Positions 1 to 64,000 of a DNA stretch of 64,000 nucleotides are shown one piece after another. Under the pieces are notes generated by a model, which worked only from the letters and a program-made list of their open reading frames with translations, had not been told where the DNA came from and made no database searches. Source of the DNA: Candidatus Sedimenticola sp. (ex Thyasira tokunagai). Its GTDB lineage: Bacteria > Pseudomonadota > Gammaproteobacteria > Chromatiales > Chromatiaceae. The position numbers were made by a program, and so were the translations under genes. The stretch is from assembly GCA_037318855.1 (NCBI GenBank), contig CP134874.1, positions 184,598 through 248,597 of the forward strand, written 5' to 3'. Each line of letters opens with the position of its first letter. Within the stretch, counting starts at the first letter, position 1.

Positions 1-2597
1 GCCTGCTGAACCCCAATGGCGCCCAACGTACCTGCCGATCCTTTAAGGGTATGGCAGATTTTCATGGCTTCCTCCCTGTCATTTATCGCGATCTGTTTAC
101 CTATTAGCTCCCAGTCATACCCATTGATAGCATCCAATTGATCAAGCAAGCGCAGATAGGTCGCTTCCTTACCATTGACATTGCGAAGTCCCCGTTCCAC
201 ATTTACCCCCTCATTTGTCGCTAACTGCTCCAGCTTGCTTATGCCGTTTGCAGGGGGAACGGGAACACTATCGTCAGTAATGGGAGAAACCGTCTTCTTA
301 TCTTGTTCAGGTAGCCACTTGGATAATACCGAAAAGAGATCGCTCGGATTGACCGGTTTGGAAACAAAGTCGTTCATTCCTGCATCCAGGCAAGCCTCGC
401 GATCCTCTTTGTAAATATTTGCGGTCATTGCTAAGACAGGGAGATTCGATAGCTTAGGCATTTGGCGAACCATGCGCGTGGCCTCCAAGCCATCCATCTC
501 CGGCATCTGCATATCCATCAATACAAGTTCATAGCGCTTACTGTGTATAGACTCTAGGGCCAGCCGGCCATTCTCTGCCGTATCCACAAGCAGACCTATA
601 CTTTCCAGCAACTCCTTGGCTACCTCTAAATTAATTGCATTGTCGTCAACCAATAGGACCTGTAATCCGTTGTAATTTTGATCTATTGATTCATCCACAC
701 CCTTAGGCTTGGTTCCATCGTACACTTCCATCACACCTTGGCCCCGGTGCAATCGTGCTGTAAACCAAAACGTACTGCCTTGTCCCAATTGACTCTGCAC
801 ACCAATCTCTCCCCCCATCATTTCCGCCAAGTGGTGGGTAATGGAAAGCCCTAGGCCAAAGCCCCCATACTTTCGCGTGGTCGAGACGTCCGCTTGCTCA
901 AATGCCTGAAACAATCTGGCCTGTTGTTCAGGTGTGATCCCAATACCGCTGTCTTCTACTTCAAATCGTACCAGTAGGCCCTTTGAATCTTGTTCCAGTA
1001 GACGGGCACGCATGAAAATCGAACCCTGCTCGGTAAATTTTATGGCATTACCGACAAAGTTCAACAGGGCCTGGCGCAGACGGGTAGGATCGCCTTGCAA
1101 CCAAACCGGCACCGCATCGGAGTCTACTTCCAACTGTAGATTTTTACTCTTTAACTGCGAGCCCATCAGCGACTGTATCTGGTCAAATATCGCATTCAGG
1201 TGAAAGTTAGACATTTCCAGTGTGAGCTTACCCGCCTCAATTTTTGAGAGGTCAAGTATGTCGTTAATAATTAAAAGTAGATGATCTGCAGAAGATTCAA
1301 TTGTTTTAAATCGATCTAATTGTTCGGGGCTAGCTCCCCTAAGTTTCAATAGGTGGGTCATGCCAATGATGGCATTCATCGGTGTGCGTATCTCATGGCT
1401 CATATTAGCAAGGAAGACACTTTTAGCCTTGTTGGCCATTTCGGCCCTTTGTTGTGCCTCGGCCAATTGATCAGTGCGTTGAGAGACCATCTCTTCGAGG
1501 TGAAGGTGGTGTTTGTCCAGTTCTGCGATAAACTGATGCTGCACAGTGACATCACGGAATACGACCACGGCTCCAGTCACCTGCCCTTGATCAAACGTTG
1601 GCGTGGTTGTGAGTTCAACTGGATAACAGGATCCGTCCTTACGCCAAATAACCTCGCCAATAATTGCATCTTTTTGGCCATCAATAGCGGCGGTGCAGAT
1701 ACGACACGCTTCGTAAGGATAAGGCGAACCATCGACCTTACTGTGATGCAGAATTTCATGCAGCGAATTGCCAAGCAACTCTTCCACCTTCCAACCCACC
1801 ATATTGGCTGCAGCCGGATTAACAAAGGTGACCTTACCTTTCTCGTCCAACCCATAGATGCCTTCACCAGCTGATTGTAAAATCTGACGATTCATCGCTT
1901 CAGCTTCAGTAATAGCCTTTACTATGGGGTCGCTAATTTTAAAAAAGACCATCACCCCAGCACTGATCAGCAGTAAGGCAATCACACAAACCACGGCCCC
2001 GGTCAAAATAAATGGCCGGCGAATCTCCCACATGTCAATCTTGGCAACCACGCCCATACCCAGCTCTGTGACGGGTTCATAGGCGGCTAAAACCAAAGCA
2101 CCGCGATAATCCAGCGCAATAATTGAACCCGACTTACCAGAAAGTGCCAAACGCATGGGTTCGGCAAGCGTCGACCATACTGGAATAGGTTCAGGAGTAA
2201 TGAGATCGTCGTGCCGATGGGTTAAAGCGAATGCGATGTTATCACCAATCAATTCACCTAAAACATATTCACCGCTGTCTCCAAAACCCTTAAAATTTTC
2301 GTGCGCTGTGCGAAGCTGTGAAATTGACCACTCCTTTGCTTTATCCTTAGAGTGGTCACCAGTCTCTCGGTCAAATTTGGCAATGGCATTTATGATGCTC
2401 GAATGACTTTTTGCAATATCAGTCAGTTGATCACGAAACTGCTCAAAGGCCGTTTGATATAGCAACCCTAGGGTGGCTCCTCCAATCAAAAGACCGATTA
2501 CGACCATGATGGACACCAGTGACAATATCCTTTTGCCTCTGGCAGGCATCAGTTTGCTTGATTCTATTACATTCATGGGCTGCCGCTGATAAGTCAT
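1..2597 (-). CDS. Hybrid sensor histidine kinase (2 TM + periplasmic Cache-like, PAS, HisKA, HATPase, REC, Hpt); 3' end runs off window
   Basis: Manual translation of the minus strand from ATG 2597 (absent from ORF track because it has no stop in the window): H-box [15 protein letters not shown]2 box [24 protein letters not shown]...[12 protein letters not shown], Hpt [13 protein letters not shown]. Confidence 0.9.
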
Positions 2598-2598
2598 A

Positions 2599-3492
2599 TC
2601 AACGCCGGTTTGAACGACGGAACTGACCAATGACAATAATGACAAGGCCCGCCAATAGGATAATACCAACCATTAGAGCAAGGGGATGACTAAACCAGGC
2701 CGATTGATCATACAGAGAATATTTCGCCAACCATTGATCTTGAATTTCCCGGATGGTCCCATTCTGATGCAACGAATCAATTGCTCTGTTAATTTTATCT
2801 AGCAGGGCCGGATTTCCTTTGCGCAGTGCAATCGCTATTTCCTTAGATGCCAGCGTCCATGCAACAGGGACGATGCCCTGGGCACCATGTTTTTGTATCT
2901 GGTACTGCCCCGTCAATCGATTCGTTGCGAGTGCATCAATATCCCCTTTCAGCAGCTTTCCGATACCATCCAGATCGTCCTTAATGATAACCAGGGTAAT
3001 GGACGGGTGGTCTTGCGATAGTTTCTGAAACGGAAAGCCACCCTTGGTTAGGCCGACTTTTATGCCGGACAAGGCCTCAGGGGTGATGCGCTCTTCATCC
3101 CCGGCATTCACGAACAGTGTGAATTCTACATCCAACGTGGGGTGGCTAAAATCGTATTTCAGCTTCCGATCAGGCGTTGCGGACATTAAGGCGTGCCCGT
3201 CAGCTTTCCCCACCTGAACCAATTCCTGGGCCTTCGACCACTGCATTAAGCGGTGGGTAGCGTTCAGACCGGCCTCTTTCGTGATGGCGGCTAAAACGTC
3301 GACTACCAGCCCCTTTGGCTGCCCCTCTTCTAGGAACTCATAGGGGGGATACTGTCGATCACCCAGAATCAATACGGGTTCACTATTATTCGTTTGCCCA
3401 TGCGCCTTCGGCATGAAGGCAAAATTACTGAATGATATAAAGAGTAGGGTGAAAATCAGTACCCAGTCGGGTACTTTTATGATGCGAATCAT
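2599..3492 (-). CDS. Extracellular solute-binding (PBPb, family 3) protein with C-terminal membrane anchor
   Basis: Signal peptide, [10 protein letters not shown]...GLVVDV and [16 protein letters not shown] motifs, C-terminal hydrophobic helix. Confidence 0.85.
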
Positions 3493-4012
3493 ATTCTACT
3501 TCCTGTAAGTATTCAGGCAGCCAGAATGTGGTTCGATGAAGGAGAAGCCAAATCACACACTTATGCCATGGTAGTTACTTTAAGTGTAGTCGAGAAAATA
3601 TCAGACCCTGCAACTAACGTTTCTTTATCTTTTGATGTTGATTTTACATCAAAATATTAGTTTGCGACTGATGGCACAGATGCACTGCCAATGGACCCCG
3701 TCAGATCACTTGATACTGATGCAGGTCCACAGGCAATAAATATAATCCTGATAATATCGGTGTCGGCGTGACCGACTCAAAGGAGGCTCAGCCTGGCACC
3801 AATCTACTCCTGAAGAATTCAACCATGATGGTACATCAGAAAATGAGGTATTAGCCGTTCTCGGCTTCAGTCTGACCATGCGGTAAATGACCCGTAATGT
3901 CTCCTAAGTGCTGGTAACCGACTCAGTCATTCGCACTCTTGTTGAATTGCACCGAATACTGACCCGGGATTTGCACCGAAAAGTGACCCACCCTGATTAG
4001 TCAGATTATTAA

Positions 4013-4793
4013 CTATTTTCTGTTAGTTTTGCCAGTTATTCCCTCCCTGTTGCAGGTTGAATGTTTCAAGCGGTAGCTCTCATTGCCTGTCTCGATGATG
4101 TGGCAATGATGAGTCAGTCGGTCAAGCAGCGCTGTGGTCAACTTTGCATCACTAAATACATTTGGCCATTCCGAGAAGCTCAGATTAGTTGTGATAATGA
4201 TGCTGGTCTTTTCATAAAGTTTGCTGATCAGATGGAACAGCAAGGCACCTCCTGCTTGGCTGAACGGGAGATATCCCAGTTCATCTAGTATCACCAAGTC
4301 CGTATGGATCAGCCGATTGGCTAGTCGGCCGGGTTTGCCGATCAACTTCTCCTGCTCCAGATCGTTGACCAGTTCGATGGTGGAGAGAAAGCGTACGCGG
4401 TAGCGATGATGCTGGATGGCCTGTACACCGATTGCAGTTGCCAGGTGTGTTTTGCCAGTACCCGGGCCACCGACCAACACCACATTCTGTGCATCCTCGG
4501 TAAACTCACAGCGATGCAGCGCCCGGATCAGCGGTTCATCCACGGCACTCTGAGCAAAGTCAAAGCCGGTGAGGTCACGATAGGCCGGGAACCGTGCCGC
4601 CTTCATCTGGTATTTTAGTGAGCGTACATCCCGGTTCTGCTACTTCAGCCTTGATCAGGGTGTCCAGTATGTCCTGTGCTTGCTGAAAGGCCGGTGAGGC
4701 TTGTTCGCCCAAATCAGCTACCGCATCAGCCATGCCAAACAGCTTCATCTGCTTCATGGTCTGGATTATGGCATCAGTGTTCATGGCGACCAC
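4013..4793 (-). pseudogene. istB: IstB ATPase, frameshifted
   Basis: Walker A GGPGTGKT and Walker B ILDELG; split into 4575-4793 and 4013-4606 by one extra base near 4632 (EVAE|[13 protein letters not shown]). Confidence 0.9.
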
Positions 4794-6291
4794 CTCTGAG
4801 CCTATCGTAGCGGGCCGTATTGGCCAGGGGCTCGGTGGCGAGTGACAATGCCCTGGGTGGTTCGATGGGCTGTGGTGTGGGACGATCCTGCAGGCGACTG
4901 AGGCAGTTCAGGACATGCTGCTTGGAAGGTTTGCCTGTCAATAAAGCCTCGGCAACCGCTTGCTCGACCAGGTGCTCATCGTGCAGTAAGACCAGTGCCA
5001 GAATATCGACCATCTCGCGGTCACCACCAGGCCGCTTGATCAACTTTTTCTGTAGCTGTTTGAAGCTCTCAGGCAGGTCATTAAATGGTGCGCCATTACG
5101 TAGTGCCCCAGGCTTGCGCTGTACCACGCTCAGGTAGTGACGCCAGTCGTAGAGGATCTTGCCTGGGACACTATGGTCTCGGGTGAAGACCCGGTCATGC
5201 ACCGCAATCACGCTGGCCTCGGCGACAATCTCCAGCCGGTCAGCATAGACGCGAAGGCTAACCACCCGGTTGGCAAAGCTGGCCGGAATGCTATAGCGGT
5301 TGCGTTCGAAGGTAATCACAAGTCGAGGAAACCCGCTTGGTATGCTCGACAAAGCCATCAAAGGGGGCAGGCACTGCCATCAGTAGTGTCTGCTCTTCGG
5401 CGAGCAAATCAGCAATCGAGCGTCGTTTATCCTGTGTATGGGGGTCTCTTGCCATAGCTGCTGGCAGCGGGCAGTCAACCAGATGTTCAGATCCTCCAGC
5501 GACCTGAAGGACGGAGCGGATTGCCAGAGTCGATGCCGTGCATCCCGCACGCCTTTCTCTACTTGGCCTTTCTCCCAGCCAGCCGCCGGGTTGCAGAACT
5601 CGGCCTCAAAAAGGTAGTGACTGACCATGGCCTGAAAACGTTTGTTCACCACCCGTTCTTTGCCCCGCCCGACCTTATCCACGGCGGTCTTCATATTATC
5701 GTAGATGCCGCGCTCTGGAATCCCGCCTAAGGCAGTCAGAGCATGGTAGTGAGCATCAAACAGCATCTCGTGGCTTTGTGCCAGATAGGCTCGGAGTATA
5801 AAGGCCCGGCTATAGCAGAATTTGAAATGGGCTACCTGCAACTTGGTGTTGACCCCGTTGATCACGGCCCAGTCCTCACTCCAGTCGAACTGAAAGGCCT
5901 CACCGGGGGCAAACTGTAACGGGACGAAGGTGTTTTTACTGGCTGTACGTTTAGCGTCTTGCTGTGCATCACGCCAATCACGGGCAAAGGCTGCAACCCG
6001 ATCATAGGAGCCGGTATAACCCAAGCGAACCAAGTCCAGGTGCAACTGCTTGAGACTCCTCCTTTGTTTGCGGTGACGCCTGACTCCGATGTAACCAGTT
6101 GGTTAGTGTCAGCTCATAGTCATCCAGCTTGCTGGGCGACTTGCGTTTGGGGTATTTGGGTTCTATTACATTGTTTGCCAGGTACTTGCGTACGGTATTG
6201 CGGGACAATCCTGTCCGTCTGGCTCTCGTATCGGCATCCCTTCTCGATAATGCCATCGTCGAATCACGCTTAATAATGCCACGTCTATCAC
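4774..6291 (-). pseudogene. istA: IstA DDE transposase, multiply frameshifted
   Basis: GTG start 6291 gives MIDVALLSVIRRWHYREGMPIRE; further fragments contain RRTGLSRNTVRKYL, FQFDWSED, YDNMKTAV, KGQVEKGV in different frames. Confidence 0.9.
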
Positions 6292-6396
6292 TCCAGTTAC
6301 TCCTGCCCAGGGTCTGAGCAGGTAGAGGCTATACGTGGGTCAAAATTCGATGCAAATATGGGGGGTTAATGGGTCAGTTTTGGGTGCAAAACAACA

Positions 6397-6558
6397 GTCC
6401 TTCGCATACTGCTTTCCAAGAAAGGTGCGTAGGTCGTCCTTTATCAACACCTCGCTGGGTTGGCGAGTGAAACTATCGCCCTTGTGGTATGCGTATTCTT
6501 TATCTTCCAGCAGGGCGATGATCGCCTGCTCTAGTTTGTCTTCCGTGAATTGGGTCAT
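6397..6558 (-). pseudogene. hsdR: Type I restriction subunit R, N-terminal 54 codons only, truncated by IS21
   Basis: MTQFTEDKLEQAIIALLEDKEY...VLIKDDLRTFL is a typical HsdR N-terminus; start overlaps hsdS stop (ATGA); frame enters the IS IR at 6396. Confidence 0.8.
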
Positions 6559-7949
6559 ATAGCGTCGGCTAGTTCTTTCTCGGCCTCGGTGATTCGGAGT
6601 TGGCCGGAAAGGAGTTTGGGTAAAAGAGAATCTCTAATTTTGATAAGAGAGCCTGTTTCCTCTTGGATCAACAGTGATCTTTTGTGAAGTTCTCGAAATC
6701 GTCCCTCTGCATGACTCATCAAAACTTCACTAGGCTTAACGACTGAGTGGTTCTTGAGAATATCTGTTTTAAGGTTGGTAAAAACGCTTCCGTTTCCCTG
6801 CATAAGAAGCTCACTGCGAACAACCAAAAACAGCTGGTACAGATATAAGTCCCCATACAAAGTTTTCTCGGGGAAATAGAGCCAACCATCGTGAATGCAG
6901 GCGTCAAGATTCAAGAACATCGGGAGACCTGGGGTCGCACTATTGGAAAGGATCAATGCCCCCTTTTTTAGCATTACTGTTTTTTTCAATCCCTCTGGCT
7001 TAATGAACTGCTTTGTGCCCATCAAATAACGCGATGGACTTGCTGTAGCATCACTGATCTTTACCCATGGAAGCCCCTCATCAACCAAGTAATCATGAAT
7101 GGGCCGGGGAGAACCTCCGCGCTTAACCGTGACATAGTCTCCCAACTTCACGGGATCCCACCCCTCTGGCACCCACCCCATCTCCTCGTTGAAGACAAAG
7201 CGGTTGGGTAACTGTTTTTGAATCGCTTCGGGCAGGGGTTTGCGTTGGTCGCCAAGGGTCTTTCGCACTTCGGAGCGGGCGTGCAGGGGTTCGGGGATAG
7301 GGTTGCCTGCGGCCAGGGCGTTGTCGATGACCGGATCAAAATCGACAAACCAGCTCTTGAACAGCGCCTGCGCCATCGACTCCAGCGTGGCGTTCATCTG
7401 ACGGTTGAATTCGATTTTGTCGTCGAGGGTACCGAGGATGTGGGCGATGGATTTTTGTTCTGAAAGGCTCGGTAGACTGAACCTAAAATCCCCTAATTTT
7501 TTTACCGGGAGTCGAGCCTGATTTGCACTACCACCAGCACTATTAGCTGCATGCCATGCAAAGTCTTTTAACTTAAGCCTATAATAGAGGTAGCTCTGAT
7601 CCATTACATTTGTTAATGGAAGAATACAGCATGTGTTCTGATTTTGGATTGCTCCAACAGCATGCTTAGGGACACGCACTACTTTACCGACAACTGATGA
7701 CCAGTTTGGAGGCCACGAACCAACTGTAGCCACCACGACATCATTAAACTTTAGGTAATGGGAACTCCATTTTTTAGCGTGTTCAGGTTCAACATAGTTA
7801 CAGTCCTTCAAATCAATAGAATCAACTGTAAAGTCTGATACCCGTGCTAACGGTAACCCAGATTCAGAGAAATGCTGTTGTTTGATGCCTGCTCCGTTAC
7901 GAAGTTCTGTCACCTCATTAAGGATGACATTAGGCCACTCAACCTCCAT
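6555..7949 (-). CDS. hsdS: Type I R-M specificity subunit S
   Basis: Two TRDs with conserved regions PSLSEQKSIAHILGTLDDKI, ALFKSWFVDF, GWVPEGW, IRDSLLPKLLSG. Confidence 0.93.
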   Translation of the reverse strand: MEVEWPNVILNEVTELRNGAGIKQQHFSESGLPLARVSDFTVDSIDLKDCNYVEPEHAKKWSSHYLKFNDVVVATVGSWPPNWSSVVGKVVRVPKHAVGAIQNQNTCCILPLTNVMDQSYLYYRLKLKDFAWHAANSAGGSANQARLPVKKLGDFRFSLPSLSEQKSIAHILGTLDDKIEFNRQMNATLESMAQALFKSWFVDFDPVIDNALAAGNPIPEPLHARSEVRKTLGDQRKPLPEAIQKQLPNRFVFNEEMGWVPEGWDPVKLGDYVTVKRGGSPRPIHDYLVDEGLPWVKISDATASPSRYLMGTKQFIKPEGLKKTVMLKKGALILSNSATPGLPMFLNLDACIHDGWLYFPEKTLYGDLYLYQLFLVVRSELLMQGNGSVFTNLKTDILKNHSVVKPSEVLMSHAEGRFRELHKRSLLIQEETGSLIKIRDSLLPKLLSGQLRITEAEKELADAI

Positions 7950-9513
7950 AGCCCAACCCCGTCAAATTCTCCCGAATCACCGCATCGAGCTTTTCCGACT
8001 CAATCATCTGCCGATACAGCGTCTGACTCAGATCAGCCATCTTCTCTTCGAAGGGCACACCATCATCTTCGATCTCCGCTGCCCCGACATAGCGCCCCGG
8101 CGTCAGCACATAGTCATTGGCCTTGATCTCTTCCAGCTTAGTGGCCCGACAAAATCCCGCTACATCTTCGTATTCGCAATCCTTCTCTTCCCCCCGCCAC
8201 GCATGATAAGTGCGAGCAATCTCGGCGATGTCGTCGCTGGTCAGTTCCTTGTGAGTCCGGTCCACCATAGTGCCCATGTTGCGGGCATCGATGAACAAGG
8301 TTTCACCCTGGCGGTCGCTGTGGTTGCTGTCGGTGTGTCCTTCGACCACCTGCGCCTTTTTGTTCTTGGTGAGGAACCAAAGGCAGACCGGAATCTGGGT
8401 GGTGTAGAAGAGCTGACCTGGCAAGGCGATCATGCAGTCCACCAGATCGTTTTCGATCATCTTCTGACGGATCTCACCTTCACCCTTGGTGTTGGTGGAC
8501 ATGGAACCATTGGCCAACACAAAACCTGCCACCCCGTTCTCCGACAGCTTGGAAATCATGTGCAGTATCCAACCATAGTTGGCGTTGCCGGTGGGCGGGG
8601 TCTCGTAGCCATCCCAGCGCGGATCGTCAGTCAGTTCGGTATCTGCCCGCCACTCCTTCAGATTGAAGGGCGGGTTGGCCATGATGAAGTCGGCCTTGAG
8701 GTCTTCGTGCTGATCCTTGAAGAAGGTATCGGCGGGCACTTCACCCAGGTTGCCGGCGATGCCTCGTATGGCGAGGTTCATCTTGGCCAGTTTATAGGTG
8801 GTGCCGGTCTGCTCCTGACCGTAGATGGAGATGTCTTTGGTACTGCCCTGATGGTTCTCAACGAACTTCACCGACTGTACGAACATACCACCTGAACCAC
8901 AGCAGGGGTCGTAGATCTTGCCCTTGTAGGGTTCGATCATCTCAGCGATCAGGTTAACCACGCACTTGGGGGTATAGAACTCGCCCCCGCCCTTGCCCTC
9001 GGTGGCGGCGAACTTGCCTAGGAAGTATTCGTAGACCCGACCGACAACGTCCTCTTCCTTGTCCTCGACGGTGTCGATATTGTCAATGGAGTCGATCAGC
9101 GAAGCCAGTTTGGCCTGATCCAGCCCTAGCCGGGAGAAGTAGTTATCCGGCAGCGCACCGCGCAGGGACTTGTTGTTCTTCTCCACCGTATGCAGGGCGG
9201 TATCAATTTTGACAGCAATGTCGTCCTGCTTGGCCTGCTTCTGGATATAGGACCAGCGCGACTCCTCCGGTAGGTAAAACACGTTCTTCATGGCGTAGAA
9301 CTCCACCATGTCGATGTAGGCCTCTTGCCCCTCTGCTATCAGCTCCTTTTTACGCTCCTCAAATTTGTCGCAAGTGAACTTGAGGAATATCAGACTCAAG
9401 ACAACATGCTTGTACTCGGAGGATTCTACCGTGCCACGTAACTTGTCGGCGGTATCCCAGAGGTTTTGTTCAAAGGATTTCTGTTTCTTGGGGGCAGCAG
9501 GCTTTCTAGCCAT
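7939..9513 (-). CDS. hsdM: Type I R-M N6-adenine methyltransferase subunit M
   Basis: GEFYTPKCV, DPCCGSGGMF and NPPF motifs. Confidence 0.96.
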   Translation of the reverse strand: MARKPAAPKKQKSFEQNLWDTADKLRGTVESSEYKHVVLSLIFLKFTCDKFEERKKELIAEGQEAYIDMVEFYAMKNVFYLPEESRWSYIQKQAKQDDIAVKIDTALHTVEKNNKSLRGALPDNYFSRLGLDQAKLASLIDSIDNIDTVEDKEEDVVGRVYEYFLGKFAATEGKGGGEFYTPKCVVNLIAEMIEPYKGKIYDPCCGSGGMFVQSVKFVENHQGSTKDISIYGQEQTGTTYKLAKMNLAIRGIAGNLGEVPADTFFKDQHEDLKADFIMANPPFNLKEWRADTELTDDPRWDGYETPPTGNANYGWILHMISKLSENGVAGFVLANGSMSTNTKGEGEIRQKMIENDLVDCMIALPGQLFYTTQIPVCLWFLTKNKKAQVVEGHTDSNHSDRQGETLFIDARNMGTMVDRTHKELTSDDIAEIARTYHAWRGEEKDCEYEDVAGFCRATKLEEIKANDYVLTPGRYVGAAEIEDDGVPFEEKMADLSQTLYRQMIESEKLDAVIRENLTGLGYGG

Positions 9514-9818
9514 TGTTGTTCTATTCCTTATATATACTCAGATACGCAGATTCCCCATACCAGTACAGATTATGAGGAATTACATCTTATCGATTACTTA
9601 AATCAAAAGGAAACTGTTCAATAACCCAGACCATCAAACTCAGGGAATCCGTGATATCAAAAAATGATCTGTTAAGTAACATTGAACCGCTTAATCGAGA
9701 TATTCGTCATAAAATTCAAAGGGAATGCTCTTATTGCAGCAAAACAGAGGGTGCTTAGTAAACCCAGCAGATGATATTTATAGATAATAATGCCTCTAAA
9801 TTATTTTCCCACTGCTTT

Positions 9819-11027
9819 TTACCTAGCACGAAATAACTTCCTTACTTGGCCATTTCCGCGCAAATGACCAAATTGCTTATATCGCCCTTTATCTTCGAAA
9901 CAGAGCCGACCGGCAACAATAGCGGGGTGAATGTTGTTTCTTTGTGCAAAGGTCTGAATATCATAAGTATTGGAGAACACGGCCTGTTTCCACTCCATCG
10001 GATCTATCAGCCCAGCCTGAGCCAGGTCATCTGCCTCAAATTCAATACGGTCAAGTGCATCATGACAATCCAAGTCATCAAAAAACACCGGGTGCTCAGC
10101 ATCAAAGTGCAACATCAGGTGAGCTAATTCATGAAACAGGGTGAACCAAAAATTGTCCATTCGGTCATGACGCAGGGTGAGAGCAATCACTGGCGCACCA
10201 TCCTTACGGCTCATGACCGCACCATCCAGATATGTCTTGTCCAGATGTGGTTCCACCACCAGGAAAATCCCACGCTTTCCCAATAACTCACGTGCTAACA
10301 GCGGCCCGTTATCAAGCTGAGACAGCCCCGCCAGCTGAGTGAGCCATGGCAGATCAGGTTTAATGTACGATGCCAATGAACCTTCGGACTGTTTTAATAC
10401 CTGAGCCTGCCAGGCTAAAAGAGCAAGAGGGTCGATTAACTTGTCGTTACCACGTCGATGGGCGCTGCTACGTAAATACGCCTGAGCGGGTACTTGGGCG
10501 AACTGCTCTTCCGGCAAAAATGCTAATAAGGGACGCAGCATATCCTCTGCAAACTCTTTTAAGTACGCGCTGGTACCTTCAAATCCTGGGAAATAGCCCT
10601 TTTTATTCAGCTCATTCAGAGGAAAGGCCTGCCATTCAATATCTAACGTAGTCGGCAACTTAGCATTAGGCTCCTGAATCAGAACATCCGCCGAGATACC
10701 CAGTCCGTCAATTAGCCTCCGTATTTGTGAGAGACTAAGTGGACGCTTGCGATTAAGTACATCAGACACCCGCGATCCTGGGCCCAGGTAGCTCTGCATA
10801 TCCTTACGAGTAAGATCCATCTGATCCATACGAAACAGGATGGCATCAATCGGATCTGGCTTGTCCATGGGGTAGCACTGTTCTTCAAATTGCTGAATGA
10901 GCAGCGCTAGGACATCTAATTCATCTGCCTCTTCACTGCCTTCGATAGGGTCGAGCGACATCAACACAGCTAAGCGTTCCATGGCCTGGCAGTGGTCTTG
11001 TTCAGTTTTAATTAGTTTCATGTGCAT
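9819..11027 (-). CDS. HigA-like HTH antitoxin fused to ImmA/IrrE-type metallopeptidase domain
   Basis: HigA N-terminus (ELDVLALLIQQFEE, DPIDAILFRMDQMDL, VSDVLNRKRPLSL); C-terminal FWFTLFHELAH HExxH and EFEADDLA. Confidence 0.85.
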   Translation of the reverse strand: MHMKLIKTEQDHCQAMERLAVLMSLDPIEGSEEADELDVLALLIQQFEEQCYPMDKPDPIDAILFRMDQMDLTRKDMQSYLGPGSRVSDVLNRKRPLSLSQIRRLIDGLGISADVLIQEPNAKLPTTLDIEWQAFPLNELNKKGYFPGFEGTSAYLKEFAEDMLRPLLAFLPEEQFAQVPAQAYLRSSAHRRGNDKLIDPLALLAWQAQVLKQSEGSLASYIKPDLPWLTQLAGLSQLDNGPLLARELLGKRGIFLVVEPHLDKTYLDGAVMSRKDGAPVIALTLRHDRMDNFWFTLFHELAHLMLHFDAEHPVFFDDLDCHDALDRIEFEADDLAQAGLIDPMEWKQAVFSNTYDIQTFAQRNNIHPAIVAGRLCFEDKGRYKQFGHLRGNGQVRKLFRAR

Positions 11028-11036
11028 GACCGCCCC

Positions 11037-11333
11037 CTATAAGTTCCATTTGTCATACTCGGCATGAGTACCCACCCGTTCGATCAGCACTCGCCCTGCG
11101 CGATAACTCACTTGCACTATCAGACGAATATGATTTCCCTTAATACGAAATACTACTCGCTCACCCTTTTTTCCGAGAATACTGGCTTTGGGGAAACGAT
11201 TGGTAATGTCATGCGGTGCGGTCCAGATGCAGGTGTCACTACCAACTTCGTCATACCAAGCATCCAGAACAGCTTTTGCCTCAGAGTGTTTACGTGAGAA
11301 TTTGACGAGTTTGTCTCTTCCTATGACTTGCAT
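11037..11333 (-). CDS. higB: HigB-family mRNA interferase toxin
   Basis: 98 aa; RVVFRIKGNHIRL...VGTHAEYDKW; toxin gene precedes antitoxin. Confidence 0.88.
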   Translation of the reverse strand: MQVIGRDKLVKFSRKHSEAKAVLDAWYDEVGSDTCIWTAPHDITNRFPKASILGKKGERVVFRIKGNHIRLIVQVSYRAGRVLIERVGTHAEYDKWNL

Positions 11334-11860
11334 CTTAGTCCATTTTTACCAAAATGGTAAATATTATTTAATTACCACAATGGTAAATAACTTATCTATA
11401 TTCTTATTTAGCACAAAAATTACTTCTCACCTTATCTTACGTATGGATATAAATTCCTATCAATGAAGACGGTAATTATAATCACTACAATTCTTGATGA
11501 ATTAATATACTTGAACCATTATGCCTAACCATTATCACAGGCGCCATAAATCAAAGCTGAAAACTAAAAGCGCACATGTTGTGTCTTTCTTAAAGGAATA
11601 AAAAAAGACCCATCAGGTACTATCCGTGAGTCTTTTTCATTAAATACGCAAAAAAATCAATCTATCAGCAAACCTACCAAGATCTCATCATATAAGATTA
11701 AAGATCTCCCCTTATGTGTCAAACGACAAACTCGTAGTAAGTACTTACTTACCTAGTATCTGATAAAAAAGGCCGGATGCTATAAACACCAGCCTTTTTC
11801 ATTTAATGCGCAAAAAATCTCAATTTATGTGCAAAACGACGATTCAATAAGGATTCCATG

Positions 11861-11887
11861 AAAAAGCAGCCATTGGCTGCTTTTTTT
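11861..11887. terminator. Bidirectional intrinsic terminator
   Basis: AAAAAGCAGC-CATTG-GCTGC-TTTTTTT. Confidence 0.7.
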
Positions 11888-11989
11888 GTTAGAGCGCCAA
11901 CTATTCGGTACATATAGTAGATCTGATTCTAGGAACTGTTTCTTAAGCCACGACCAGTGATCCATTGCGGTTTTGGAAAACAGCCCAGT

Positions 11990-12019
11990 TGAACCTAGAA
12001 ACCGCAGTTTCTAGGTTGA
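11990..12019. repeat. 30-bp palindrome sharing both outer ends with the 245-bp MITE-like element
   Basis: TGAACCTAGAA-ACCGCAGT-TTCTAGGTTGA. Confidence 0.7.
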
Positions 12020-12214
12020 AGCTATGGATATATCGCACTACTAACTCTGTGGAGGTGGCTGAATAGGTGGGAAGGATTAGTAAGTGAGCGCTCACTTATC
12101 CTTTGTGCCATTGTTTTGTGATGATCGTGCTACAACCACCGAGAAGGGTTTTTCGCAAATAGGTTTGCTCCTATACCAGATAATAGGATTGAACAGCGCA
12201 CTGTAAGTGAGTAC

Positions 12215-12949
12215 CTACTTATCTTCTAGCCCATTAGCCTGTGGGAGTTGTGCAACAGTGGACTCTATCCACTCTTCCACCTGGCGATTGATTTCTGCTG
12301 CACTCAGCCCTTCAGGCTCAATCGTCGGACCGACGACGACCTGAACGGTTCCAGGATATTTTTTGATGTCTCTTCGGCGCCAGAAGATGCCGGCATTGTG
12401 GGCGATGGGTATAATCGGGAAACCGGATTTTTCCGCCAGCAGGGCACCACCTATACCGTAGCGTTTGTGCTCACCAGGTGCGACACGGGTACCTTCGGGG
12501 AAAATTACTACCAGTCGTCCCTGTTGAAGTCGCATTGTGCCGGTTTCAATCACCTGACGGACGGCTTTTCTCCCGCTCTTCCGGTCAATCATGATTGGTT
12601 GAACCAATGCCATTGCCCAACCGAAGATGGGGACCCACAATAGTTCACGCTTTGCCACCCAGGCCTGTTCAGGCGGCAGCAGGTAGCGCAGAGCCAGGGT
12701 TTCCCACGCGGACTGATGCTTCGCCAGTATGATGGCGCCACCCTGAGGAATTCTCTCCAGCCCGCTGATCTCATAATCAAGTCCACAGATAGCACCCAAG
12801 AGCTTAATATTGAGGCCACCCCAGAAATTGGCCACCCTACAACGCTGGCGGTAGGGTAGGAGTATGCCGATAATTGAGAGTGGTCCGGCAACAAAGACGA
12901 TGGTGAGAACCATAAAAAAGAAAAAAACCAGGGATCTAAGCAGTATCAT
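12215..12949 (-). CDS. plsC: 1-acyl-sn-glycerol-3-phosphate acyltransferase
   Basis: AKHQSAWET and IFPEGTR motifs; follows gmhB. Confidence 0.93.
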   Translation of the reverse strand: MILLRSLVFFFFMVLTIVFVAGPLSIIGILLPYRQRCRVANFWGGLNIKLLGAICGLDYEISGLERIPQGGAIILAKHQSAWETLALRYLLPPEQAWVAKRELLWVPIFGWAMALVQPIMIDRKSGRKAVRQVIETGTMRLQQGRLVVIFPEGTRVAPGEHKRYGIGGALLAEKSGFPIIPIAHNAGIFWRRRDIKKYPGTVQVVVGPTIEPEGLSAAEINRQVEEWIESTVAQLPQANGLEDK

Positions 12950-13505
12950 CAGTTGTATCTAACTCATTGGGTAAACGCAGCAGTGATGACACCGCTGCTC
13001 CCAGGTTATCAAACACCGGCCAGTCAGGGTTAAAACCGGGATGCAGTTCTGTGGCGGCGCCTTTACCCGTGCGTAGAAGGAGAGGTTTGGCACCTACCGC
13101 TTCGGCAGGTTCCAGGTCACGGAGACTGTCACCTATGACATAAACTTCTCTGAGATCACAGCGCAGCCGCTCACCAATCTCCAGCAACATGCCCGGCTTT
13201 GGTTTTCGGCAATCACATCCATCGGATGGACCATGAGGGCAGAAGAAAACGGCATCGATATGGCCACCGACCTGTTCCAACTCCCGGTACATTTTCTGAT
13301 GAATGGCATTAAGGGTATCGATATCAAACAGCCCCCTGGCGATACCGGACTGGTTGCTGGCAACCACGATATGGTAGCCGGCGTGGTTGAGTGCAGCGAT
13401 TGCTTCCAGGCTCCCTGCTATTGGCTGCCACTCATCCGGATGCTTGATGTACTCATCCGAATCGACATTTATGACTCCATCTCTATCAAGAATTATGAGT
13501 TTCAT
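12936..13505 (-). CDS. gmhB: D,D-heptose 1,7-bisphosphate phosphatase
   Basis: LDRDGVIN HAD motif, CPH...CDCRKPKPG. Confidence 0.95.
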   Translation of the reverse strand: MKLIILDRDGVINVDSDEYIKHPDEWQPIAGSLEAIAALNHAGYHIVVASNQSGIARGLFDIDTLNAIHQKMYRELEQVGGHIDAVFFCPHGPSDGCDCRKPKPGMLLEIGERLRCDLREVYVIGDSLRDLEPAEAVGAKPLLLRTGKGAATELHPGFNPDWPVFDNLGAAVSSLLRLPNELDTTDDTA

Positions 13506-13559
13506 TGTCGAAATTATGATATCGCCTTTATTTATGTGGACTAAAACGTAAGTGAACGC

Positions 13560-13910
13560 TTACTTATCGACGCCGCGAAACTCCGAAACCCGGATACGAC
13601 CATTCACCATCCTGGATTCACGCTGCATCAGCTTCTCCATCTTCTTCCAGAATGCCTGGTTGAGATCGAAGTCACCGGCAATGGCGGTTCCAAGCACCAG
13701 AATAAGCAAGTCGGCTACCTCTTCTGATAACTCCTCCTTATCCTTACCTTTGGTGACACAGGAGGAGATTTCACCCAGCTCCTCCGCCATCAAAGAGATA
13801 CGATAGGTCATCTCTTCGCCGCCTGTCTCTTTGAAACGGTGCTTGTCGTGAAAAGCCTGCACCGTCTCTATCATCGCCTGCCAGGAGTCGTCTCTATCAC
13901 TGCTGCTCAT
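13560..13910 (-). CDS. MazG-like nucleotide pyrophosphohydrolase
   Basis: EELGE...EEVADL motif. Confidence 0.8.
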   Translation of the reverse strand: MSSSDRDDSWQAMIETVQAFHDKHRFKETGGEEMTYRISLMAEELGEISSCVTKGKDKEELSEEVADLLILVLGTAIAGDFDLNQAFWKKMEKLMQRESRMVNGRIRVSEFRGVDK

Positions 13911-13935
13911 CGTTCAATCAATCCTATGTGGTCAA

Positions 13936-16008
13936 TTACTGGAGGCGTGATATATCGGCCACACCAAGGAAGAGCCCGCTGAGCTTATTAAGCAGGGCCA
14001 GACGGTTGGAACGTACCGCAGCATTATCTGCCATCACCATCACTTCATCGAAGAAATGGTCAACCGGCTCGCGTAGTGCGGCAAGGGCCAACAGCGTCGC
14101 CTCATAATCGTACTGCAGAAGAAGTGGTCCCACCTGTTCGCTGAGGCTGTTGATCTGAGTGAAGAGTCGCTGCTCCTCCTGCTGCTCAAACAGGCTCTCG
14201 TCGATAGTATCGGGGATCGACTCCTCTGCTTTTCTCAAGATATTGCGGATACGTTTGTTGGCCGCTGCAAGCGCTTCCGCCTCTGGGAGCTTCTCAAACG
14301 TAGCAACCGCTTCAACTCGGCGATCAAAGTCTGCAACCGACTCAGGCTTGACAGCAGCAACGGCATCATAGAATCCTACACTGATACCACGCTCCAGGTA
14401 GATTCCCTTGAGGCGCTCAAGCATGAAGTCATACACCTGATCTACCAGATCAGACGGTAGCTCTTCAACTGTCTGTGCCTCTACAGCGGCCTGCAGCAGT
14501 GAGCGTAGATTCAGGGGTAGGGCATGGTCACCCATGATGCGCAGGGCGCCCAGTGCGGCACGACGTAGCGCAAAGGGGTCTTTGTCTCCCGTCGGCTTCA
14601 TCCCGATACCGAAGATACCCACCAGTGTGTCGATTCTTTCTGCCAACGAGATGGCGATGCCTGTGGGGGTCTGAGGTAACTGGTCGCCGGAGTAACGAGG
14701 CATATAGAATTCGTTCATCGCTTCGGCAACTTCATCAGATTCACCATCACGACGGGCCTGATAGCTTCCCATGATGCCCTGCATATCAGCGAACTCAAAG
14801 ACCATCTCGGTCATCAGATCACAACGGCTGAGCTGTCCCGCCCTTTTGGCAAGCCCAACATCACCCCCGGTCTCGCCCGCAATAGTGGCGGCAAGTTTTG
14901 AAACCCGGTGAGACTTCTCATACATCGAGCCGAGCTTCTGTTGAAAGACCACCTTTTTCAGGGATTCGATATGGTCTTCCAGGCGTTTTTTGCCATCCTG
15001 GCGCCAGAAGAACATGGCGTCGCTGAGCCGTGGCCTGATGACCCGCTCATTACCCTCTTTAATCAGCTCTGGTCTGGGGCTGTCAATATTAGCGAGGGTA
15101 ATGAAGTGATTCATCAGATTTCCCTGCTTATCGAGCAGATGGAAGTATTTCTGATTCTTCTTCATAGTCAGAATCAGCGCCTCATGAGGCACTTCGAGGA
15201 AACTCTCTTCAAAGCCGGCGGCAATGGGTACCGGCCATTCCACCAGGCTGGTTACCTCGTCAAGTAGCTCCTGGTCAAAATCGACTTGGCCGCCAATGCT
15301 TTCAGCAACGCGACTAACCTGATTCTTTATCTTTGCCTGCCGTGCACTGAAGTCGGCTATGACATAACCCTTGTGCTCTAGTAGTTCGGCATACTCTTGC
15401 GGTGAGCTGATCTCGATTGCTGCGGGGTGATGGAAGCGGTGACCCCGGGTGGTGCGGCCGGCCTCTGCGTTGAGTATATTGCACTTTACCACCTGATCTC
15501 CGTGGAGAAACAGCAGCCAGTGTACCGGTCTCACAAACTGGGTCTCCAGATCACCCCAGCGCATACGTTTGGGTATTGGCAGTTTGTTGAGCGCCTCTTC
15601 GGCGATTACCGGAAGCAGTTGAGCCGCTGGTTTTCCCACCTCCTTAATCTGGTACATAAGCCACTCACCCTTATCAGTTTTAAGCCGATCTAGGCTGGCA
15701 ACTTCAGTACCACAGGAGCGGGCAAAGCCCTCGGCTGCCTTGGTGGCGTTACCCTCTTTGTCAAAAGCCGCCTGTATTGCCGGGCCACGCCGTTCCACAT
15801 CACGGTCTGGTTGGCCCAGGCTACAATTCTCAACAAGCAGCCCCAAACGGCGGGGGGCGGCGTAGGCCTTTACCGCACCGTGGCCAAGATTAGCTTTTTC
15901 CAGGCCGGCTACAAAGGAGGCGGTAAGAGCATCGGAGAGCTTTTTCAGTGCAACCGGAGGCAACTCTTCGGTGCCGAGTTCAAACAAAAGATCAGCTGAC
16001 TCAGTCAT
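13936..16008 (-). CDS. glyS: Glycyl-tRNA synthetase beta subunit
   Basis: [13 protein letters not shown]-terminus, RSNRLALL C-terminus; start taken at ATG 16008. Confidence 0.97.
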
Positions 16009-16939
16009 GGGCCTTCTCCTTGCGGTCATTCAGCATGGGGAAGCCAAGCTTTTCACGGGCATCATAGTAGCCTTGAGCAATGGCACGAGAGAGGGTGCGT
16101 ATGCGCAGGATATAGCGTTGACGCTCGGTCACAGAGATTGCGTGGCGGGCATCGAGGATATTAAAGGTATGGGAGGCTTTCAGCATCTGCTCGTAGGCCG
16201 GTAGAGGCAGTCCCAGCTCAATCATGCGGCTGCTCTCCTTCTCGCACTGGTCGAAGAGTTGGAACATGAAATCGATATCGGCGTGTTCAAAGTTATAGGC
16301 CGACTGCTCCACCTCGTTTTGATGGAAGACATCCCCGTAGGTGATGGCTCCTTGTGGGCCGTTGGTCCAGACTAGATCGAAGACGCTCTCTACGTTCTGG
16401 ATATACATGGCCAAGCGCTCTATGCCATAGGTAATTTCGCCGGTGACCGGGCGGCAGTCGAGCCCGCCTACCTGCTGGAAGTAGGTAAACTGAGTCACCT
16501 CCATACCGTTAAGCCAAACTTCCCAGCCGAGACCCCAGGCACCGAGGGTGGGTGATTCCCAGTTATCCTCGACGAAGCGGACATCATGCATCATGGTGTC
16601 TATGCCCATCATATCGAGAGAGCCGAGATAGAGCTCTTGAATATTGAGAGGTGACGGCTTCATTGCCACCTGGAACTGGTAGTAGTGCTGGAGACGGTTA
16701 GGATTCTCGCCATAGCGTCCGTCGGTGGGGCGGCGCGAGGGTTGTACGTAGGCGGCGTTCCAAGGTTCAGGACCGATGGAGCGGAGGAAAGTGGCGGTAT
16801 GGAAAGTACCGGCACCCATCTCCATATCGTACGGCTGTAGAATCACACACCCCTGTTCCGCCCAGTAGCGTTCCAAGGCAAAGATCAGGCCCTGGAATGT
16901 AGAAACATCCGGGCTGCTGTTGCTGGTTGTCATGGTCAA
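16001..16939 (-). CDS. glyQ: Glycyl-tRNA synthetase alpha subunit
   Basis: [31 protein letters not shown]. Confidence 0.98.
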
Positions 16940-17220
16940 TATCCAGACACTAAGTCATCAATAGAGAAGTTAATCGGCCGATTATATCTTTTCCTGCCTA
17001 TTCAATGAAGCTTCATGTCAACGAGCCGTTTAGCCTCGTGAAGAGCTTCCCTAAGGCGCAAAGAAATAATAAAAAATCCTTTATATCCCTTAGCGCCTTT
17101 GCGCGAAACAAAAAGTTTTTGGCGAACCAGGCTCAGTTTGAGTCAGCACCCTTTTGGCAGGGGTCTGACGAATGGCGTATAATCCGCAACCCGATAATCT
17201 TCAACGGGTTAAGTACTGAA

Positions 17221-18264
17221 ATGACCAAACAGCGCAAGGCCGTAGCCTTGATTTCCGGCGGCCTCGACTCTCTGCTGGCGGCCCGGGTGATGCAAGAGCA
17301 GGGTATTCATGTGGAAGGCATCAACTTCTTCACCGGCTTCTGTGTTGAAGGGCATACCCATGCGATCCGCAAGAAGGATCGGACAAAACCCAAGCGTAAT
17401 AATGCTCTGTGGGTTGCCGAGCAGTTGGGCATCAAGCTCCATATCGTCGATATCGTTGAAGAGTACAAGGACGTCGTCTTTAATCCCAAGCATGGCTACG
17501 GCGCCAACCTCAACCCCTGTCTCGACTGTAAGATCTTTATGGTGAAGAAGGCTCAGCAGTGGATTGAAGAGAACGGCTTTGATTTTATTATTACCGGTGA
17601 GGTGGTCGGTCAGCGCCCTATGTCCCAGCGTAAGGACACCATGCCGGTGGTGGCTCGGGACTCGGGGGCTAACGATTTGCTGCTACGCCCACTCTGCGCG
17701 AAAAATCTTCCTGAAACAAAACCGGAACGTGAAGGGTGGGTGGACCCTGATGGGCTCTATGGCTTCAATGGCCGCAGCCGCAAACCACAGATGGCGCTGG
17801 CGAAGGCGTTTGGATTTGAGGATTATGCCCAGCCTGCCGGTGGCTGCTGCTTCCTGACTGATGCCCAGTACTCGGTAAAGCTGGCCGATCTATGGCAGGC
17901 TCAGGGGCACAAGGCGTATGAGATGGATGACATCATGTTGTTGAAGGTGGGTCGTCATCTGCGTCCCCGTCCCAACTTCAAGATTATCATCTCCCGCGAG
18001 GAGGGTGAGGGCAACTTCCTCCAGGGTTACCGTAAGCAGTTCGTCAGTCTCAAGACCACCAGTCACGCCGGCCCCCTGGCGCTGATCGATGGAGAGGCGA
18101 GTGATGATGACCTGGAACTGGCCGCCCGTATTGTCGCCCGTTACAGCCAGGGTAAAAACTGTGACCAGGTAGAGTTGGAGCTGACGGACCTTGAAGGTAA
18201 CAGCCGACCTCTGACAGTGGCTCCGCTTGGGTCCCATGAGATACCGGAGGGGTGGCACATCTGA
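17221..18264 (+). CDS. PP-loop tRNA sulfurtransferase-like protein (ThiI/MnmA-like, Cys-rich)
   Basis: ALISGGLDS PP-loop, NPCLDC, GQRPMSQ, QPAGGCC; start taken at ATG 17221. Confidence 0.8.
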   Translation: MTKQRKAVALISGGLDSLLAARVMQEQGIHVEGINFFTGFCVEGHTHAIRKKDRTKPKRNNALWVAEQLGIKLHIVDIVEEYKDVVFNPKHGYGANLNPCLDCKIFMVKKAQQWIEENGFDFIITGEVVGQRPMSQRKDTMPVVARDSGANDLLLRPLCAKNLPETKPEREGWVDPDGLYGFNGRSRKPQMALAKAFGFEDYAQPAGGCCFLTDAQYSVKLADLWQAQGHKAYEMDDIMLLKVGRHLRPRPNFKIIISREEGEGNFLQGYRKQFVSLKTTSHAGPLALIDGEASDDDLELAARIVARYSQGKNCDQVELELTDLEGNSRPLTVAPLGSHEIPEGWHI

Positions 18265-18506
18265 TGCCGGATCAAGAGAAGGTGATCCTCGATGCCAGAA
18301 GGCTACTCTGCCCGATGCCGGTGATTCGTGTTCAGGACAAGGTCAAGGAGCTGTCACCGGGAACCCGGCTGGAGGCGATCTGCAGCGACCCGGGAGTTCT
18401 CAACGATATTCCTGCATGGAGCCGAATCAATGGGCACAAGCTGATTGAGACACGGGAGGAGAAGGGGGAGTATATTGTCGTTATCGAGGTGGTTGCTGAG
18501 GCGTAG
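18264..18506 (+). CDS. TusA/SirA-family sulfur carrier
   Basis: LDARRLLCPMPV motif; TGATG overlap with upstream gene. Confidence 0.88.
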   Translation: MPDQEKVILDARRLLCPMPVIRVQDKVKELSPGTRLEAICSDPGVLNDIPAWSRINGHKLIETREEKGEYIVVIEVVAEA

Positions 18507-18508
18507 AG

Positions 18509-19660
18509 ATGAGCGAAAAAGGTGACGAGAGAGGGGAGCGCAAACGGATCACCCAGCAGGTGACCCTGGTAGGCGCACTGGTCAATGCGCTGCTGGCGGT
18601 GGTGAAGATAGTGGTGGGCCTGGTCGCCCAGTCGCAGTCCCTAGTGGCGGATGGTATTCACTCGGTCTCTGATCTTCTGTCGGATGTGCTGGTCTATGTT
18701 GCCGCTCACCATGCCGGCCAGGCCCCCGACCTCGACCATCCCTACGGTCACGGCCGCTTCGAGACGGCGGCAACCCTTGGTCTCGGTATTTTACTGGTGC
18801 TGATCGCAGCGGGAATCAGCTGGGATGCAATTGAACGGCTCTTTACTCCCGATCAACTGCTTCACCCCGGTCCCATGGCGCTTTACGCCGCCGCCTTCTC
18901 AATAGTGGCTAACGAAGCGCTCTACCACTACACCATTCACGCCGCCCGTAAGATCAAATCGAGTATGCTGCAGGCTAACGCCTGGCACCACCGCTCTGAT
19001 GCGGTCTCTTCGATTGTGGTATTGGTGGGTGTTGCCGGTACTATGGCGGGCCTTCCCTATCTTGACGCTATCGCTGCTGTTGCTGTGGGTCTGATGGTGG
19101 CCAAGATAGGCTGGGATCTTGGCTGGCCCGCCTTTCAGGAGCTGATGGATGAGGGGCTGGATGAAGCGCGGCTTAAGCATATCCGCGAGACCATTCTATC
19201 AGTCGGCGGTGTCGACTCCATCCACATGCTACGTACTCGTAAGATGGGTGGAGAGGCATCAGCGGATGTTCATGTGCTGGTAGCACCCTGGATCAGTGTT
19301 TCCGAGGGGCACATGATCAGCCAGCTTGTCACTGATCAGCTGCTGATGAAAGTAGAAGAACTCACCGATGTCACTGTTCACATCGATCCGGAGGATGATG
19401 AGACCGCCATCCCCTGCCAAGGTCTGCCACTACGGCCGGAAGCTGAAATGATGCTGGGGCGGCAGTGGCGGGAGGTCCCCGGGGCGTCTGCAAGGGAGCG
19501 GCTGGTGCTACACTATCTGGCCGGGAAAATTGATGTGGATATCTACTTTCCCCTGGAAGTACTTCCGGAGGGCGAGAAACTTGGTCAATTTCACTCGGCG
19601 TTACGCCAGGCGGTTGAAACCCTACCTGAATTTGGTCGGGTGGAGGTTTACTACGGATAA
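18509..19660 (+). CDS. Cation diffusion facilitator family transporter
   Basis: ADGIHSVSD, HPYGHGRFE, HHRSD motifs, C-terminal extension. Confidence 0.9.
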   Translation: MSEKGDERGERKRITQQVTLVGALVNALLAVVKIVVGLVAQSQSLVADGIHSVSDLLSDVLVYVAAHHAGQAPDLDHPYGHGRFETAATLGLGILLVLIAAGISWDAIERLFTPDQLLHPGPMALYAAAFSIVANEALYHYTIHAARKIKSSMLQANAWHHRSDAVSSIVVLVGVAGTMAGLPYLDAIAAVAVGLMVAKIGWDLGWPAFQELMDEGLDEARLKHIRETILSVGGVDSIHMLRTRKMGGEASADVHVLVAPWISVSEGHMISQLVTDQLLMKVEELTDVTVHIDPEDDETAIPCQGLPLRPEAEMMLGRQWREVPGASARERLVLHYLAGKIDVDIYFPLEVLPEGEKLGQFHSALRQAVETLPEFGRVEVYYG

Positions 19661-19706
19661 GCACCAATATGGTGCCTATAGCTCTATTTTGCACTAATTT
19701 GGTGCG
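19660..19706. promoter_or_regulatory. Tandem NtrC enhancer sites upstream of glnA
   Basis: AGCACCAATATGGTGCC (19660-19676) and TGCACTAATTTGGTGCG (19690-19706) match the TGCAC-N7-GTGCA consensus. Confidence 0.88.
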
Positions 19707-19874
19707 CCTGTTTTTGGTGACCTATAGCTGCGTTACAGCGCTCCACTCCAACGCTTTGCACCTGCACCGTTAGTGATAGGCTATGCCATTGTTTAAAAAG
19801 CGTTATTAAACAGATTAGGCAGAATAGCCTGTTGCAGTTTAAAATCATGCGATTGTTTTTAAGGTTTCTTGCTG

Positions 19875-19891
19875 TTGGCATATATTGTGCT
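19875..19891 (+). promoter_or_regulatory. Sigma54 (-24/-12) promoter of glnA
   Basis: TTGGCATATATTGTGCT with GG-N10-GC spacing, ~170 bp downstream of the NtrC sites. Confidence 0.85.
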
Positions 19892-19965
19892 GTAAGCAAT
19901 GGACAGAAATTTTAACGCCAAAAGGCCACTGGCCGGCGGCTCAACTAATACAGCTGGAGAACATC

Positions 19966-21372
19966 ATGGCTTCAAAAGTCCTGGAGATGATTAAAGAGAG
20001 AGAGGTTAAGTTTGTCGATCTGCGCTTTACCGACACCCACGGTAAAGAACAGCACGTCAGCATGCCCGCTAACATGATCAGCGAGGATGACTTCACTGAC
20101 GGCAAGATGTTCGACGGCTCCTCCATCTCAGGATGGAAGGGAATCAACGAGTCTGACATGGTGCTGATGCCGGATGCCTCCACTGCGGTACTCGATCCGT
20201 TTACCGACGAGACCACCATCAACATCACCTGTGACATCCTCGAGCCCTCCACCATGGAAGGCTATGAGCGTGATCCTCGCTCCGTTGCCAAGCGTGCTGA
20301 GGCCTACCTGCAGTCCACCGGTATCGGTGATACCGCTTTCTTCGGCCCCGAGCCCGAGTTCTTTATCCTCGACGACGTCCGCTGGGGCGCCGACATGAGC
20401 GGTGCCTTCTACAAGGTTGACTCCGAAGAGGCCGAGTGGAACTCCGAGCGTGTCTACGAGGATGGTAACATCGGTCACCGTCCCGGTCTGAAGGGCGGCT
20501 ACTTCCCCGTTCCTCCGGTTGACTCTCTCAACGATATCCGTGCCGCTATGTGTCTGGCGATGGAAGAGATGGGTGTTACCGTTGAGGTGCATCACCATGA
20601 GGTGGCTACCGCTGGCCAGTGTGAGATCGGTACCCAGTTCGATACCCTGGTGCGTCGCGCTGATCAGAACCAGGTGATGAAGTACGCGATTCAGAACGTG
20701 GCACACGCCTACGGCAAGACCGCCACCTTTATGCCCAAGCCGCTGGTAGGTGACAATGGTTCCGGTATGCACGTACATATGTCTCTCGCCAAGAATGGCG
20801 ATAACCTGTTTGCCGGTAATGAGTACGGCGGTCTATCCGAGACTGCCCTTTACTACATCGGCGGTATCATCAAGCACGCCCGTGCTCTGAATGCCTTCAC
20901 CAACTCTTCTACCAACTCCTACAAGCGCTTGGTACCCGGCTTCGAGGCACCGGTTATGCTGGCCTACTCTGCCCGTAACCGCTCCGCTTCTATCCGTATT
21001 CCGTTCGTCTCCAGCCCCAAGGGTCGTCGCGTAGAGGTGCGTTTCCCGGACCCCACCGCCAATCCTTACCTCTGCTTCTCAGCACTGCTGATGGCGGGCC
21101 TGGACGGTATCCAGAACAAGATCCACCCGGGCGAGGCGATGGACAAAGATCTCTACGATCTGCCTGCCGAAGAGGCTCAGGCTATTCCTACCGTCTGCCA
21201 CAGCCTGGATCAGGCCCTGGAAGCCGTGGATGCCGATCGTGACTTCCTCACCGCCGGTGGCGTCTTCACCGACGACCTGATTGATGCCTTCATCGATCTG
21301 AAGATGGAAGAGGTAACCCGTCTGCGCATGACCACCCATCCGGTGGAGTTCGACATGTACTTCAGCCTCTAA
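19966..21372 (+). CDS. glnA: Glutamine synthetase type I
   Basis: [29 protein letters not shown]; start taken at ATG 19966. Confidence 0.98.
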
Positions 21373-21395
21373 GTCTGAGCGCTGCAGTAGTCAGG

Positions 21396-21423
21396 AAAAC
21401 GCCCCTTAAGGGGCGTTTTTTTT
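21396..21423 (+). terminator. Intrinsic terminator after glnA
   Basis: AAAACGCCCC-TTAA-GGGGCGTTTTTTTT. Confidence 0.85.
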
Positions 21424-21450
21424 GGCCGGAATTTATTACCGGAAATGCAC

Positions 21451-21641
21451 GCAAATTAACGCAAATGCAGCTCTGTGGCCCACTGGGGGTGCAGTGACTT
21501 CTTTTCAGGACACGCTGTAAATACCTCCCTGTACGCTCACAGCAGCATCCCTGCTGCTGTATGTCCTGAAAAGAAGTCACTACACCCCTCGGGAAGTTAC
21601 GTACCTGCACTTGCCGGCGTTTCAATTTGCGTTTATTTGCG
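21451..21641. repeat. Nested fold-back (long imperfect inverted repeat) element
   Basis: Outer GCAAATTAACGCAAAT / ATTTGCGTTTATTTGC; inner GGGGTGCAGTGACTTCTTTTCAGGACA / TGTCCTGAAAAGAAGTCACTACACCCC; central CAGCAGCATCCCTGCTGCTG hairpin. Confidence 0.8.
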
Positions 21642-21720
21642 GCTAAATTGCACTCATTGGCGGAGTGACTGAGGCGTGGTTTTGTGAAGCCTCCTCTTAT
21701 ATTGAGCGGCTCCCTGAGCT

Positions 21721-22530
21721 ATGCTGGTGGTCATGCACCGACTGTTGATACTTCTGCTGCTGATCTATTGCTCCACACTACCTGCCGCTGTCTATAAGTG
21801 GGTGGATGAGGCAGGGCGTGTTCACTACTCCGATCAACCTGCACCGGGGGCTGAAGAGATCAAGCTGCCCGAGCCTTCCGTCTATACTCCACGCAGTGTC
21901 GGCGGCATTGGTGGCATGGCGGGTGCCAAGGGTAAGAAGAGTGCTATCTATCAGAGCTTCAGCATCACCTCGCCGGCTAATCAGGCTACCTTCCGTACCA
22001 AAGAGGCTCAGGTCACTGCAAAATTTTCGCTTACCCCAAGACTACGTCCGGGGCATGCCATCCGGCTGACAATGGACGGTCGGGTGGTGAGCCAACGTCT
22101 GACGCGTCTGCAGCTGGATCTGGGTACGGTGAGCAGGGGAAGTCATCGGCTCCAGGCGACGGTTATCGACAAAAAGGGTCAGCAGATGATCAGTGCATCT
22201 CCGGTTCAGTTTTTTGTTCATATTGATGCGGGTGATGCGTCAGAGGCAGCGGAATCCGGCAGTAGTGATGATAGAGATGTCGATGCCCCCCAGTATGAGC
22301 CCGATGATCCAACGGATTTTGAAAATAGTGCGGGCCACACGGAAGGTCGGGATGCTTCAGATTTCAGTAATGATGCTGATTATACGGAAGGTCGCGACGC
22401 TTCTGATTTCGATAATGATTCAGATTACACGAAAGGTCGGGATGCTTCTGACTTCCAGACACCCGCCAATCCCAGCTATGCCCCTCAAACACCGGGCACC
22501 AGAAACCCTGCGTTTACCCCCTCTTACTGA
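21721..22530 (+). CDS. DUF4124-type exported protein with acidic 15-aa tandem repeats
   Basis: Signal peptide, VYKWVDEAGRVHYSDQP motif, Ig-like middle, TEGRDASDF repeats. Confidence 0.8.
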   Translation: MLVVMHRLLILLLLIYCSTLPAAVYKWVDEAGRVHYSDQPAPGAEEIKLPEPSVYTPRSVGGIGGMAGAKGKKSAIYQSFSITSPANQATFRTKEAQVTAKFSLTPRLRPGHAIRLTMDGRVVSQRLTRLQLDLGTVSRGSHRLQATVIDKKGQQMISASPVQFFVHIDAGDASEAAESGSSDDRDVDAPQYEPDDPTDFENSAGHTEGRDASDFSNDADYTEGRDASDFDNDSDYTKGRDASDFQTPANPSYAPQTPGTRNPAFTPSY

Positions 22531-22558
22531 TCGCTACAGCTGTTAATTTGCCCATGCG

Positions 22559-22575
22559 TGCACTATATTGGTGCA
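22559..22575. promoter_or_regulatory. NtrC binding site upstream of ntrB
   Basis: TGCACTATATTGGTGCA. Confidence 0.85.
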
Positions 22576-22724
22576 TAACGGCTTTGGTTTAGCGACAGGA
22601 TGGTGAACCTCTCAATTCATCCACGCCTCCCCCCGATTCTCTTGTGAGCGCTCTTCGGGTCATAGCGTCTCTCCGTCGTGCCACTAGGGTCCGATTTGGT
22701 GTGTTTATTGCAATTTACGGTGTA

Positions 22725-23816
22725 ATGGAAATCAGCGACTCATCAACACAACAGAAACAGCGGATACTGGACAACCTTAGCAGTGCTGTCCTGCTGTTCG
22801 ATGGTGAACTCAGATTGCAGTACATGAATCCTGCAGCAGAGGTAATGCTTGCGGTCAGTAATCAGCATGTGGCGGGTCTAAAGGTGGATCAGTTGATCCA
22901 CTGTCCCGACGACAACGGGCCCTCCCATCTGCAACGGGCGATTGAGACAGGCCGTACGTTTACCGAGCGGGAGTTGAACCTGTGGCTACCCGGTAGGCGA
23001 AGGATCACTATTAACTGCACGGTGATCCCGGTCACCGATAGTGAGGGAGAGGTTGGTATTCTGCTGGATATACAGCAGATGGACCGTCAGCTGCGCATCA
23101 GTCAGGAAGAGCATCTCCTCTCCCAACATCAGGCGGCAAGAGAGCTGGTGCGTGGCCTGGCTCACGAAATCAAGAATCCCCTTGGCGGTTTGCGCGGTGC
23201 GGCACAACTGCTGGAGAGAGAGCTGGGAGATCCCTCCCTCTGTGAATATACCCAGATCATTATCGACGAAGCGGATCGCCTGCAGGCGCTGGTCAACCGT
23301 ATGCTGGGACCGAATCGATTACCGGAGCTGAAGAGAGTGGATATCCACCGGCTGTTGGAGCGGGTACGCAACCTGGTGGAGGTGGAGTCCGGCGAGCTGT
23401 TGCGGATCGAACGTGACTATGACCCGAGTATTCCCGAGGTTACGGTCGACAGTGACACTATTATACAGGCGCTTCTGAATATCCTGCGCAATGCCGCCAA
23501 GGCAATAAGTGACAGGGAAGATGGCCACATCATCCTGAGGAGCCGTATCCTTCGCCAGTTCACCATCGGCGGCCGGCGACACCGCCTGGTGACGCAGATT
23601 GGTATCGAAGACAACGGCCCCGGTATTCCAGAGCATATCCGGGACAACCTCTTCTACCCCATGGTTACCGCCGGCGAGGGTGGCATGGGCCTTGGTCTCT
23701 CTATTGCCCAGTCGTTGATCAATCAGCACGGCGGACTGGTGGAGTGCACCAGCGAACCGGGCAAGACCCTTTTCAACGTACTGATACCGGTGGTAAATGA
23801 AAATGCCAATAGTTAA
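22725..23816 (+). CDS. glnL: Nitrogen regulation sensor kinase NtrB
   Basis: PAS + GLAHEIKNPLGGLRGAAQLL; start taken at ATG 22725. Confidence 0.95.
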   Translation: MEISDSSTQQKQRILDNLSSAVLLFDGELRLQYMNPAAEVMLAVSNQHVAGLKVDQLIHCPDDNGPSHLQRAIETGRTFTERELNLWLPGRRRITINCTVIPVTDSEGEVGILLDIQQMDRQLRISQEEHLLSQHQAARELVRGLAHEIKNPLGGLRGAAQLLERELGDPSLCEYTQIIIDEADRLQALVNRMLGPNRLPELKRVDIHRLLERVRNLVEVESGELLRIERDYDPSIPEVTVDSDTIIQALLNILRNAAKAISDREDGHIILRSRILRQFTIGGRRHRLVTQIGIEDNGPGIPEHIRDNLFYPMVTAGEGGMGLGLSIAQSLINQHGGLVECTSEPGKTLFNVLIPVVNENANS

Positions 23817-25206
23817 TAGTGTCTGGGTCATCGATGACGACCGTTCAATCCGCTGGGTACTGGAGAAGGCGTTTGAAAAGGCGGGTATGGATGTCACCTG
23901 CTTTCCCAGTGCAGACGGTGTCCTTGAGGTGCTTCTGCACAAACAGCCGGATGTAGTGGTCTCTGATGTACGTATGCCGGGGATGGATGGACTCTCCCTG
24001 TTACAGCGCATCAACGAGGACTATCCCGAGTTGCCGGTGATTATCATGACCGCCCACTCCGATCTCGATAGTGCGGTAGCTGCCTTTCACAGAGGCGCCT
24101 TTGAGTACCTGCCCAAGCCCTTCGATGTCGATGAGGCGGTGGAGCAGGTACAGCGTGCCTGCCGCAAGAGTGGTGCCGGTGCTCAGGATGTTGAGAGTGA
24201 GGTGCTTGAGCAGACAGAAATCATCGGTGAAGCGCCAGCGATGCAGGAGGTGTTTCGCGCCATCGGGCGGCTGGCACGCTCCAATATCACTGTGTTGATC
24301 AACGGTGAGTCGGGCACCGGCAAGGAGCTGGTCGCCCAGGCCCTGCACCGTCACAGTCCGCGTTCGGAGCAACCGTTTATCGCCCTCAATATGGCGGCGA
24401 TACCAAAAGATCTGATGGAGTCTGAACTGTTTGGCCATGAGCGTGGGGCGTTTACCGGTGCCCAGGGTCGGCGGGTTGGTCGTTTTGAACAGGCTGACGG
24501 TGGCACACTCTTTCTCGATGAGATCGGCGATATGCCACCTGAATTGCAGACACGGTTATTGCGGGTATTGGCTGATGGCGAGTTCTACCGGGTCGGTGGC
24601 CACGAACCGGTAAAGGTGGATGTGCGGATCATCGCGGCCACCCATCAAAATCTGGAGCAGCTGGTTAGTCAGGGGCACTTCCGCGAGGATCTGTTTCACC
24701 GTCTCAATGTCATCCGTATCCATATCCCTTCCCTGCGTGAACGACGTGAGGATATCGCTCTGCTGATGCGCCACTTTCTTAGTCGGGCGGCGTCTGAACT
24801 TGGCGTTGAGAGTAAAATCGCTCTGCCCGAAACCCTGGAAGAGTTGGAGCGTTTCTCCTGGCCAGGCAATGTACGACAACTGGAGAACACCGCTCGCTGG
24901 CTTACTGTCATGGCTTCAAGCAGGGAGATCCATGTGGAGGATCTGCCGCCGGAACTGCAAGAGACCGGTACTGTGGTGGAGCAGGGCGATGACTGGCAGG
25001 GTGCCCTGCGTAACTGGGCCAGACAGCGGCTACAGCAAGGAGAGCGGGGTCTGTTGGAGACGGCGCTACCGGCTTTTGAGACGGCGATGATCGAAATAGC
25101 ACTTGAGCAAACTGGTGGCAGAAAGCAGGATGCAGCCAAGCTCTTGGGGTGGGGTAGAAACACCCTGACCAGAAAGCTCAAGGAGCTTAACCTGGAAATA
25201 GAGTGA
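23797..25206 (+). CDS. glnG: Nitrogen regulation response regulator NtrC
   Basis: REC, GESGTGKE, GAFTGA, Fis-type HTH GWGRNTLTRK. Confidence 0.97.
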   Translation: MKMPIVNSVWVIDDDRSIRWVLEKAFEKAGMDVTCFPSADGVLEVLLHKQPDVVVSDVRMPGMDGLSLLQRINEDYPELPVIIMTAHSDLDSAVAAFHRGAFEYLPKPFDVDEAVEQVQRACRKSGAGAQDVESEVLEQTEIIGEAPAMQEVFRAIGRLARSNITVLINGESGTGKELVAQALHRHSPRSEQPFIALNMAAIPKDLMESELFGHERGAFTGAQGRRVGRFEQADGGTLFLDEIGDMPPELQTRLLRVLADGEFYRVGGHEPVKVDVRIIAATHQNLEQLVSQGHFREDLFHRLNVIRIHIPSLRERREDIALLMRHFLSRAASELGVESKIALPETLEELERFSWPGNVRQLENTARWLTVMASSREIHVEDLPPELQETGTVVEQGDDWQGALRNWARQRLQQGERGLLETALPAFETAMIEIALEQTGGRKQDAAKLLGWGRNTLTRKLKELNLEIE

Positions 25207-25570
25207 CAGCAGTTGATATGGCAGCGAGAGCCACGGAACAGGGAGATGCTAAATTGTTTCCTGATTACTCATGAGATTTGGCCAGTAATCGTTTAGATAA
25301 CAACCGGTAAATATTCCCGTTCATAGGCGTTTATTCACGGCTAAGTAGAGCCCAGAGTTTTCTACTATGAGCTGAGTATCATGGGCATGGGTAACCAGGA
25401 ATAGTTTTGGTAGGGCTAGGGTAATCCTGAGGAGATGGACTAAAGTAGTTACATAAGCAGCCGTAAATCGAATCAGGTCTATCAAAGACCGAAGGGTACG
25501 GGGTAAGCATAATGACTCCAAGGCAGCGATCCATAGATAACAATAATCTCGCCGTAGCAGATAATAAAAA

Positions 25571-27826
25571 ATGCGTAATTTAAGCCTCAGTAAAGCCTCC
25601 CTTCTGCTTAATGCCATTGTTTTTTGTGCCCTTGCTATGGTGCTTTTCGGTATTATCCAGCTGAAAAGCCATATCGAACTGGTGGGGGACGCCTGGCTGC
25701 AGTTTGAGAAGGAGCGTGCAGAGAAGGTACGGCTGGAAAATGCACTCCGTTCAGCTCTCGGCTACGGCGGCATGGTGCACGATTATAAAAACTATATCCT
25801 TCGTGGTGGCAATCACCGGATCAACAGCGTCAACGAGAAAATCGGCGCCGCTCGAACTATTCTTAAGCAGTATGAAGCCCAAGGTACCACCCAAGGTGAA
25901 TCAGTCGCAATTGATGATATTCGTACGGTCCTTGATCAGTATGCACTCTCCATCAAGTCGGTACAGACAGAAAAAATGTTTGGCAGCGTATCGCTTGGTA
26001 AGTTAGGTGGCTCTCAGAAGATTGATGACGAACTGGCGGTTCGCGGTCTCGAGACGCTGCGCCAGGAGGGCAAGGAGAAGAGGAAGGGCGTACAGGAGAA
26101 GCAAAGTAAAGCAGAGCTGTCTGCGGCGCTACGTTCAACCGTCGGTTTCGGCGGCATGATTCACCACTTTAAAAACTATGTCCTACGCCAGGAGCCAGAG
26201 TCGGGAGCCTGGGCAAAAGAGAAGATAAGCCAGGCACTCTCTATTATCAGCGCCTATAGGCAGGCTGAAATCACGCGTGCGGAAGAGGTTGCTCTAGTCG
26301 ATATTGAGATAATGCTGAAAAATTACCGGGAGGGTATTGGGCGGGTGGTTAAATTGACTGCTGAAAATGCCGATATCCAGAAGCTGGACCGTGCCGTAAA
26401 AGTAGATGACAGCTACGCTATTCGTGGGTTTGTCACCCTCGATAGGGAGGTGGCTCGTTCCATTGAGTCCAGCTCGGGTGCGGTGACCGATACTATGGAA
26501 AAAATCGGTGGTATCGAGGCGTTCACCCTCTGGTCACTGTTGATCGGTGCAGCCACTACCGGTCTGTTTATACTCTGGCTGATTCATGGCCATGTAGTTT
26601 TGCCGATCAAAAAACTCTCCCGTGCCATGCATGAAATGGCAGGCGGGAAGCTAAAAATCACTATTCCTGAAATTGACCGCTCCAACGAAATCGGAGAGAT
26701 GGCACGCAGTATGGAGTTCTTCCGGGTTGAGGCGGTGAATCGGCGCAAGGCGGAGAAGCTGCTGGCGGAGAGAAATGAGGAGGTGCGGGAGCAGTTGCAG
26801 ACAGTGCAGGAGTTGCGTGAGCGTAGCGACAAGCAGGCAGGGCAGGCTATCGCTCTGGCGGAAGGGTTGACCACGGCACGTGAGGATACCGAGAAGGCGG
26901 TACGGCGGGCCGAGGCGGATGAGCATCGCATTCGTGCCATTCTCGACACCGTTAAAGATGCCATCATCACCGCTGATGAGAAGGGTACCATCGAGACATT
27001 TAATCCTGGGGCATCGGCTATTTTCGGCTATCAAGCGGACGAGGTGATTGGGCGTAATGTCTCTATACTGATGCCGGAGCCGATGCGCTCAGAACATGAT
27101 GGCTATCTGCAACGCTACCAGAGTGGTGCTCCGGCAAGACTGGTAGGGCAGACAGTGGAGCAGAAGGGGGAGCATCGGGACGGTACAGTGTTCCCGATTG
27201 ACTTGGGTATCGGCGTTATGCTGATCGATGGTAAGCGTAAATTCACCGGTGTTATCCGCGATATCACCGATCGCAAGCTGGCCGAGGAGGAGGTGCGCCG
27301 CATGGCAATGACTGATCCCCTCACCGGTCTGGCCAATCGTAACCGCTTCCACTCCTCTCTGGAGGAGGCGTTCAAAATGGCTGAGCGCAGAAAGTGGCAG
27401 GTGGCTCTGATTAGTCTTGATCTCGACAAATTCAAGCCGGTTAACGACACCCATGGTCACCAGGTGGGAGATAAATTGCTTGAGCAGGTGGCTGTACGGT
27501 TGTTAAAGATCTCCCGTGAAACAGACACGGTGGCACGTCTCGGTGGTGACGAATTCTCCGTCATCCTGGTTAATGTCGTAGACCAGGAGGCGACACAGAT
27601 CCCGGCTCAGCGGATGCTCGATGAGATCGCAAAACCCTTTGTCATTAATGGGCAGTGGCTGGAGATTGGTACCAGTATCGGAGTTGCCATCTACCCGAGA
27701 GATGCCGCTGATCCCGAGGCACTGATACGATGCTCCGATCTGGCGCTCTATGCCGCCAAAGAGGGTGGACGAAATCGCTACTGCCACTACAGCAGTGAGA
27801 TGGAAGCGGAAAGCGAGAAGGTTTGA
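25571..27826 (+). CDS. Diguanylate cyclase (duplicated periplasmic sensor, HAMP, PAS, GGDEF)
   Basis: Intact RETD...RLGGDEF; PAS IETFNPGASAIFGY; two TM segments. Confidence 0.92.
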   Translation: MRNLSLSKASLLLNAIVFCALAMVLFGIIQLKSHIELVGDAWLQFEKERAEKVRLENALRSALGYGGMVHDYKNYILRGGNHRINSVNEKIGAARTILKQYEAQGTTQGESVAIDDIRTVLDQYALSIKSVQTEKMFGSVSLGKLGGSQKIDDELAVRGLETLRQEGKEKRKGVQEKQSKAELSAALRSTVGFGGMIHHFKNYVLRQEPESGAWAKEKISQALSIISAYRQAEITRAEEVALVDIEIMLKNYREGIGRVVKLTAENADIQKLDRAVKVDDSYAIRGFVTLDREVARSIESSSGAVTDTMEKIGGIEAFTLWSLLIGAATTGLFILWLIHGHVVLPIKKLSRAMHEMAGGKLKITIPEIDRSNEIGEMARSMEFFRVEAVNRRKAEKLLAERNEEVREQLQTVQELRERSDKQAGQAIALAEGLTTAREDTEKAVRRAEADEHRIRAILDTVKDAIITADEKGTIETFNPGASAIFGYQADEVIGRNVSILMPEPMRSEHDGYLQRYQSGAPARLVGQTVEQKGEHRDGTVFPIDLGIGVMLIDGKRKFTGVIRDITDRKLAEEEVRRMAMTDPLTGLANRNRFHSSLEEAFKMAERRKWQVALISLDLDKFKPVNDTHGHQVGDKLLEQVAVRLLKISRETDTVARLGGDEFSVILVNVVDQEATQIPAQRMLDEIAKPFVINGQWLEIGTSIGVAIYPRDAADPEALIRCSDLALYAAKEGGRNRYCHYSSEMEAESEKV

Positions 27827-27827
27827 C

Positions 27828-28784
27828 GTGCTGAATTTTGTCGATAAAATCCGTCGTCATGCAGCCGTTGCCAAAGGCAACTTCAGCAGCATGTTCGGAG
27901 AGATTGAGATACCGCCATTACCAGCGGCGATATCCCGGCTGGTGACTGAAATCGGCAAGGAAGAGCCGGATATGCAGCAGCTCGGCCAAATGGTGGCAGC
28001 GACGCCTGAGATCTCCATGAAAATCCTACAGACGGTCAACTCTGCACTCTTTTTTCTACCCAATCCGGTTAACAGTGTCACCCATGCGGTTACTCTGCTG
28101 GGACTTAAGCGTATCCGCCCCCTGATCCTCTCCTTCGCCACGGCCCACTCCCTGCCGACACCACCGGGCGAGTTGTTTGAGCAGCAGGTGTTCTGGTCCG
28201 ATTCACTGCTTAAGGCACTTATCGCACGCGCTTTTGCCGATAGCCACTGCCCGGATGATCGGGAGGATGCTTTTACCGCCATGTTGCTGGCCGACATAGC
28301 ACTGCCGGTTCTTCTCACCTCCTGGAGTGAGTATTACCAACCGGTGGTGAGACGTTGGCGGGGGGCGGGTGAACGCCTCTCCCGGTTGGAGCGAGACAGC
28401 TTCCAGTGGGATCATGCCCAGGCAGGAGCCTGGATTCTCCAGGATTGGGGCTTTCCTGAGGAGCTGGTCTGCTTTGTCGGACTGCACAATGCAGATGGTG
28501 ATACTGTAAGGGAGTTTGAACTGCAGGAGAGCGCCGCCTTGCCGGTGGCCGTTGCGGCAATGGCGCCCGGCTGTCTCAATCCTGACCCTGTGCGGGCGCG
28601 GGCAATGCTGGAGGCTGCAGCGAGAGAGTTTCAGCTGACAGAGACAAGGCTTCAGGAGAAAGTTATGGAGATTCGTATGGGTTTTGGTGAGATCTGTAGC
28701 CTTTTCGATATTATCCAAGGCGAGGGGGGCGCCACACTGGACCTGCTGGATAGGGTGCTGCTGGAGATGGTGGAGGAGGCATGA
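27828..28784 (+). CDS. HDOD domain protein
   Basis: IPPLP...VNSALF...HAVTLLG...DHAQAGAWILQDWGFP; GTG start 1 nt after DGC stop. Confidence 0.85.
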   Translation: MLNFVDKIRRHAAVAKGNFSSMFGEIEIPPLPAAISRLVTEIGKEEPDMQQLGQMVAATPEISMKILQTVNSALFFLPNPVNSVTHAVTLLGLKRIRPLILSFATAHSLPTPPGELFEQQVFWSDSLLKALIARAFADSHCPDDREDAFTAMLLADIALPVLLTSWSEYYQPVVRRWRGAGERLSRLERDSFQWDHAQAGAWILQDWGFPEELVCFVGLHNADGDTVREFELQESAALPVAVAAMAPGCLNPDPVRARAMLEAAAREFQLTETRLQEKVMEIRMGFGEICSLFDIIQGEGGATLDLLDRVLLEMVEEA

Positions 28785-29515
28785 GGGAAAAGCAACAGGC
28801 CCCGGATAAAGCACATGGCGGAGAGCCACAGAGGAGCCGGCTGTTTCGCTTTGTCTCATTTATTACCCATATCCAGTTGGGCTATCTGCTCCGGGATGGA
28901 CGACATCCGAAAATGGCGGTTAGGTTGTTTGTCTTTATCGAGGCCGTCTCCGCTCTGGCTATCATCAGTACTACCGCCTATCTGATCGATCTGCCTCTGC
29001 TGTTTCCACCGCTGGGTCCCTCGGCTTTTATTCTCTTTTTTACCCCGCTGGCGAGAACAGCCGCTCCACGCTCGGTACTTCTTGCCCACAGTATGGGGTT
29101 GTTTGTCGGTCTGGCAATGGTCGGGCTCTTTTCCCTGCTCTTTCCCGATGCCGCTCTGTCGCCGGGTGACAGCCTCAACTGGGCACGCATTGCCACCCTC
29201 TCGTTGGCGATGGGAGTAGCCAGTCTGGGGATGATCCTTTTCCATTGTGAGCATCCCCCGGCCGCAGCCACTACACTGATTGCCGCCATGGGCTTTATCG
29301 ACAGTCATACTCAGGTGTTCGGTTATCTGGTGGCGGTGTTGCTGCTGATTCTCCAGGCGATAATTTTCAACCGTATGATGGGTGGGCTTCCCTTCCCGCT
29401 TTGGAACTTTTCACCTGAGGCGGCGCGCCAGTACCCGGATCTTGCCGGTCTGAGTGATCGTGAGATCACTAGTCGAGACAAGATACAGGAGCGGATTTTT
29501 CGGCGTCAGAAGTGA
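28781..29515 (+). CDS. HPP family membrane protein
   Basis: PPLGPSAFILF and EHPPAAAT motifs. Confidence 0.85.
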   Translation: MREKQQAPDKAHGGEPQRSRLFRFVSFITHIQLGYLLRDGRHPKMAVRLFVFIEAVSALAIISTTAYLIDLPLLFPPLGPSAFILFFTPLARTAAPRSVLLAHSMGLFVGLAMVGLFSLLFPDAALSPGDSLNWARIATLSLAMGVASLGMILFHCEHPPAAATTLIAAMGFIDSHTQVFGYLVAVLLLILQAIIFNRMMGGLPFPLWNFSPEAARQYPDLAGLSDREITSRDKIQERIFRRQK

Positions 29516-29606
29516 TAAACCCTCTGCTGTAGAGGGCTGCTTTAGCTTAGCGACAGGGTATAATCACCCACCGCTTTTTTATTGAACAACCGTAGGCAAA
29601 ACAGAG

Positions 29607-30002
29607 ATGGATAGCAGCAGTATTGAACTTAACGGCTCAGAGGTGGAGAGCATCCAGGTTGATGACGGCAGAGTAGTCCTGCGTCTCTCCCGCGCCATCA
29701 TCATAAAAACTATCAGTGGCTCCACCGAACGTACCCGCTGGTGGCAGGCCGGTGAGCTGATCTTTGAAGGAGCAGAAGTGGAGGGAGAGCTGCCTGAATG
29801 CCCCACAGTCTGTGCCGGTGGTGACGTGGGTGAAAACGTCTACACCTATCGTGACATGATCCCCGTCCCGCTTGAGAGCCGGGGTCACGCCCACTGTGAT
29901 CTACGTTTTGAGGGCAGTGACGTACATCTTCTGGTTACGGGGGAGGGAGTTAAATTGAAAATGGATGACCGGCCTCGATATATCGATCATATTCGCTCGT
30001 AA
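29607..30002 (+). CDS. Hypothetical protein
   Basis: 131-aa ORF with RBS-like GAG and host-like codon usage; no motif recognised. Confidence 0.65.
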   Translation: MDSSSIELNGSEVESIQVDDGRVVLRLSRAIIIKTISGSTERTRWWQAGELIFEGAEVEGELPECPTVCAGGDVGENVYTYRDMIPVPLESRGHAHCDLRFEGSDVHLLVTGEGVKLKMDDRPRYIDHIRS

Positions 30003-30009
30003 GCAGTAT

Positions 30010-30254
30010 TCAACCTAGAATCCTCAGTTGGGCAGGGTGGAGAGTGCACTTGCGGTGGCGCAGTACAAGGCACAACGACGAGGAATAGTTGTTCTATTCC
30101 AAGGAGTTGTAACGCTGTAATGTGCCGCCTCAAGTGTGCTATCCGCCCTGTAGCGTAATTCACCCGGAGAGTGAAATAGGCAATCGCAGTCACTGCAATA
30201 AAAATCAATACGTTGCCCGCAGAATGGAGCGGTCAACTGAGGATTCTAGGTTCA
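30010..30254 (-). mobile_element. MITE-like element, copy 1 (245 bp)
   Basis: 19-bp terminal IR AACCTAGAATCCTCAGTTG; near-identical inverted copy at 38064-38308. Confidence 0.85.
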
Positions 30255-30281
30255 TCAAGGGGGGTGGAAACACAGCGGTGC

Positions 30282-30809
30282 TCACATCCCCAGTGCGCGG
30301 ATCGGTACCAACAGCCGGGGATCATCCCACTCCCGCCGACCCATGGCCATGTAGTTGATATGCCCCTCTGGATCGATGACAAAAGTGGCGGGATAGCTGT
30401 AGACGCCCCAATCAACGGCGGTGGCTGCGTCCCGGTCGAGAAGTACCGGAAAACCGACCGGCGCTTTAGCGAGGTAGCGGGCAACCCGCTCACGCTTTTC
30501 ACCCACATTGATTGAGATCAGGCGGCCATCGAACCGTTCAAGCCACTTTGCCGCCCGTTCCAGGGAGGGCATCTCCTCGCGGCAGGGACCACACCAGGTG
30601 GCCCAGAAGTTGATTACCAGCACTTTACCGCGGAAGTCAGAGAGGTTGACCTCTTCACCGCTCATCTCCTGCAGTGAGAAGGGCGGCGCCAGGGGTTGTT
30701 CATTCACCGGCATCAGCGTCTGTTGTGCTGTAGCAGGGAGAGTGAATAGCAGAAGTAGGGGGAGAAACCGGGCTTGTAGGCGGTGGAGTTGTCGTTTGCA
30801 AATAGACAT
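30282..30809 (-). CDS. TlpA-family thiol-disulfide oxidoreductase
   Basis: NFWATWCGPCREEMP. Confidence 0.9.
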   Translation of the reverse strand: MSICKRQLHRLQARFLPLLLLFTLPATAQQTLMPVNEQPLAPPFSLQEMSGEEVNLSDFRGKVLVINFWATWCGPCREEMPSLERAAKWLERFDGRLISINVGEKRERVARYLAKAPVGFPVLLDRDAATAVDWGVYSYPATFVIDPEGHINYMAMGRREWDDPRLLVPIRALGM

Positions 30810-32056
30810 CAGAAGTTAAGTAAAGCCTCTTTCTGTGTGATTCTATCCTCGGCCTGTTCCAAAATTTCCAGGCTCATCTTTGGCGTCAAGCCACCCAATT
30901 TCAGTCGTTTCAGGGCAGGTATTTGGTCGATGGCGGGGAGAGAGTGTGCCCGATCAGTTCCAACCAGGCTGTGCAGTTGTGCAACGACCACCAGATCGCA
31001 ATAGTCTGGCTTATGCCCCTTGTTACGCATCCACTCTTCAGCCTCCAGAGCGGTAACGATAAAGTCAGTTGCGAACCCCCACTTACGCAGGATCATTCCG
31101 CCGGTCTGGGCGCGCAGGCTATCAATTGCGTGGTCAACTGTTGCTGGTTGCAGCTCTTCAGAATGGTAACCCTCTATGTAGTTGAGTACAGCGACGATAC
31201 CGATATCATGCATTAGCCCGGCGAGCATGGCGTGCTCGGGGTCGAAGCGCTTGGTGATTTCAGCTAAAACACTACAGATGGCGGCAACATGGGTGCTGTG
31301 TTTCCAAAGCGCTTTCATGCGCTTCTGCAATAGTATTGAGCGGGACTTGAAGAGGTCACGTAGGGTATAGGTGAGCACCAGCTTATGGGTGAGGTCGTTG
31401 CCAAGTCGTACCACGGCACCAACACAGCTCTCCACCGGTGTGTGGCTGCCATAGAGGGCGCTGTTGGCCGCTTTGATCAGTTTAGCGGTGATCACCGGAT
31501 CACTTTGTATCAGAGCGGCGATATGTTCTGCATCGTTAAGCTCGTCATTGACGGCTTGACCGATTCGCATTGCCACCTCGGGTAGGCTTGGCAGGGTGAC
31601 CTCATCGTTTTCCAAATCTTTGAGGAAACGGCTGGTCAGTTCATTCTCATACTCCGTTGCATCTTCCGTGGCATCTCCACTCACTTCATAGCCTGTGTCT
31701 GTGGGAGTGGGTACATCCAGTAGCAGAACGTTATCGATGCGCAGAATACGAATATTTGTTTGAGCACGGACCTCGTAGCGCCGGGGTCGCAGTCGGGCAA
31801 TGGGGTTGATGGCTGAAGGATCACCAGCGCTGATATGGTTTTTCTTACCGTCCGCCGCCGTCAGCTCAAGTTCGCCCTCCAGCAGTAACAGCGTGTAGTC
31901 GTCATTACTGCCGCGCTGCATGATGGTGGTGCCGGCATCTACAGATTCGATATTGATGGTGCGCGCAAGCTCAACCAGCTGCTTCTGGTCGAGGGCCTGC
32001 AGCGGTTGAAAAATTAGTAACTGTTCAATATCCGGGTGATTAGAGTTGGTATCCAT
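30809..32056 (-). CDS. cNMP-binding domain + HDOD protein
   Basis: N-terminal cyclic-nucleotide-binding-like fold (LLLEGELEL...PRRYEVRAQT), C-terminal HDOD (LPSLPEVA, AGLMHDIG). Confidence 0.85.
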   Translation of the reverse strand: MDTNSNHPDIEQLLIFQPLQALDQKQLVELARTINIESVDAGTTIMQRGSNDDYTLLLLEGELELTAADGKKNHISAGDPSAINPIARLRPRRYEVRAQTNIRILRIDNVLLLDVPTPTDTGYEVSGDATEDATEYENELTSRFLKDLENDEVTLPSLPEVAMRIGQAVNDELNDAEHIAALIQSDPVITAKLIKAANSALYGSHTPVESCVGAVVRLGNDLTHKLVLTYTLRDLFKSRSILLQKRMKALWKHSTHVAAICSVLAEITKRFDPEHAMLAGLMHDIGIVAVLNYIEGYHSEELQPATVDHAIDSLRAQTGGMILRKWGFATDFIVTALEAEEWMRNKGHKPDYCDLVVVAQLHSLVGTDRAHSLPAIDQIPALKRLKLGGLTPKMSLEILEQAEDRITQKEALLNF

Positions 32057-32173
32057 CTTCGACTAGTGGTTAATCCCTTCCTGAATTTAAGCGCTACTGG
32101 ACAAGTTTAGCCGCAAACTGGCAATTGGTCAGCCCATTGGAGAAATTAGCGACTAACATGGTTACTTGATAAA

Positions 32174-33142
32174 TCAGCAGCCACAGCGTGGCAGCTTCGG
32201 TGTATTCAACTGCAGGCTGCCGGTGAGTTGCATGACAGACTGAAGCTGATGGCGCTCCAGGTAGTCATTGATTCCCTGATTAATTTTTGTACAGACCAGT
32301 GGGTCGTAGAAGAGAGCCGTACCCACGCCAACGGCACTGGCGCCGGCAATGATGAACTCAAGAGCATCCTCGGCACAGGTGACACCACCCTGACCAATGA
32401 TCGGAATGCCGTGGTCGCGGCACACCTGATAGACCTGGTGTACCTTTAGCAGGGCGACGGGCTTGATCGCAGGCCCCGAGAGCCCCCCCTGATTATTACC
32501 GATAATCGGTGAACGGCTGTCGATATCGATGGCCATACCCATCAGGGTGTTAATCACGGAAAAGGCATCACTGCCCGCCTCGATACACCCTTTGGCATTG
32601 GCGGCGATATCGGTCTGATTGGGAGAGAGCTTGGTGATCAGCGGCTTGTTGGTGGCGCGGCGACAGGCTTCGACCACTCGGGCGGACATTGCCGGGTCGT
32701 TACCGAAGGCAACTCCACCCTCCTTGACGTTTGGACAGGAGATATTGATCTCGATGGCGTCGATAGGCGAATCGTCAAAACGTCGTGTCACCTCCTCATA
32801 CTCCTCAACACTGGAGCCGGAGACATTGGCGATAAAGCGGGTCTCAGAAAAATCGAGAGAGGGGAGGATCTCCTCCACCACTTTGGTCACTCCCGGATTC
32901 TGCAGGCCGATGGCGTTGAGCATACCCTCCGGGGTCTCATAGACGCGGTGTGGCTGATTACCGAGGCGTGGCTCCAGGGTGGTGCCCTTGAGGCAGATGG
33001 CGCCGGCATCACGATTGGAAAAACCCTTTACTCGGGTATACTCTTCGCCGAAGCCGACGCAGCCGGAGAGCAGTACCAGCGGTGTGGCAAAATTGAGCCC
33101 GCAGAAGTCAACGGCGAGAGGTGAGTCAGTGGAAGTTGTCAT
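32174..33142 (-). CDS. pyrD: Dihydroorotate dehydrogenase, family 1
   Basis: NAIGLQNPG, EINISCPNV, GGLSGPAIKP. Confidence 0.93.
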   Translation of the reverse strand: MTTSTDSPLAVDFCGLNFATPLVLLSGCVGFGEEYTRVKGFSNRDAGAICLKGTTLEPRLGNQPHRVYETPEGMLNAIGLQNPGVTKVVEEILPSLDFSETRFIANVSGSSVEEYEEVTRRFDDSPIDAIEINISCPNVKEGGVAFGNDPAMSARVVEACRRATNKPLITKLSPNQTDIAANAKGCIEAGSDAFSVINTLMGMAIDIDSRSPIIGNNQGGLSGPAIKPVALLKVHQVYQVCRDHGIPIIGQGGVTCAEDALEFIIAGASAVGVGTALFYDPLVCTKINQGINDYLERHQLQSVMQLTGSLQLNTPKLPRCGC

Positions 33143-33159
33143 CGAGTGTTTCCATCATC

Positions 33160-33645
33160 ATGTTTAATGTTGTCCTGTATCAGCCAGAGATCCCGCCCAA
33201 TACCGGTAATATCATACGCCTCTGCGCCAACAGTGGCAGCACACTTCATCTAATCCACCCGCTTGGTTTTCAGCTGGAGGATAAGCAACTGCGCCGGGCC
33301 GGACTCGACTATCATGACCTTGCCTGTGTCAGGGAGCACCAAAGCCTGGAAGAGGTGACCGCTGAGGCGAAAGCTGGGCGTCTCTTTGCCTGCTCCACCC
33401 GCGGCGGCTGCAGTTATGCAGAGGTCGCCTATCAGCCGGGAGATCTTCTGCTGTTTGGCCCCGAAACACGAGGCTTGCCACAGGCGCTATTGGATAGCCT
33501 GCCGCCACAGCAGCGGATACGTATACCGATGACCGCGGGCAACCGTAGTCTCAATCTATCCAACGCCGTCGCAGTGGTGCTCTATGAAGCGTGGCGACAG
33601 CAGGGTTTTGCCGAAGCAACCACCCTCCCGAGGAAACGGTCTTAG
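33160..33645 (+). CDS. trmL: tRNA (cytidine/uridine-2'-O)-methyltransferase
   Basis: PEIPPNTGNIIR, RRAGLDY, FGPETRGLP, RSLNLSNAVAV; start ATG 33160. Confidence 0.95.
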   Translation: MFNVVLYQPEIPPNTGNIIRLCANSGSTLHLIHPLGFQLEDKQLRRAGLDYHDLACVREHQSLEEVTAEAKAGRLFACSTRGGCSYAEVAYQPGDLLLFGPETRGLPQALLDSLPPQQRIRIPMTAGNRSLNLSNAVAVVLYEAWRQQGFAEATTLPRKRS

Positions 33646-34649
33646 CCCGCTTCCGCTTTGATCTCACGGCCAAGCAGGGCGTGTACCGCCATATTTGGAT
33701 CGAGCCCCCGATATAGTACTTGGTAAATCTGCTCAGTGATCGGCATCTCCACCCCCAGCTGTCGTGCTTTATTGTAGATCTCCTGGGTGGTTCCTATACC
33801 CTCCACCTCCTGCCCAATCTCCGCTTTTGCCTGGTCGATGGTCAGACCGCGTGCGAGGGCCAGCCCCATGCGGCGGTTGCGTGACTGATTATCGGTACAA
33901 GTGAGCACCAGGTCGCCTATGCCACCAAGTCCCATAAAGGTCTCCGGCTTACCACCGAGGGTCAGTCCGAGACGGGTAATCTCCGCCAGGCCACGGGTGA
34001 TCAGTGCGGCGCGGGCGTTGGCGCCAAAGCCGAGGCCGTCAGCAATGCCGGCACCTATGGCCATCACGTTCTTGGCGGCGCCGCCGACCTCGAGGCCGAT
34101 GACGTCATCGCTGGTGTAGGTGCGAAAGGTCTCACAATGGAGCAGATCGGCGACTCGCTTGGCGTGATCGAGGGATGAGGAGGCAACGGTAACGGCGGTG
34201 GGCCGGCTGTCTGCAACTTCGCCCGCAAAACTGGGGCCGGAGATTACCGCCACCGGGCGTTCACCGAGAACCTCCGTCGCCACTTCATGGAGCAGTCGCC
34301 CACTTCGGGGATCGAGCCCCTTGGTTGCCCAGCAGAGGGAGGTACCGTCGGCCAGCAGGGGTTTGACATGGGTGAGTACGGCGCGGAAAGCGTGGCTGGG
34401 CACCACCACCAGCACCTCATCCGCCGCTGCCACCGCCGCAGTAAGGTCGGTTGTCGGGGTAAGGCCGGGAGGGAAGGGGCGGCCGGGGAGGAAGGTGCTG
34501 TTCTCCCCGTCTTCGAGAAGTTTGTCTATCTCCTCCGCGAGGTGCCCCCACAGCATGACCTTAGCCCCATTGCGGGCCAACAGCATAGCCAGGGCGGTAC
34601 CCCAGGAGCCGCAACCGAGTACAGCAACATTGGGTTGTGAGTCGCTCAT
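33642..34649 (-). CDS. gpsA: NAD(P)H-dependent glycerol-3-phosphate dehydrogenase
   Basis: GCGSWGTALA, GDLVLTCTDNQSRNRR. Confidence 0.97.
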   Translation of the reverse strand: MSDSQPNVAVLGCGSWGTALAMLLARNGAKVMLWGHLAEEIDKLLEDGENSTFLPGRPFPPGLTPTTDLTAAVAAADEVLVVVPSHAFRAVLTHVKPLLADGTSLCWATKGLDPRSGRLLHEVATEVLGERPVAVISGPSFAGEVADSRPTAVTVASSSLDHAKRVADLLHCETFRTYTSDDVIGLEVGGAAKNVMAIGAGIADGLGFGANARAALITRGLAEITRLGLTLGGKPETFMGLGGIGDLVLTCTDNQSRNRRMGLALARGLTIDQAKAEIGQEVEGIGTTQEIYNKARQLGVEMPITEQIYQVLYRGLDPNMAVHALLGREIKAEAG

Positions 34650-34683
34650 GACCTGATCAGAGGCTCCTTAACAGGCCCGGGTG

Positions 34684-35142
34684 TTAGGCGGGTTGCTCGT
34701 TACCGGCCTCTGCCTGCTGCATCTGCTGAGCATAAAGGGCCTCAAAATTGTATGGCTGTAGCAACAGCGGAGGAAAGCCTCCCTTGCCGATCAGCTCGGA
34801 GACGGTTTGACGCACGTAGGGGTAGATAATATTGGGGCAGTGGGCGCGGGTAAGAGGGCCCAGGTCCTGCTCATCGAAACCGCTCAAAAAGAAGATACCA
34901 GCTTGCTTCACCTCGACCAGATAGGCGGTCTTGTCGCCCACCTTAGTGGTGATGGTGGCTGTGAGCACCACCTCTTTGTGTTGCTCATCCAGGGCATTCA
35001 CTTCAGTATTGAAGTTGACCGAGGTCTCGGGATTGGCTTCAGCCATCTGAGTGAAAATGTGGGGTGAGTTTGGGGTCTCGAAAGAGACATCCTTGAGGTA
35101 GAGGTGCTGCAGGTTGAACTGTGGCTGGTTATTTTCACTCAT
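34684..35142 (-). CDS. secB: Protein export chaperone SecB
   Basis: YLKDVSFETP, CPNIIYPYVR, NFEALY. Confidence 0.96.
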   Translation of the reverse strand: MSENNQPQFNLQHLYLKDVSFETPNSPHIFTQMAEANPETSVNFNTEVNALDEQHKEVVLTATITTKVGDKTAYLVEVKQAGIFFLSGFDEQDLGPLTRAHCPNIIYPYVRQTVSELIGKGGFPPLLLQPYNFEALYAQQMQQAEAGNEQPA

Positions 35143-35201
35143 GATGGCGCTCTCGATTATCTGGTTTGCCCCGGATTCTCGAGGCGTTGGAAGTTAGTGG
35201 G

Positions 35202-35624
35202 CTACTTTTTGCGGCTTATCGGCAGGTTGGCGCTGCTCCACGCCATCATACCGCCTTTCAGGTTGTAGACACTTTCAAAGCCGGCGCTGCTGAGCTGCTT
35301 GCAGGCCGCAGCGGACTGGGAACCGGAGCGGCAGGCAACAATTACCGGCTTCTGTTTCTGCTTCTCAAGTTGCCCCAGCTGATTTTTCAGGCTGCCGAGA
35401 GGGATATTCAGAGCACCGATGACATGGCCTTGGCTGAAATCGTTGATTGGCCGTACGTCCACGACTACCGCATCTTCGCGGTTGATCATTTCCGTAGCCG
35501 CAATGGGCTCGACGTTGTTCTTGGCCCCGCCGGTGAGCAGGTTTTGGATCAACAGGGCGCTTATCGCCGCCAGTGAAGCGAAGAGCATCCACTCCTGCTT
35601 GATGAATTCAATATAGAGTTCCAT
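35202..35624 (-). CDS. Rhodanese-like protein (YibN-type)
   Basis: DVRPINDFSQGHV, CRSGSQS active-site loop, LKGGMMAW. Confidence 0.9.
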   Translation of the reverse strand: MELYIEFIKQEWMLFASLAAISALLIQNLLTGGAKNNVEPIAATEMINREDAVVVDVRPINDFSQGHVIGALNIPLGSLKNQLGQLEKQKQKPVIVACRSGSQSAAACKQLSSAGFESVYNLKGGMMAWSSANLPISRKK

Positions 35625-35869
35625 AGATTGTTTGTATCTGTTTTCTTAAAGATTCAAAGAGCTGAACAGAGTTTACTCAAGCTTAAATCATCCACCATCC
35701 CAGCCTACGCCGGAATCACGATGTGTATATTAAAATTGGGTGTATTTCGCTTAAGCAATTGCCATTCGGTAAAGGGCTATTCTACCCTAGCCGATGAAAA
35801 ACAGAACGGGAAACTTCTGTTTCTCGTTATCTGATACCGATTCAGAGCTCGTAGTGCAGGAGTTATCGG

Positions 35870-36217
35870 CTAATGGGTACAGAAAACATTGCGCATCATT
35901 CCGATCAGCTGCAGGGTGCGTGAGTCGCTAACTCGGTAGAAGACGCGGTTGGCATCTTTTCTGGAAGCGAGAATACCCTTGTCACGTAGTATGGCAAGGT
36001 GCTGAGAGATATTGCTCTGAGAGGTGCCTACCTGCTCGACGATCTCCTGTACGCTCACCTCCTGATCACCTAGAGTACAGAGGATCTTCAATCGCAGGGG
36101 GTGTGACATCGCCTTGAGCGAGCGGGAAGCGCGCTCGATATCATTGTCATCCACCATCAGATTAAAATCACCAGCCTCCAAAACAGGCATTTTCGGAGTT
36201 CCGAACTTGTTTTCCAT
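35870..36217 (-). CDS. ArsR/SmtB regulator, BigR/SqrR-like
   Basis: KAMSHPLRLKILC, SQSNISQHLAILR, C-terminal VFC. Confidence 0.88.
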   Translation of the reverse strand: MENKFGTPKMPVLEAGDFNLMVDDNDIERASRSLKAMSHPLRLKILCTLGDQEVSVQEIVEQVGTSQSNISQHLAILRDKGILASRKDANRVFYRVSDSRTLQLIGMMRNVFCTH

Positions 36218-36503
36218 GTGGCATGGCCTTGGTTATTGCGGCTGTACGTGGCGGCGGCTGGCCACCGAATATTAGCGTACAACTGCTTTTTAATACTGTA
36301 ATAATCTGTTTTACTTAAATTTTGTACGTTTATCAATCCCCTGAACCATATAATCCTTAATACATAATTTTTTATAGGTGGTTAATAGATAAACTTTACA
36401 TACAATATTGATATTTTTTCAATGAGTTAGCCCGTTTTTACGCTAGAATACGGCACAGATTTTAATTATTAGAAAACTGACCCTGCAGGAGCCAACAGAG
36501 CCG

Positions 36504-38066
36504 ATGTCTACCGCTAGAATAAAACCCGCTGTGCTGCTGATACTCGATGGCTGGGGATACAGTGAGGAAGATCGTTTCAATGCAATCAGGGGAGCAGGCA
36601 CCCCCGTCTGGGAGCAGTTGTGGAACGAATATCCCCATACCCTGATTCGTACCTCGGGCGCCGAAGTAGGTTTACCTACCGGACAGATGGGTAATTCTGA
36701 AGTGGGGCATCTCAATATGGGTGCAGGGCGTGTGGTTCACCAGGAGTTTACCCGCGTCAGTCAGGCGGTGCAGACGAGCTCATTTTTTACTAATCCCGCC
36801 CTCACCGGCGCCGTTGATGTTGCGGTGGAGGGTGGCAAGGCAGTGCATATTCTCGGCCTGCTCTCACCGGGGGGGGTGCACAGCCATGAAGAGCATATTC
36901 ATGCCATGGTCAAACTGGCGGTGGAGCGTGGCGCCGGGCAGGTCTACGTTCATGCCTTTCTTGATGGGCGCGACATGCCACCGAAGAGCGCCGCCCCCTC
37001 TCTGGAGTTGATGGAGCAGAAGTTTGAAGAGATTGGTGGTGGGCGTATCGCCGGTATCGTCGGTCGCTTCTACGCTATGGACCGCGACAATCGCTGGGAG
37101 CGCGTGGAAGAGGCATACAATCTGTTAACTCTGGGAGAGAGCGAATACCAGGCGGAGAGCGCCGCGACCGCCCTGCAGATGGCTTATGATCGCGATGAGA
37201 GTGATGAGTTTGTAAAGGCGACAACGATTTGCCCGGCGGGAAGCCCCCCGGTGAAGGTAGAGGATGGAGATGCGGTAGTATTTCTTAATTATCGCTCCGA
37301 CCGGGTGCGTGAACTTACCCGCACTTTTATCGAAGCTGATTTTGATGGTTTTCAGCGTAAAGCGGTACGTCAGCTGAGCCGTGTCGTCAGCCTGACCTCA
37401 TACAATGAGACATTTGATATTCCCGTCGCCTTTCCTCCTGAACAGTTGGAAAATGTCTTGGGCGAGTACTTATCAAAGCTTGGCCTGCAGCAGTTACGGC
37501 TTGCCGAAACCGAGAAGTATGCGCATGTCACCTTTTTCTTTAATGGTGGAAGAGAGGAGCCCTTTGAGGGAGAGGATCGCATTCTGGTGCCTTCGCCCAA
37601 GGTAGCCACCTATGACCTGCAACCGGAGATGAGTGCGCTGGAGGTGACGGAGAAGCTGGAGGAGGCGATCGAGAGTGGTCGCTATGATGCCATCATCTGC
37701 AACTATGCAAACTCCGATATGGTGGGTCATACAGGTGACTACCAGGCAGCGGTACAGGCAATTGAGACTATCGACCAGTGTCTTGGCCGCGTTATCGCCG
37801 CACTCCACCGTGCCGGAGGAGAGCTGTTGGTGACGGCGGATCACGGCAACGCCGAGCTGATGCGGGATGAGAAGAGCAACCAGCCCCATACCGCACATAC
37901 TGAAAATCCGGTACCCATGGTCTACGTTGGCAGAAGCGCCAAGCTGATGGAGGAGGGCGCATTGTGTGATATCGCTCCCAGTCTGTTGTATATCATGGGT
38001 CTGGAGATACCATCAGAGATGCTTGGCCGCACGCTGATACAGTTTTCTACCGGGGATAGCGGTTGA
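36504..38066 (+). CDS. gpmI: 2,3-bisphosphoglycerate-independent phosphoglycerate mutase
   Basis: [29 protein letters not shown]. Confidence 0.97.
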
Positions 38067-38308
38067 ACCTAGAATCCTCAGTTGACCGCTCCATTCTACG
38101 GGCAAGGCATTGATTGTAATTGCATTGACTGCGATTACCTATTTCACCCTCGGGGTGAATTACGCTACAGGGTGGATAGCACACTTGTGGCGGTGCATTA
38201 CGGCGTTACAACTCCTTGGAATAGAACAACTATTCCGCGTCGTTGTGCCTTGTACTGCACCACCGCAAGTGCACTCTCCACCCTGCCCAACTGAGGATTC
38301 TAGGTTGA
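38064..38308 (+). mobile_element. MITE-like element, copy 2 (245 bp)
   Basis: Same terminal IRs as 30010-30254; fills the gpmI-envC gap. Confidence 0.85.
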
Positions 38309-39582
38309 TTGGGCGCTATTTTCGCCGGCTGGACCGCCGGGGGCTGCTTCTGCTCTCCCTCTCCTTGTCCCTGTCGCTGCAGGTTCCGGCACAGGCCGAA
38401 GAGCCGAGCCTTAGCCGGAAAGGCAGTGAGCTGAAGCAGCTGCGTGAGCAGATCAGTGACTTGCAACACACGCTTAACGAGCGTGAAGACGAACAGCAGA
38501 AGCTGCAGGCGGAACTGCAGGTGTCAGAGCGCCAGATTGGAGAGGCGGCCCGTCGTCTGCGGGTGCTGGGTGGCAGTCTGGAGCGTCAGCGTCAGCGCAT
38601 TGGCCAACTGCAGGTGGAGCAGCGACGGCAGCAGGACGAGTTGGTGGGCCATCAGCGAGTTCTTGCCGGTCAAGTGAGGGCGGCTTATGCCATGGGTCGG
38701 CAGGAGCGGCTGAAAATCCTTCTCAATCAGCAGGATCCGGCAGTGGTCAGCCGCATGCTTGTATACTACGATTACTTCAACCGTACCCGTACAGAGCGGA
38801 TGAAGCAGATCGAAGAGATGCTGGAGACCCTGCACAAGACCGAGCTTGCACTTACTCTGGAGGAGCAGCGGCTGGTCGAACTGCAGAGTAGTGAAATAGA
38901 GGCCAAGCGGCAGCTGGATCTGGCCCAGGGGGAGCGGCGCCGGGTAGTGGCGGCACTGAACCAGGACCTTCGCAGCAAGGGGCAGCGGCTGAAGGGGTTA
39001 CAACAGGATGAAACGCAGCTTCAGAATCTGCTGTCGAAGTTGCAGGAAGAGTTGATTGCACAGCCCCTTGGAAAGCTTGATCGCAAGCTTTTTAAGCGCC
39101 GCAAGGGTAAGCTCAATTGGCCGTCAAGGGGCCGTTTGACGGCCAAATTTGGTACCGCCCGGGCGGGTAATCTGACCTGGGATGGTGTTGTGATCTCCGC
39201 TCCTGAAGGGAGAGAGGTGAGAGCAATTCACCATGGCCGCGTTGCCTTTGCCGACTGGCTGCGTGGTTTTGGGTTGCTGCTGATTATTGATCATGGCGAC
39301 GGATATATGAGCCTCTACGGACATAACCAGAGTCTCTTCAAGGAGACCGGTGAGTGGGTTGAGGCGGGAGAGCCGGTGGCGCTGGTAGGTAGCAGTGGCG
39401 GCCAGAATAACCCTGGTGTCTACTTTGGCATTCGCTACAAGGGTCGGCCGGTCAACCCCAAGATTTGGTGTCGGCGTTCAAGAAACAACAGGGTAGGCGG
39501 CCTGATTAATCCCGCCGACCAAGACTACCCCGGGGCTGTATTGGAGGTAGTGATGAAGATGGCGGTTGAGAACAAAGTATGA
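38305..39582 (+). CDS. envC: Murein hydrolase activator EnvC (coiled coil + M23)
   Basis: M23 domain GLLLIIDHGDGYMSLYGHNQ; probable TTG start 38305 (track ORF from 38110 reads through the MITE). Confidence 0.88.
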   Translation: MIGRYFRRLDRRGLLLLSLSLSLSLQVPAQAEEPSLSRKGSELKQLREQISDLQHTLNEREDEQQKLQAELQVSERQIGEAARRLRVLGGSLERQRQRIGQLQVEQRRQQDELVGHQRVLAGQVRAAYAMGRQERLKILLNQQDPAVVSRMLVYYDYFNRTRTERMKQIEEMLETLHKTELALTLEEQRLVELQSSEIEAKRQLDLAQGERRRVVAALNQDLRSKGQRLKGLQQDETQLQNLLSKLQEELIAQPLGKLDRKLFKRRKGKLNWPSRGRLTAKFGTARAGNLTWDGVVISAPEGREVRAIHHGRVAFADWLRGFGLLLIIDHGDGYMSLYGHNQSLFKETGEWVEAGEPVALVGSSGGQNNPGVYFGIRYKGRPVNPKIWCRRSRNNRVGGLINPADQDYPGAVLEVVMKMAVENKV

Positions 39583-40889
39583 AGCATAAGCTTGGCTTGT
39601 CGTTAACACTCTCTTTGGGGATCGCTGTTTGCGGTGCCCTCTCTTTTAGTACTCGGGCAGAGGCCCAGGCTGAACCGTTACCGGTGCAGGAGCTACGGGC
39701 TTTTGCTGAGATTTTTGGCCGCGTTAAGCAGGACTATGTTGAGCCGGTTGAGGATCGAAAGCTGCTCGAGGATGCGATTCGCGGCATGCTCTCCGGCCTC
39801 GACCCCCACTCCTCCTACTTGGGAAAAGAGGAGTACAAAGAGCTTAAAGTCGGCACTCAGGGCGAGTTTGGCGGCCTCGGTATCGAAGTTGGGATGGAGG
39901 ATGGTTTTATCCGCGTTATCTCCCCTATCGATGATACTCCGGCTCAACGTGCCGGCATTCAGGCCGGGGATCTGATCATTCGCCTTGATGAGAAGCCGGT
40001 AAAAGGGATGAGCCTGGATGAGGCGATCAACGAGATGCGGGGTGAGCCCGGCACTGAACTGAAGCTCACCATTATTCGCGAGGGTAAAGAGAAGCCGGTC
40101 AAACTCACCATTGTCCGCGCCATTATTAAGGTTGCGAGTGTCAAGGGACGGGTGCTGGAAGAGGGCTACGGCTATCTTCGTATCTCCCATTTTCAGTCAC
40201 GCACCACCGAGGATATGCTGAAGCGACTCAGTGAATTGAAGGCGGAGTCGGAAGAGGATCTGCGTGGCATGGTGCTCGATCTGCGTAACAACCCGGGGGG
40301 CATACTCAGTGGTGCGGTGTCGGTGAGTGACGCCTTTCTTACCGACGGGGTGATTGTCTACACCCAGGGACGTGAAGAGACGTCACGGATGGACTTCAAC
40401 GCCGCCCCTGATGATGTACTCGAAGGGCTGCCGATAGTGGTACTGGTCAATGGCGGCTCCGCTTCCGCTTCCGAGATTGTTGCCGGGGCGCTGCAGGACC
40501 ATAAGCGGGCGATCATTATGGGCAGCAAGACCTTCGGCAAGGGGTCGGTACAGACCATTGTTCCGATCACTGAAGATACGGCGGTCAAACTGACCACCGC
40601 CCGTTACTTCACACCGAACGGCCGCTCCATCCAGGCTGAAGGGATCAAGCCCGATATTGAGATAGAGAATATCAAGGTGGCTGAGACCGACGATGCTGAT
40701 GAGAGCCAGGTAAAAGAGTCTGACCTGAACAGGCATCTGGCCAACGGTAACGGCAAGAAAGCGGTCGAGGATAAGGAGGGCGAAGCAAAAAAAGGGGGAG
40801 AGGAAAAGAGTCTGGTGCAGAAAGACTTTATTCTTAACGAGGCGCTGAACCTGCTGAAAGGACTTTATATTCTTAGAGGGCAGGGCTGA
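39579..40889 (+). CDS. ctpA: Carboxy-terminal processing protease (S41)
   Basis: PDZ domain, DLRNNPGG, SASASEIVAGALQD, FGKGSVQ. Confidence 0.93.
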   Translation: MKHKLGLSLTLSLGIAVCGALSFSTRAEAQAEPLPVQELRAFAEIFGRVKQDYVEPVEDRKLLEDAIRGMLSGLDPHSSYLGKEEYKELKVGTQGEFGGLGIEVGMEDGFIRVISPIDDTPAQRAGIQAGDLIIRLDEKPVKGMSLDEAINEMRGEPGTELKLTIIREGKEKPVKLTIVRAIIKVASVKGRVLEEGYGYLRISHFQSRTTEDMLKRLSELKAESEEDLRGMVLDLRNNPGGILSGAVSVSDAFLTDGVIVYTQGREETSRMDFNAAPDDVLEGLPIVVLVNGGSASASEIVAGALQDHKRAIIMGSKTFGKGSVQTIVPITEDTAVKLTTARYFTPNGRSIQAEGIKPDIEIENIKVAETDDADESQVKESDLNRHLANGNGKKAVEDKEGEAKKGGEEKSLVQKDFILNEALNLLKGLYILRGQG

Positions 40890-41753
40890 ATGAGGTGGCC
40901 GCTGTCAGCCATGAGAAGCGTCGCAGCAGGCCTGCTCCTGTTGCCGATGCTGCTGTTTCCCCCCCTCTCTGAGGCCGAGGAGCTACCAGCCATCACCATT
41001 ATAATTGACGATATGGGTAACCATGAGGGTTGGGGGATTGGTGCGCTGGATATGCCGGGTTCGGTTACCTACGCTTTTTTACCCCATACCCAATATGCCC
41101 GCAGCCTCGCAGAAAAGGCTCATCTGGCCGGTAAGGAGGTGATGCTTCATCTGCCGATGGAGTCTCACAGCGGCAACCGTCTGGGTCCCGGTGGGCTTAC
41201 CCTGCATATGACAGAGAAGAGATTTCAGCACACCTTGGCGGAAGATATCGCGTCTATTCCCCATGTTAAAGGGGTGAACAACCATATGGGCAGTCTGCTG
41301 ACACAGCACCCGGGGGCGATGGGATGGCTGATGCAGGGGCTGGGAGCTCACGGTGAGCTCTTTTTCATCGACAGTAGAACCTCCGAGCAAACCGTTGCCA
41401 GGCAGCTGGCGGAAGAGCACCGGATACCCAATACCCGGCGTGATGTCTTCCTCGATAATAACCGTGACCCGGCGGCGATTCGCGCCCAGTTCAGACAACT
41501 TATCAAGCAGGCAAAGCGTAGCGGCTATGCTGTAGGCATAGGTCACCCCTACCCGGAGACCGCTCAGGCGTTAAAGCAGCTACTTGCAGAGACCGCCTCA
41601 CTGGGTGTCAGGTTGATCCCTGCATCCGAGATGATCAATGCTCAAGGGAGGAATAAACCGTGGCAAGAACCCTCATCCCCCTCGCTCAAGGTTGCGAAGA
41701 ACTCGAAGCAGTCACCCTCATCGACCTGCTGCGACGAGCCGGTATTGAAGTAG
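40890..41753 (+). CDS. Divergent polysaccharide deacetylase family protein (YibQ-like)
   Basis: IIIDDMG, LHLPME, NNHMGS, AVGIGHP. Confidence 0.9.
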   Translation: MRWPLSAMRSVAAGLLLLPMLLFPPLSEAEELPAITIIIDDMGNHEGWGIGALDMPGSVTYAFLPHTQYARSLAEKAHLAGKEVMLHLPMESHSGNRLGPGGLTLHMTEKRFQHTLAEDIASIPHVKGVNNHMGSLLTQHPGAMGWLMQGLGAHGELFFIDSRTSEQTVARQLAEEHRIPNTRRDVFLDNNRDPAAIRAQFRQLIKQAKRSGYAVGIGHPYPETAQALKQLLAETASLGVRLIPASEMINAQGRNKPWQEPSSPSLKVAKNSKQSPSSTCCDEPVLK

Positions 41754-42199
41754 TAACCGCGGGCCTGATGGAAGGGCCGGTAGTAGCCAGCCGCGGCGTC
41801 ACCCTGATACCGGACACCAGCTTGGCAGAGGTCCTCGATCAACCTTTCGATATGATCATCCTCCCCGGTGGCTTGCCGGGCTCCGACTATCTCGACCGTG
41901 ACCCCCGTATTCATGAGCTGCTGGAACGCAGCAACTACGTTGCCGCCATCTGTGCGGCTCCCAAGGTGCTGGCCCGATCCGGCCTACTGAAGGGGCGTCG
42001 CGCCACCAGCTATCCCGGTATTCTCGACGGTATGAATCTGCCCCAGGTGGAGGTGGATCTGAAATCGGCGGTGATTCGTGACGGCAATGTGATTACCTCC
42101 CGTGGTCCGGGCACCGCTATGGACTTTGCACTGGAGCTGATCGAAGTGCTGGTGGGGCGGGAGAAACGGGATGAGGTGGAAGCGGGATTGATGCGGTAA
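41660..42199 (+). CDS. DJ-1/ThiJ (YajL-like) protein
   Basis: GCEELEAV, LPGGLPG, AAICAAP, SRGPGTAMDFAL. Confidence 0.9.
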   Translation: MARTLIPLAQGCEELEAVTLIDLLRRAGIEVVTAGLMEGPVVASRGVTLIPDTSLAEVLDQPFDMIILPGGLPGSDYLDRDPRIHELLERSNYVAAICAAPKVLARSGLLKGRRATSYPGILDGMNLPQVEVDLKSAVIRDGNVITSRGPGTAMDFALELIEVLVGREKRDEVEAGLMR

Positions 42200-42220
42200 G
42201 AACTTAAAAGGGTACTGACC

Positions 42221-43779
42221 CGAATGGCACTAAGTTAAGCCTGCTTTGCAGTATATCGGCTGCGATGTGGGATCTCGATCATTTCATGCCGTGGAGCTGT
42301 TAAAAGTGCATAGGGCTTTGCTCTTCGTTTGATACATCTCGGCTCTCGCCTACCTGGACGAGAGGTGATGACATTGGCGGCAATGGCTTGAGTTAATGCG
42401 ACAATCAAGCGGCGTCTTTCCCTGTCATTTATATCTGTCCTATTGAACAAGGGTTCCCATTGCCTCAGGGCCTGGATCGTGGCTTTGAAACTGATCTGTC
42501 TTGGTCGTTGATCGACTGCACCAGCAGCATCGAGCATCAACAGTCGGATGGCATTGTAGGCTATCAGGTGCATGAGGATTTCTTTATGTACCATAGCCGG
42601 GGTACGGCAGCGCAGGATATCCATCCCCATAGTAGTTTTTATGTCTCGAAAAAGAGTTCTACATCCCAGCGCTTGTAGTACAGATCGGCTAATTCTGCAG
42701 CGCTGTACTTCGATACATCTGTCAACGTGGTGACAAGATAAAAGGACTTAACGCGAAAACCTGGTGTATCAACAGTAATCTTAATTTGCCGAAGGATAAG
42801 CTGCTCAGGCAGCGCCTGCCATTGCTCTTTGCTGTAGCTTAGTACCTTGTTCCAACGGGGTTTAGGCCACTGGATAAGCAAATCATCAGCGCCTAAAACT
42901 TTAATGGCTGATGAGGCCTCGACCGGTGTGCGGCGTGCCAGAGTGAGTATCGAGTCAATCCCACCCTGCTGGAACTTCCAGACATCGTAGTAACTGCAAA
43001 AACCCTTGTCTCCGAGAAAGATGTCACCGGGCTCAAAAGTTTCCATCTGCTGGCGTAGCAGCGGTAGTTCCTGCTGCTTCCTGTTCCCAGTGCGATAACT
43101 CAGCAAAGCACCTGTTTGTAGACAAAAGCAGGCACATACACGTGCCTGTGGAAAGCCACAACCAGGCTTTTGTATGGCCTGCTGTGGCCAGATAGCCTGG
43201 TTAGCCTGCGTATCCGGCATGCTTACACCGGTACCGTCTACTACAACGACCCGTCGTTGTTTCCACCATTGGCTGCGGCCACGTTTGCTGTAGGCCCTCC
43301 GCAGTATGGGAGAGGATCGACTCCAGGCAGTCTTGCTCAAGTTTGGCACGTGCCTGACAATAGGCAGAAGTCGATGCCGATGGGGTTGGCATGGAGCGGG
43401 CTGCGGCGAATGCTTGGACCTTACGAACGACTTCCTGGCAGCCGCCATCCGCATCAATAACTTGAGAGAAAAAGGCCCAGAAGGTATTCGCTTTGCTGAA
43501 CAAACGGCGGCGACTGAATACGCCTCTTGCATCCGATTCCAATACTGTAGATGGCAATATTCTTGAAAACAGATCGCCCAATTGACTGAGCGAATGGCGG
43601 CGGATGCGCGCTCTTTCATCAGCTAGTATCTGACTTGGTGAACGCGGTTTGCGGCGCAGGGTGGAAAGATGAAATCCGGGTAGCAATAAGGTCTTGTTTT
43701 TCATGCCCAATTGTCTCATTCTGGGCATAAGGCAGCACTCAATAATTCGTGCAGATTTAGCTTAACTTAGTGCCATTCG
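42221..43779 (-). mobile_element. IS4-family insertion sequence, 1559 bp, 9-bp TSD
   Basis: Terminal IR CGAATGGCACTAAGTTAAGC; flanking direct repeat GTACTGACC at 42212-42220 and 43780-43788. Confidence 0.92.
42235..43728 (-). pseudogene. IS4 DDE transposase, split by two frameshifts
   Basis: VVDGT, LGDKGF, YYKRWDVELFF and VHKEI...YN (YREK) motifs spread over three frames. Confidence 0.88.
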
Positions 43780-43811
43780 GTACTGACCCCTTTTAACGTG
43801 TCAGTTGCCTT

Positions 43812-43894
43812 GTAGGAGCGACTTCAGTCGCGAAGGAATTTGGCACATTGTTGGAGCCTGGTGCGATGTCTATCGCGACTGAAGTCGCTCCTAC
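43812..43894. repeat. GTAG-type REP doublet
   Basis: GTAGGAGCGACTTCAGTCGCGA ... TCGCGACTGAAGTCGCTCCTAC. Confidence 0.85.
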
Positions 43895-43901
43895 AAAAGA
43901 G

Positions 43902-44699
43902 TTATCTCCGATGGAGCTCAACGCGCCGAAGGCGCAGCTGTTGGCGGTTTTGGTAGCAGAAGAGGCGGGCCTGACGCTGCATGGGTGTTGCTATCTGCTT
44001 TCCCAGGATTTCTGCCTGATGGATAAACTGTTTCTGCTGGATCTTGGGTAAACCGCCGTCAAAGGCGAAGGCGACACAGTTGCCGTCGGGGATATCAACG
44101 GTGAGTGTCTGTTGGTCGAACACCTCTTGCAGCGAGTGGTTGAGGGCGAAGCTGGTGGCACCGGCGCCGAGCCAGAAATTGGCTACCAGCACTCCTCCCG
44201 GTTTCAATACCGAACGGCAGGCGGCGAGGTAGCTCTGCTGAGCCTGCTGCTTATCCATACCGCCGGCGAGATAGAGGTCGGTGAAGAGGAGGTCGGTCGC
44301 TGGTGGATTATCGAGAAGGTAGTCACCGGCATCGGCAATATGGATATTGAGCCGTTTATCCCGGGGTAGGTCGAACCACTGGTGGGCCGCCTCGGCGACT
44401 ATCGCACGCTGCTCAACGGCATCAATACGGCAGTGGGGCAATAGATGGAAGAGGGTGCGTGCCAAGCTGCCGCCGCCAAGACCAAGGAGAGTGCAGTGGT
44501 GCGGTCTGTCGACAAACAGATAGCCGAGTAGCATCAGCTGGGTGTAGCGGTGGTAGAGGTGCAGCGGCTGTTGGGTGTCGTAGGCGCTCTGCTCTATCTC
44601 GTTACCAAAAGTAAGCACTCGCTTACCGGCATCCTCAATAACGCTAACGATTCCAAGCTCGTCATGGGCGCGGTAGAGTTCTTTTCCCGGTGGCTTCAT
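43902..44699 (-). CDS. Spermidine synthase-like SAM-dependent methyltransferase
   Basis: LLGLGGGSL, IDAVE, LFTDLY motifs. Confidence 0.8.
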   Translation of the reverse strand: MKPPGKELYRAHDELGIVSVIEDAGKRVLTFGNEIEQSAYDTQQPLHLYHRYTQLMLLGYLFVDRPHHCTLLGLGGGSLARTLFHLLPHCRIDAVEQRAIVAEAAHQWFDLPRDKRLNIHIADAGDYLLDNPPATDLLFTDLYLAGGMDKQQAQQSYLAACRSVLKPGGVLVANFWLGAGATSFALNHSLQEVFDQQTLTVDIPDGNCVAFAFDGGLPKIQQKQFIHQAEILGKQIATPMQRQARLFCYQNRQQLRLRRVELHRR

Positions 44700-44742
44700 G
44701 GATCACTGAGGGGCGTACGGAGCGAACTTCCCGCATGGCCCA

Positions 44743-46398
44743 CTAGCTGCGCAGCAAGGTGTTAACCAGCAGCAATCCACCAGTCACGGCCAGAGCGATA
44801 CCGGCGACAGTCACTATTGTTGCCGGCAGCAGCACGCTCGGCCCCAGGGTCAGCATCAAGCAGCCGGAAATAAGCATGGCGCCACCGCTGATGGAGGCTA
44901 GGGTCTGCTGCCTGCTCTGTAGCAGGTCCCGGCGCAGCTTCTCCAGTTCATCCGATTGCCACTTCAGCTCCAGTCGGCCGTTGGCGGCGTCACTCAGCAC
45001 TTTGTGGGCAAGCAGCGGCATGTCGGCGGCGTGCTCGGTCATCTGCGGCAGGTTTTTCTTAAGCTTGCGGGCGAACGCCTTGGGGCCGACCTGCTCCTTC
45101 ATCCATCGCTCCAAAAACGGCTTGGCGGTGGACCAGAGGTCAAGCTCGGGGTAGAGCTGACGACCAAGCCCCTCGATATAGAGCAGGGTTTTCTGCAACA
45201 GCACCAGCTGAGGCTGAACCTCCATGTCGAAACGGCGGGCGGTCTGAAAGAGGTTGAGCAGGAAGTGGCCAAAGGAGATCTCACTCAGAGGCTTGTTGAA
45301 GATCGGCTCGCAGACGGAGCGAATCGCCGACTCGAACTCCTCCACCCGTGTGCCCCTGGGTACCCATGCAGACTCCACATGCAGCTCAGCCACTCGCCGG
45401 TAGTCGCGGTTGAAAAAGGCGAGCAGGTTCTCTGCCAGATAGCGTTGATCTTCGCTGGTGAGGGCGCCGACGATACCAAAATCGACGGCAATATAGCGGC
45501 CACCGGGCTCGACAAAAATATTGCCGGGATGCATGTCGGCGTGGAAGAAGTTATCGCGAAACACCTGAGTGAAGAAGATCTCGACCCCCTGTTCGCCAAG
45601 CTGCTCCATGCTGATGTTCTGGGCCTTGAGGGCGGCAAGATCACCCACCGGGATGCCATGAATGCGCTCCATCACCAGTACATTCTTGTGCGTGTAGTCC
45701 CAGTAGATCTCCGGCACATAGAGGATGTCACTCCCCTCCCAGTTACGTCGTAACTGAGAGGCGTTGGCGGCTTCGCGCTGGAGATCGAGCTCATCGAAAA
45801 TGGTCTTTTCGTAATCGGCGACCACTTGTAGGGGGTGCAGCCGTTTGGCCTCTTTCCAGTAGCGGTTGGCGAGGCCGGCGATGAGATAGAGCAGGCCGAC
45901 ATCGCGGCGGATTATCTTCTCGATATTGGGCCGTAGCACCTTCACCACCACCTGCTTGCCATTTTTCAGTCGTGCGGTGTGAACCTGGGCAATAGAGGCG
46001 GAGGCCAACGGTATTTCCTCGAACTCATCCAGCACATCCTCAATGGGGTGGCCAAACGCCTTTTCGACAATCCGGCGCGCCTCAATACCGGAGAAGGGGG
46101 GTACAGCATCCTGCAGCTGAGCCAGCTCTTCGGCAATATCATCAGGGAGCAGGTCACGGCGAGTGGAGAGAATCTGGCCAAACTTGACAAAGATGGGACC
46201 AAGATCCTCCAGTGTACGGCGCATCCGCACCGGGTAGGGGGGAAGACTGTTGCGCCGCAGCCAATACCAGGGAGAGAGATAGAGTATAAAGCGGACCGGA
46301 CGGAACAGATGGGTGACGAGGATTACCTCATCCAATCCATGGCGCAGCAGTACCCAGTTAATATGCAGCAGGCGCAGGGCGTCTCTAGGGCGGATCAC
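44743..46398 (-). CDS. ubiB: Ubiquinone biosynthesis regulatory kinase
   Basis: [32 protein letters not shown]. Confidence 0.96.
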
Positions 46399-47012
46399 TT
46401 GGATTCTCCTCTATGTTTTAGGCGCTCAATGCGTGCCTGCAGTCGCTCGACGTCATTTCGCAAGGTATCGACCTGATTCAGAAAGCTGTCTGTCTCCGGC
46501 TTCATTGGCAGCAGTTGCAGCTCCTCCTGGAGATACTCCTGCAAGTCGAGGCCGAGAGTGTCAATGCTGCGTCTGCCCCAGTGGCCGACACCACGGAACA
46601 GGTTGCCCACCTCGTGGGCGACGATATCGCCGGTATAGCGAGAGAGCTGCTCCTCCCAGTCGATATCGATGGCGGCAAGAATTTTGCCGAAGCTGTGGGC
46701 CAGATCGGTATCGCCGCTAATCTCCACGCTGCCGTCAAACAGCTGATCGGAGCTCGCCCGCTGGTCAGTCATACGAAAGAGCGCAAAGGGTGTACCGCGT
46801 AGGCGACAATCCGGCTCTCCCTCATATTGGGAGAGCAGCTGCATCCGGGCCGGGCCGGGTATGAAATAGAGTGTCTGACCCAGTCCGGCCATTTCAAAGG
46901 CGATGACCCGGCCATGATACTGCCGCAGCTGTTCAACGGCATGGGGGTCCAGGGCGAGGTAGCGGTTGATCGCCTCCTCTAGCCCGGCATAGGTAAGATC
47001 GTGGATGGTCAT
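46395..47012 (-). CDS. ubiJ: Ubiquinone biosynthesis accessory factor (SCP2)
   Basis: SCP2 fold, [12 protein letters not shown]; lies between ubiE and ubiB. Confidence 0.9.
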
Positions 47013-47094
47013 TGTCTATTATTGAGCCTGATTATTACTGTTATTTACAAAGTTGTAGAAAATCTTTTATCACACGATATAACTTGAAAAGACG

Positions 47095-47345
47095 GCTCCC
47101 TCGCCCCATCGGGAGAGTGTCGTAAAAGCACCAGCCCCTTCTCCCTACGAAGGGTGTCGCAAAGGTCCCCTCGCCCCACCGGGGAGAGGGCTAGGGTGAG
47201 GGGGATCAATAGGTGACTTATTGATTTGATACACCCTCATCCTAACCTTCTCCCTCGTAGGGAGAAGGGATTGGAGCTTTTACGCCACCCTCCTACGAGG
47301 GAGAGGGGACTTTTACAAGACCCTCCGTAGGGAGAAGGGGCAGGA
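47095..47345. repeat. Cluster of CCCTC/GAGGG-type palindromic repeats
   Basis: CCCCTCGCCCCACCGGGGAGAGGG, CCTTCTCCCTCGTAGGGAGAAGGG and related copies between ubiE and ubiJ. Confidence 0.8.
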
Positions 47346-47360
47346 GTTTTTGCTGATCCC

Positions 47361-48110
47361 CTACAACTTAAATCCACGATGTACTGCGACGATACCGCCG
47401 GTCAGGTTATGGTAGTCGCAACGCTCCAGTCCGGCCCGTTCCATCATCTCCTTCAGGGTCTCCTGATCGGGGTGCATACGGATCGACTCGGCAAGGTAGC
47501 GGTAGCTCTCTTCATCATCCGCCACCATCTTGCCGATCTTCGGCAGCAGGTTGAATGAGTAGATGTCGTAGACACTCTTCAGTGCAGCCCCCTGGGGGTG
47601 TGAGAACTCCAGTACCAGCACCCGGCCACCCGGTTTAAGTACCCGTTGCATCTCATTCAGTGCACGCTGCTTGTCGGTGACGTTGCGCAGGCCGAAGGCG
47701 ATAGTAATGCAGTCGAAGCTGTTGTCCGGAAAAGGAATCGCCTCGGCATTCACCTGGGTGTAGCCGATATTGCCCACCAGACCGTCATCGGTCATGCGGA
47801 TGCGCCCCTGCTCCAGCATGGCGGCATTGATATCGGTCATCACCACCATACCTTCCGGCCCTACCAGTCCGGCGAAACGGGCTGCCAGATCACCGGTGCC
47901 TGATGCGAGGTCGAGGACCTTGTGGCCGCGGCGAATGCCGGCCAGCTCCACGGCGAAGCGTTTCCACAGGCGGTGTATACCGAACGACATCAGGTCGTTC
48001 ATGATGTCGTAGCGTGAGGCCACCGAGTCGAATACCTGGCGCACACGGCTGGCTTTCTCGCCTTCCTGCACCGTTTCATAGCCGAAATGGGTGGTGCCTT
48101 TATCTGTCAT
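47361..48110 (-). CDS. ubiE: Ubiquinone/menaquinone C-methyltransferase
   Basis: [33 protein letters not shown]. Confidence 0.97.
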
Positions 48111-48204
48111 GGGATACTTCTCGTCTGTAGGACTGGGTTGCTTATGTGCCGTTGGGCACGGATTTGGCGTAGATTCTACTTGTTTTTGCTGCAGTGAGGT
48201 AGGT

Positions 48205-48345
48205 GCTGTGGGAGCCCTGCGCTTGGGGGATGGAGTTTGGTAGGGATTGTGCGGCGTTCATCGCGGTCCGAGAGACCGCTCCTACAGAAACATGTGGAGT
48301 GTATGTGGTGGCTTGATTGTAGGAGCGCTTTCTCGAAGCGCGATG
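48205..48345. repeat. GTAG-type REP copies
   Basis: GAGAGACCGCTCCTAC and GTAGGAGCGCTTTCTCGAAGCGCGA; related copies at 48764-48818 and 49282-49348. Confidence 0.75.
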
Positions 48346-48385
48346 GAGTTTGGCAGAGATTGTGTGGTGACCATCGTGGTGTAGT

Positions 48386-48718
48386 TTAAAACTCCATCAT
48401 CAACAGCTCCGCCAGATCGGGCTGCCAGCAAAACTTGCCCATCTTCACACGGTTATTGAGTACCACCACGCCCTCTTCCTGGAGGAGCCCCTTCTGGAGC
48501 AGTGCCTTGTTTGAGCCGATGGGGAAAGCGATCTGACCGTTACTGCGAAGGACTCTATACCAGGGGAGGGCCATCTCACCAGGTGCCTGTCCCAGTGCAC
48601 GGCCCACCATTCTTGCCCTGCCGGGCAACCCGGCCAGATCCGCCACCTGGCCATAGCCGGCAACCCGTCCCCGGGGGATGAGTTGAACCGTCTGCCAGAT
48701 GCGCTGGTGGTGATTCAT
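48386..48718 (-). CDS. MGMT-family (Atl/YbaZ-like) DNA base-flipping protein
   Basis: IPRGRVAGYGQVA, LPWYRVL (Trp replacing the catalytic Cys of PCHRV). Confidence 0.85.
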   Translation of the reverse strand: MNHHQRIWQTVQLIPRGRVAGYGQVADLAGLPGRARMVGRALGQAPGEMALPWYRVLRSNGQIAFPIGSNKALLQKGLLQEEGVVVLNNRVKMGKFCWQPDLAELLMMEF

Positions 48719-48871
48719 CGAGTGCCACTTATGTAAATGCGGGCTACCTGGCACCTATTGGAACGCTTTCTCGAAGCGCCATGGGTATTTAATCGCGCTT
48801 CGAGAAAGCGCTCCTACGGTAGATTACAGGCTTTATTGTGCAGAGCCATGAAAACATGGACTGGCTGGAGC

Positions 48872-49237
48872 TTAATTAGGCTCTTTACGCTTATGCCCCG
48901 CCGCTTCAAGACGTGCCAGGTAACTCTTCCAGTTCTGCTCCTGGTTTGCACCGAGGTCGTAGAGGGTGTCCCAGGCGTAGATGCCGGTGTTGTGCTCGTC
49001 ATCGAAATGGAAACAGACGGCATAGTTACCCACCGGATCGATATGGGCGATGTTCACATCCTCTTTACCTATCTGCAGGGTCTCCTGGCCGGGGCCGTGA
49101 CCCTGAACCTCGGCAGAGGGGGAGAATACCCGCAGATACTCGCACGGCAGATTAAAGTGGGCGCCGTCATCGAAGGTGATTTCGAGCACCCGGGACTGGC
49201 GGTGCAGGTTCAGCTCTGTTGGTACATGCTTGGACAT
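48872..49237 (-). CDS. DUF971 / gamma-butyrobetaine hydroxylase N-terminal-like protein
   Basis: EYLRVFSPSAEVQGH, VGNYAV, HNTGIY; start ATG 49237. Confidence 0.88.
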   Translation of the reverse strand: MSKHVPTELNLHRQSRVLEITFDDGAHFNLPCEYLRVFSPSAEVQGHGPGQETLQIGKEDVNIAHIDPVGNYAVCFHFDDEHNTGIYAWDTLYDLGANQEQNWKSYLARLEAAGHKRKEPN

Positions 49238-49377
49238 GGTGTAACTCCTGAAATGAATTTGTCTGAAAACCGCAAGGTCTCTGTAGGCGCGAACTCGTTC
49301 GCGACCGGCTCCGGGGTGCGTTCTTCGCGAACAGGTTCGCACTTACACCGCGTTACAGGGCTATTATGCATAGACCG

Positions 49378-50715
49378 CTACAGAATAAACCGGCTCAGAT
49401 CATCGTCTGCCGCCAGCTCCTTGAGGTTGTTGTCTACGTAGACCTCATCGATAGTGACGGTGGAACCGGGCACCTCGGAAGCGGTGTAGGAGATGCTCTC
49501 CAACAGTCGCTCCATAACAGTGTGCAAGCGGCGGGCACCGATATTCTCGGTGTGCTCATTTACCTGCCAGGCAATCTCTGCAATACGGGAGATTCCCTTT
49601 TCGCTAAACTCCAGTGTCACCTCTTCGGTGGCCATCAGTGCAGTGTACTGGTCGGTCAACGAGGCATCGGGCTCGGTGAGAATACGGGTAAAGTCATCAC
49701 TGGTGAGCGCTTGCAGCTCAACACGAATCGGCAGGCGGCCCTGCAGCTCGGGAATCAGGTCCGACGGCTTTGACAGGTGAAAAGCACCAGAGGCGATGAA
49801 GAGAATGTGGTCGGTCTTCACCATGCCCGCCTTGGTGGAGACAGTGCAGCCTTCCACCAGCGGCAACAGGTCGCGTTGCACTCCTTCACGGGAGACATCC
49901 GGGCCGCCATATTCGGAGCGGCTGGCCACCTTGTCGAGTTCGTCGAGGAAGACGATGCCGTTCTGCTCCACCATCTCCTGGGCTTTCAGCTTGAGGTCAT
50001 CATCGTTTATGCGTTTGGCCGCCTCTTCATCCTGGAGGATCTTCAGGGCATCCACGATGCGCATCTTGCGCTTGCGGGTGCGGCCACTACCCAGGTTCTG
50101 GAACATCCCCTGGAGCTGGTTGGTCATCTCCTCCATACCGGGAGGAGCCATGATTTCAACGCCCATCGGTGTTTGCGAGACATCTATCTCTATCTCTTTC
50201 TCATCCATCTCACCGTTACGGATCTTGATGCGGAACTTGTCGCGGGTGGAGGTGGCGAGGGGGGCGGGTTTGTCGTCGCCCTCCCAGGTGCTGTTTGTGG
50301 GGCCCGGCAGCAGTGCATCCAGCACCCGCTCCTCGGCGGCATCAGCTGCTTGGTCCTGTACTTTTTCAAGCGCCTGCTCACGCACCATCTTTATTGCTGA
50401 ATCTGCAAGATCGCGGATTATGGATTCAACATCGCGACCAACATAACCAACTTCTGTAAATTTAGTCGCCTCAATCTTAATAAACGGGGCATTGGCCAGC
50501 TTAGCCAGGCGGCGGGCGATTTCGGTCTTGCCGACGCCGGTTGGCCCGATCATCAGAATATTCTTGGGGGTAATCTCGTTACGCAGCTCATCACCCACTT
50601 GGGAGCGACGCCAGCGGTTGCGCAGGGCGATGGCAACAGAGCGTTTGGCATCGGATTGGCCGATGATGTGTTTGTCCAGTTCGCGGACAATCTCTTGGGG
50701 GGTAATTTCAGACAT
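49378..50715 (-). CDS. hslU: ATP-dependent protease ATPase subunit
   Basis: [29 protein letters not shown]. Confidence 0.98.
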
Positions 50716-50730
50716 AGTGATTTAAGGTGC

Positions 50731-51276
50731 TCAGGACTCGCAGTCCAGCTCCTCGATAGTGAGATTATGATTGGTATAGACGCAGATATCGGCAGCAATG
50801 CCGAGGCCCTTTTCAACGATGGCGCGGGCGTCCAGTTCAGTATTCTGTAACAGGGCGCGGGCCGCCGCCTGGGCAAAAGGCCCGCCGGAGCCGATGGACA
50901 TGAGGCTCTCCTCCGGCTCGATCACATCGCCGGTACCGGTAATGATCAGCGAGGCGGTTTTGTCCGCCACCACCAGCAGCGCCTCCAGACGGCGCAGGGC
51001 ACGGTCGGTGCGCCAGTCCTTTGCCAGTTCCACTGCCGCGCGGGTGAGGTGGCCGTGGTGTTTCTCCAGCTTGCCCTCAAAGCGCTCGAAGAGGGTAAAG
51101 GCATCGGCGGTGGCACCGGCAAAACCGGCCAGTACCTGATTTTTGTAGAGTCGGCGCACCTTGCGGGCGTTACCCTTCATCACCGTATTACCCATGGAGA
51201 CCTGACCATCGCCCCCGATCACCACCTTGCCGTTACGCCGGATGGAGAGAATTGTTGTGCCTCTGAGTGGCTCCAC
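50731..51276 (-). CDS. hslV: ATP-dependent protease peptidase subunit
   Basis: [26 protein letters not shown]; GTG start 51276. Confidence 0.97.
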
Positions 51277-51485
51277 GCTGTATGTCCTCAAAAAAATCAG
51301 GGGGAACGTATTGTAACTGATCAAGATGGGGCGAAAACAAGGGAATTCAAGGGGCGAGGGTCTATTCAGAACATCTATATGAGGTATCTGCTCACCATGT
51401 CTCCCAGCCCCCAGACGGCCGTACAGATAATCAGAAGAGTAGCAGACGCTTACCTATTCGGGCGGGTGGAGAGAGTGCAGCCTTA

Positions 51486-53288
51486 CTAGGCCATCGACGG
51501 GTCGGTCTCCTCTGTCCGTTGTGACCAGTCAACCTCTTCAAGTGACGCCAGCGTTTTTTCGATCAGTATCTCCGTTGTATCGCCCTGGGCAAGATCCGAG
51601 ATCCCAAACCTGACTCTGTTTGCCAGCCCCACCTTCTTCGCGTGATCCTGAATTCGTCGTACTAATATCATAGCGCCGTCGGCGTTGGTGTTAGTGGTGA
51701 CTATACCGATACCACGGCTACCATGGTGCCCGGACAGATCACTGGCGCGGGTCTCATCGCCGACAATTTCCGCCAGTGTGGCGAGGTCTTTTGATGACGA
51801 GCCATCCTCTTTCTTTGGGCCTGTGTCTAACATCACCATGCTCAACTCCATACCATAGCGTGTTGCCCTACCGATCTCATTGCCGACGATCTCTTCAAAT
51901 ACCGATGGAATATAGAGGTGGGTGATGGGGTTCTTTTCAACAATCTGCTGGAATTGCCGTGCGAGCTCCTCCAGGTCAGGCTCCGGATCCTGCTCCCGGC
52001 GGTCGTTCTCGAAGCCTTCGTGATGGTAGTGTAGGTAGGCCATCATAAGAAACGAATAGAGGAAGATGGAGAGCAGTACATTACCAATGACGATAGCCTC
52101 AAACATCTCCCGATATGCAAACGTCTCGGGCAGGGAGTGGGCCATGATGATGGCAAGGCCCCCCTTCATGCCGGCCAGGGTCAGGACGGCCGCCCAGCGC
52201 TTTGGCAGGGAGGTAAGAGTGATAAACGGGAAGACAAAGAGTGCGCGTATCAGGGTGATTAGAATGAAGACCACAAGAATCTCTGGCCAATAGGTGAGTA
52301 TGCGGTTGAAGTCCAGCAGGTTGGCCATGCTGATAAAGACCACGGCATTGGCAAATAGCCCGAGGTAATGCGCCTCTTGTTTATAAGCGATGAATCCGCG
52401 GGGGGTCAGGGCGGGCACCCGTTTTATCAACTCAATCACCAGTTCGTAATATGAGTTTGGGTCCTTGATCGGGGTGGCGGATTTATCGATAGAGTAGGCA
52501 ACGATCTCACGGGTGGTTATATATTTAAGCCCGATAATAGCCGCAACGGTGGCGAGAATACCGGATAGATGCCAGTGCTCGGCAAGGACGAAGGAGAGAA
52601 TCGCCACCAGATAGATAATGATGAACTGCTCAACCGGATTCTTTATCATCTTCAGGGCAAAATAGCCCAAACCGCAAGCCACCAGCCCCACCACAACCGA
52701 GTAGGTGAGCACCTCGAATACCACTATATTGATACCCGCCAGAGTTACGTCGCCCCCCGTCAGCAGCGGCAAGGCGATGAAGTAGAAGATAATCAGCGCA
52801 GTGACATCATTAAAAAGGCTTTCACCCTCGGCATAGATCTTTAGCTTGGAAGGCAGAGTAAAGCGGCTGAAGAGACTGGATACGGTGATTGCATCCGTCG
52901 CCATAAGCATGGCAAAGAGTGCAATCAACATCCCCGCTGTAAAGCCGTAGTCGGGGAGCAGATAGGGGGTAATGCCCGTGGCGATGCCGATGGAGGCGGC
53001 TACGGCAATGACCGCCAGATAGAGAAAAACCCACACGTGCCGACGAACCTCTTCAACGGTAAGGCCGAGCAGATCCGGAAGCAGAATCAGCGGCAGCATC
53101 AGGTGAAGAATTTCATCAAAATTGGCACCCAGCGAGATGAAGATCTCCGGGAAAGTGAGGCGCAACAAGTAGGAGAAGATGATCAACGCCAGGGCAAAGG
53201 GGATTTTGACCACCTCCTCGGTCACCCGCGAGAGCAGGATAATCAGAAGGACACTGGTGAGTAGTATGATCATTAAAGAAGACTCCAA
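51486..53288 (-). CDS. CPA1 (NhaP-like) cation/H+ antiporter with C-terminal degenerate GGDEF domain
   Basis: ATDAITV and EGESLFND CPA1 motifs; C-terminus NPITHLY...ATRYGMELSMVMLD...RASD...VRFGIS. Confidence 0.85.
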   Translation of the reverse strand: MESSLMIILLTSVLLIILLSRVTEEVVKIPFALALIIFSYLLRLTFPEIFISLGANFDEILHLMLPLILLPDLLGLTVEEVRRHVWVFLYLAVIAVAASIGIATGITPYLLPDYGFTAGMLIALFAMLMATDAITVSSLFSRFTLPSKLKIYAEGESLFNDVTALIIFYFIALPLLTGGDVTLAGINIVVFEVLTYSVVVGLVACGLGYFALKMIKNPVEQFIIIYLVAILSFVLAEHWHLSGILATVAAIIGLKYITTREIVAYSIDKSATPIKDPNSYYELVIELIKRVPALTPRGFIAYKQEAHYLGLFANAVVFISMANLLDFNRILTYWPEILVVFILITLIRALFVFPFITLTSLPKRWAAVLTLAGMKGGLAIIMAHSLPETFAYREMFEAIVIGNVLLSIFLYSFLMMAYLHYHHEGFENDRREQDPEPDLEELARQFQQIVEKNPITHLYIPSVFEEIVGNEIGRATRYGMELSMVMLDTGPKKEDGSSSKDLATLAEIVGDETRASDLSGHHGSRGIGIVTTNTNADGAMILVRRIQDHAKKVGLANRVRFGISDLAQGDTTEILIEKTLASLEEVDWSQRTEETDPSMA

Positions 53289-53834
53289 CTCCGCCAGCCA
53301 GAATCAATCAGAGAATTCATTAGCCGGATTTTTCTGGGTCAACTCTCTCCATTGAGGAGCATGTTGCATTATACAGTGCTGTTTTAACCGCACCGGTGTA
53401 TCCAACCCCCTCAATCATCAGCTAACGGGGCGGCACTATCAGTATAAAGAAAAAGTATAGCACTCCGTTTACCAGTCAGGACGATCCCGTAGATAATTCG
53501 AGTTCTGACTTTCTTCTCCTTGGTCCCGTTCACCTGCTGTGTAGTCGTCTTCGACACGCTGGATAATGGACTTGCTAAAAGGGGATCAAAAATCACCTGG
53601 ATGAATTATGAATTGGCCAAGGTGCGGGTAAAAGCTGTGGCGTATTCCCTATCTGCCTTGCTGAGGAAGAAGCCTGCCTGTAAGTCTGCAAAATTGCGTC
53701 TACACTCAAAAGACGTTTTATGCAGTCATGTAGCTTGTGGTTTTCCTTGTAGGTGGGATGAGGCAGGGCACCGGTGTCAGAAGGGTATGTCCTGAACAGT
53801 AAACAATAATAGTCAGGCCAAGTGGTGGATAATT

Positions 53835-55637
53835 ATGCTGAAAAAAATATTTTTACCTACCATCTTTTTAATTCTGATCTACGGATTCTGGGTCAGTCCT
53901 GATTTCAAGGAGATTGCGGCCGGCGTGTCCGTCTTCCTGTTCGGCATGCTGTCGCTGGAAGAGGGTTTCAAGGCGTTTACCGGCGGGGCACTGGAAAAGC
54001 TGCTGCGAAAGACGACCGACAAGCTGTGGAAGAGCGTGGCATTTGGCGTGGTCTCCACGACGGTAATGCAATCCAGTTCACTGGTGTCGGTGATTACCAT
54101 CTCATTCTTGAGTGCCGGGCTTATTGGTCTGGCGGCAGGGATTGGAATCATATTCGGTGCAAACCTGGGCACCACCACCGGTGCCTGGCTGGTGGCGGGT
54201 TTTGGTTTGAAGGTAAAGATCTCCGCTTATGCCATGCCGATGCTGGTATTTGGCATCATCCTGATTTTCCAGAAAGCAAAATCACTCAAGGGCATTGGCT
54301 ATATTCTTGCCGGTCTCGGCTTTCTGTTCCTTGGAATCCACTATATGAAAGAGGGGTTCGAGGCGTTTAAGGACAGCATCAACCTGGCGGAATACGCGGT
54401 CAGTGGTTATGGCGGCGTCTTCCTATTTGCCACTATCGGCATACTCTCTACTGTGGTTATGCAATCAAGTCACGCCACGTTGGTGTTGACCATTACGGCC
54501 CTGGCGGCAGGGCAGATTACCTACGAGAATGCACTTGGTTTGGCGATCGGTGCCAACGTGGGCACAACCATTACAGCCATTATCGGTTCAATGAGCGCAA
54601 ATGAGCAGGGCAAGCGTTTAGCCGGTGCGCACTTGATCTTTAACATGACCACAGGGCTTATCGCCATTGCGTTCATTTTTCAGTTGATGGGGATAGTGGA
54701 CAGGGTCAGTGCAGGGGTGGGCATTGCAGCAGATGATTACACGCTGAAGTTAGCCGTTTTTCATACCATATTTAATTTAATTGGCGTCAGCGTTATGCTG
54801 CCTTTTACCAACCCAATGGTGAATTTCCTTGAGAGCTATATCAAAGCGAAGCCCGTGGATATCTCCGAACCTAGGTACTTGGACGATTCGGCCCTCGATT
54901 TCCCGGATACTGCAGTAGAAGCCCTGCGTAAGGAGACGCTGCATGCATTCGATAATTCTGTGGATATTATAACTAGAGGGTTGGGGTTCCCTCGTGAAGC
55001 CATCTCCCCGGATACTGACCTTGAAGCCTATCTCAAGGCGCAGAAAAAACCGCTGACGTGCAATATAGATGACAGCTATCGGAGAAAGGTTAAAACCCTC
55101 TACAACGCTATTATCGCTTTTGTCAGCAAGGCATCGTTCACCTGGGAAATGGATCAGTCTGAAGCACTGCACTGGTTCCGAAATGCCACCAGGGATATGG
55201 TCCAGGCGTTGAAGGATATCAAGCATATGCAGGATAATATGCAGCGTTACCTGGTATCTGAAAACGAAGATATACGTGCAGAGTACAACGCAATGCGGCT
55301 GGAGATTGGACTCACCCTGCAAGAGCTGGAAAAGATTCGTGAGTATGATGATCCAGAACACGCAGCGACTACTCTGCAGGCCCTGAAGCTATCACTGCAT
55401 GATACCGATACTGAGTTCAATGATGTGTCGGTACGCATGATCAGTAAAGGCTCCATTACACCTGAGATGGGCACATCTCTTATGAATGACAGTGCCTATA
55501 CTCATGATGTAATAAGAAATCTTATTGAGGTAGGTGAAACAATTTTCGTTGCACGTGCTCAGGATGTGAGTGAAGAGCAGCGAAAGATTTTACTTGGCGA
55601 AGATGAAATGAGCGATAACCTTGATGAAGTGATCTAA
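53835..55637 (+). CDS. Na/Pi cotransporter family protein with PhoU-like C-terminus
   Basis: Two QSS/GAN-GTT repeats (MQSSSLV..GANLGTT; MQSSHAT..GANVGTT). Confidence 0.9.
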   Translation: MLKKIFLPTIFLILIYGFWVSPDFKEIAAGVSVFLFGMLSLEEGFKAFTGGALEKLLRKTTDKLWKSVAFGVVSTTVMQSSSLVSVITISFLSAGLIGLAAGIGIIFGANLGTTTGAWLVAGFGLKVKISAYAMPMLVFGIILIFQKAKSLKGIGYILAGLGFLFLGIHYMKEGFEAFKDSINLAEYAVSGYGGVFLFATIGILSTVVMQSSHATLVLTITALAAGQITYENALGLAIGANVGTTITAIIGSMSANEQGKRLAGAHLIFNMTTGLIAIAFIFQLMGIVDRVSAGVGIAADDYTLKLAVFHTIFNLIGVSVMLPFTNPMVNFLESYIKAKPVDISEPRYLDDSALDFPDTAVEALRKETLHAFDNSVDIITRGLGFPREAISPDTDLEAYLKAQKKPLTCNIDDSYRRKVKTLYNAIIAFVSKASFTWEMDQSEALHWFRNATRDMVQALKDIKHMQDNMQRYLVSENEDIRAEYNAMRLEIGLTLQELEKIREYDDPEHAATTLQALKLSLHDTDTEFNDVSVRMISKGSITPEMGTSLMNDSAYTHDVIRNLIEVGETIFVARAQDVSEEQRKILLGEDEMSDNLDEVI

Positions 55638-55717
55638 CAAATCATCAGCAGATGCCTTGAGTCAAGACCTATTCAGAGGTGCGCAAAGAGGCTGAGTATT
55701 TAGATGGAAACTCTGAC

Positions 55718-55951
55718 ATGAATACGAAGAAAATAGTTAAAAAACTGGGCGATTTTTTTTCCATGAAACGGAGTAAGCAGAAGAAGCGCAAAGCAAAGGT
55801 TGAACAAATACTCGCCAAGCTTAATAAAAGAGAGAAGGAGCTTGAAAAGTTGCTTAAGAAAAAGATGGATGGGCGAAAACAGAAGCAATTAAAGAATGAA
55901 ATCAAAGTGCTGAAAAAGCAGAAAGAGAAGGCGAAAAAATTACTTCGCTGA
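55718..55951 (+). CDS. Small Lys-rich coiled-coil hypothetical protein
   Basis: 77-aa ORF from ATG 55718, very basic, downstream of the Na/Pi transporter. Confidence 0.65.
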   Translation: MNTKKIVKKLGDFFSMKRSKQKKRKAKVEQILAKLNKREKELEKLLKKKMDGRKQKQLKNEIKVLKKQKEKAKKLLR

Positions 55952-56051
55952 GATCACCGTATTTTATCGAGACGGCACCAGGTAGTCTCAGAGCAAGTAA
56001 TATGCAGCACTTAATGAATCCAGACCTGTGCGAGTGATAACCAGTAGACTA

Positions 56052-57437
56052 TCAAGTACCCAAAGCATCCAACGGACTTGCAACCCCCAATCCCCCCTTT
56101 TTGGTCACGTGAGTGTAGATCATAGTGGTGGCCACATCAGAGTGGCCCAATAGCTCCTGTACGGTACGAATATCTGAGCCTGATTCAAGTAGATGGGTGG
56201 CGAAGGAGTGCCTGAAGGTATGGCTGGTGACTCTTTTAGTAATTCCAGCTTCAGCTGAGGCCTTTTTGACTGCTTTTTGGATAACCGAAGGGTGAATATG
56301 GTGGCGGCGCATAATACCGCTGCGTGGGTCTTGGGCAATGCGACTGGCCGGGAAGAGATATTGCCAGCGTAGCTCCCTCTCTGCATTGGGATATTTACGT
56401 GACAGGGCTTCAGGTATCATCACGCGGCCAAAGCCATCCTGCAGATCTTTATCATGCTTCAGTTTTACCCAAGCCATCTGTTTCTGCAGTATATCGACCA
56501 TCACTTGCGGCATGGGAACAACGCGGTCTTTTTTGCCTTTAGCCATACGGATATTGATCTGCTTGTAGGCAAAGTCCAAATCCATAATGCGCAGACGAAC
56601 GCACTCCATAACCCGCATACCTGTCCCGTACATCAGGCAGATCATGAGCTTCTTCATCCCCTCTATATGAGAGAAAACCTGCTCAACCTCTTTGGGGCTC
56701 AGCACAGTGGGAATACGCCTGGGGTGTTTAGGGCGCCTAAAGGGGCCGATATCACCAAGCGGAGTCTCCAAAACACGGGCATACAGAAAGACCAGTGCAT
56801 TCAACGCCAAACTCTGGGTTGCACCCGAAACCTTGCGTTGCACGGCCAAATACTCTAAAAAGGAAGCAACTTCTCGCTCAGCGCAGCCTTGAGGAAGCGC
56901 ATTTTTATGAAATCGAAGGAAGCGATTGATCCAGTGCAAGTAAGTTTGCTCGGTACTGATGGAGTAGTCAGGTATTCGCGCTGCCGCAAGATATTTACGA
57001 AAAACGTCAGGATAATGTCTTGCGAGATCATTCTTGGGATTGCTCACCGCCTTATCAATCATCTCATAGGTTCTGGCCACAGTAGGGTGATCATTTCCGA
57101 GAGGCTGAGCACCAGACGACCAGTAGTCCCAGTCAAAATCTTTTGCCCAGGGTATCTTCAACAGGTGGCAATAGAGGAGCCGCAGCGCATCCACCCGCTG
57201 TCGATATTGCCAGGTGGAAAGTGCAGCATTGCGGCCCATGAGGTTAAACCACCGCTGCAGATTATCGGGAGTCTGCCCTTTCAGACGTGTATTCGGATGG
57301 GCATCAATGTACGCCTGTACATGTCGTCGGTACCATGGAAGCGCCTTATCCGGTACCCGAAACAACTGAACAACCTCAAGATACTGCTCCCAGAACACCG
57401 TGATATGGGGATCTTCACTCTCACTCATCGAATTCAT
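56052..57437 (-). CDS. intI: Integron integrase IntI with N-terminal extension (461 aa)
   Basis: YGTGMR, KGKKDR, HTFRHSFATHL, LGHSDVATTMIYTHV, plus the IntI-specific insert ALSRKYPNAERELRWQYLFPA. Confidence 0.96.
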   Translation of the reverse strand: MNSMSESEDPHITVFWEQYLEVVQLFRVPDKALPWYRRHVQAYIDAHPNTRLKGQTPDNLQRWFNLMGRNAALSTWQYRQRVDALRLLYCHLLKIPWAKDFDWDYWSSGAQPLGNDHPTVARTYEMIDKAVSNPKNDLARHYPDVFRKYLAAARIPDYSISTEQTYLHWINRFLRFHKNALPQGCAEREVASFLEYLAVQRKVSGATQSLALNALVFLYARVLETPLGDIGPFRRPKHPRRIPTVLSPKEVEQVFSHIEGMKKLMICLMYGTGMRVMECVRLRIMDLDFAYKQINIRMAKGKKDRVVPMPQVMVDILQKQMAWVKLKHDKDLQDGFGRVMIPEALSRKYPNAERELRWQYLFPASRIAQDPRSGIMRRHHIHPSVIQKAVKKASAEAGITKRVTSHTFRHSFATHLLESGSDIRTVQELLGHSDVATTMIYTHVTKKGGLGVASPLDALGT

Positions 57438-57481
57438 GACATGAACTCCATTTCAAATCAACTAATAGAGAACAAGAGTAG

Positions 57482-57561
57482 AACGTTTGGCGGGTTATGT
57501 CAACGAACGTGCCAGCGGGTTATGTCAGAAAACGTGCCGGCAATATAATCAGCTGTTATAC
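57482..57561 (+). other. Integron attI site
   Basis: Ends in G|TTATAC (57555), divergent from intI; preceded by three ~24-bp-period direct repeats. Confidence 0.8.
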
Positions 57562-57786
57562 CGAAGGGGTTTCTTCCAGTTCCCAAAAGCTATCCACTTC
57601 GGTCAGTATGTCCTCTGTGTCACCAATAAAGTGGCTGTGCTCGTCACCATATTGAACGGTCAGCATCCAAAAGCCACCATTCACGTACCCGCTAGGGGTA
57701 GGCTGGCTGCTTCTGTCAAACTTCAGGGTAACAATCTCAAGCCCTTGTTCTTTACATGCTGCCGTTATCTTTTTCTGCTGCTCATA
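57556..57786 (-). pseudogene. Cassette 1 antisense ORF (~76 aa if one A is added to an A5 run)
   Basis: GAGG RBS + ATG AGC AGC AGA AAA AGA TAA; one extra A gives MSSRKKITAACKEQGLE...ETPSV, whose stop is the TTA of the attI core. Track GTG start 57849 lies inside attC1. Confidence 0.55.
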
Positions 57787-57795
57787 AATGCCTCG

Positions 57796-57881
57796 GTATA
57801 ACCAGTCAGCCCAACCGACCGGGGTAAGTGTCGCGCCTTTCTCTGGCACCTAGTGCCGGTCGGCTGGCTTCATCGTTAGGC
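57796..57881 (+). other. attC site 1 (86 bp, intact)
   Basis: R'' GTATAAC complements cassette start GTTATAC; arms CCAACCGACCGG / CCGGTCGGCTGG; R' GTTAGGC. Confidence 0.88.
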
Positions 57882-57893
57882 AAAAGGAAGTCT

Positions 57894-58412
57894 ATGAACT
57901 TTAGAATAAAATTTGGCTGGGCAACCACAGGAATTTGGGTATCTCTCTGGGCAGTATTTTTATATTTTGACTGGGAGTCTGCCAGCAAAATGGCATTCAA
58001 TGAATGGGGAGACTTTTTTGCAGGCGCATCAGCACCTCTTGCCTTTTTATGGCTTGTGATAGGTTATTTTCAGCAAGGAGAGGAGCTTGGTCAAAATACT
58101 AAGGCACTTGAACAACAAGAAAGAGCATTACAGCTTCAAGTAGATGAGCTTAAACAATCTGTAGAGCAACAAAACAAATCAGCTATTGCGCTAGGCAGAC
58201 AATCTGAAATTGCTGGGTTAATGGCTCGCCTTGACTCTACTAACCACATATTAGGTAGCTTAGAACGCCAAAAAGATAGAGTTACTAAATCAGATAATGT
58301 TGACACTGCAAAAAATATAAAACAAATTACGAAAAAACAGCAAAAGTATGAAACTGCTGTAGAAAAATTATTGGAAGAAATAGAAGCCCTAGTGGAGGAA
58401 TACAGTGACTGA
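57894..58412 (+). CDS. Cassette 2 ORF A: two TM helices + coiled coil, hypothetical
   Basis: NEWGDFFAGASAPLAFLWLVIGYFQQGEEL; AT-rich; starts 13 nt after R'. Confidence 0.8.
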   Translation: MNFRIKFGWATTGIWVSLWAVFLYFDWESASKMAFNEWGDFFAGASAPLAFLWLVIGYFQQGEELGQNTKALEQQERALQLQVDELKQSVEQQNKSAIALGRQSEIAGLMARLDSTNHILGSLERQKDRVTKSDNVDTAKNIKQITKKQQKYETAVEKLLEEIEALVEEYSD

Positions 58413-58692
58413 TTTGAATAGTAATATTCGTAAAAAAGCATATGGCATTATGAAGTCAATTGAGGTAATGAACGAAAAGGAAAGGATGCAACGCCCTTCA
58501 GAGTCATTTGGTGTTAATTACAATAAATTAAGGGCAATATGCCTTAGGAATAATCCAGACTTAGAAGAACTTTTACCTCCTGAAGTAAAAATTGAAAATT
58601 ATGGGTTCGATGGTGCTACAGACAAACTTACTGAGCATAATTTCTCTGAAATACATACTTTTTGCTCAGAAATAAATCAATTACTAGAATAG
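58405..58692 (+). CDS. Cassette 2 ORF B: hypothetical protein
   Basis: 95 aa, 8-bp overlap with ORF A, stop just before attC2. Confidence 0.75.
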   Translation: MTDLNSNIRKKAYGIMKSIEVMNEKERMQRPSESFGVNYNKLRAICLRNNPDLEELLPPEVKIENYGFDGATDKLTEHNFSEIHTFCSEINQLLE

Positions 58693-58694
58693 TT

Positions 58695-58784
58695 GCCTAA
58701 AAAAATGCACTCGGAAAGTCAAAAGCTACACTCCTCGTACCTCGTCGCTACGCTTTTGCCTTCCGGTGATTTTGGCTGTTAGAA
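58695..58784 (+). other. attC site 2, R'' box damaged
   Basis: GCCTAAA where GCCTAAC is expected (complement of GTTAGGC); arms CACTCGGAA.G.CAAAAGC / GCTTTTGCCTTCCGGTG; R' GTTAGAA. Confidence 0.8.
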
Positions 58785-58803
58785 GGCAAGAAGGAGGTAT
58801 TGG

Positions 58804-59419
58804 ATGATGAATCATAGAATGCCATCAGACCCACATTTGAGACGATGGATGATGTTTGTTGATGGCGAAAACTTTACTATTAGGGGACAACAATTCTGTA
58901 GTAAAAATAATATATCCCTATCAGGTGATAAATATTGGAAGAAAAATATTTACATGTGGATGCCAGGACCGAAAGCTAATGAATTGTTTTTTAATTCTGA
59001 CGAGGCAAACTTGGGATCTGCAATATTTGGGAGAAAGAGCATTTTACTATACTTCATTGACAGGTAGTTTAGAGGATAAAAATTCAGTTGAAGAGAGTCT
59101 TCATAATTTGGGCTTTAACCCAAAAGTATTTCTGAAAACTAGACAAGAAGAAAAATCAAAAGGTGTAGATGTTCACTTGACTACTGATATTTTGTCGAAT
59201 GCATATCTCAATAATTATGATGTTGCTCTTATTGTAACTGGAGATGCTGATTTTATACCTGCGATAGAAGAAGTTAAACGTTTGGGTAAAATTGTCTATG
59301 TTTGTTTTTTCACAGGAAAGGAAAACGGTCTTAGTCCTCGGTTATCATTGACATCAGATAAGAATATTAACATTACGGGGTTGTTTGAAAAGGTATGGCG
59401 AGAATGGAAGTCTTCGTAA
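58804..59419 (+). pseudogene. Cassette 3: NYN (PIN-like, LabA/DUF88) nuclease, one frameshift
   Basis: FVDGEN in frame 1; EKSKGVDVHL and VTGDADFIPAIE in frame 2; strong AAGGAGG RBS. Confidence 0.85.
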
Positions 59420-59452
59420 GCTGCCTTCTAACAAGACCAATAAACTAGGAGA

Positions 59453-60742
59453 GGGAGTGTTAGAAATTCTGTGTCATTTCAGTAAAATTAGCAAAAATAG
59501 GAATGACACATGTCTGAACAATTCGATTTCAATAAAGCCCTGGCTGCCTTGCAGAACGGTCAAGACCTGACTGGCAAGAATGGCATCCTTACTCCACTCA
59601 TCAAGCAACTGACAGAAGCAGCTCTCAAGGCTGAACTGGAGTCACATCTCGCGCTTGATGAAGCATCAAATCGTAAGAACGGCTCCAGCAGGAAAACGAT
59701 CAAGTCAACGTCAGGAAGCTTCGATCTGGACACCCCCAGAGACCGTGCAGGCTCCTTTGAGCCACAACTGATCAAGAAGCACCAGACCCACCTGACTGAT
59801 GAGATTGAGCGCAAGATTATCTCCATGTTTGGCCTGGGAATGAGCTACCAGGATATCGCCTCACATGTTGCTGAACTCTACGGTCTGAGCATCTCCAACG
59901 CACTGATCAGCAGTGTAACTGACAAGCTCATCCCCGAGCTGAAGCAGTGGCAACAGCGCCCTCTGGAGAGCCATTACCCATTTGTCTGGCTGGATGCCAT
60001 CCACTACAAGGTCAAAGAGGATGGACGCTATGGCAGCAAGGCCGTCTACACCGTGCTGGGCCTGAACCTGGAGGGCAAGAAGGAGATACTCGGCCTCTAT
60101 CTCTGAAAGTGAAGGAGCTAACTTTTGGCTATCGGTACTGACTGATCTCAGTAATCGCGGTATAGAGGATATCCTGATTGCCTCTGTCGATGGACTGAAA
60201 GGCTTTCCAGAGGCCATTAACAGCATCTTTCCTGATACAGAGGTTCAGCTCTGCGTGATACACCAGATCCGCAACTCGATGAAGTACGTTGCCTCTAAGA
60301 ATCAGAAAGCCTTTATGGCCGATCTAAAGCCCGTCTACAAGGCAGTGAACAAGGAGGCGGCAGAGGCGGCGCTGGGCGAGCTGGAGAGTCGCTGGGGCGC
60401 CCAGTACCCAATCGTACTCAAGTCGTGGCGCAGCAAGTGGGAAAATCTATCTGTCTACTTCAAATACCCTGCGGACATCCGTCGCGTGGTTTACACCACC
60501 AATGCCATTGAGGCTGTACATCGGCAGTTCCGTAAGCTGACCAAAACCAAGGGCCTTCCCGAATGAAAACAGCCTCATGAAGCTGCTCTATATGGGAATC
60601 CAGAATGCTTCAAAGAAATGGACCATGCCGATTCAGAACTGGAATTTGACTCTGTCCCAGTTGTCGATATATTTTGAAGGCCGGTTAGATGGCGTTTTGG
60701 ATATTTAACCGATTAGGCTGACACAGAATTCTGAACGCCCTC
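59453..60742 (+). mobile_element. IS256-family insertion sequence, 1290 bp
   Basis: IRs GGGAGTGTTAGAAATTCTGTGTCA / GAGGGCGTTCAGAATTCTGTGTCA; 8-bp flanks CTAGGAGA / CTAGGACA. Confidence 0.92.
59510..60708 (+). pseudogene. IS256 (Mutator) transposase, two 2-nt deletions
   Basis: VWLDAIHYKV, SVDGLKGF, QLCVIHQIRNS, YTTNAIEA in successive frames. Confidence 0.9.
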
Positions 60743-60958
60743 CTAGGACATTTTAAAGCGTGGTTTCTTTTGTGTAATTACGCTACGATATCATTCTACA
60801 CAATAGAAACTACGCTTTAAAATGCCTGTTATTGGCGACGTTGATGTAAGCTCGGTATTTTTGAGCTTTGATCTCAGTTGATTGTATTAGCCAATTCTTA
60901 CTGCCTACTTGGTCGCACTGCTGGCCCATTGATCTGACACTGAATGTCAGATCAGGTC

Positions 60959-61150
60959 TTAGTTACTACAGCTCATGCCGTGCTCAGCGAATTCCTTAAT
61001 GGCTTCTTCTGGCCATCCCACGCGCCCTTTGCTAATCGGTATCTTCTTGGGAAATTCACCTTTCGCCTCCTGGCGGTAAATGGTTGCCCGGCTTAACCCC
61101 GTTATCTCAATAACTTGCTTGATATTCAGTATTTTTTTCATATCTCTCAT
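60959..61150 (-). CDS. AlpA-family transcriptional regulator (antisense, cassette 4)
   Basis: KQVIEITGLSRATIYR...GEFPKKIPI...RVGW. Confidence 0.9.
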   Translation of the reverse strand: MRDMKKILNIKQVIEITGLSRATIYRQEAKGEFPKKIPISKGRVGWPEEAIKEFAEHGMSCSN

Positions 61151-61208
61151 GCCTAACTAGTTGCTGTTTCTGACCTCGCTGCGCTCGGCAGCAAAGCTAG
61201 TTCGTTAG
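61151..61208 (+). other. attC site 4 (short, ~60 bp) interrupted in R' by a group II intron
   Basis: GCCTAAC-TAGTT-GCTGTTTC-TGACC..GGCA-GCAAAGC-TAGTTC-GTTA; unpaired bases lie on the left arm, giving + orientation. Confidence 0.8.
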
Positions 61209-62312
61209 CGCGCCAAGCGAAGCTTGGTGCATCTTGCAGGGTGAAAGTCCCTGTCGGGTAAGGATTAGCCACCCACCCGTATTGAGTGTTGCGCTTGTGG
61301 CGGAGTGCGGGGAGAGCAAGCGCTTTCCAGTTACTGGATGACTATCCACTGACCACCGCATGAACAAAACAGGTGAAGCGTACACAGCGAATCGTATAGG
61401 CCATAGGGTGTCCGCGCACCTGAGAGCTGGAATCGCCTCGACATAAATAACTGTTCCGAGTGATGAGAGCTGTAACGTACTCGAAATCCAAGTGAAGCAA
61501 CCGAGTTGGCAAGGTTGTGGAGACTCGGCGGGGTTCTCAAGCTGTGGCATGTACGAAGAGATGTATCGAGAACTTGGGAGACCCTAATGGTTCCCGGCAA
61601 AGTGCCGGGTAGGGAAGCCAAGCCGAAAGGTGAGGCGCTGCTGGTAAGGTATGCAGATGATTTTGTCTGTGCGTTTCGCTACCGAGAGGACGCGGAGCGA
61701 TTTTACCGGACACTGCCGAAACGATTGGGTAAGTTTGGATTGGAGCTATCACCAGAGAAGACCCGGTTAATACGATTCAGTCGTTTCCATCCCGGTGGAA
61801 AACGGCGGATCTGTTTTTGGGCTTTGAACTGTACTGGGGGCATGATCGCCAAAGGCGACCTCGCCTACACCGGAGAACGGCAAAGAAGAAGTTGGTGCAG
61901 GCGGTCAAAGGGATGGGGAGTGGATTAAGCAGTTTCGCCACCTCCCACTGGCTGACTTCCGCATTGCACTGAATCGCCGCCTCCGGGGGCACTATCAATA
62001 CTTTGGATTGATAGGTAACAGTCGGCAGGTATGGCTTTACTACAAGGAAGTGATCGAACGTGTTTATAAGTGGCTGAACAGGCGAAGCCAAAGACGGAGC
62101 TACACTTGGGTGGGGTTAAATGAGATGCTGAGGCAACAGGGAATCCTGAAGCCGGAAGTAAGGAAGCTTAACTTCCCCAGGACATACCTGATATATGAAT
62201 AGGGACTCCAGCATTGCGCGGGAGTGAGTATTACTGAGGAGCCGGATGCGGTAGTACCGCACGTCCGGATCTGCATGGGGGCGCTTTGGGTAACCGGGCG
62301 TCCTACCATTAC
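61208..62312 (+). mobile_element. Group II intron A (IIB, class E-like), internally deleted for RT0-4
   Basis: 5' GCGCGCC...GGGTGAAAGTCCC, domain I end GAACTTGGGAGACCC, RT remnant LVRYADDF..LSPEKTRLIRF..WLNRRSQR, DV GAGCCGGATGCGGTAGTACCGCACGTCCGGATC (62239-62271), 3' CTACCATTAC. Confidence 0.88.
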
Positions 62313-62528
62313 GTTCGCTGGTTTATGCGTAAGCACAAAGCGATTAGGCGCAGTAAAATGCGTGCGATGGCGCTTTTTGCCCGATGCATGAAGGAAAGCC
62401 CCGGTTTGTTTGTTCACTGGCGTGAGGGGATGAAAGGTGCGTATGCTTGATGGGAGCGGTATGAGCGGAGACGTTCACGTACCGTTCTGCGAGAGGCTGA
62501 GGGTGAGAGTCCCTTGGTCTACTCTCCT
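62313..62528 (+). mobile_element. 3' fragment of a second group II intron B (class D-like maturase tail + DV/DVI)
   Basis: VRWFMRKHK...PGLFVHW..stop at 62450; DV GAGCGGTATGAGCGGAGACGTTCACGTACCGTTC at 62454; DVI ending CTACTCTCCT. Confidence 0.82.
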
Positions 62529-62549
62529 CCCAAAATCTTTCACTAGGTT

Positions 62550-62960
62550 GAAACTCACTTGGTCACCCACGAGCTCCTCGGGAGGCCCTTGCGGCTACGA
62601 TAGGACGCCACGGTACTTGGCCAGCAACCGATCAATATCAGCATTCCACAGCGCCCACGACTCCTTCGGGAGGCCCTTGCGGGTACGATAGGTCGACACA
62701 GTAGATGAGCGCTCGATACCCAGCATCCGAGCAATCTCAGGATTCGTCATCGACTGCCATTGCTCGTCGGTTACAGAATCCCAGTCATACTTGGTCGCCT
62801 TCGGGGCGCTCGGGAGGCCCTTGCGGGTACGATAGGTCGACACAGCAGATGAGCCCTCGATACCCAGCATCCGAGCAATCTCAGGATTCGTCATCGACTG
62901 CCATTGCTCGTCGGTTACAGAACTCCAGTCATGCTTCGCCCTTACGGGGGGTTTATTCAT
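62550..62960 (-). CDS. Tandem HTH-like repeat protein (two 48-aa repeats plus a frameshifted third)
   Basis: 144-bp DNA repeat; NPEIARMLGI..STVSTYRTRKGLP twice; third VASYRSRKGLP out of frame. Confidence 0.65.
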
Positions 62961-63104
62961 ATTTGGGCACTTTCCTCAAAACCGGTAACCCTATCTTTTT
63001 CACGAGGATGTGCCAGATAAGGTCTGAACTAATACAATACAGTCAGGCGAATTGCTTGCCAAAGGGTTCTCTCTATTCGAGTTATCCACCCCTATCCAAG
63101 CGAG

Positions 63105-63243
63105 CGCTGCCAGCCATGGAGAGCGAAGCGAAGGAGTAGCTCCTCTGTAATAATCCAACCCGTTACAGCAACTTCCACCACCCAAAAGTGATTTATTCTG
63201 AATCGGTTTCAGTCGCTGCCAGCCATGGAGAGCGAAGCGAAGG
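63105..63243 (+). repeat. Two perfect 30-bp direct repeats
   Basis: CGCTGCCAGCCATGGAGAGCGAAGCGAAGG at 63105 and 63214. Confidence 0.9.
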
Positions 63244-63496
63244 CTGGTAATCCCCGGTAGCCGTGAGGCCGCACTGCTTACCCGTCGTGCGCGTAGCGCG
63301 CCAGAGGGGAAGCAAAGTAGGCATCCGAACACGGCGTCCAGTCACTGGGAACTGACTGCGAAGCGGTAACGAGCTTGCGATGTTATCGCGTAGCGGTCAG
63401 TGACCAGGACGGCCGGGGCACTAATAGGCTGTCAAAGATTGAGTGCAAAAGGGGGACTTGGATGTCCTGTTTTGCATCACGAAATCGAAGACTCGC

Positions 63497-63907
63497 TTAT
63501 TCGTTTTCGTTTTTTGCTGCTTCCTCTGCTGCCTTCTTGTTGTTTTTCACGGCTTTTCTAAGCGCCCCTTGCAGAGACCTGATGCTGGCTCTTACTTTCT
63601 CGACCTGCTCGTCTGAGACCACCTGTCCTACCTCCAGGGCCTCGGTGATCCGATCCACAGTATAGTGGGCATGATTAACAGCCATCGCGCGACTATGGGC
63701 CTTCTCTTTGTCTTTCTGGTCTGTCAGCCAGCCCTCGACCTGGGCGGCCTCTTCATCGGTCAGGTGCTCGCGCACATGGGCTGGGATTGAAGTATTCCCG
63801 GTCGGGAACCCAGCGATCATTTTTTGAGTGCTGCGCTTCTTCTCCGGGAGATAGATAGAGCGGAGAAGCTGAACCCTTGAGCCTTTAACCTTGATTTGTA
63901 TAGTCAT
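63497..63907 (-). CDS. Hypothetical protein of mobile-element type
   Basis: 136-aa ORF with AAAGG RBS (RVQLLRSIYLPEKKRS); function not recognised. Confidence 0.7.
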   Translation of the reverse strand: MTIQIKVKGSRVQLLRSIYLPEKKRSTQKMIAGFPTGNTSIPAHVREHLTDEEAAQVEGWLTDQKDKEKAHSRAMAVNHAHYTVDRITEALEVGQVVSDEQVEKVRASIRSLQGALRKAVKNNKKAAEEAAKNENE

Positions 63908-64000
63908 ACCCTTTTATGAAAATTCGTCATACTCATATAATAAATGACCAGACGTATCCTATCAAGAGTTGTCGTCATTGCATTATCTGGTTGCTGGTCA

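Follow-up and report, generated by a model that had tools for sequence, protein, structure and literature searches.

The window analysed here, a 64,000-nucleotide stretch of the genome of Candidatus Sedimenticola sp. (ex Thyasira tokunagai), encodes a membrane protein that we read, with a probability of roughly 0.55, as a functional CPA1 Na+(K+)/H+ antiporter whose tail, a catalytically dead GGDEF domain, would act as an I-site c-di-GMP receptor and control it. Rather more tentatively, at somewhat less than even odds, the family to which it belongs might represent the first secondary ion transporter to be gated by c-di-GMP, in which a c-di-GMP dimer cross-linking the tails switches Na+/H+ exchange. 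The fusion combines two known kinds of system, degenerate-GGDEF receptors and nucleotide-regulated cation/proton antiporters, and it is not rare: the window copy is a divergent member of a large uncharacterised family of at least 409 proteins from Campylobacterota, Aquificota and Gammaproteobacteria (sulfur-oxidising), and the architecture of PF00999 plus PF00990 is already precomputed in databases. Cultured, non-pathogenic carriers include Hydrogenovibrio halophilus DSM 15072, Thiomicrorhabdus marina 6S2-11 and Thiomicrospira sp. WB1. A sequence-only reading of this DNA had known of no characterised example of such a fusion, and our full-text literature searches likewise found none described; a full-text search for 'Na_H_Exchanger' together with 'GGDEF' returned nothing. 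Two candidate prior descriptions were set aside, as the co-mention of NhaP and GGDEF in Leptospirillum concerns an unrelated GAF-GGDEF gene, and the Halomonas DgcY paper deals with a LysR regulator and a cyclase that is active.

The 600-aa ORF at 51486-53288 on the minus strand appears in the ORF listing, and the peptides quoted in the sequence-only reading are present in its translation. The gene span given in that reading therefore stands as an ORF, but the start is probably ATG 53273 (595 aa) rather than TTG 53288, because relatives begin at Met6; this ATG is preceded by a GGAG 9 nt upstream. Residue numbers below are those of the 600-aa frame, counted from TTG 53288. Strain-level substitutions within the gene are synonymous in 10 of 10 cases, by which measure it is a live gene. 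RNA-labelled sequencing runs contain the locus as 5-8 kb contigs of flat depth that run across divergent genes and are indistinguishable from DNA carry-over. The predicted layout is as follows:

51486..53273, minus strand: CPA1 antiporter gene with a degenerate GGDEF tail (ORF, start of relatives, GGAG, synonymous SNPs).
52026..53273, minus strand: CPA1/NhaP-type membrane domain, residues 6-421, with 13 predicted TM helices (Pfam, AF2, Foldseek).
51936..52022, minus strand: juxtamembrane helix, flexible hinge and stalk helix, residues 423-451, leading from TM13 to the GGDEF-like domain (AF2).
51534..51935, minus strand: degenerate GGDEF-fold domain, residues 452-585 (AF2, Foldseek, family profile).
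51489..51533, minus strand: acidic, disordered C-terminal extension, residues 586-600 (pLDDT 38-56, unconserved).

The membrane domain matches Pfam PF00999 (Na_H_Exchanger) at E 3.6e-24, its 85.7 bits exceeding the curated cutoff of 26.2. The full-length AF2 model (pLDDT 84.8) has 13 long helices N-terminal to residue 421 and, together with Foldseek, gives the NhaP fold, whose hallmarks are 13 TM helices and a crossing of the unwound TM4 and TM11. Foldseek TM scores for this domain range over 0.73-0.79, including NHE1, PaNhaP and MjNhaP1, with truncated SOS1 at 0.76-0.79. Both ion-site motifs are intact in the window protein and in all of its relatives among the 121 full-length family members that underlie our conservation counts:

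52893..52898, minus strand: T131-D132, the TD motif at the ion site of the unwound TM4 (invariant, 121/121).
52806..52811, minus strand: N160-D161, the ND motif of TM5, the CPA1 electroneutral signature (invariant, 121/121).

We take the role of T131-D132 at the ion site to be established CPA1 knowledge. On its sequence and predicted fold, then, the domain is a CPA1 (NhaP-type) Na+/H+ antiporter; it scores below the cutoff of the TIGR00831 equivalog model (83.7 versus 279.6), and the protein is therefore not an equivalog of the characterised NhaP. Between TM13 and the tail, pLDDT in the full-length model falls to 56 at the hinge, and the stalk helix corresponds to residues 3-15 of a model of the tail alone. 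A conserved cytoplasmic insertion (residues 258-310) was considered as a docking site for the tail and rejected: tail-less sister proteins also carry it, and some tail-bearing proteins have a short, dissimilar version.

That a GGDEF scaffold follows the antiporter, as had been proposed from the sequence, is borne out by structure prediction, whereas the window tail's own profile score falls short. The AF2 model of the ~150-aa tail alone has a pLDDT of 90 and a pTM of 0.82, and its best 50 Foldseek matches in the PDB are all GGDEF domains (TM 0.60-0.78), led by 3ign, a c-di-GMP complex (E 5.8e-10, TM 0.74). The tail lies below the cutoffs of PF00990 (12.9 bits versus 23.8) and TIGR00254 (26 bits versus 37.4), and a whole-genome PF00990 scan of the host did not pick it up. 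Its homology to GGDEF domains is secure despite this sub-threshold copy, because most relatives' tails pass the PF00990 threshold and the family-tail profile matches solved GGDEF domains in the PDB at 1.7e-22. As regards annotation, Pfam misses the tail of divergent members such as the window protein, and some family members are misnamed 'diguanylate cyclase'. The parts of the domain that correspond to the active site are:

51708..51722, minus strand: G523-S-R-G-I527, a degenerate A-site in place of GG(D/E)EF (phmmer alignment).
51789..51827, minus strand: residues 488-500 (DTGPKKEDGSSSK), a shortened, unconserved segment (alignment gap, family variability).

In phmmer alignments against the PDB, GSRGI lies under the GGEEF of solved GGDEF domains, in agreement with the replaced active site noted earlier, and GG[DE]EF is absent from all 121 full-length family members, in which the A-site pentapeptide varies freely. 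Residues 488-500 stand where a canonical domain binds substrate and metal with the sequence D-x-D-x-F-K-x-x-N-D-x-x-G-H, and this stretch is about 7 residues shorter than in solved GGDEF domains; the segment is variable throughout the family, and the position of the first metal-binding Asp is unconserved. With GSRGI at the GGDEF position and a shortened substrate-binding segment, the tail is, judging from these residues, unable to act as a diguanylate cyclase.

The residues of the I-site, by contrast with those of the A-site, are among the tail's most conserved positions (R514, D517, R/K545, R474 and R477):

51738..51749, minus strand: R514-A-S-D517, the primary I-site RxxD (alignment with 3ign and WspR, family conservation).
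51654..51656, minus strand: R545, at +31 from R514, the position of the additional I-site arginine (R or K in 121/121).
51858..51869, minus strand: R474-A-T-R477, arginines of helix alpha1 and a candidate cross-dimer I-site contact (conservation, WspR alignment).

Codon arithmetic places RASD where the sequence-only reading had it, and the motif precedes GSRGI (523-527) by 5 residues, the canonical RxxD-x5-GGDEF spacing; it aligns with RQSD of 3ign and with RSSD/RPSD of WspR (phmmer against the PDB). An RxxD in a single sequence means little, and we downgraded it as evidence, since 38 of 41 GGDEF domains of the host judged active (93%) carry one and its presence is therefore partly simple inheritance. 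Its weight comes instead from retention across the family, a check that had been suggested for orthologues: RxxD is kept in 117 of 121 full-length members (Asp in 121/121; Arg 97% conserved) and 94 of the 121 have K at +31, the other 27 having R, although the family tails are just 21-52% identical. As a control, clearly degenerate GGDEF domains elsewhere in the host keep RxxD in only 3 of 8 cases. Only five positions of the tail never vary, and D517 is among them; R477 does not vary either, while R474 is conserved at 95%. Both arginines align with those of WspR 'RRSLR', and the pair is a candidate secondary I-site of the kind described for PleD and WspR. From this pattern of conservation we judge the I-site to be under selection in the family. 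A Lys at +31 may weaken guanine stacking. In one subclade (8 species-level loci, among them loci from Sedimenticola and Hydrogenothermaceae) the motif is a conserved S-x-L-D without the Arg; this branch may work differently, because the Arg is missing though its genomes are c-di-GMP-proficient.

The ligand itself should be available. The host genome has 58 GGDEF (PF00990) and 33 EAL (PF00563) matches, and about 40 of the PF00990 matches have an intact GG[DE]EF; judged by its gene content, the host has a large c-di-GMP network, with dozens of cyclases and phosphodiesterases. We had considered genomes with SxLD tails as a natural experiment, in the event that they lacked c-di-GMP synthesis, and ruled this out: all 12 other carrier genomes have 5-70 GGDEF matches each, and the comparison is therefore not discriminating.

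The genomic neighbourhood is variable. No neighbour gene is broadly conserved (the best occurs at 14 of 82 loci), and conserved synteny with a cyclase or phosphodiesterase was rejected, as GGDEF genes lie nearby at 10 of the 82 loci, about the chance level, with a cyclase directly upstream at only two (L052 and L055). In the window, the gene lies in a strain-specific segment:

51449..56042, strand not assigned: genome-specific 4.6-kb segment (synteny with the closest same-genus genome).

Synteny with that genome ends at 51448 and resumes at ~56043, and the antiporter was not found in 40 related genomes. On this segment lie the antiporter gene, a Lys-rich small ORF and, at 53835-55637 on the plus strand, a divergent Na/Pi symporter; antiporter and symporter share a putative two-way promoter region of 546 bp. 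It adjoins an integron integrase, but on the integrase's 3' side, and no attC-like or flanking repeats were found at it; it is not a canonical integron cassette.

Known systems provide parallels to each half of the protein. A degenerate A-site combined with an intact I-site makes a c-di-GMP receptor of PopA (Caulobacter) and SgmT (Myxococcus), which have the same dead-A-site GGDEF fold with RxxD 5 residues upstream, in an architecture likewise conserved across orthologues (PMC3509222). The agreement with SgmT extends to residue spacing: its R763 and its additional I-site arginine R794 lie 31 residues apart, as do R514 and R545 here, and the distance from the RxxD Arg to the A-site (+9) is shared as well (PMC3509222). 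PopA and SgmT differ in being a soluble response regulator and histidine kinase with a localisation output, whereas the window protein carries its domain on a 13-TM secondary ion transporter. PelD is also cited as a c-di-GMP receptor (PMC3509222). Like the window protein it is a membrane protein with an RxxD I-site-type motif; it differs in having no transport domain. This Pseudomonas aeruginosa inner-membrane protein combines a GAF domain and a GGDEF-like domain with four TM helices; it controls a membrane machine, regulating Pel polysaccharide synthesis through I-site-type sensing of c-di-GMP.

On the transporter side, c-di-AMP binds the cytosolic C-terminal domain of the cation/proton antiporter CpaA of Staphylococcus aureus and alters transport (PMC5575661). 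CpaA and related c-di-AMP-regulated antiporters differ from the window protein in their ligand, their RCK_C sensor, their occurrence in other phyla and their part in K+/osmotic homeostasis. They also belong to another CPA subfamily, CPA2. Among solved structures, the membrane domain comes closest to the sperm Na+/H+ exchanger SLC9C1 and plant SOS1/NHX7, which are likewise CPA1 exchangers with long cytosolic tails in which a cyclic-nucleotide-binding or CNBD-like domain regulates transport. These are eukaryotic and work through CNBD tails binding cAMP/cGMP or through phosphorylation, with a voltage sensor in SLC9C1; they have neither a GGDEF fold nor a cyclic dinucleotide ligand. The archaeal PaNhaP and MjNhaP1 share the 13-TM NhaP fold (TM 0.73-0.75) and the TD and ND motifs, and presumably differ in lacking a cytosolic regulatory domain and in being regulated by pH only.

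CPA1 antiporters function as homodimers, an arrangement that would set two tails side by side on their short stalk helices under the membrane. In the mechanism that we propose, an intercalated c-di-GMP dimer would bind the RxxD and R545 of one tail and an alpha1 arginine of the other, much as in inhibited diguanylate cyclases, cross-linking and stiffening the cytosolic assembly. The stalk and hinge on TM13 could then pass this change to the elevator movement of the transport core, such that the rate of Na+/H+ exchange would track the cellular c-di-GMP level; whether this means activation or inhibition is not predictable from the sequence.

The chief alternative, which we consider unlikely while giving it real weight, is that the tail is a ligand-independent structural module for dimerisation, autoinhibition or partner docking, with the conserved RxxD, R477-Y478 and G520 forming a protein-protein interface. 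Three family-specific invariant tail residues, E471, Y478 and G520, stand beside the I-site residues and are not classical c-di-GMP contacts, and the SxLD subclade retains the Asp while losing the Arg. I-sites can mediate protein-protein contacts, as for GcbC and LapD (cited in PMC12421958), and the tails of SOS1 and NHE proteins, going by the titles of their structures, regulate transport through autoinhibition and partner binding. Such a module would leave unaccounted for the joint retention, across phyla and at exact canonical spacing, of all three primary I-site pocket residues; the same host's vestigial GGDEF domains are mostly without RxxD, and every carrier genome examined is rich in c-di-GMP enzymes.

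A tail that binds c-di-GMP might instead direct the localisation or clustering of the antiporter (e.g. polar or patch sequestration) and leave the transport cycle ungated, an output that we regard as distinctly improbable. It has precedent in PopA and SgmT, both characterised soluble degenerate-GGDEF receptors, in which I-site binding leads to spatial sequestration, in SgmT with no detectable change in enzymatic activity (PMC3509222). The tail of the window protein, however, hangs from TM13 of the transport fold by a short, direct helix-hinge-helix tether, equivalently placed tails control transport in SLC9C1 and SOS1, and the neighbourhood offers no conserved localisation partner.

There is only a slim chance that some other nucleotide, for instance GTP, (p)ppGpp or another cyclic dinucleotide, is what the tail senses at its remnant A-site or at the I-site. 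In about a third of family members the A-site position still has two adjacent acidic residues and an aromatic one (xxDEY, e.g. SEDEY or NDDEY), and PleD structures with ppGpp or pppGpp exist (9g85, 9g86); yet the A-site is unconserved family-wide and reads GSRGI in the window protein, the base/phosphate-binding segment is shortened in all members, and the residues that are conserved are those of the c-di-GMP I-site. The idea that the antiporter serves as the sensor of an active, membrane-bound diguanylate cyclase, as the NCBI name of one relative ('diguanylate cyclase [Sulfurimonas sp.]') and the many relatives above the Pfam GGDEF threshold might suggest, is effectively refuted by the absence of GG[DE]EF from all 121 members, the shortened substrate/metal segment and the unconserved first metal Asp.

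The known effectors of c-di-GMP act on polysaccharide synthases, flagellar motors and secretion ATPases, and on proteolysis, transcription and riboswitches; ion homeostasis has been the territory of c-di-AMP. To our knowledge, and within our full-text literature searches, no secondary ion transporter has been described that c-di-GMP controls directly. The few, clearly defined contact residues predicted here make a c-di-GMP-controlled antiporter directly testable. If true, it would give c-di-GMP signalling a new class of output and provide a c-di-GMP counterpart to the control of K+/H+ antiport by c-di-AMP. In chemolithoautotrophs that make their environment acidic and frequently rely on Na+ gradients, lifestyle switching would be linked to sodium-motive force and pH balance: the messenger of the motile-to-sessile transition would be wired directly to the Na+/H+ cycle of marine and vent sulfur oxidisers.

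The open reading frame at 51486-53288 on the reverse strand is present with the sequence quoted in the sequence-only reading, and codon arithmetic places the RASD motif, as residues 514-517, at exactly the 51738-51749 claimed there (residues are numbered in the 600-aa frame that opens at TTG 53288). Because relatives begin at Met6 and a GGAG lies 9 nt upstream of ATG 53273, the start is most likely 53273, giving a product of 595 aa. The membrane domain matches Na_H_Exchanger in Pfam (E = 3.6e-24), with the plant SOS1/NHX7 exchangers as its closest solved relatives by sequence. A full-length AlphaFold2 model built from 46 family sequences (pLDDT 84.8) has 13 long helices, superposes on truncated SOS1 (TM 0.76-0.79, rmsd 3.3-3.9 Å) and also on NHE1, PaNhaP and MjNhaP1, and finds SOS1 and the cAMP-regulated SLC9C1 as its top-ranked structural matches. 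The ion-site motifs TD (131-132) and ND (160-161) occur in the window protein and in 121/121 full-length relatives, and a strain variant found in public runs differs within the gene by 10 substitutions, every one of them synonymous. The antiporter looks functional. In RNA-labelled runs, the locus lies on long contigs of flat depth, indistinguishable from DNA, so that transcription could not be demonstrated, a point that weakens the case for a c-di-GMP-gated antiporter.

Taken alone, the C-terminal tail scores below threshold as a GGDEF domain (26 bits against a cutoff of 37.4 for TIGR00254; 12.9 against 23.8 for Pfam), and a PF00990 scan of the whole host genome missed it. Its homology to GGDEF domains, as had been proposed, is nonetheless settled by three lines of evidence: a phmmer search of the PDB that matched the GGDEF domain 3ign (E 3e-6) and WspR, aligning RASD under their RxxD; a profile from 39 family tails, which matched solved GGDEF domains at 1.7e-22; and a confident AlphaFold2 model of the tail (pLDDT 90, pTM 0.82), for which every one of the 50 top PDB matches is a GGDEF domain, the first being 3ign, crystallised with c-di-GMP. 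The predicted loss of the active site is borne out, as GSRGI occupies the position of the GG(D/E)EF hairpin and aligns under the GGEEF of the solved domains. Since, in addition, the substrate and metal segment D-x-D-F-K-x-x-N-D-x-x-G-H lacks about 7 residues and shows no conservation, the tail cannot be a cyclase.

A word-indexed search with the tail returned only two close relatives, while exhaustive and profile searches revealed a large family of at least 409 proteins at E <= 1e-30. Precomputed matches to both PF00999 and PF00990 exist for most of the top 120; members are named 'cation:proton antiporter' in databases, and one 'diguanylate cyclase'. Relatives of the query are encoded by 480 stretches in species-representative genomes, a count that takes in tail-less proteins. 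The best 80 of these 480 loci fall in Campylobacterota (Sulfurimonas, Arcobacteraceae, Sulfurovum), Aquificota (Hydrogenothermaceae) and sulfur-oxidising Gammaproteobacteria, and include the cultured carriers Thiomicrorhabdus marina, Hydrogenovibrio halophilus DSM 15072 and Thiomicrospira sp. WB1. Given this size and phylogenetic spread, the antiporter-GGDEF fusion is not rare. The window copy belongs to a divergent branch, sharing 70% identity with the two metagenomic relatives nearest to it and 37-60% with the rest. Tail-less sister antiporters of about 446 aa (L075-L083; Campylobacteraceae, Sulfurospirillum) stop just past TM13; the GGDEF-like tail was therefore added as a module to an NhaP-type clade that already existed.

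The pattern of conservation within the tails separates the catalytic A-site from the I-site, the allosteric c-di-GMP-binding pocket formed by RxxD and a further Arg. None of the 121 full-length members has an intact A-site, and its pentapeptide varies freely (SEDEY, NDDEY, ENGNL, GSRGI and others). Of the same 121, 117 retain RxxD and all keep its Asp, at an identity of family tails to the window tail of only 21-52%; D517 is among just five invariant tail positions, and R514 and R474 are conserved at 97% and 95%. The position 31 residues beyond the RxxD Arg (R545 in the window protein) is R or K in 121/121. The same +31 spacing separates R763 from the additional I-site residue R794 in SgmT, a proven receptor (PMC3509222). 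That this position is Lys in 94/121 members weakens the case for a c-di-GMP receptor. RxxD in one sequence carries little weight, as it is found in 38 of the host's 41 active GGDEF domains. Only 3 of the host's 8 clearly degenerate GGDEF domains keep it; RxxD therefore decays when unneeded, and that the antiporter family keeps it indicates selection.

A subclade at eight loci (L038, L045, L049, L050, L051, L053, L057, L070; proteins of 614-617 aa from Hydrogenothermaceae/Aquificota, Sedimenticola, Cocleimonas and Thiotrichales) has a conserved S-x-L-D for RxxD, x-E-N-x-A for GGDEF, and a substrate segment of canonical length. This branch may be basal, or its function may have been re-tuned. 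These proteins, which have no Arg in the motif, sit in c-di-GMP-proficient genomes, and this too counts against a receptor role.

The ligand is available: the host genome has 58 GGDEF and 33 EAL matches, and in 12 other carriers the GGDEF matches number 5-70 per genome. The host c-di-GMP network is very large for a 4.56-Mb genome, and many of its matches lie in composite proteins of about 1000 aa. One of the 58 GGDEF domains lies in the window at about 27305-27778 on the forward strand (G000:C1:211902-212375 in the host genome) within a 752-aa open frame, 24 kb from the antiporter and unlinked to it. No consistent linkage of a cyclase to the antiporter gene was found across loci, which weakens the receptor case. 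At two loci, the antiporter gene is directly preceded on its own strand, across a gap of 40-50 bp, by a gene for a large protein in which GGDEF and RxxD are both intact (L052 1101-3908, Hydrogenovibrio sp. SC-1; L055 124-2040, a Piscirickettsiaceae MAG); the two genes may form a cyclase-receptor operon. At the two loci encoding the relative P0003, a 38-aa ORF overlaps the antiporter gene start by 4 nt (L001 5888-6004, L002 170-286); no counterpart is evident upstream of the window gene.

None of 40 related genomes, including four of the same genus, has the antiporter gene. Synteny with the closest relative stops at 51448, just past hslV, and restarts at about 56043, so that a 4.6-kb segment is specific to this genome. 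The features of this region are as follows.

51449-56042, unstranded: genome-specific segment, with about 410 bp in its place in the closest same-genus genome
53835-55637, forward: Na/Pi symporter in the segment, transcribed divergently from the antiporter
55679-55951: Lys-rich 90-aa ORF in a low-GC (0.39-0.44) stretch of the segment
56052-57437, reverse: integron integrase (TIGR02249, 442.5 bits against a cutoff of 265)
57490-57539: tandem 25-nt repeat on the 5' (attI) side of intI
61244-61543: RF02005 match of a group II intron
62237-62312 and 62452-62527: RF00029 domains of this intron
62557-62936: 55-nt and 127-nt repeat families

The integrase, which also occurs in the same-genus relative G003 in more diverged form (66-78% DNA identity), directly adjoins the segment. 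A canonical integron cassette is ruled out, as the segment lies on the 3' side of the integrase and no attC-like or flanking repeats were found at it. The presence of a Na+-coupled importer beside a Na+ extruder suggests a small module for sodium cycling, and the two genes may have been acquired as a pair; other loci do not preserve this pairing.

In the full-length model, the linker from TM13 to the GGDEF fold consists of one short helix, then a hinge of low confidence, then a stalk helix. It is established that CPA1 antiporters form homodimers and that c-di-GMP dimers lock inhibited cyclases by bridging RxxD on one GGDEF domain and an Arg on another. On these grounds, we propose that c-di-GMP would cross-link both tails of the antiporter dimer, and that the cross-linked tails could change how the transport cores make their elevator movement, via the TM13 linker; c-di-GMP binding, the direction of its effect and the dimer geometry are what we infer. 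The case for gating is weakened by SgmT, in which I-site binding altered localisation and not activity (PMC3509222).

In agreement with the sequence-only reading, which knew of no characterised example, our full-text searches turned up no account of a fusion between CPA1 and GGDEF domains, nor of a Na+/H+ antiporter regulated by c-di-GMP. The tail groups with the degenerate-GGDEF I-site receptors PopA, SgmT and PelD, and the protein as a whole parallels CpaA, an antiporter that binds c-di-AMP (PMC5575661), and also SLC9C1 and SOS1, CPA1 exchangers of eukaryotes with nucleotide-binding tails. The interpretation of the tail as a c-di-GMP receptor is supported to the extent that computation allows.

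Follow-up and report, generated by a model that had tools for sequence, protein, structure and literature searches.

Integron cassette arrays are a major means by which bacteria capture genes. To our knowledge, a single intron lineage, IIC-attC, has so far been known to target their attC sites, acting from the non-coding side. Insertion sequences of the IS1111-attC type are also mobile elements specific for attC, but they are DNA transposons whose target is recognised by protein. The IIC-attC introns insert in the bottom strand, in the orientation opposed to the cassettes (PMC3001079). Class E introns or intron fragments co-oriented with the cassettes of integrons or CALINs have been reported before, with their target left undefined (PMC7923331 and PMC9229058, the latter of which also mentions IS1111-attC). 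Among them are H.ha.F1 and H.ha.F2 from the CALIN of Halorhodospira halochloris, two fragments that their authors assigned to bacterial class E on a phylogeny (Sonbol and Siam 2021, PMC7923331). Both are 5'-truncated, with a 5' splice site, an EBS1, and an insertion point that are undefinable, and no lineage-wide target was proposed (PMC7923331). Other cassette-co-oriented introns at or after the attC top strand belong to different classes and are single cases with no conserved pairing to the R' core reported. A class E lineage homing to CGTTA on the coding-sense strand has previously been only hinted at in print. The IIE introns Cl.be.I2, Ch.ph.I2-1, and Sy.wo.I1-1 have evident EBS2-IBS2 pairings and ordinary homing sites (PMC3753933); IIE/IIF introns are marked by a domain V loop of 5 nt and by an alpha' sequence in a terminal loop (PMC3753933).

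We analysed a window of 64,000 nt (the whole stretch of DNA presented here) of Candidatus Sedimenticola sp. (ex Thyasira tokunagai). Positions 61208-62312 are likely a bacterial class E (IIE) group II intron lying in the top strand of the attC that closes an alpA cassette, with a target read by base pairing (Table 1). Like the IIC-attC introns (S.ma.I2, Ge.s.I1, UHB.F1), the lineage of this intron homes to attC, at a GTT-containing box at the 3' end of a hairpin on its own strand, has a short IBS1 and no EBS2, and encodes a protein without an endonuclease domain. It differs from them in lying in the top strand and pointing with the cassettes, in a protein that is only 24-33% identical, and in its domain V and alpha', which are of the IIE type. 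It shares with H.ha.F1 and H.ha.F2 the protein lineage (54% identity), the domain V block (GCGG GAAAA CCGC), the 3' end ...CCGUGAG, the orientation with the cassettes, and an attC-like hairpin upstream. The likenesses to the three IIE introns are the 5-nt domain V loop, the position of alpha' in the DId3 terminal loop, a ribozyme of 450-700 nt, and an essential EBS1-IBS1 pairing, whereas EBS2-IBS2 is undetectable in the clade of the window intron and EBS1 is near-invariant and directed to attC.

Table 1. Features of the integron and of the two introns, in positions of the window.
Feature	Position	Strand	Basis or description
intI, integron integrase	56052..57017	-	NCBIfam TIGR02249, 442 bits (cut-off 265); Pfam Phage_integrase, Phage_int_SAM_4
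attC1	57796..57881	+	sequence; imperfect palindrome
attC2 (GCCTAAA...GTTAGAA)	58695..58784	+	sequence; DNA fold z -2.5 (+ strand), -3.5 (- strand)
attC3 (TTCTAAC...CGTTGATG, end 60839-60846)	59426..60846	+	sequence; 28-nt inverted repeat 60749-60824
alpA cassette, TT of attC3 R' to G of attC4 R'	60841..61204	+	Pfam Phage_AlpA, E 1.4e-13
attC4, intron 5' exon	61151..61207	+	R'' GCCTAAC; R' GTTA, cut after fourth base; IBS1 CGTTA 61203-61207
Intron 1, class E (IIE-like) group II, internally deleted	61208..62312	+	Rfam; 5' end GCGCG, 3' end ...CCUACCAUUAC
DId hairpin, EBS1 UAACG (61473-61477) in loop	61462..61488	+	stem covariation; loop covaries with 5' exon
Hairpin with alpha' (UGGC) in terminal loop	61495..61521	+	stem covariation; matched alpha/alpha' variants
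Intron-encoded protein remnant (RT5-7 + X domain)	61587..62202	+	205 aa after restoring T (after 61813) and G (after 61914)
Deletion junction	61626..61636	+	comparison with full-length copy
Domain V 62239-62271 (33 nt, 4-bp upper helix, 5-nt loop UAGUA) and domain VI	62239..62312	+	Rfam RF00029
Second, unrelated group II intron, 3' 215 nt (protein C-terminus, domains V-VI)	62313..62527	+	Rfam RF00029, 57 bits

The integrase gene lies to the left of three + oriented sites (attC1 to attC3), and attC4 closes the cassette that directly follows these sites adjoining intI. The + strand is identified as the top strand by the integrase, the three upstream + oriented sites, and the intron-free allele, which continues as CGTTA↓GGAG (arrows mark insertion or cassette end points) and reads ...CGTTAG followed by GAGTTTT in public runs. 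A sequence-only reading of this DNA had proposed a top-strand insertion, and the array context, the intron-free allele, and the cassette ends all agree with it; the CGTTA and CGTTG that it saw at the ends of attC1 and attC3 are there in the sequence. The end of attC1, CGTTAGGC (57874-57881), matches the target perfectly yet carries no intron; after it come a Shine-Dalgarno sequence and an ATG at 57894. The third site is interrupted at 59451-60742 by an IS256-family element (transposase NF033543) with CTAGGA direct repeats on either side, and a 1294-nt unitig terminates at 60742. The segment 60839-61208 recurs in public runs behind a different attC and before different sequence, its ends falling at two G↓TT points. 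The alpA reading frame (60959-61150) is on the minus strand, opposite to its own cassette; exact-protein look-ups of AlpA returned no record. The start codon of intI is uncertain, the longest open reading frame extending to 57437, and attC2 is of the same type as the intron-bearing attC of L001, the locus with a full-length copy of the intron.

Among relatives, the upstream reading frames are co-oriented with the intron in a ratio of 78:12, many 3' exons continue with a Shine-Dalgarno sequence and an ATG, and L073 has a divergent intI upstream. Nine paralogous attC copies were found within loci and were of little use for assigning the strand. The positive GC skew of the + strand is weak evidence that it serves as the lagging-strand template. 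A strict scan of the window for RYYYAAC...GTTRRRY recovered no site of the array, and a relaxed fold-based scan was too noisy for use. No attC family emerged from a repeat search of 55000-64000, each of the four sites being of a different type.

Read directly, the + strand runs from GCCTAAC (61151-61157) to ...CTAGTTCGTTA (ending at 61207) and on to GCGCGCC from 61208. The first intron base is G61208 and the 5' exon ends at 61207, which shifts by one base the boundary of the sequence-only reading, while its placement of TAACG at 61473-61477 in a hairpin loop stands. Set against R'' RYYYAAC and R' GTTRRRY, attC4 has GCCTAAC and GTTA+GGA (6/7 for the consensus, 6/7 for the complement). The DNA fold of 61148-61208 is no better than that of shuffled sequences (-7.3 kcal/mol, z -0.1), and in the best pairing the inner GTT (61200-61202) takes part in a stem of 12 bp with a 2-nt bulge, leaving CGTTAG as a tail. 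The site fails a strict structural rule (AAC/GTT pairing with the outer GTT), and of its two arms the 3' one, by the intron, is the longer. The weakness of this hairpin had escaped the sequence-only reading, as had the loss of RT0-4, the origin of the 3' exon in another intron, and the prior reports of class E introns.

In Rfam, group-II-D1D4-6 (RF02005) matches 61244-61543 with 85 bits and the domain V-VI model (RF00029) matches 62237-62312; position 62305 in domain VI is a candidate branch A. Applied to 20 diverse relatives, RNAalifold retains the DId hairpin with the TAACG block in its loop and finds compensatory changes at 19/26 predicted pairs. In the window, TAACG sits within GAUGAG...CUCGAAAUC. 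The partner of alpha' is alpha (GCCA), in a loop near 61268-61272, and the two elements vary in matched fashion among relatives (GCCA/UGGC, ACCA/UGGU, ACUCA/UGAGU, ACCAA/UUGGU). The 13-nt domain V block, GCGG-5 nt-CCGC (4+5+4), is found in 36/36 copies that match the pattern, including that of the window, the other 9/45 being assigned by eye. All 12 of the 12 loci scanned, comprising attC-homing copies and three with other exons, match RF02005. Without its reading frame, the ribozyme of L001 (2711-3277 and 4577-4686) measures 677 nt, inside the IIE range of 450-700 nt.

The protein fragment in the window matches H.ha.F2 with 190 bits (54% identity) and the IIC-attC protein UHB.F1 with 24 bits (24% identity), as expected under the earlier proposal of a non-IIC reverse transcriptase. 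The full-length protein of L001 matches UHB.F1 with 165 bits (33% identity) and is equidistant from the solved IIA, IIB, and IIC reverse transcriptases; it and the window fragment match the class E fragments, taken from the supplement of PMC7923331, at 54% identity with 190-219 bits over half the length. Judged by pairwise similarity to two published fragments and by the RNA hallmarks, the intron-encoded protein is class E. A class E intron was also reported in the Shewanella saliphila JCM 32304 integron, which is our L073. The protein of the lineage has 432 aa, a single domain match (RVT_1), and no endonuclease domain.

Compared with the full-length copy (L001:2711-4686), the window intron is 94% and 91% identical on either side of a gap of 858 nt, which removed RT0-4 and the start codon between the 11-nt direct repeats AAAGGCGAGGC of the full-length copy. 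Reads of one and the same strain contain multiple copies each of the deleted and the full-length form. The window copy is a non-autonomous derivative, with RNA domains I-III, V, and VI still intact. Its two frameshifts are probably assembly errors, the extra T and the extra G being present in every short-read contig.

The target is best seen across the relatives. In two public collections, the 5' exon ends with CGTTA in 89/127 copies (32/47 relatives from genomes and 57/80 from metagenomes), where chance would give 1 in 1024. The loop tracks the variant exons (CGTTC/GAACG, CGTTG/CAACG, GGTTA/UAACC, ACATG/CAUGU, ATAGAT/AUCUAU), and the DId stem covaries as well, which bears out the earlier identification of TAACG as EBS1 in a domain I loop. 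Rejoined exons yield cores such as GTTAGGC and GTTAAGC, placing the insertion point at GTTA↓RRY. Folds resembling attC are found at 53/91 occupied sites (58%), against 6/61 (10%) of the control CGTTA sequences, which came from 55 kb of ordinary chromosome of the window and were all unoccupied (p = 5e-10). Homologous copies, whose flanking exons the sequence-only reading had suggested tabulating, are strongly enriched at attC-like hairpins, with some 40% of the occupied sites failing the attC-like rule and a few copies (L013, L054, L071) having other exons. We found no EBS2-IBS2 pairing, as that reading had also reported: the longest complementarity of domain I to exon positions -16 to -6 was 5.0 for cognate and 4.8 for non-cognate exons in the internal loop, and 6.9 and 7.1 over the whole of domain I. 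A candidate EBS3 column (61536 in the window) pairs with the first base of the 3' exon in 27/39 copies, but it is confounded with subgroup and fails in the A subgroup. The first 26 intron bases have more than 90 exact matches in environmental metagenomes. A search of PLSDB plasmids with the full-length protein gave nothing above 43% identity, and by this sequence criterion the lineage is absent from them.

These results suggest how the target is read. The intron entered the strand that runs in the direction of the cassettes, after the fourth base and before the fifth of the R' core (GTTA↓GGN), with EBS1 (UAACG) in the DId terminal loop pairing with IBS1 (CGTTA) and no EBS2-IBS2 interaction; the base that opens the 3' exon, G in the subgroup of the window copy, probably pairs with a single EBS3 base. 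Because five or six paired bases are too few to account for the restriction to attC, the folded or single-stranded top strand of attC should also contribute, a part played in IIC introns by the upstream hairpin. Such a state would arise on the lagging-strand template, and priming is expected to depend on replication since the protein consists of reverse transcriptase and X domains without an endonuclease domain. As the intron points with the cassettes, it should be co-transcribed with them and able to splice from cassette mRNA, unlike IIC-attC. The insertion cuts the 7-bp R box to 4 bp, which should hinder IntI at the site.

Could this be an ordinary IIC-attC intron in the bottom strand, running against the cassettes, with the minus strand as the top strand of attC4? 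The alpA frame is on the minus strand and starts beside GCCTAAC, so that minus-strand GTTAGGC followed by ATG resembles the start of a cassette; the extra bases of the attC4 hairpin are on the arm beside the intron; the RNA is compact and lacks EBS2; and the intron's 5' end presumably resembles that of an O. iheyensis IIC intron. Yet the surrounding array has the + orientation, which is also the only one that agrees with cassette ends at 60840/60841 and 61204/61205, the protein is just 24-33% identical to that of IIC-attC, both domain V and alpha' conform to the IIE type, and the relatives are co-oriented with upstream frames (78:12), so we rejected this highly improbable explanation. Homing to a short CGTTA↓N wherever it is accessible, with the hairpin unrecognised and the link to attC a by-product of the abundance of CGTTA at attC ends and of the tolerance of integrons for insertions, would fit the pairing of only 5-7 bases and the sites, about 40%, that fail the attC-like rule. 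It would also fit an insertion at a non-hairpin CCGTTA 235 nt from an intI-like gene (possibly an attI), the tandem copies, in which an occupied site was used again, and a likely nested copy in another intron's reading frame. However, none of the 61 chromosomal CGTTA in 55 kb is occupied, attC-like folds are far rarer among them than among occupied sites, and the insertions show a strong bias in strand with respect to genes, which makes this explanation unlikely.

A separate question concerns the right half of the locus, where the 3' exon is the tail of the second intron instead of the remainder of the attC4 R'. Since this 3' exon is a piece of a different intron, whose uninterrupted copies read ...AATAAGACCTTG before 62313, the exon junction of the window copy cannot be rebuilt. 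The assembly may have been mis-joined at the repeated intron, wrongly connecting intron 1 with intron 2's tail and with high-copy repeats; the real attC4 copy would then run on into what remains of R' and the cassette after it. The junction at 62312/62313 and the deletion junction have the same depth, equivalent to about 4-6 copies per genome, and in most of these copies the bases upstream of CGTTA agree with one another but not with the window. Two homopolymer indels of the window are in no reads, and attC4 and the tail are not joined by any contig. Against this, independent contigs from three runs confirm the junction between attC4 and the intron 5' end, and the same pattern would be expected if two co-oriented intron copies had truly recombined. 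We regard a mis-join as possible, if somewhat doubtful. A metagenome scan for the intron 1/intron 2 junction gave no match. The stretch 62528-62554 was considered as the 3' half of another attC and rejected, as it is part of a high-copy repeat.

Beyond this copy, it seems likely, if a little less so than the identification of the window intron itself, that a large, widespread class E clade (Gammaproteobacteria, Desulfobacterota, Chloroflexota, and Planctomycetota) evolved homing to attC independently of IIC-attC. Its members would enter the top strand at GTTA↓RRY with a near-invariant EBS1 and no EBS2, move with the sense of the array, be expressible from the cassette promoter and spliceable, and give rise to derivatives with deleted reading frames and to nested copies. 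A site would stay a target after being occupied, which would account for the tandem copies. If a second, unrelated lineage does read the R' core from the coding side, attC homing arose at least twice, and the lineage offers a natural test of what makes folded DNA attractive to a retroelement without EBS2. Its effects on cassette expression are predicted to differ from those of IIC-attC, the intron being spliceable from cassette transcripts and not polar, and cassette mobility should be affected because the R box is split. The combination of CGTTA↓G/U-N-GCG, RF02005, and a 5-nt domain V loop provides an annotation signature for elements now left as unnamed reverse transcriptase genes inside integrons, and the short invariant guide could serve as a targeting tool for integron sites.

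A relative of the second intron is carried by L059. For the likely copy nested in another intron's reading frame, the 5' flank expected inside intron 2 is ...AAGACGTTA. The source population of the window has 5-11 intron copies per genome, with several distinct CGTTA flanks and full-length copies among them, which suggests that the lineage is active there.

Read directly, attC4, the site that closes the alpA cassette, starts with GCCTAAC at 61151 on the + strand and ends ...CAGCAAAGCTAGTTCGTTA at 61207, and intron 1, an internally deleted group II intron, begins with GCGCGCCAAGCG... at 61208 on the same strand. The sequence-only reading had an attC followed directly by the intron on this strand, which stands, and had the attC end at 61208, which is in fact the first intron base. 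The intron ends ...CCUACCAUUAC at 62312, and the next 215 nt form the terminal part of another intron (intron 2). The attC4 hairpin is poor (-7.3 kcal/mol, with no advantage over shuffles). Three + oriented attC sites lie to the right of the integron integrase.

Coordinates of the integron, cassette and intron features in the window
Feature	Position	Strand	Evidence or remark
Integron integrase	56052-57017	-	TIGR02249, 442 bits
attC1	57796-57881	+	ends CGTTAGGC; then Shine-Dalgarno and ATG
attC2	58695-58784	+	sequence
attC3	59426-60846	+	ends CGTTGATG; interrupted by IS256-family element
IS256-family element in attC3	59451-60742		CTAGGA repeats on both sides
alpA-like cassette	60841-61204	+	ends in attC4; alpA-like ORF on opposite strand
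Group II D1-D4 model	61244-61543	+	Rfam RF02005, 85 bits
Domains V-VI, intron 1	62237-62312	+	Rfam RF00029
Domains V-VI, intron 2	62452-62527	+	Rfam RF00029

The alpA cassette also occurs in another setting. In public sequencing runs of this or sister strains, one contig contains 60839-61208 with another attC end (...GGTGAGCTTGGT) on its left and GAGTTTTACAATTCC... on its right (slashes mark junctions in what follows). The segment common to both settings stops at two G/TT crossover points and therefore looks like a mobile cassette. The joined sequence of this intron-free contig reads ...CGTTAG/GAGTTTT, with GTTAGGA as R'. Because the contig comes from an RNA run, it may derive from a spliced transcript as well as from an empty site; in both cases it places the exon junction at CGTTA/GG. 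The reverse orientation of attC4, suggested by the alpA-like ORF and the longer 3' arm, is excluded by the array and the cassette ends. This ORF (60959-61150) runs against its own cassette, its start codon abuts the R'' box, and its promoter, if any, must fall in the attC or the intron 5' end. Elsewhere in the array, the end of attC1 (57874-57881) is a perfect target for the intron 1 lineage but is unoccupied. The transposase of the IS256-family element reads as two ORFs (59510-60106 and 60255-60566), and the element forms a 1294-nt unitig at ~10x single-copy depth.

The intron protein was compared with references of Sonbol and Siam (PMC7923331): H.ha.F1 and H.ha.F2, which their tree places in class E, UHB.F1 (IIC-attC) and UHB.I2 (CL1). 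The window protein remnant scores 190 bits (54% identity) against H.ha.F2, versus 24 bits against UHB.F1 and 39 bits against UHB.I2, which is in line with the earlier proposal of a class E/IIB-like RT distinct from IIC-attC. The protein of the full-length reference copy (L001) scores 136-153 bits against solved IIA, IIB and IIC RTs, all alike. Hallmarks of IIE/IIF introns are a 5-nt domain V loop and an alpha' at the stem-loop tip in DId3 (Nagy et al., PMC3753933). Of 45 copies examined, 36 match the domain V pattern, and all 36 have the motif GCGG-5 nt-CCGC. The second hairpin's loop and the first loop of domain I pair with each other (alpha/alpha') and vary in step. RF02005 matched all 12 loci scanned, including three with other exons. 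A class E intron was described in the integron of Shewanella saliphila JCM 32304 (Nunez et al., PMC9229058); this integron is among our loci (L073), with a divergent intI immediately upstream of the intron.

We scanned genomes, one per species, with the window protein remnant as query, and 80 loci were returned. The full-length intron of L001, a locus from a Sedimenticolaceae MAG, lies at 2711-4686 and shows 94% and 91% identity to the window copy to the left and right of a gap of 858 nt. Its protein is intact (432 aa) and matches RVT_1 only; an endonuclease domain is absent from it by domain search. The intron sits inside a long attC whose joined exons, GAACGTTA/GGCGAAA, give GTTAGGC, and both are on the strand of all neighbouring ORFs. 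Among genome loci, the 5' exon ends with CGTTA in 32 of 47 and with [CG]GTT[AGC] in 41 of 47, positions -6 and further out being variable. A metagenome scan with the first 26 intron bases gave 91 exact matches; 80 loci were fetched, with CGTTA in 57 and NGTT[AG] in a further 15. Introns at the genome loci start with UCGCG (18), GUGCG (15), GAGCG (4) or GCGCG (3), while the GCGCG start of the 80/80 metagenome loci was required by the search pattern. The GUGYG start is found at positions 1-5 in a minority of members.

The exon is read by a loop in domain I. In the domain I alignment, the column of 61473-61477 is UAACG in every copy with a CGTTA exon, and other loops covary with their exons: GAACG with CGTTC, CAACG with CGTTG, UAACC and UAACU with GGTTA, CAUGU with ACATG, and AUCUAU with ATAGAT. 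RNAalifold on 20 diverse members retains the hairpin carrying this loop and a second hairpin 3' of it, with compensatory changes at 19 of 26 pairs. The loop was thus rightly proposed as the EBS1 for CGTTA. Domain I complementarity to exon positions -16 to -6 was no higher for cognate exons than for those of other copies in a permutation test, so that EBS2-IBS2 is absent, in line with the sequence-only reading, which had found no convincing pairing. The first 3' exon base is G, A or U depending on the subgroup and follows one domain I column in the G and U subgroups; this column is probably EBS3.

Sites were called attC-like, by the same rule throughout, when, in the minimum-energy fold, the GTT paired with an RYYYAAC-like box 35-150 nt upstream that had at most 3 mismatches to R', and a fold of at least 0.25 kcal/mol per nt. 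For most metagenome sites, GGC was assumed as the 3' exon because the contig ended before it. The rule was passed by 20/33 GTT-ending genome sites and 33/58 metagenome sites, versus 6/61 control CGTTA sites from the window's first 55 kb (p 5e-10). The expected enrichment of relatives at attC-like sites is thus observed. Many sites start with YTAACAA and end with GGGCGTTA, resembling Vibrio-type repeats in their usual orientation. The larger upstream ORFs are on the intron's strand in 30/37 genome loci and 48/53 metagenome loci, as are the downstream ORFs in 24/37 loci; a Shine-Dalgarno and ATG often lie a few bases 3' of the 3' exon. At L152 (also L126), the intron starts at 2827; a divergent intI-like gene (29% identity) begins 235 nt away, and the CCGTTA in front of the intron has no attC-like hairpin. 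This insertion is possibly in an attI core. On three metagenome contigs (L104, L109 and L156) introns are in tandem, the 5' exon being the 3' end (...CCUACCACGAC) of another family intron. Occupied sites are therefore targeted again. These copies fit a simple rule: an occupied site still reads CGTTA/G, the intron starting with G, the 3' exon base preferred by the subgroup of the window intron.

The 858 nt missing from the window copy, which lie between two AAAGGCGAGGC copies in L001, carry RT0-4 along with the start codon. The window copy also has two frameshifts, in a T5 run (61809-61813) and a G4 run (61911-61914), which are probably assembly errors since all short-read contigs, from six sequencing runs, have an additional T and an additional G; the assembly probably has homopolymer errors elsewhere too. 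Restoring both bases gives a 205-aa ORF from the ATG at 61587 across RT5-7 and the X domain. Runs X1 and X2, both with 0 mismatches to a housekeeping stretch, have single-copy depths of ~480 and ~1200, respectively. Against this baseline, the intron body has ~5-11 copies, the deleted form 4.5-6.4 and the full-length form 1.25-4.7. The reads include several distinct flanks ending with CGTTA, which, with the multi-copy state, indicates that the lineage is active, or recently so, in this organism.

The junction between intron 1 and the intron 2 tail is as deep as the deleted form, at ~4-6 copies, and the sequence does not branch past 62527. At least 4 bases upstream of CGTTA are common to most copies and differ from the window. 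As a best guess, the deleted intron would lie nested within an intron 2 subfamily and spread with it. Uninterrupted intron 2 reads ...AAG ACC TTG GTT CGC TGG... at the junction point, and a synonymous variant, ...AAG ACG TTA GTT CGC TGG, would create CGTTA/G. The window copy lies between attC4 on the left and the tail on the right; on this view it would be either the product of recombination between two co-oriented introns or an assembly mis-join at the repeat. The junction of attC4 with the intron 5' end is unaffected by this problem, as independent contigs confirm it.

The lineage is characterised by its insertion position and strand, a covarying EBS1-IBS1, no EBS2, no endonuclease domain, enrichment at attC-like sites and a multi-copy state. 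The described attC-homing lineage, IIC-attC, uses the bottom strand of attC (PMC3001079), whereas the window intron lineage uses the top strand and is co-oriented with the cassettes. Two papers report class E introns or fragments, cassette-co-oriented, in a CALIN or integron (PMC7923331, PMC9229058), one of them with the speculation that the upstream hairpin plays a part; the literature searched contained no paper defining the target, EBS1 or lineage extent of attC-homing class E introns. A folded or single-stranded attC top strand would add to target recognition, and priming may depend on replication; in the window the + strand has a positive GC skew, which is weakly in line with a lagging-strand template. 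The intron would splice out of cassette transcripts, and the split R box, with 4 bp instead of 7, would impair IntI at attC4.

The IEP of the intron 2 lineage ends ...VRWFMRKHK...FVHW and has at most 34% identity to IIC-attC, CL1 and class E references. At L059 (1-1426 and 4625-4793), an intron 2 relative stops 26 nt before the CGTTA of a class E-occupied attC, and another intron (RF01999) apparently starts midway through a Vibrio-type attC, with GTGCGCC near 4672. This points to a possible second lineage targeting the attC top strand. Beyond intron 2, identical 30-nt direct repeats (63105-63134 and 63214-63243) precede a GC-rich stretch with long hairpins (63260-63430); 63105-63430 has no Rfam match at E <=1. 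The 144-nt direct repeats at 62616-62950 encode a repeated helix-turn-helix motif (ORF 62595-62960, minus strand), and DNA and RNA sequencing of the same strain covers them at a depth of 40000-110000, versus ~480 for single-copy DNA, which corresponds to roughly 100-200 copies.

Follow-up and report, generated by a model that had tools for sequence, protein, structure and literature searches.

An attC-inserted group II intron joined to the tail of a second intron at the end of an integron array in Candidatus Sedimenticola

Nested group II introns have been described in Methanosarcina, where introns home into the ORFs of other introns and the insertions are balanced by homologous-recombination deletions (PMC4424553). 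The IIC-attC introns target the attC sites of integron cassettes, on the bottom strand, opposite to cassette transcription, and have been proposed to join genes to attC sites (PMC3001079). The assembly of integron cassettes and the uptake of non-cassette DNA by arrays are a long-standing question, and the intron-based proposal rested mostly on intron positions. The idea that IIC-attC introns join genes to attC sites was reportedly put forward by Leon and Roy in J Bacteriol in 2009. Class C introns typically carry a CGC triad in domain V (DV). In hypersaline integrons and CALINs, group IIB introns (UHB.I2, H.ha.F1/F2) were found beside attC sites, and H.ha.F1/F2 are 5'-truncated (part of the ORF plus DV/DVI), with attC-like hairpins ahead of them, the truncation being ascribed to incomplete reverse transcription (PMC7923331). 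Repeated DV/VI modules are known from C.te.I1 (PMC3919590) and a 3' extension from B.c.I4 (PMC1865049).

Homing into intron ORFs, attC-targeting introns, and non-IIC introns or truncated tails at attC have each been described separately; here they are combined, and the evidence is unusually well kept. The genome analyzed is a natural, internally controlled example of the key step: an attC, or the end of a gene, becomes linked to unrelated DNA when copies of an attC-homing intron recombine. At one of its loci, the two reciprocal joints can be compared with a sister genome in which the site is empty, and sibling samples show presence/absence variation. We regard it not as a new kind of system, but as a well-documented variant that is testable in the laboratory.

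The window, the whole 64,000-nt stretch analyzed (G000:C1:184598-248597), belongs to a genome assembled as a single 4.56-Mb contig with 99% completeness. The integron integrase gene intI is intact according to its TIGR02249 match, single-copy genome-wide (tblastn) and close to the array end, and a short cassette array lies downstream of it on the plus strand (Table 1). The last attC of the array, attC4, has R'' GCCTAAC (61151-61157), paired L'' and L' arms, and R' GTTA (61204-61207). Intron A interrupts the R' core as GTTA/G, cut after the A (a slash marks a joint here and below), and the A-family introns of relatives have the equivalent ...CGTTA/ context in attC-like hairpins.

Table 1. Positions of the integron and intron features in the window and of the intron A copies in the genome
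Feature	Position	Strand	Basis or content
intI, integron integrase	56052-57437	-	TIGR02249, 442.5 bits (cutoff 265); Pfam Phage_integrase and Phage_int_SAM_4
attC4, last attC of the array and 5' exon of intron A	61151-61207	+	sequence and fold
Intron A, non-autonomous group II intron copy	61208-62312	+	RF02005 D1-D4; ends from relatives; alignment to full-length copies
Candidate EBS1 UAACG in a D1 hairpin loop	61473-61477	+	Rfam alignment, motif scan, 5' exon consensus
Scar of the 869-nt internal deletion (RT domains 0-4 gone)	61626-61636	+	between two copies of AAAGGTGAGGC
Intron A protein remnant, YADD motif to X domain, frameshifted	61637-62202	+	translation
Intron A DV/DVI, AGC triad	62237-62312	+	RF00029, 40.4 bits (gathering score 40); 3' end ...CCTACCATTAC
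Intron B maturase C-terminus, 45 codons and stop, starting GTT CGC TGG	62313-62450	+	BLASTP
Intron B DV/DVI and last bases common to all five B tails	62452-62535	+	RF00029, 57.2 bits at 62452-62527; ...CTACTCTCCTCCCAAAA
flank1, downstream context of B	62536-64000	.	same DNA follows the B tail at g286837 and g3912617, about 95% identity
A/B-tail copy of the window			intron A with the deletion; 5' flank attC4
A/B-tail copy	g1313112	+	intron A with the same deletion as in the window; 5' flank a chromosomal gene end
A/B-tail copy	g263240	-	the window's deletion and a further 43-nt deletion; 5' flank attC "hairpin3"
A/B-tail copy	g3914813	-	full-length intron A; 5' flank attC "hairpin4"
Fifth intron A	g1326270		full-length; B head on the 5' side, unrelated DNA on the 3' side

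The preliminary description of this DNA had read the region as an attC 5' exon, an intron A and the tail of a different intron, a reading borne out by Rfam, the intron ends of relatives and BLASTP. Intron A is 1105 nt long in the window, compared with 1977 nt at full length, and its D1-D4 core was detected at 61244-61543 (RF02005, 85.2 bits, Rfam gathering score 49). Its ends were set from A-family introns in related genomes, which after the ...CGTTA/ 5' exon start with G(T/A/C)GCGCC and end with ...CCTACC(N)4-5/; the 5' terminus is GCGCG in the window and GUGCG in the relatives, and the 3' terminus is ...AC. The resulting limits, 61208 and 62312, agree with the preliminary description. DV begins with GAGCCGG and has the AGC triad. 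The A-family 5' exons all end in GTTR, mostly CGTTR, and the 3' exons nearly all start with G (one starts with A). The UAACG loop, whose U can pair either A or G at -1, has complementarity to the 5' exon ends CGTTA and CGTTG and is on this ground the candidate EBS1. The rejoined exons of one relative, GTTA/GCGG, are complementary to the R'' CCGCTAAC of that site. The attC R' core is the normal target of intron A, and the hairpin3 and hairpin4 families share a cassette body 5' of the intron.

The 869-nt deletion of the window copy is also found in the intron A copies at g1313112 and g263240. It leaves only RT5-X of the protein, and contigs of public runs have an additional T after 61813 and an additional G after 61914 relative to the window intron. 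The window copy is unable to move alone. Two full-length copies (1974-1977 nt) exist elsewhere in the genome and are matched by TIGR04416 (E 4e-64 and 1e-18); the reading frame of one of them opens with a single added T in a T-run, and the public contigs have that T. Intron A is En-less. It lies on the plus strand together with the cassette ORFs, whereas intI is on the other strand.

By its D1-D4, its DV/DVI with termini and the RT/maturase of the full-length copies, intron A is a group II intron. It resembles the IIC-attC introns (S.ma.I2 and relatives) in the lack of En, in insertion at attC behind a hairpin 5' exon and in the short IBS1, seen at attC4 and at two other copies. Unlike these introns, it occupies the top strand at R' (GTTA/G) in the sense of the cassette gene, its DV triad is AGC, its D1-D4 matches RF02005, and no new intron-free gene-attC cassette was found among the contig joints. 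Since it lies on the cassette-sense strand and carries the AGC triad, intron A is not a canonical IIC-attC intron, and it is probably not class C; its protein matched LtrA (1e-30) and GsI-IIC (5e-30) among the PDB reverse transcriptases, which does not separate the classes. It is similar to UHB.I2, a non-IIC En-less intron directly after attC and reported in cassette orientation. An attC-targeting intron can thus occupy the cassette-sense strand, and an intron ORF can mimic the attC R' core, as seen in the second intron.

Intron A directly abuts the last 45 codons, DV and DVI of intron B (62313-62535); the in-frame V-R-W codons (GTT CGC TGG), the second DV/DVI and the absence of the 5' half of B from the window are as first described. 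In BLASTP (E 2e-9), the peptide encoded at 62313-62447 (VRWFMRKHK...GAYA, stop 62448-62450) matched over its whole length the C-terminal residues 385-429 of an En-less intron protein of 429 aa, which reads NKTL/VSW at the equivalent point. The B stop is located 1 nt before DV, a layout shared with this homologue, so that the maturase C-terminus is followed by DV/DVI at once, as in a group II intron. The five B tails of the genome are at least 98% identical up to 62535 (five-copy alignment). No complete intron B was found in the genome, only five tails and one 208-nt head; homologues with about 50% identity, found in other bacterial classes and used for comparison, have RF01999 D1-D4 and lack the En domain. 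A search of the 5' part of the A-free B against Rfam gave no match.

The B tail resembles H.ha.F1/F2, which are truncated introns behind attC-like hairpins. In contrast to H.ha.F1/F2, a complete second intron stands ahead of the truncated one, and the truncation point is the homing site of that intron. The preliminary description had proposed such a homing site inside B, of the form TTA/GTT, matching the same EBS1 candidate and a G at +1. The site was found at the predicted codons at two loci, but it reads CG TTG/GTT; the fit to EBS1 (the U of the UAACG loop pairs A or G at -1) and the G at +1 hold. The B head at g1326270, ...AIIRHVNKTL, ends in AAGACGTTG/ (AAG ACG TTG/) and is followed by a full-length intron A, whereas the uninterrupted B at g286837 reads AAGACCTTG/GTTCGCTGG (AAG ACC TTG/GTT CGC TGG), that is, NKTL/VRW. 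Directly upstream of the intron A site, the B head has a 7-bp hairpin. Between g1326173 and g286740 the heads have diverged by 13%, but the tails are no more than 2% apart (p = 0.001), and the divergence rises exactly at the intron A site.

The DNA after each B tail is flank1 or flank2 and never the remainder of an attC. Three tails are followed by flank1, namely those of the window, of g3912617 (with full-length intron A) and of g286837 (without intron A), and the tails at g1314433 and g261953 are followed by flank2. Flank1 is found also behind the A-free B, and both flanks occur in the related strain of run X9, which has no A/B-tail joint, so flank1 and flank2 are the native context of B. 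In the window, flank1 contains a tandem HTH-repeat gene and a 136-aa ORF, both on the minus strand, and one inserted repeat of about 290 nt, which had no Rfam match. A second copy of this repeat lies just beyond the window end. Flank1 runs for more than 2 kb, to a toxin-antitoxin cassette and hairpin3; no clear attC was seen where flank2 ends behind the g263240 copy.

All five intron A copies of the genome touch B sequence. The 1328-nt A/B-tail unit is present four times, with four different 5' flanks, and the reciprocal joint, B-head/A, once (g1326270). The unit is 99-100% identical between loci, whereas the flanking DNA is either unrelated or about 95% identical. These copies contradict the earlier view of a single deletion private to this array: the unit stands behind different flanks at four loci and so was formed elsewhere or earlier and then spread. 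Hairpin3 occurs three times and hairpin4 six times in the genome, with neighbors that differ directly after GTTA. They are the attC sites of recurring cassettes, and the divergence after GTTA is the classic cassette boundary.

At 1.313-1.328 Mb, two reciprocal joints, x/A/B-tail and B-head/A/x', bracket 15.1 kb. In the sister genome G003, the DNA up to g1313111 is contiguous with the DNA from g1328247 (...GGCCGTTG/GGGATAGGGG...); this empty site joins the 5' flank of the g1313112 copy to the 3' flank of the g1328246 copy. The g1313112 copy follows the stop codon of a chromosomal gene, where G003 has no insertion, and its 3' exon, GGGGTAGGGG, lies 15 kb away behind another intron A. The 15.1-kb segment starts with the deleted intron A, B tail and flank2 and ends with the B head and full-length intron A; its interior has IS copies and three IS91-like elements, and IS91-like rolling-circle elements adjoin the B head. 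Contigs of run X6 have the empty joint at full depth, and those of X5 and X7 have the occupied joint. This locus bears the marks of homologous recombination in which an ordinary intron A insertion and an intron A nested in B were the partners. Integration of a circle with the B(A) twintron into a resident intron A, or an equivalent exchange, would give the observed arrangement.

The joint at the array end probably arose in the same manner, by recombination of scattered intron A copies, one in an ordinary site and one nested in B. Intron A would home to the attC R' core (hairpin and CGTTR/G) on the strand of the cassette gene, and it would also have entered the look-alike site of the B maturase ORF, a short hairpin and ACGTTG/GTTCGC (T-L/V-R-W), giving a twintron with A inside B. 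The dispersed copies of 1.1-2 kb and 99-100% identity could then serve as portable homology, and recombination between A in an ordinary site and A nested in B would exchange the flanks, with the products "ordinary 5' exon/A/B-tail" and "B-head/A/ordinary 3' exon". The window would be one of four copies of the first product, with the last attC of the integron as its 5' exon, and the array would now continue into the native downstream DNA of B, not into the next cassette. The window holds the 3' part of the outer intron only, and B head and tails stand at different joints genome-wide; the structure is the split remnant of a twintron, not a twintron.

Recombination between intron A copies, as proposed in the preliminary description, is thus seen directly at the second locus (15.1 kb, empty in G003 and X6). 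For the window, which has neither a reciprocal product nor a sister-genome empty site, it is by analogy that we infer an origin of the copy by recombination between intron A copies, local or before a transfer, with loss of the downstream cassettes. Local recombination with DNA loss and a later integrase transfer of a ready-made unit would both leave the same GTTA boundary at the window joint. To reach four hybrids versus one reciprocal product takes several recombinations, each losing its counterpart product, or a later spread along a different route, and the divergence of 13% in the heads versus at most 2% in the tails is not predicted by a simple one-twintron history.

The joints of the window were compared with public runs, which gave short contigs of related, non-identical strains that cover the joints singly. 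The attC4/A joint was detected in X23 and X24 as a 97%-identical minor variant, in a 341-nt contig with a variant cassette and attC4 (97% identical) joined to the first 25 bases of intron A. The A/B-tail joint was covered by contigs in X1, X3, X5 and X7, and the B-tail/flank joint by contigs in X1 and X9. The depth of the attC4 region was near zero in most runs, and 60972-61207 reached full depth in none of them. An X6 contig has an uninterrupted attC4 (...CGTTAG/GAGTTTTAC..., ...CGTTAG/GAGTTTTACAATTCC...), and the next cassette that follows it (GGAGTTTTAC...) is absent from this genome. The uninterrupted attC4 and the further cassette in X6 show that the array continued in relatives and that the continuation is replaced here by A/B-tail/flank1. 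The empty attC4 site was also sought in four same-genus genomes, all of which lack the AlpA cassette and attC4.

The closest competing explanation is that the joint was made once elsewhere and that TTA/A/B-tail/flank1, up to the next attC, was placed behind attC4 by IntI as a large cassette. The crossover, G/TT, would lie 3 nt upstream of the first base of intron A, and the 5' joint would be the work of the integrase, neither of homing nor of recombination between intron A copies. The intact adjacent intI is consistent with this, as are the 5' flanks of two other copies, which are attC sites of cassettes that recur with other neighbors and diverge exactly after GTTA; the different neighbors of hairpin3 and hairpin4 indicate active cassette shuffling. 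The unit at g3914813-3908926 in addition spans from attC hairpin4 to attC hairpin3, the latter behind a toxin-antitoxin cassette. Integrase transfer, however, does not explain the 1.313/1.328 Mb pair, whose right end is the 3' end of intron A and not an attC, and it still requires a first recombination to create attC/A/B-tail. The far end of the window unit is a pile of IS elements, not an attC, and the GTTR boundary is the same under both models, so that the sequence gives transfer no preference. We consider integrase transfer rather unlikely as the source of the window joint.

Recombination between intron A copies, the preferred reading, also has to account for the excess of hybrids, and here break repair during homing was considered. 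Partial reverse splicing into the B site, with imperfect IBS1 pairing in the ACCTTG copies, would be followed by repair from an attC/A template, and the 5' exon of the donor would be copied beside A/B-tail, giving repeated hybrids without reciprocals, similar to the 5'-exon co-conversion of yeast mitochondrial introns. The ratio of four hybrids to one reciprocal agrees with this, and so does the jump in divergence exactly at the intron A site. In run X9, each of the roughly five B tails stands behind an uninterrupted head, and the presence of five tails in both X9 and this genome hints that heads were replaced four times separately. At g263241-263584, the copied 5' flank measures just 344 nt and stops at a high-copy repeat; two other copies match it with 100% identity. 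However, the 1.313/1.328 Mb pair is reciprocal and is a better fit to plain recombination, and the mechanism is not known to be documented for bacterial En-less introns. Break repair is improbable. The X9 heads, the 13% head divergence and the 4:1 excess of joints leave room for repeated, homing-coupled repair.

The unit could also be read as one chimeric intron, with the D1-D4 of A, the DV/DVI of B and a downstream alternative 3' splice site, that retrohomed into attC as a whole. It shares with C.te.I1 and B.c.I4 one D1-D4 followed by two DV/DVI modules, here 215 nt apart, and these precedents (PMC4424553, PMC3919590, PMC1865049), the identity of the unit between loci and the depth of the A/B-tail joint in RNA contigs, about equal to that of the intron A body, speak for it. 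Unlike in C.te.I1 and B.c.I4, the second module comes from a different intron family, the flanks rule out insertion as one intron and no alternative splice product was seen. No remainder of a target follows the unit: the 3' exon of the g1313112 copy is 15 kb off and the other three loci have the native flank1 or flank2, and these B-native 3' flanks and the distant 3' exon exclude retrohoming of A and the B tail as one unit. Neither the 185,579 species genomes nor the metagenome collection contained the exact joint, and no spliced joint was found among the RNA contigs (X5-X8; contigs drop rare forms), making a chimeric intron very improbable.

An assembly artefact, in which misjoined repeat copies made attC4, A, the B tail and flank1 neighbors in the contig but not in the cell, would suit a very repeat-rich genome with each part repeated five times, the short contigs of non-identical strains and the near-zero depth of attC4 in most runs, but it is highly improbable given the independent contigs over each joint, the near-complete single-contig assembly and the recurrence of the A/B-tail joint in three further places that have unique flanks, one of which was compared with a sister genome.

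Recombination between intron A copies makes this genome similar to the nests of Methanosarcina acetivorans, in that an intron homes into the maturase ORF of another intron, the copies are reshaped by recombination and host genes are unaffected. Different from M. acetivorans, the main target of the inner intron is the attC R' core, an integron array and a chromosomal gene end are joined to the surroundings of the outer intron, and reciprocal joints and an empty site are preserved at a second locus. As in the Leon-Roy model, intron copies are found also behind an ordinary gene end (g1313112), and the step required by the model, the joining of an attC to unrelated DNA, is brought about by recombination between intron A copies. 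The link to this model, drawn in the preliminary description, holds by analogy for that one step, recombination between intron copies; the intron is not a canonical IIC-attC intron and no new cassette was seen. The joins detected are attC to B flank and gene to B flank, not gene to attC.

The attC4 and 1.313-Mb sites are still empty in a sibling sample, as would fit a capture route that is active now. We tentatively suggest, as one possibility, that copies of attC-homing introns provide portable homology through which arrays and gene ends take up circular or foreign DNA, that this intron-driven capture is active now in the population and that the excess of hybrids reflects a repeated, possibly homing-coupled process and not rare accidents. 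The products of the IS91-like rolling-circle elements abutting the B head could be an example of such entering DNA.

Intron A, the group II intron inserted in attC4, is probably abundant as RNA. We detected contigs covering A together with the adjoining tail of intron B (61208-62535) at 40-70 times the depth of neighbouring single-copy DNA in public sequencing runs labelled as RNA or of unstated type (X1-X8 and X23-X25); RNA is also the probable content of those without a stated type. The depth across the same interval in run X9 was only 1-5 times that of neighbouring single-copy DNA. Much of the abundant A sequence in the runs was joined, in contigs, to the B head (the part of B lying 5' of the A site) upstream of the full-length A copy at g1326270 (g, genome coordinate). 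Compared with the assembly, all public contigs have two additional bases: a T following 61813, within a T-run, and a G following 61914. These are either homopolymer errors of the assembly or true copy-to-copy differences. The intron protein frame of another full-length A copy, g3912840-3914813, would open given the extra T.

A locus from a related genus (L025, G010:C188) contains two head-to-tail A-family introns, ...CCTACCGTGAT directly followed by GTGCGCCAAGCG..., which shows that a second intron can insert at an occupied attC by using the opening G of the resident one as its +1 base. The last of the IS91-like transposase gene copies in the 15.1-kb insertion stops 208 nt before A at g1326270, abutting the B head directly. 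IS91-like elements form circular intermediates, and these could be a source of the circle recombined with A. The IS256-family transposase in attC3 is broken into several frames (59510-60106, 60255-60566), and six near-identical copies of the element are present elsewhere. The coordinates of the features are collected in the table.

Mobile elements, repeats and recurring cassette loci in the window and the genome
Feature	Window or locus position	Genome position	Remark
Tandem units, ~145 bp	62560-62960	g287060-288460; g3911300-3912600	minus strand
Three IS91-like (rolling-circle type) transposase gene copies	L010 7535-14818	g1318534-1325817	within 15.1-kb insertion
IS256-family element	59457-60745		inserted within attC3
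Repeat, ~290 nt	63213-63499; 64003-64292		second copy just past window end
Recurring cassette/attC loci, group 1		g2807925, g4468248, g4077243, g2710153, g2045594, g3914814	
Recurring cassette/attC loci, group 2		g290491, g3908926, g263241	

The ~290-nt repeat occurs at more than 100 further places in the genome, splits into two subfamilies (~81% alike) and had no match in Rfam. Over its left 125 nt it shares 82% identity with g286396-286520, immediately 5' of a B remnant, and at its right end 22 of 25 nt match the start of flank2, one of the two kinds of DNA that follow the B tail. Judged by this sequence similarity, the repeat may be either a homing target of B or a descendant of a B-type intron. 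The ~145-bp tandem units, two in the window and about eight at g287 kb, code on their strand for a repeated HTH-like motif, KYDW.SVTDEQWQSMTNPEIARMLGIE...YR.RKGLP.

Identical cassettes with their attC sites were found at many far-apart loci, with a different neighbour after each, despite a single intI in the genome, which therefore contains many clusters of attC sites that lack an integrase. The contigs of most runs of this organism match the window to 60970 and then diverge into other DNA, CATAAAGATAGTTAAAATC..., so that the AlpA gene and attC4 make up a right half of cassette 4 that is either strain-specific or confined to a minority. Runs X23 and X24 contain an AlpA/attC4 variant, ~3% diverged, at a depth of 12-15%.
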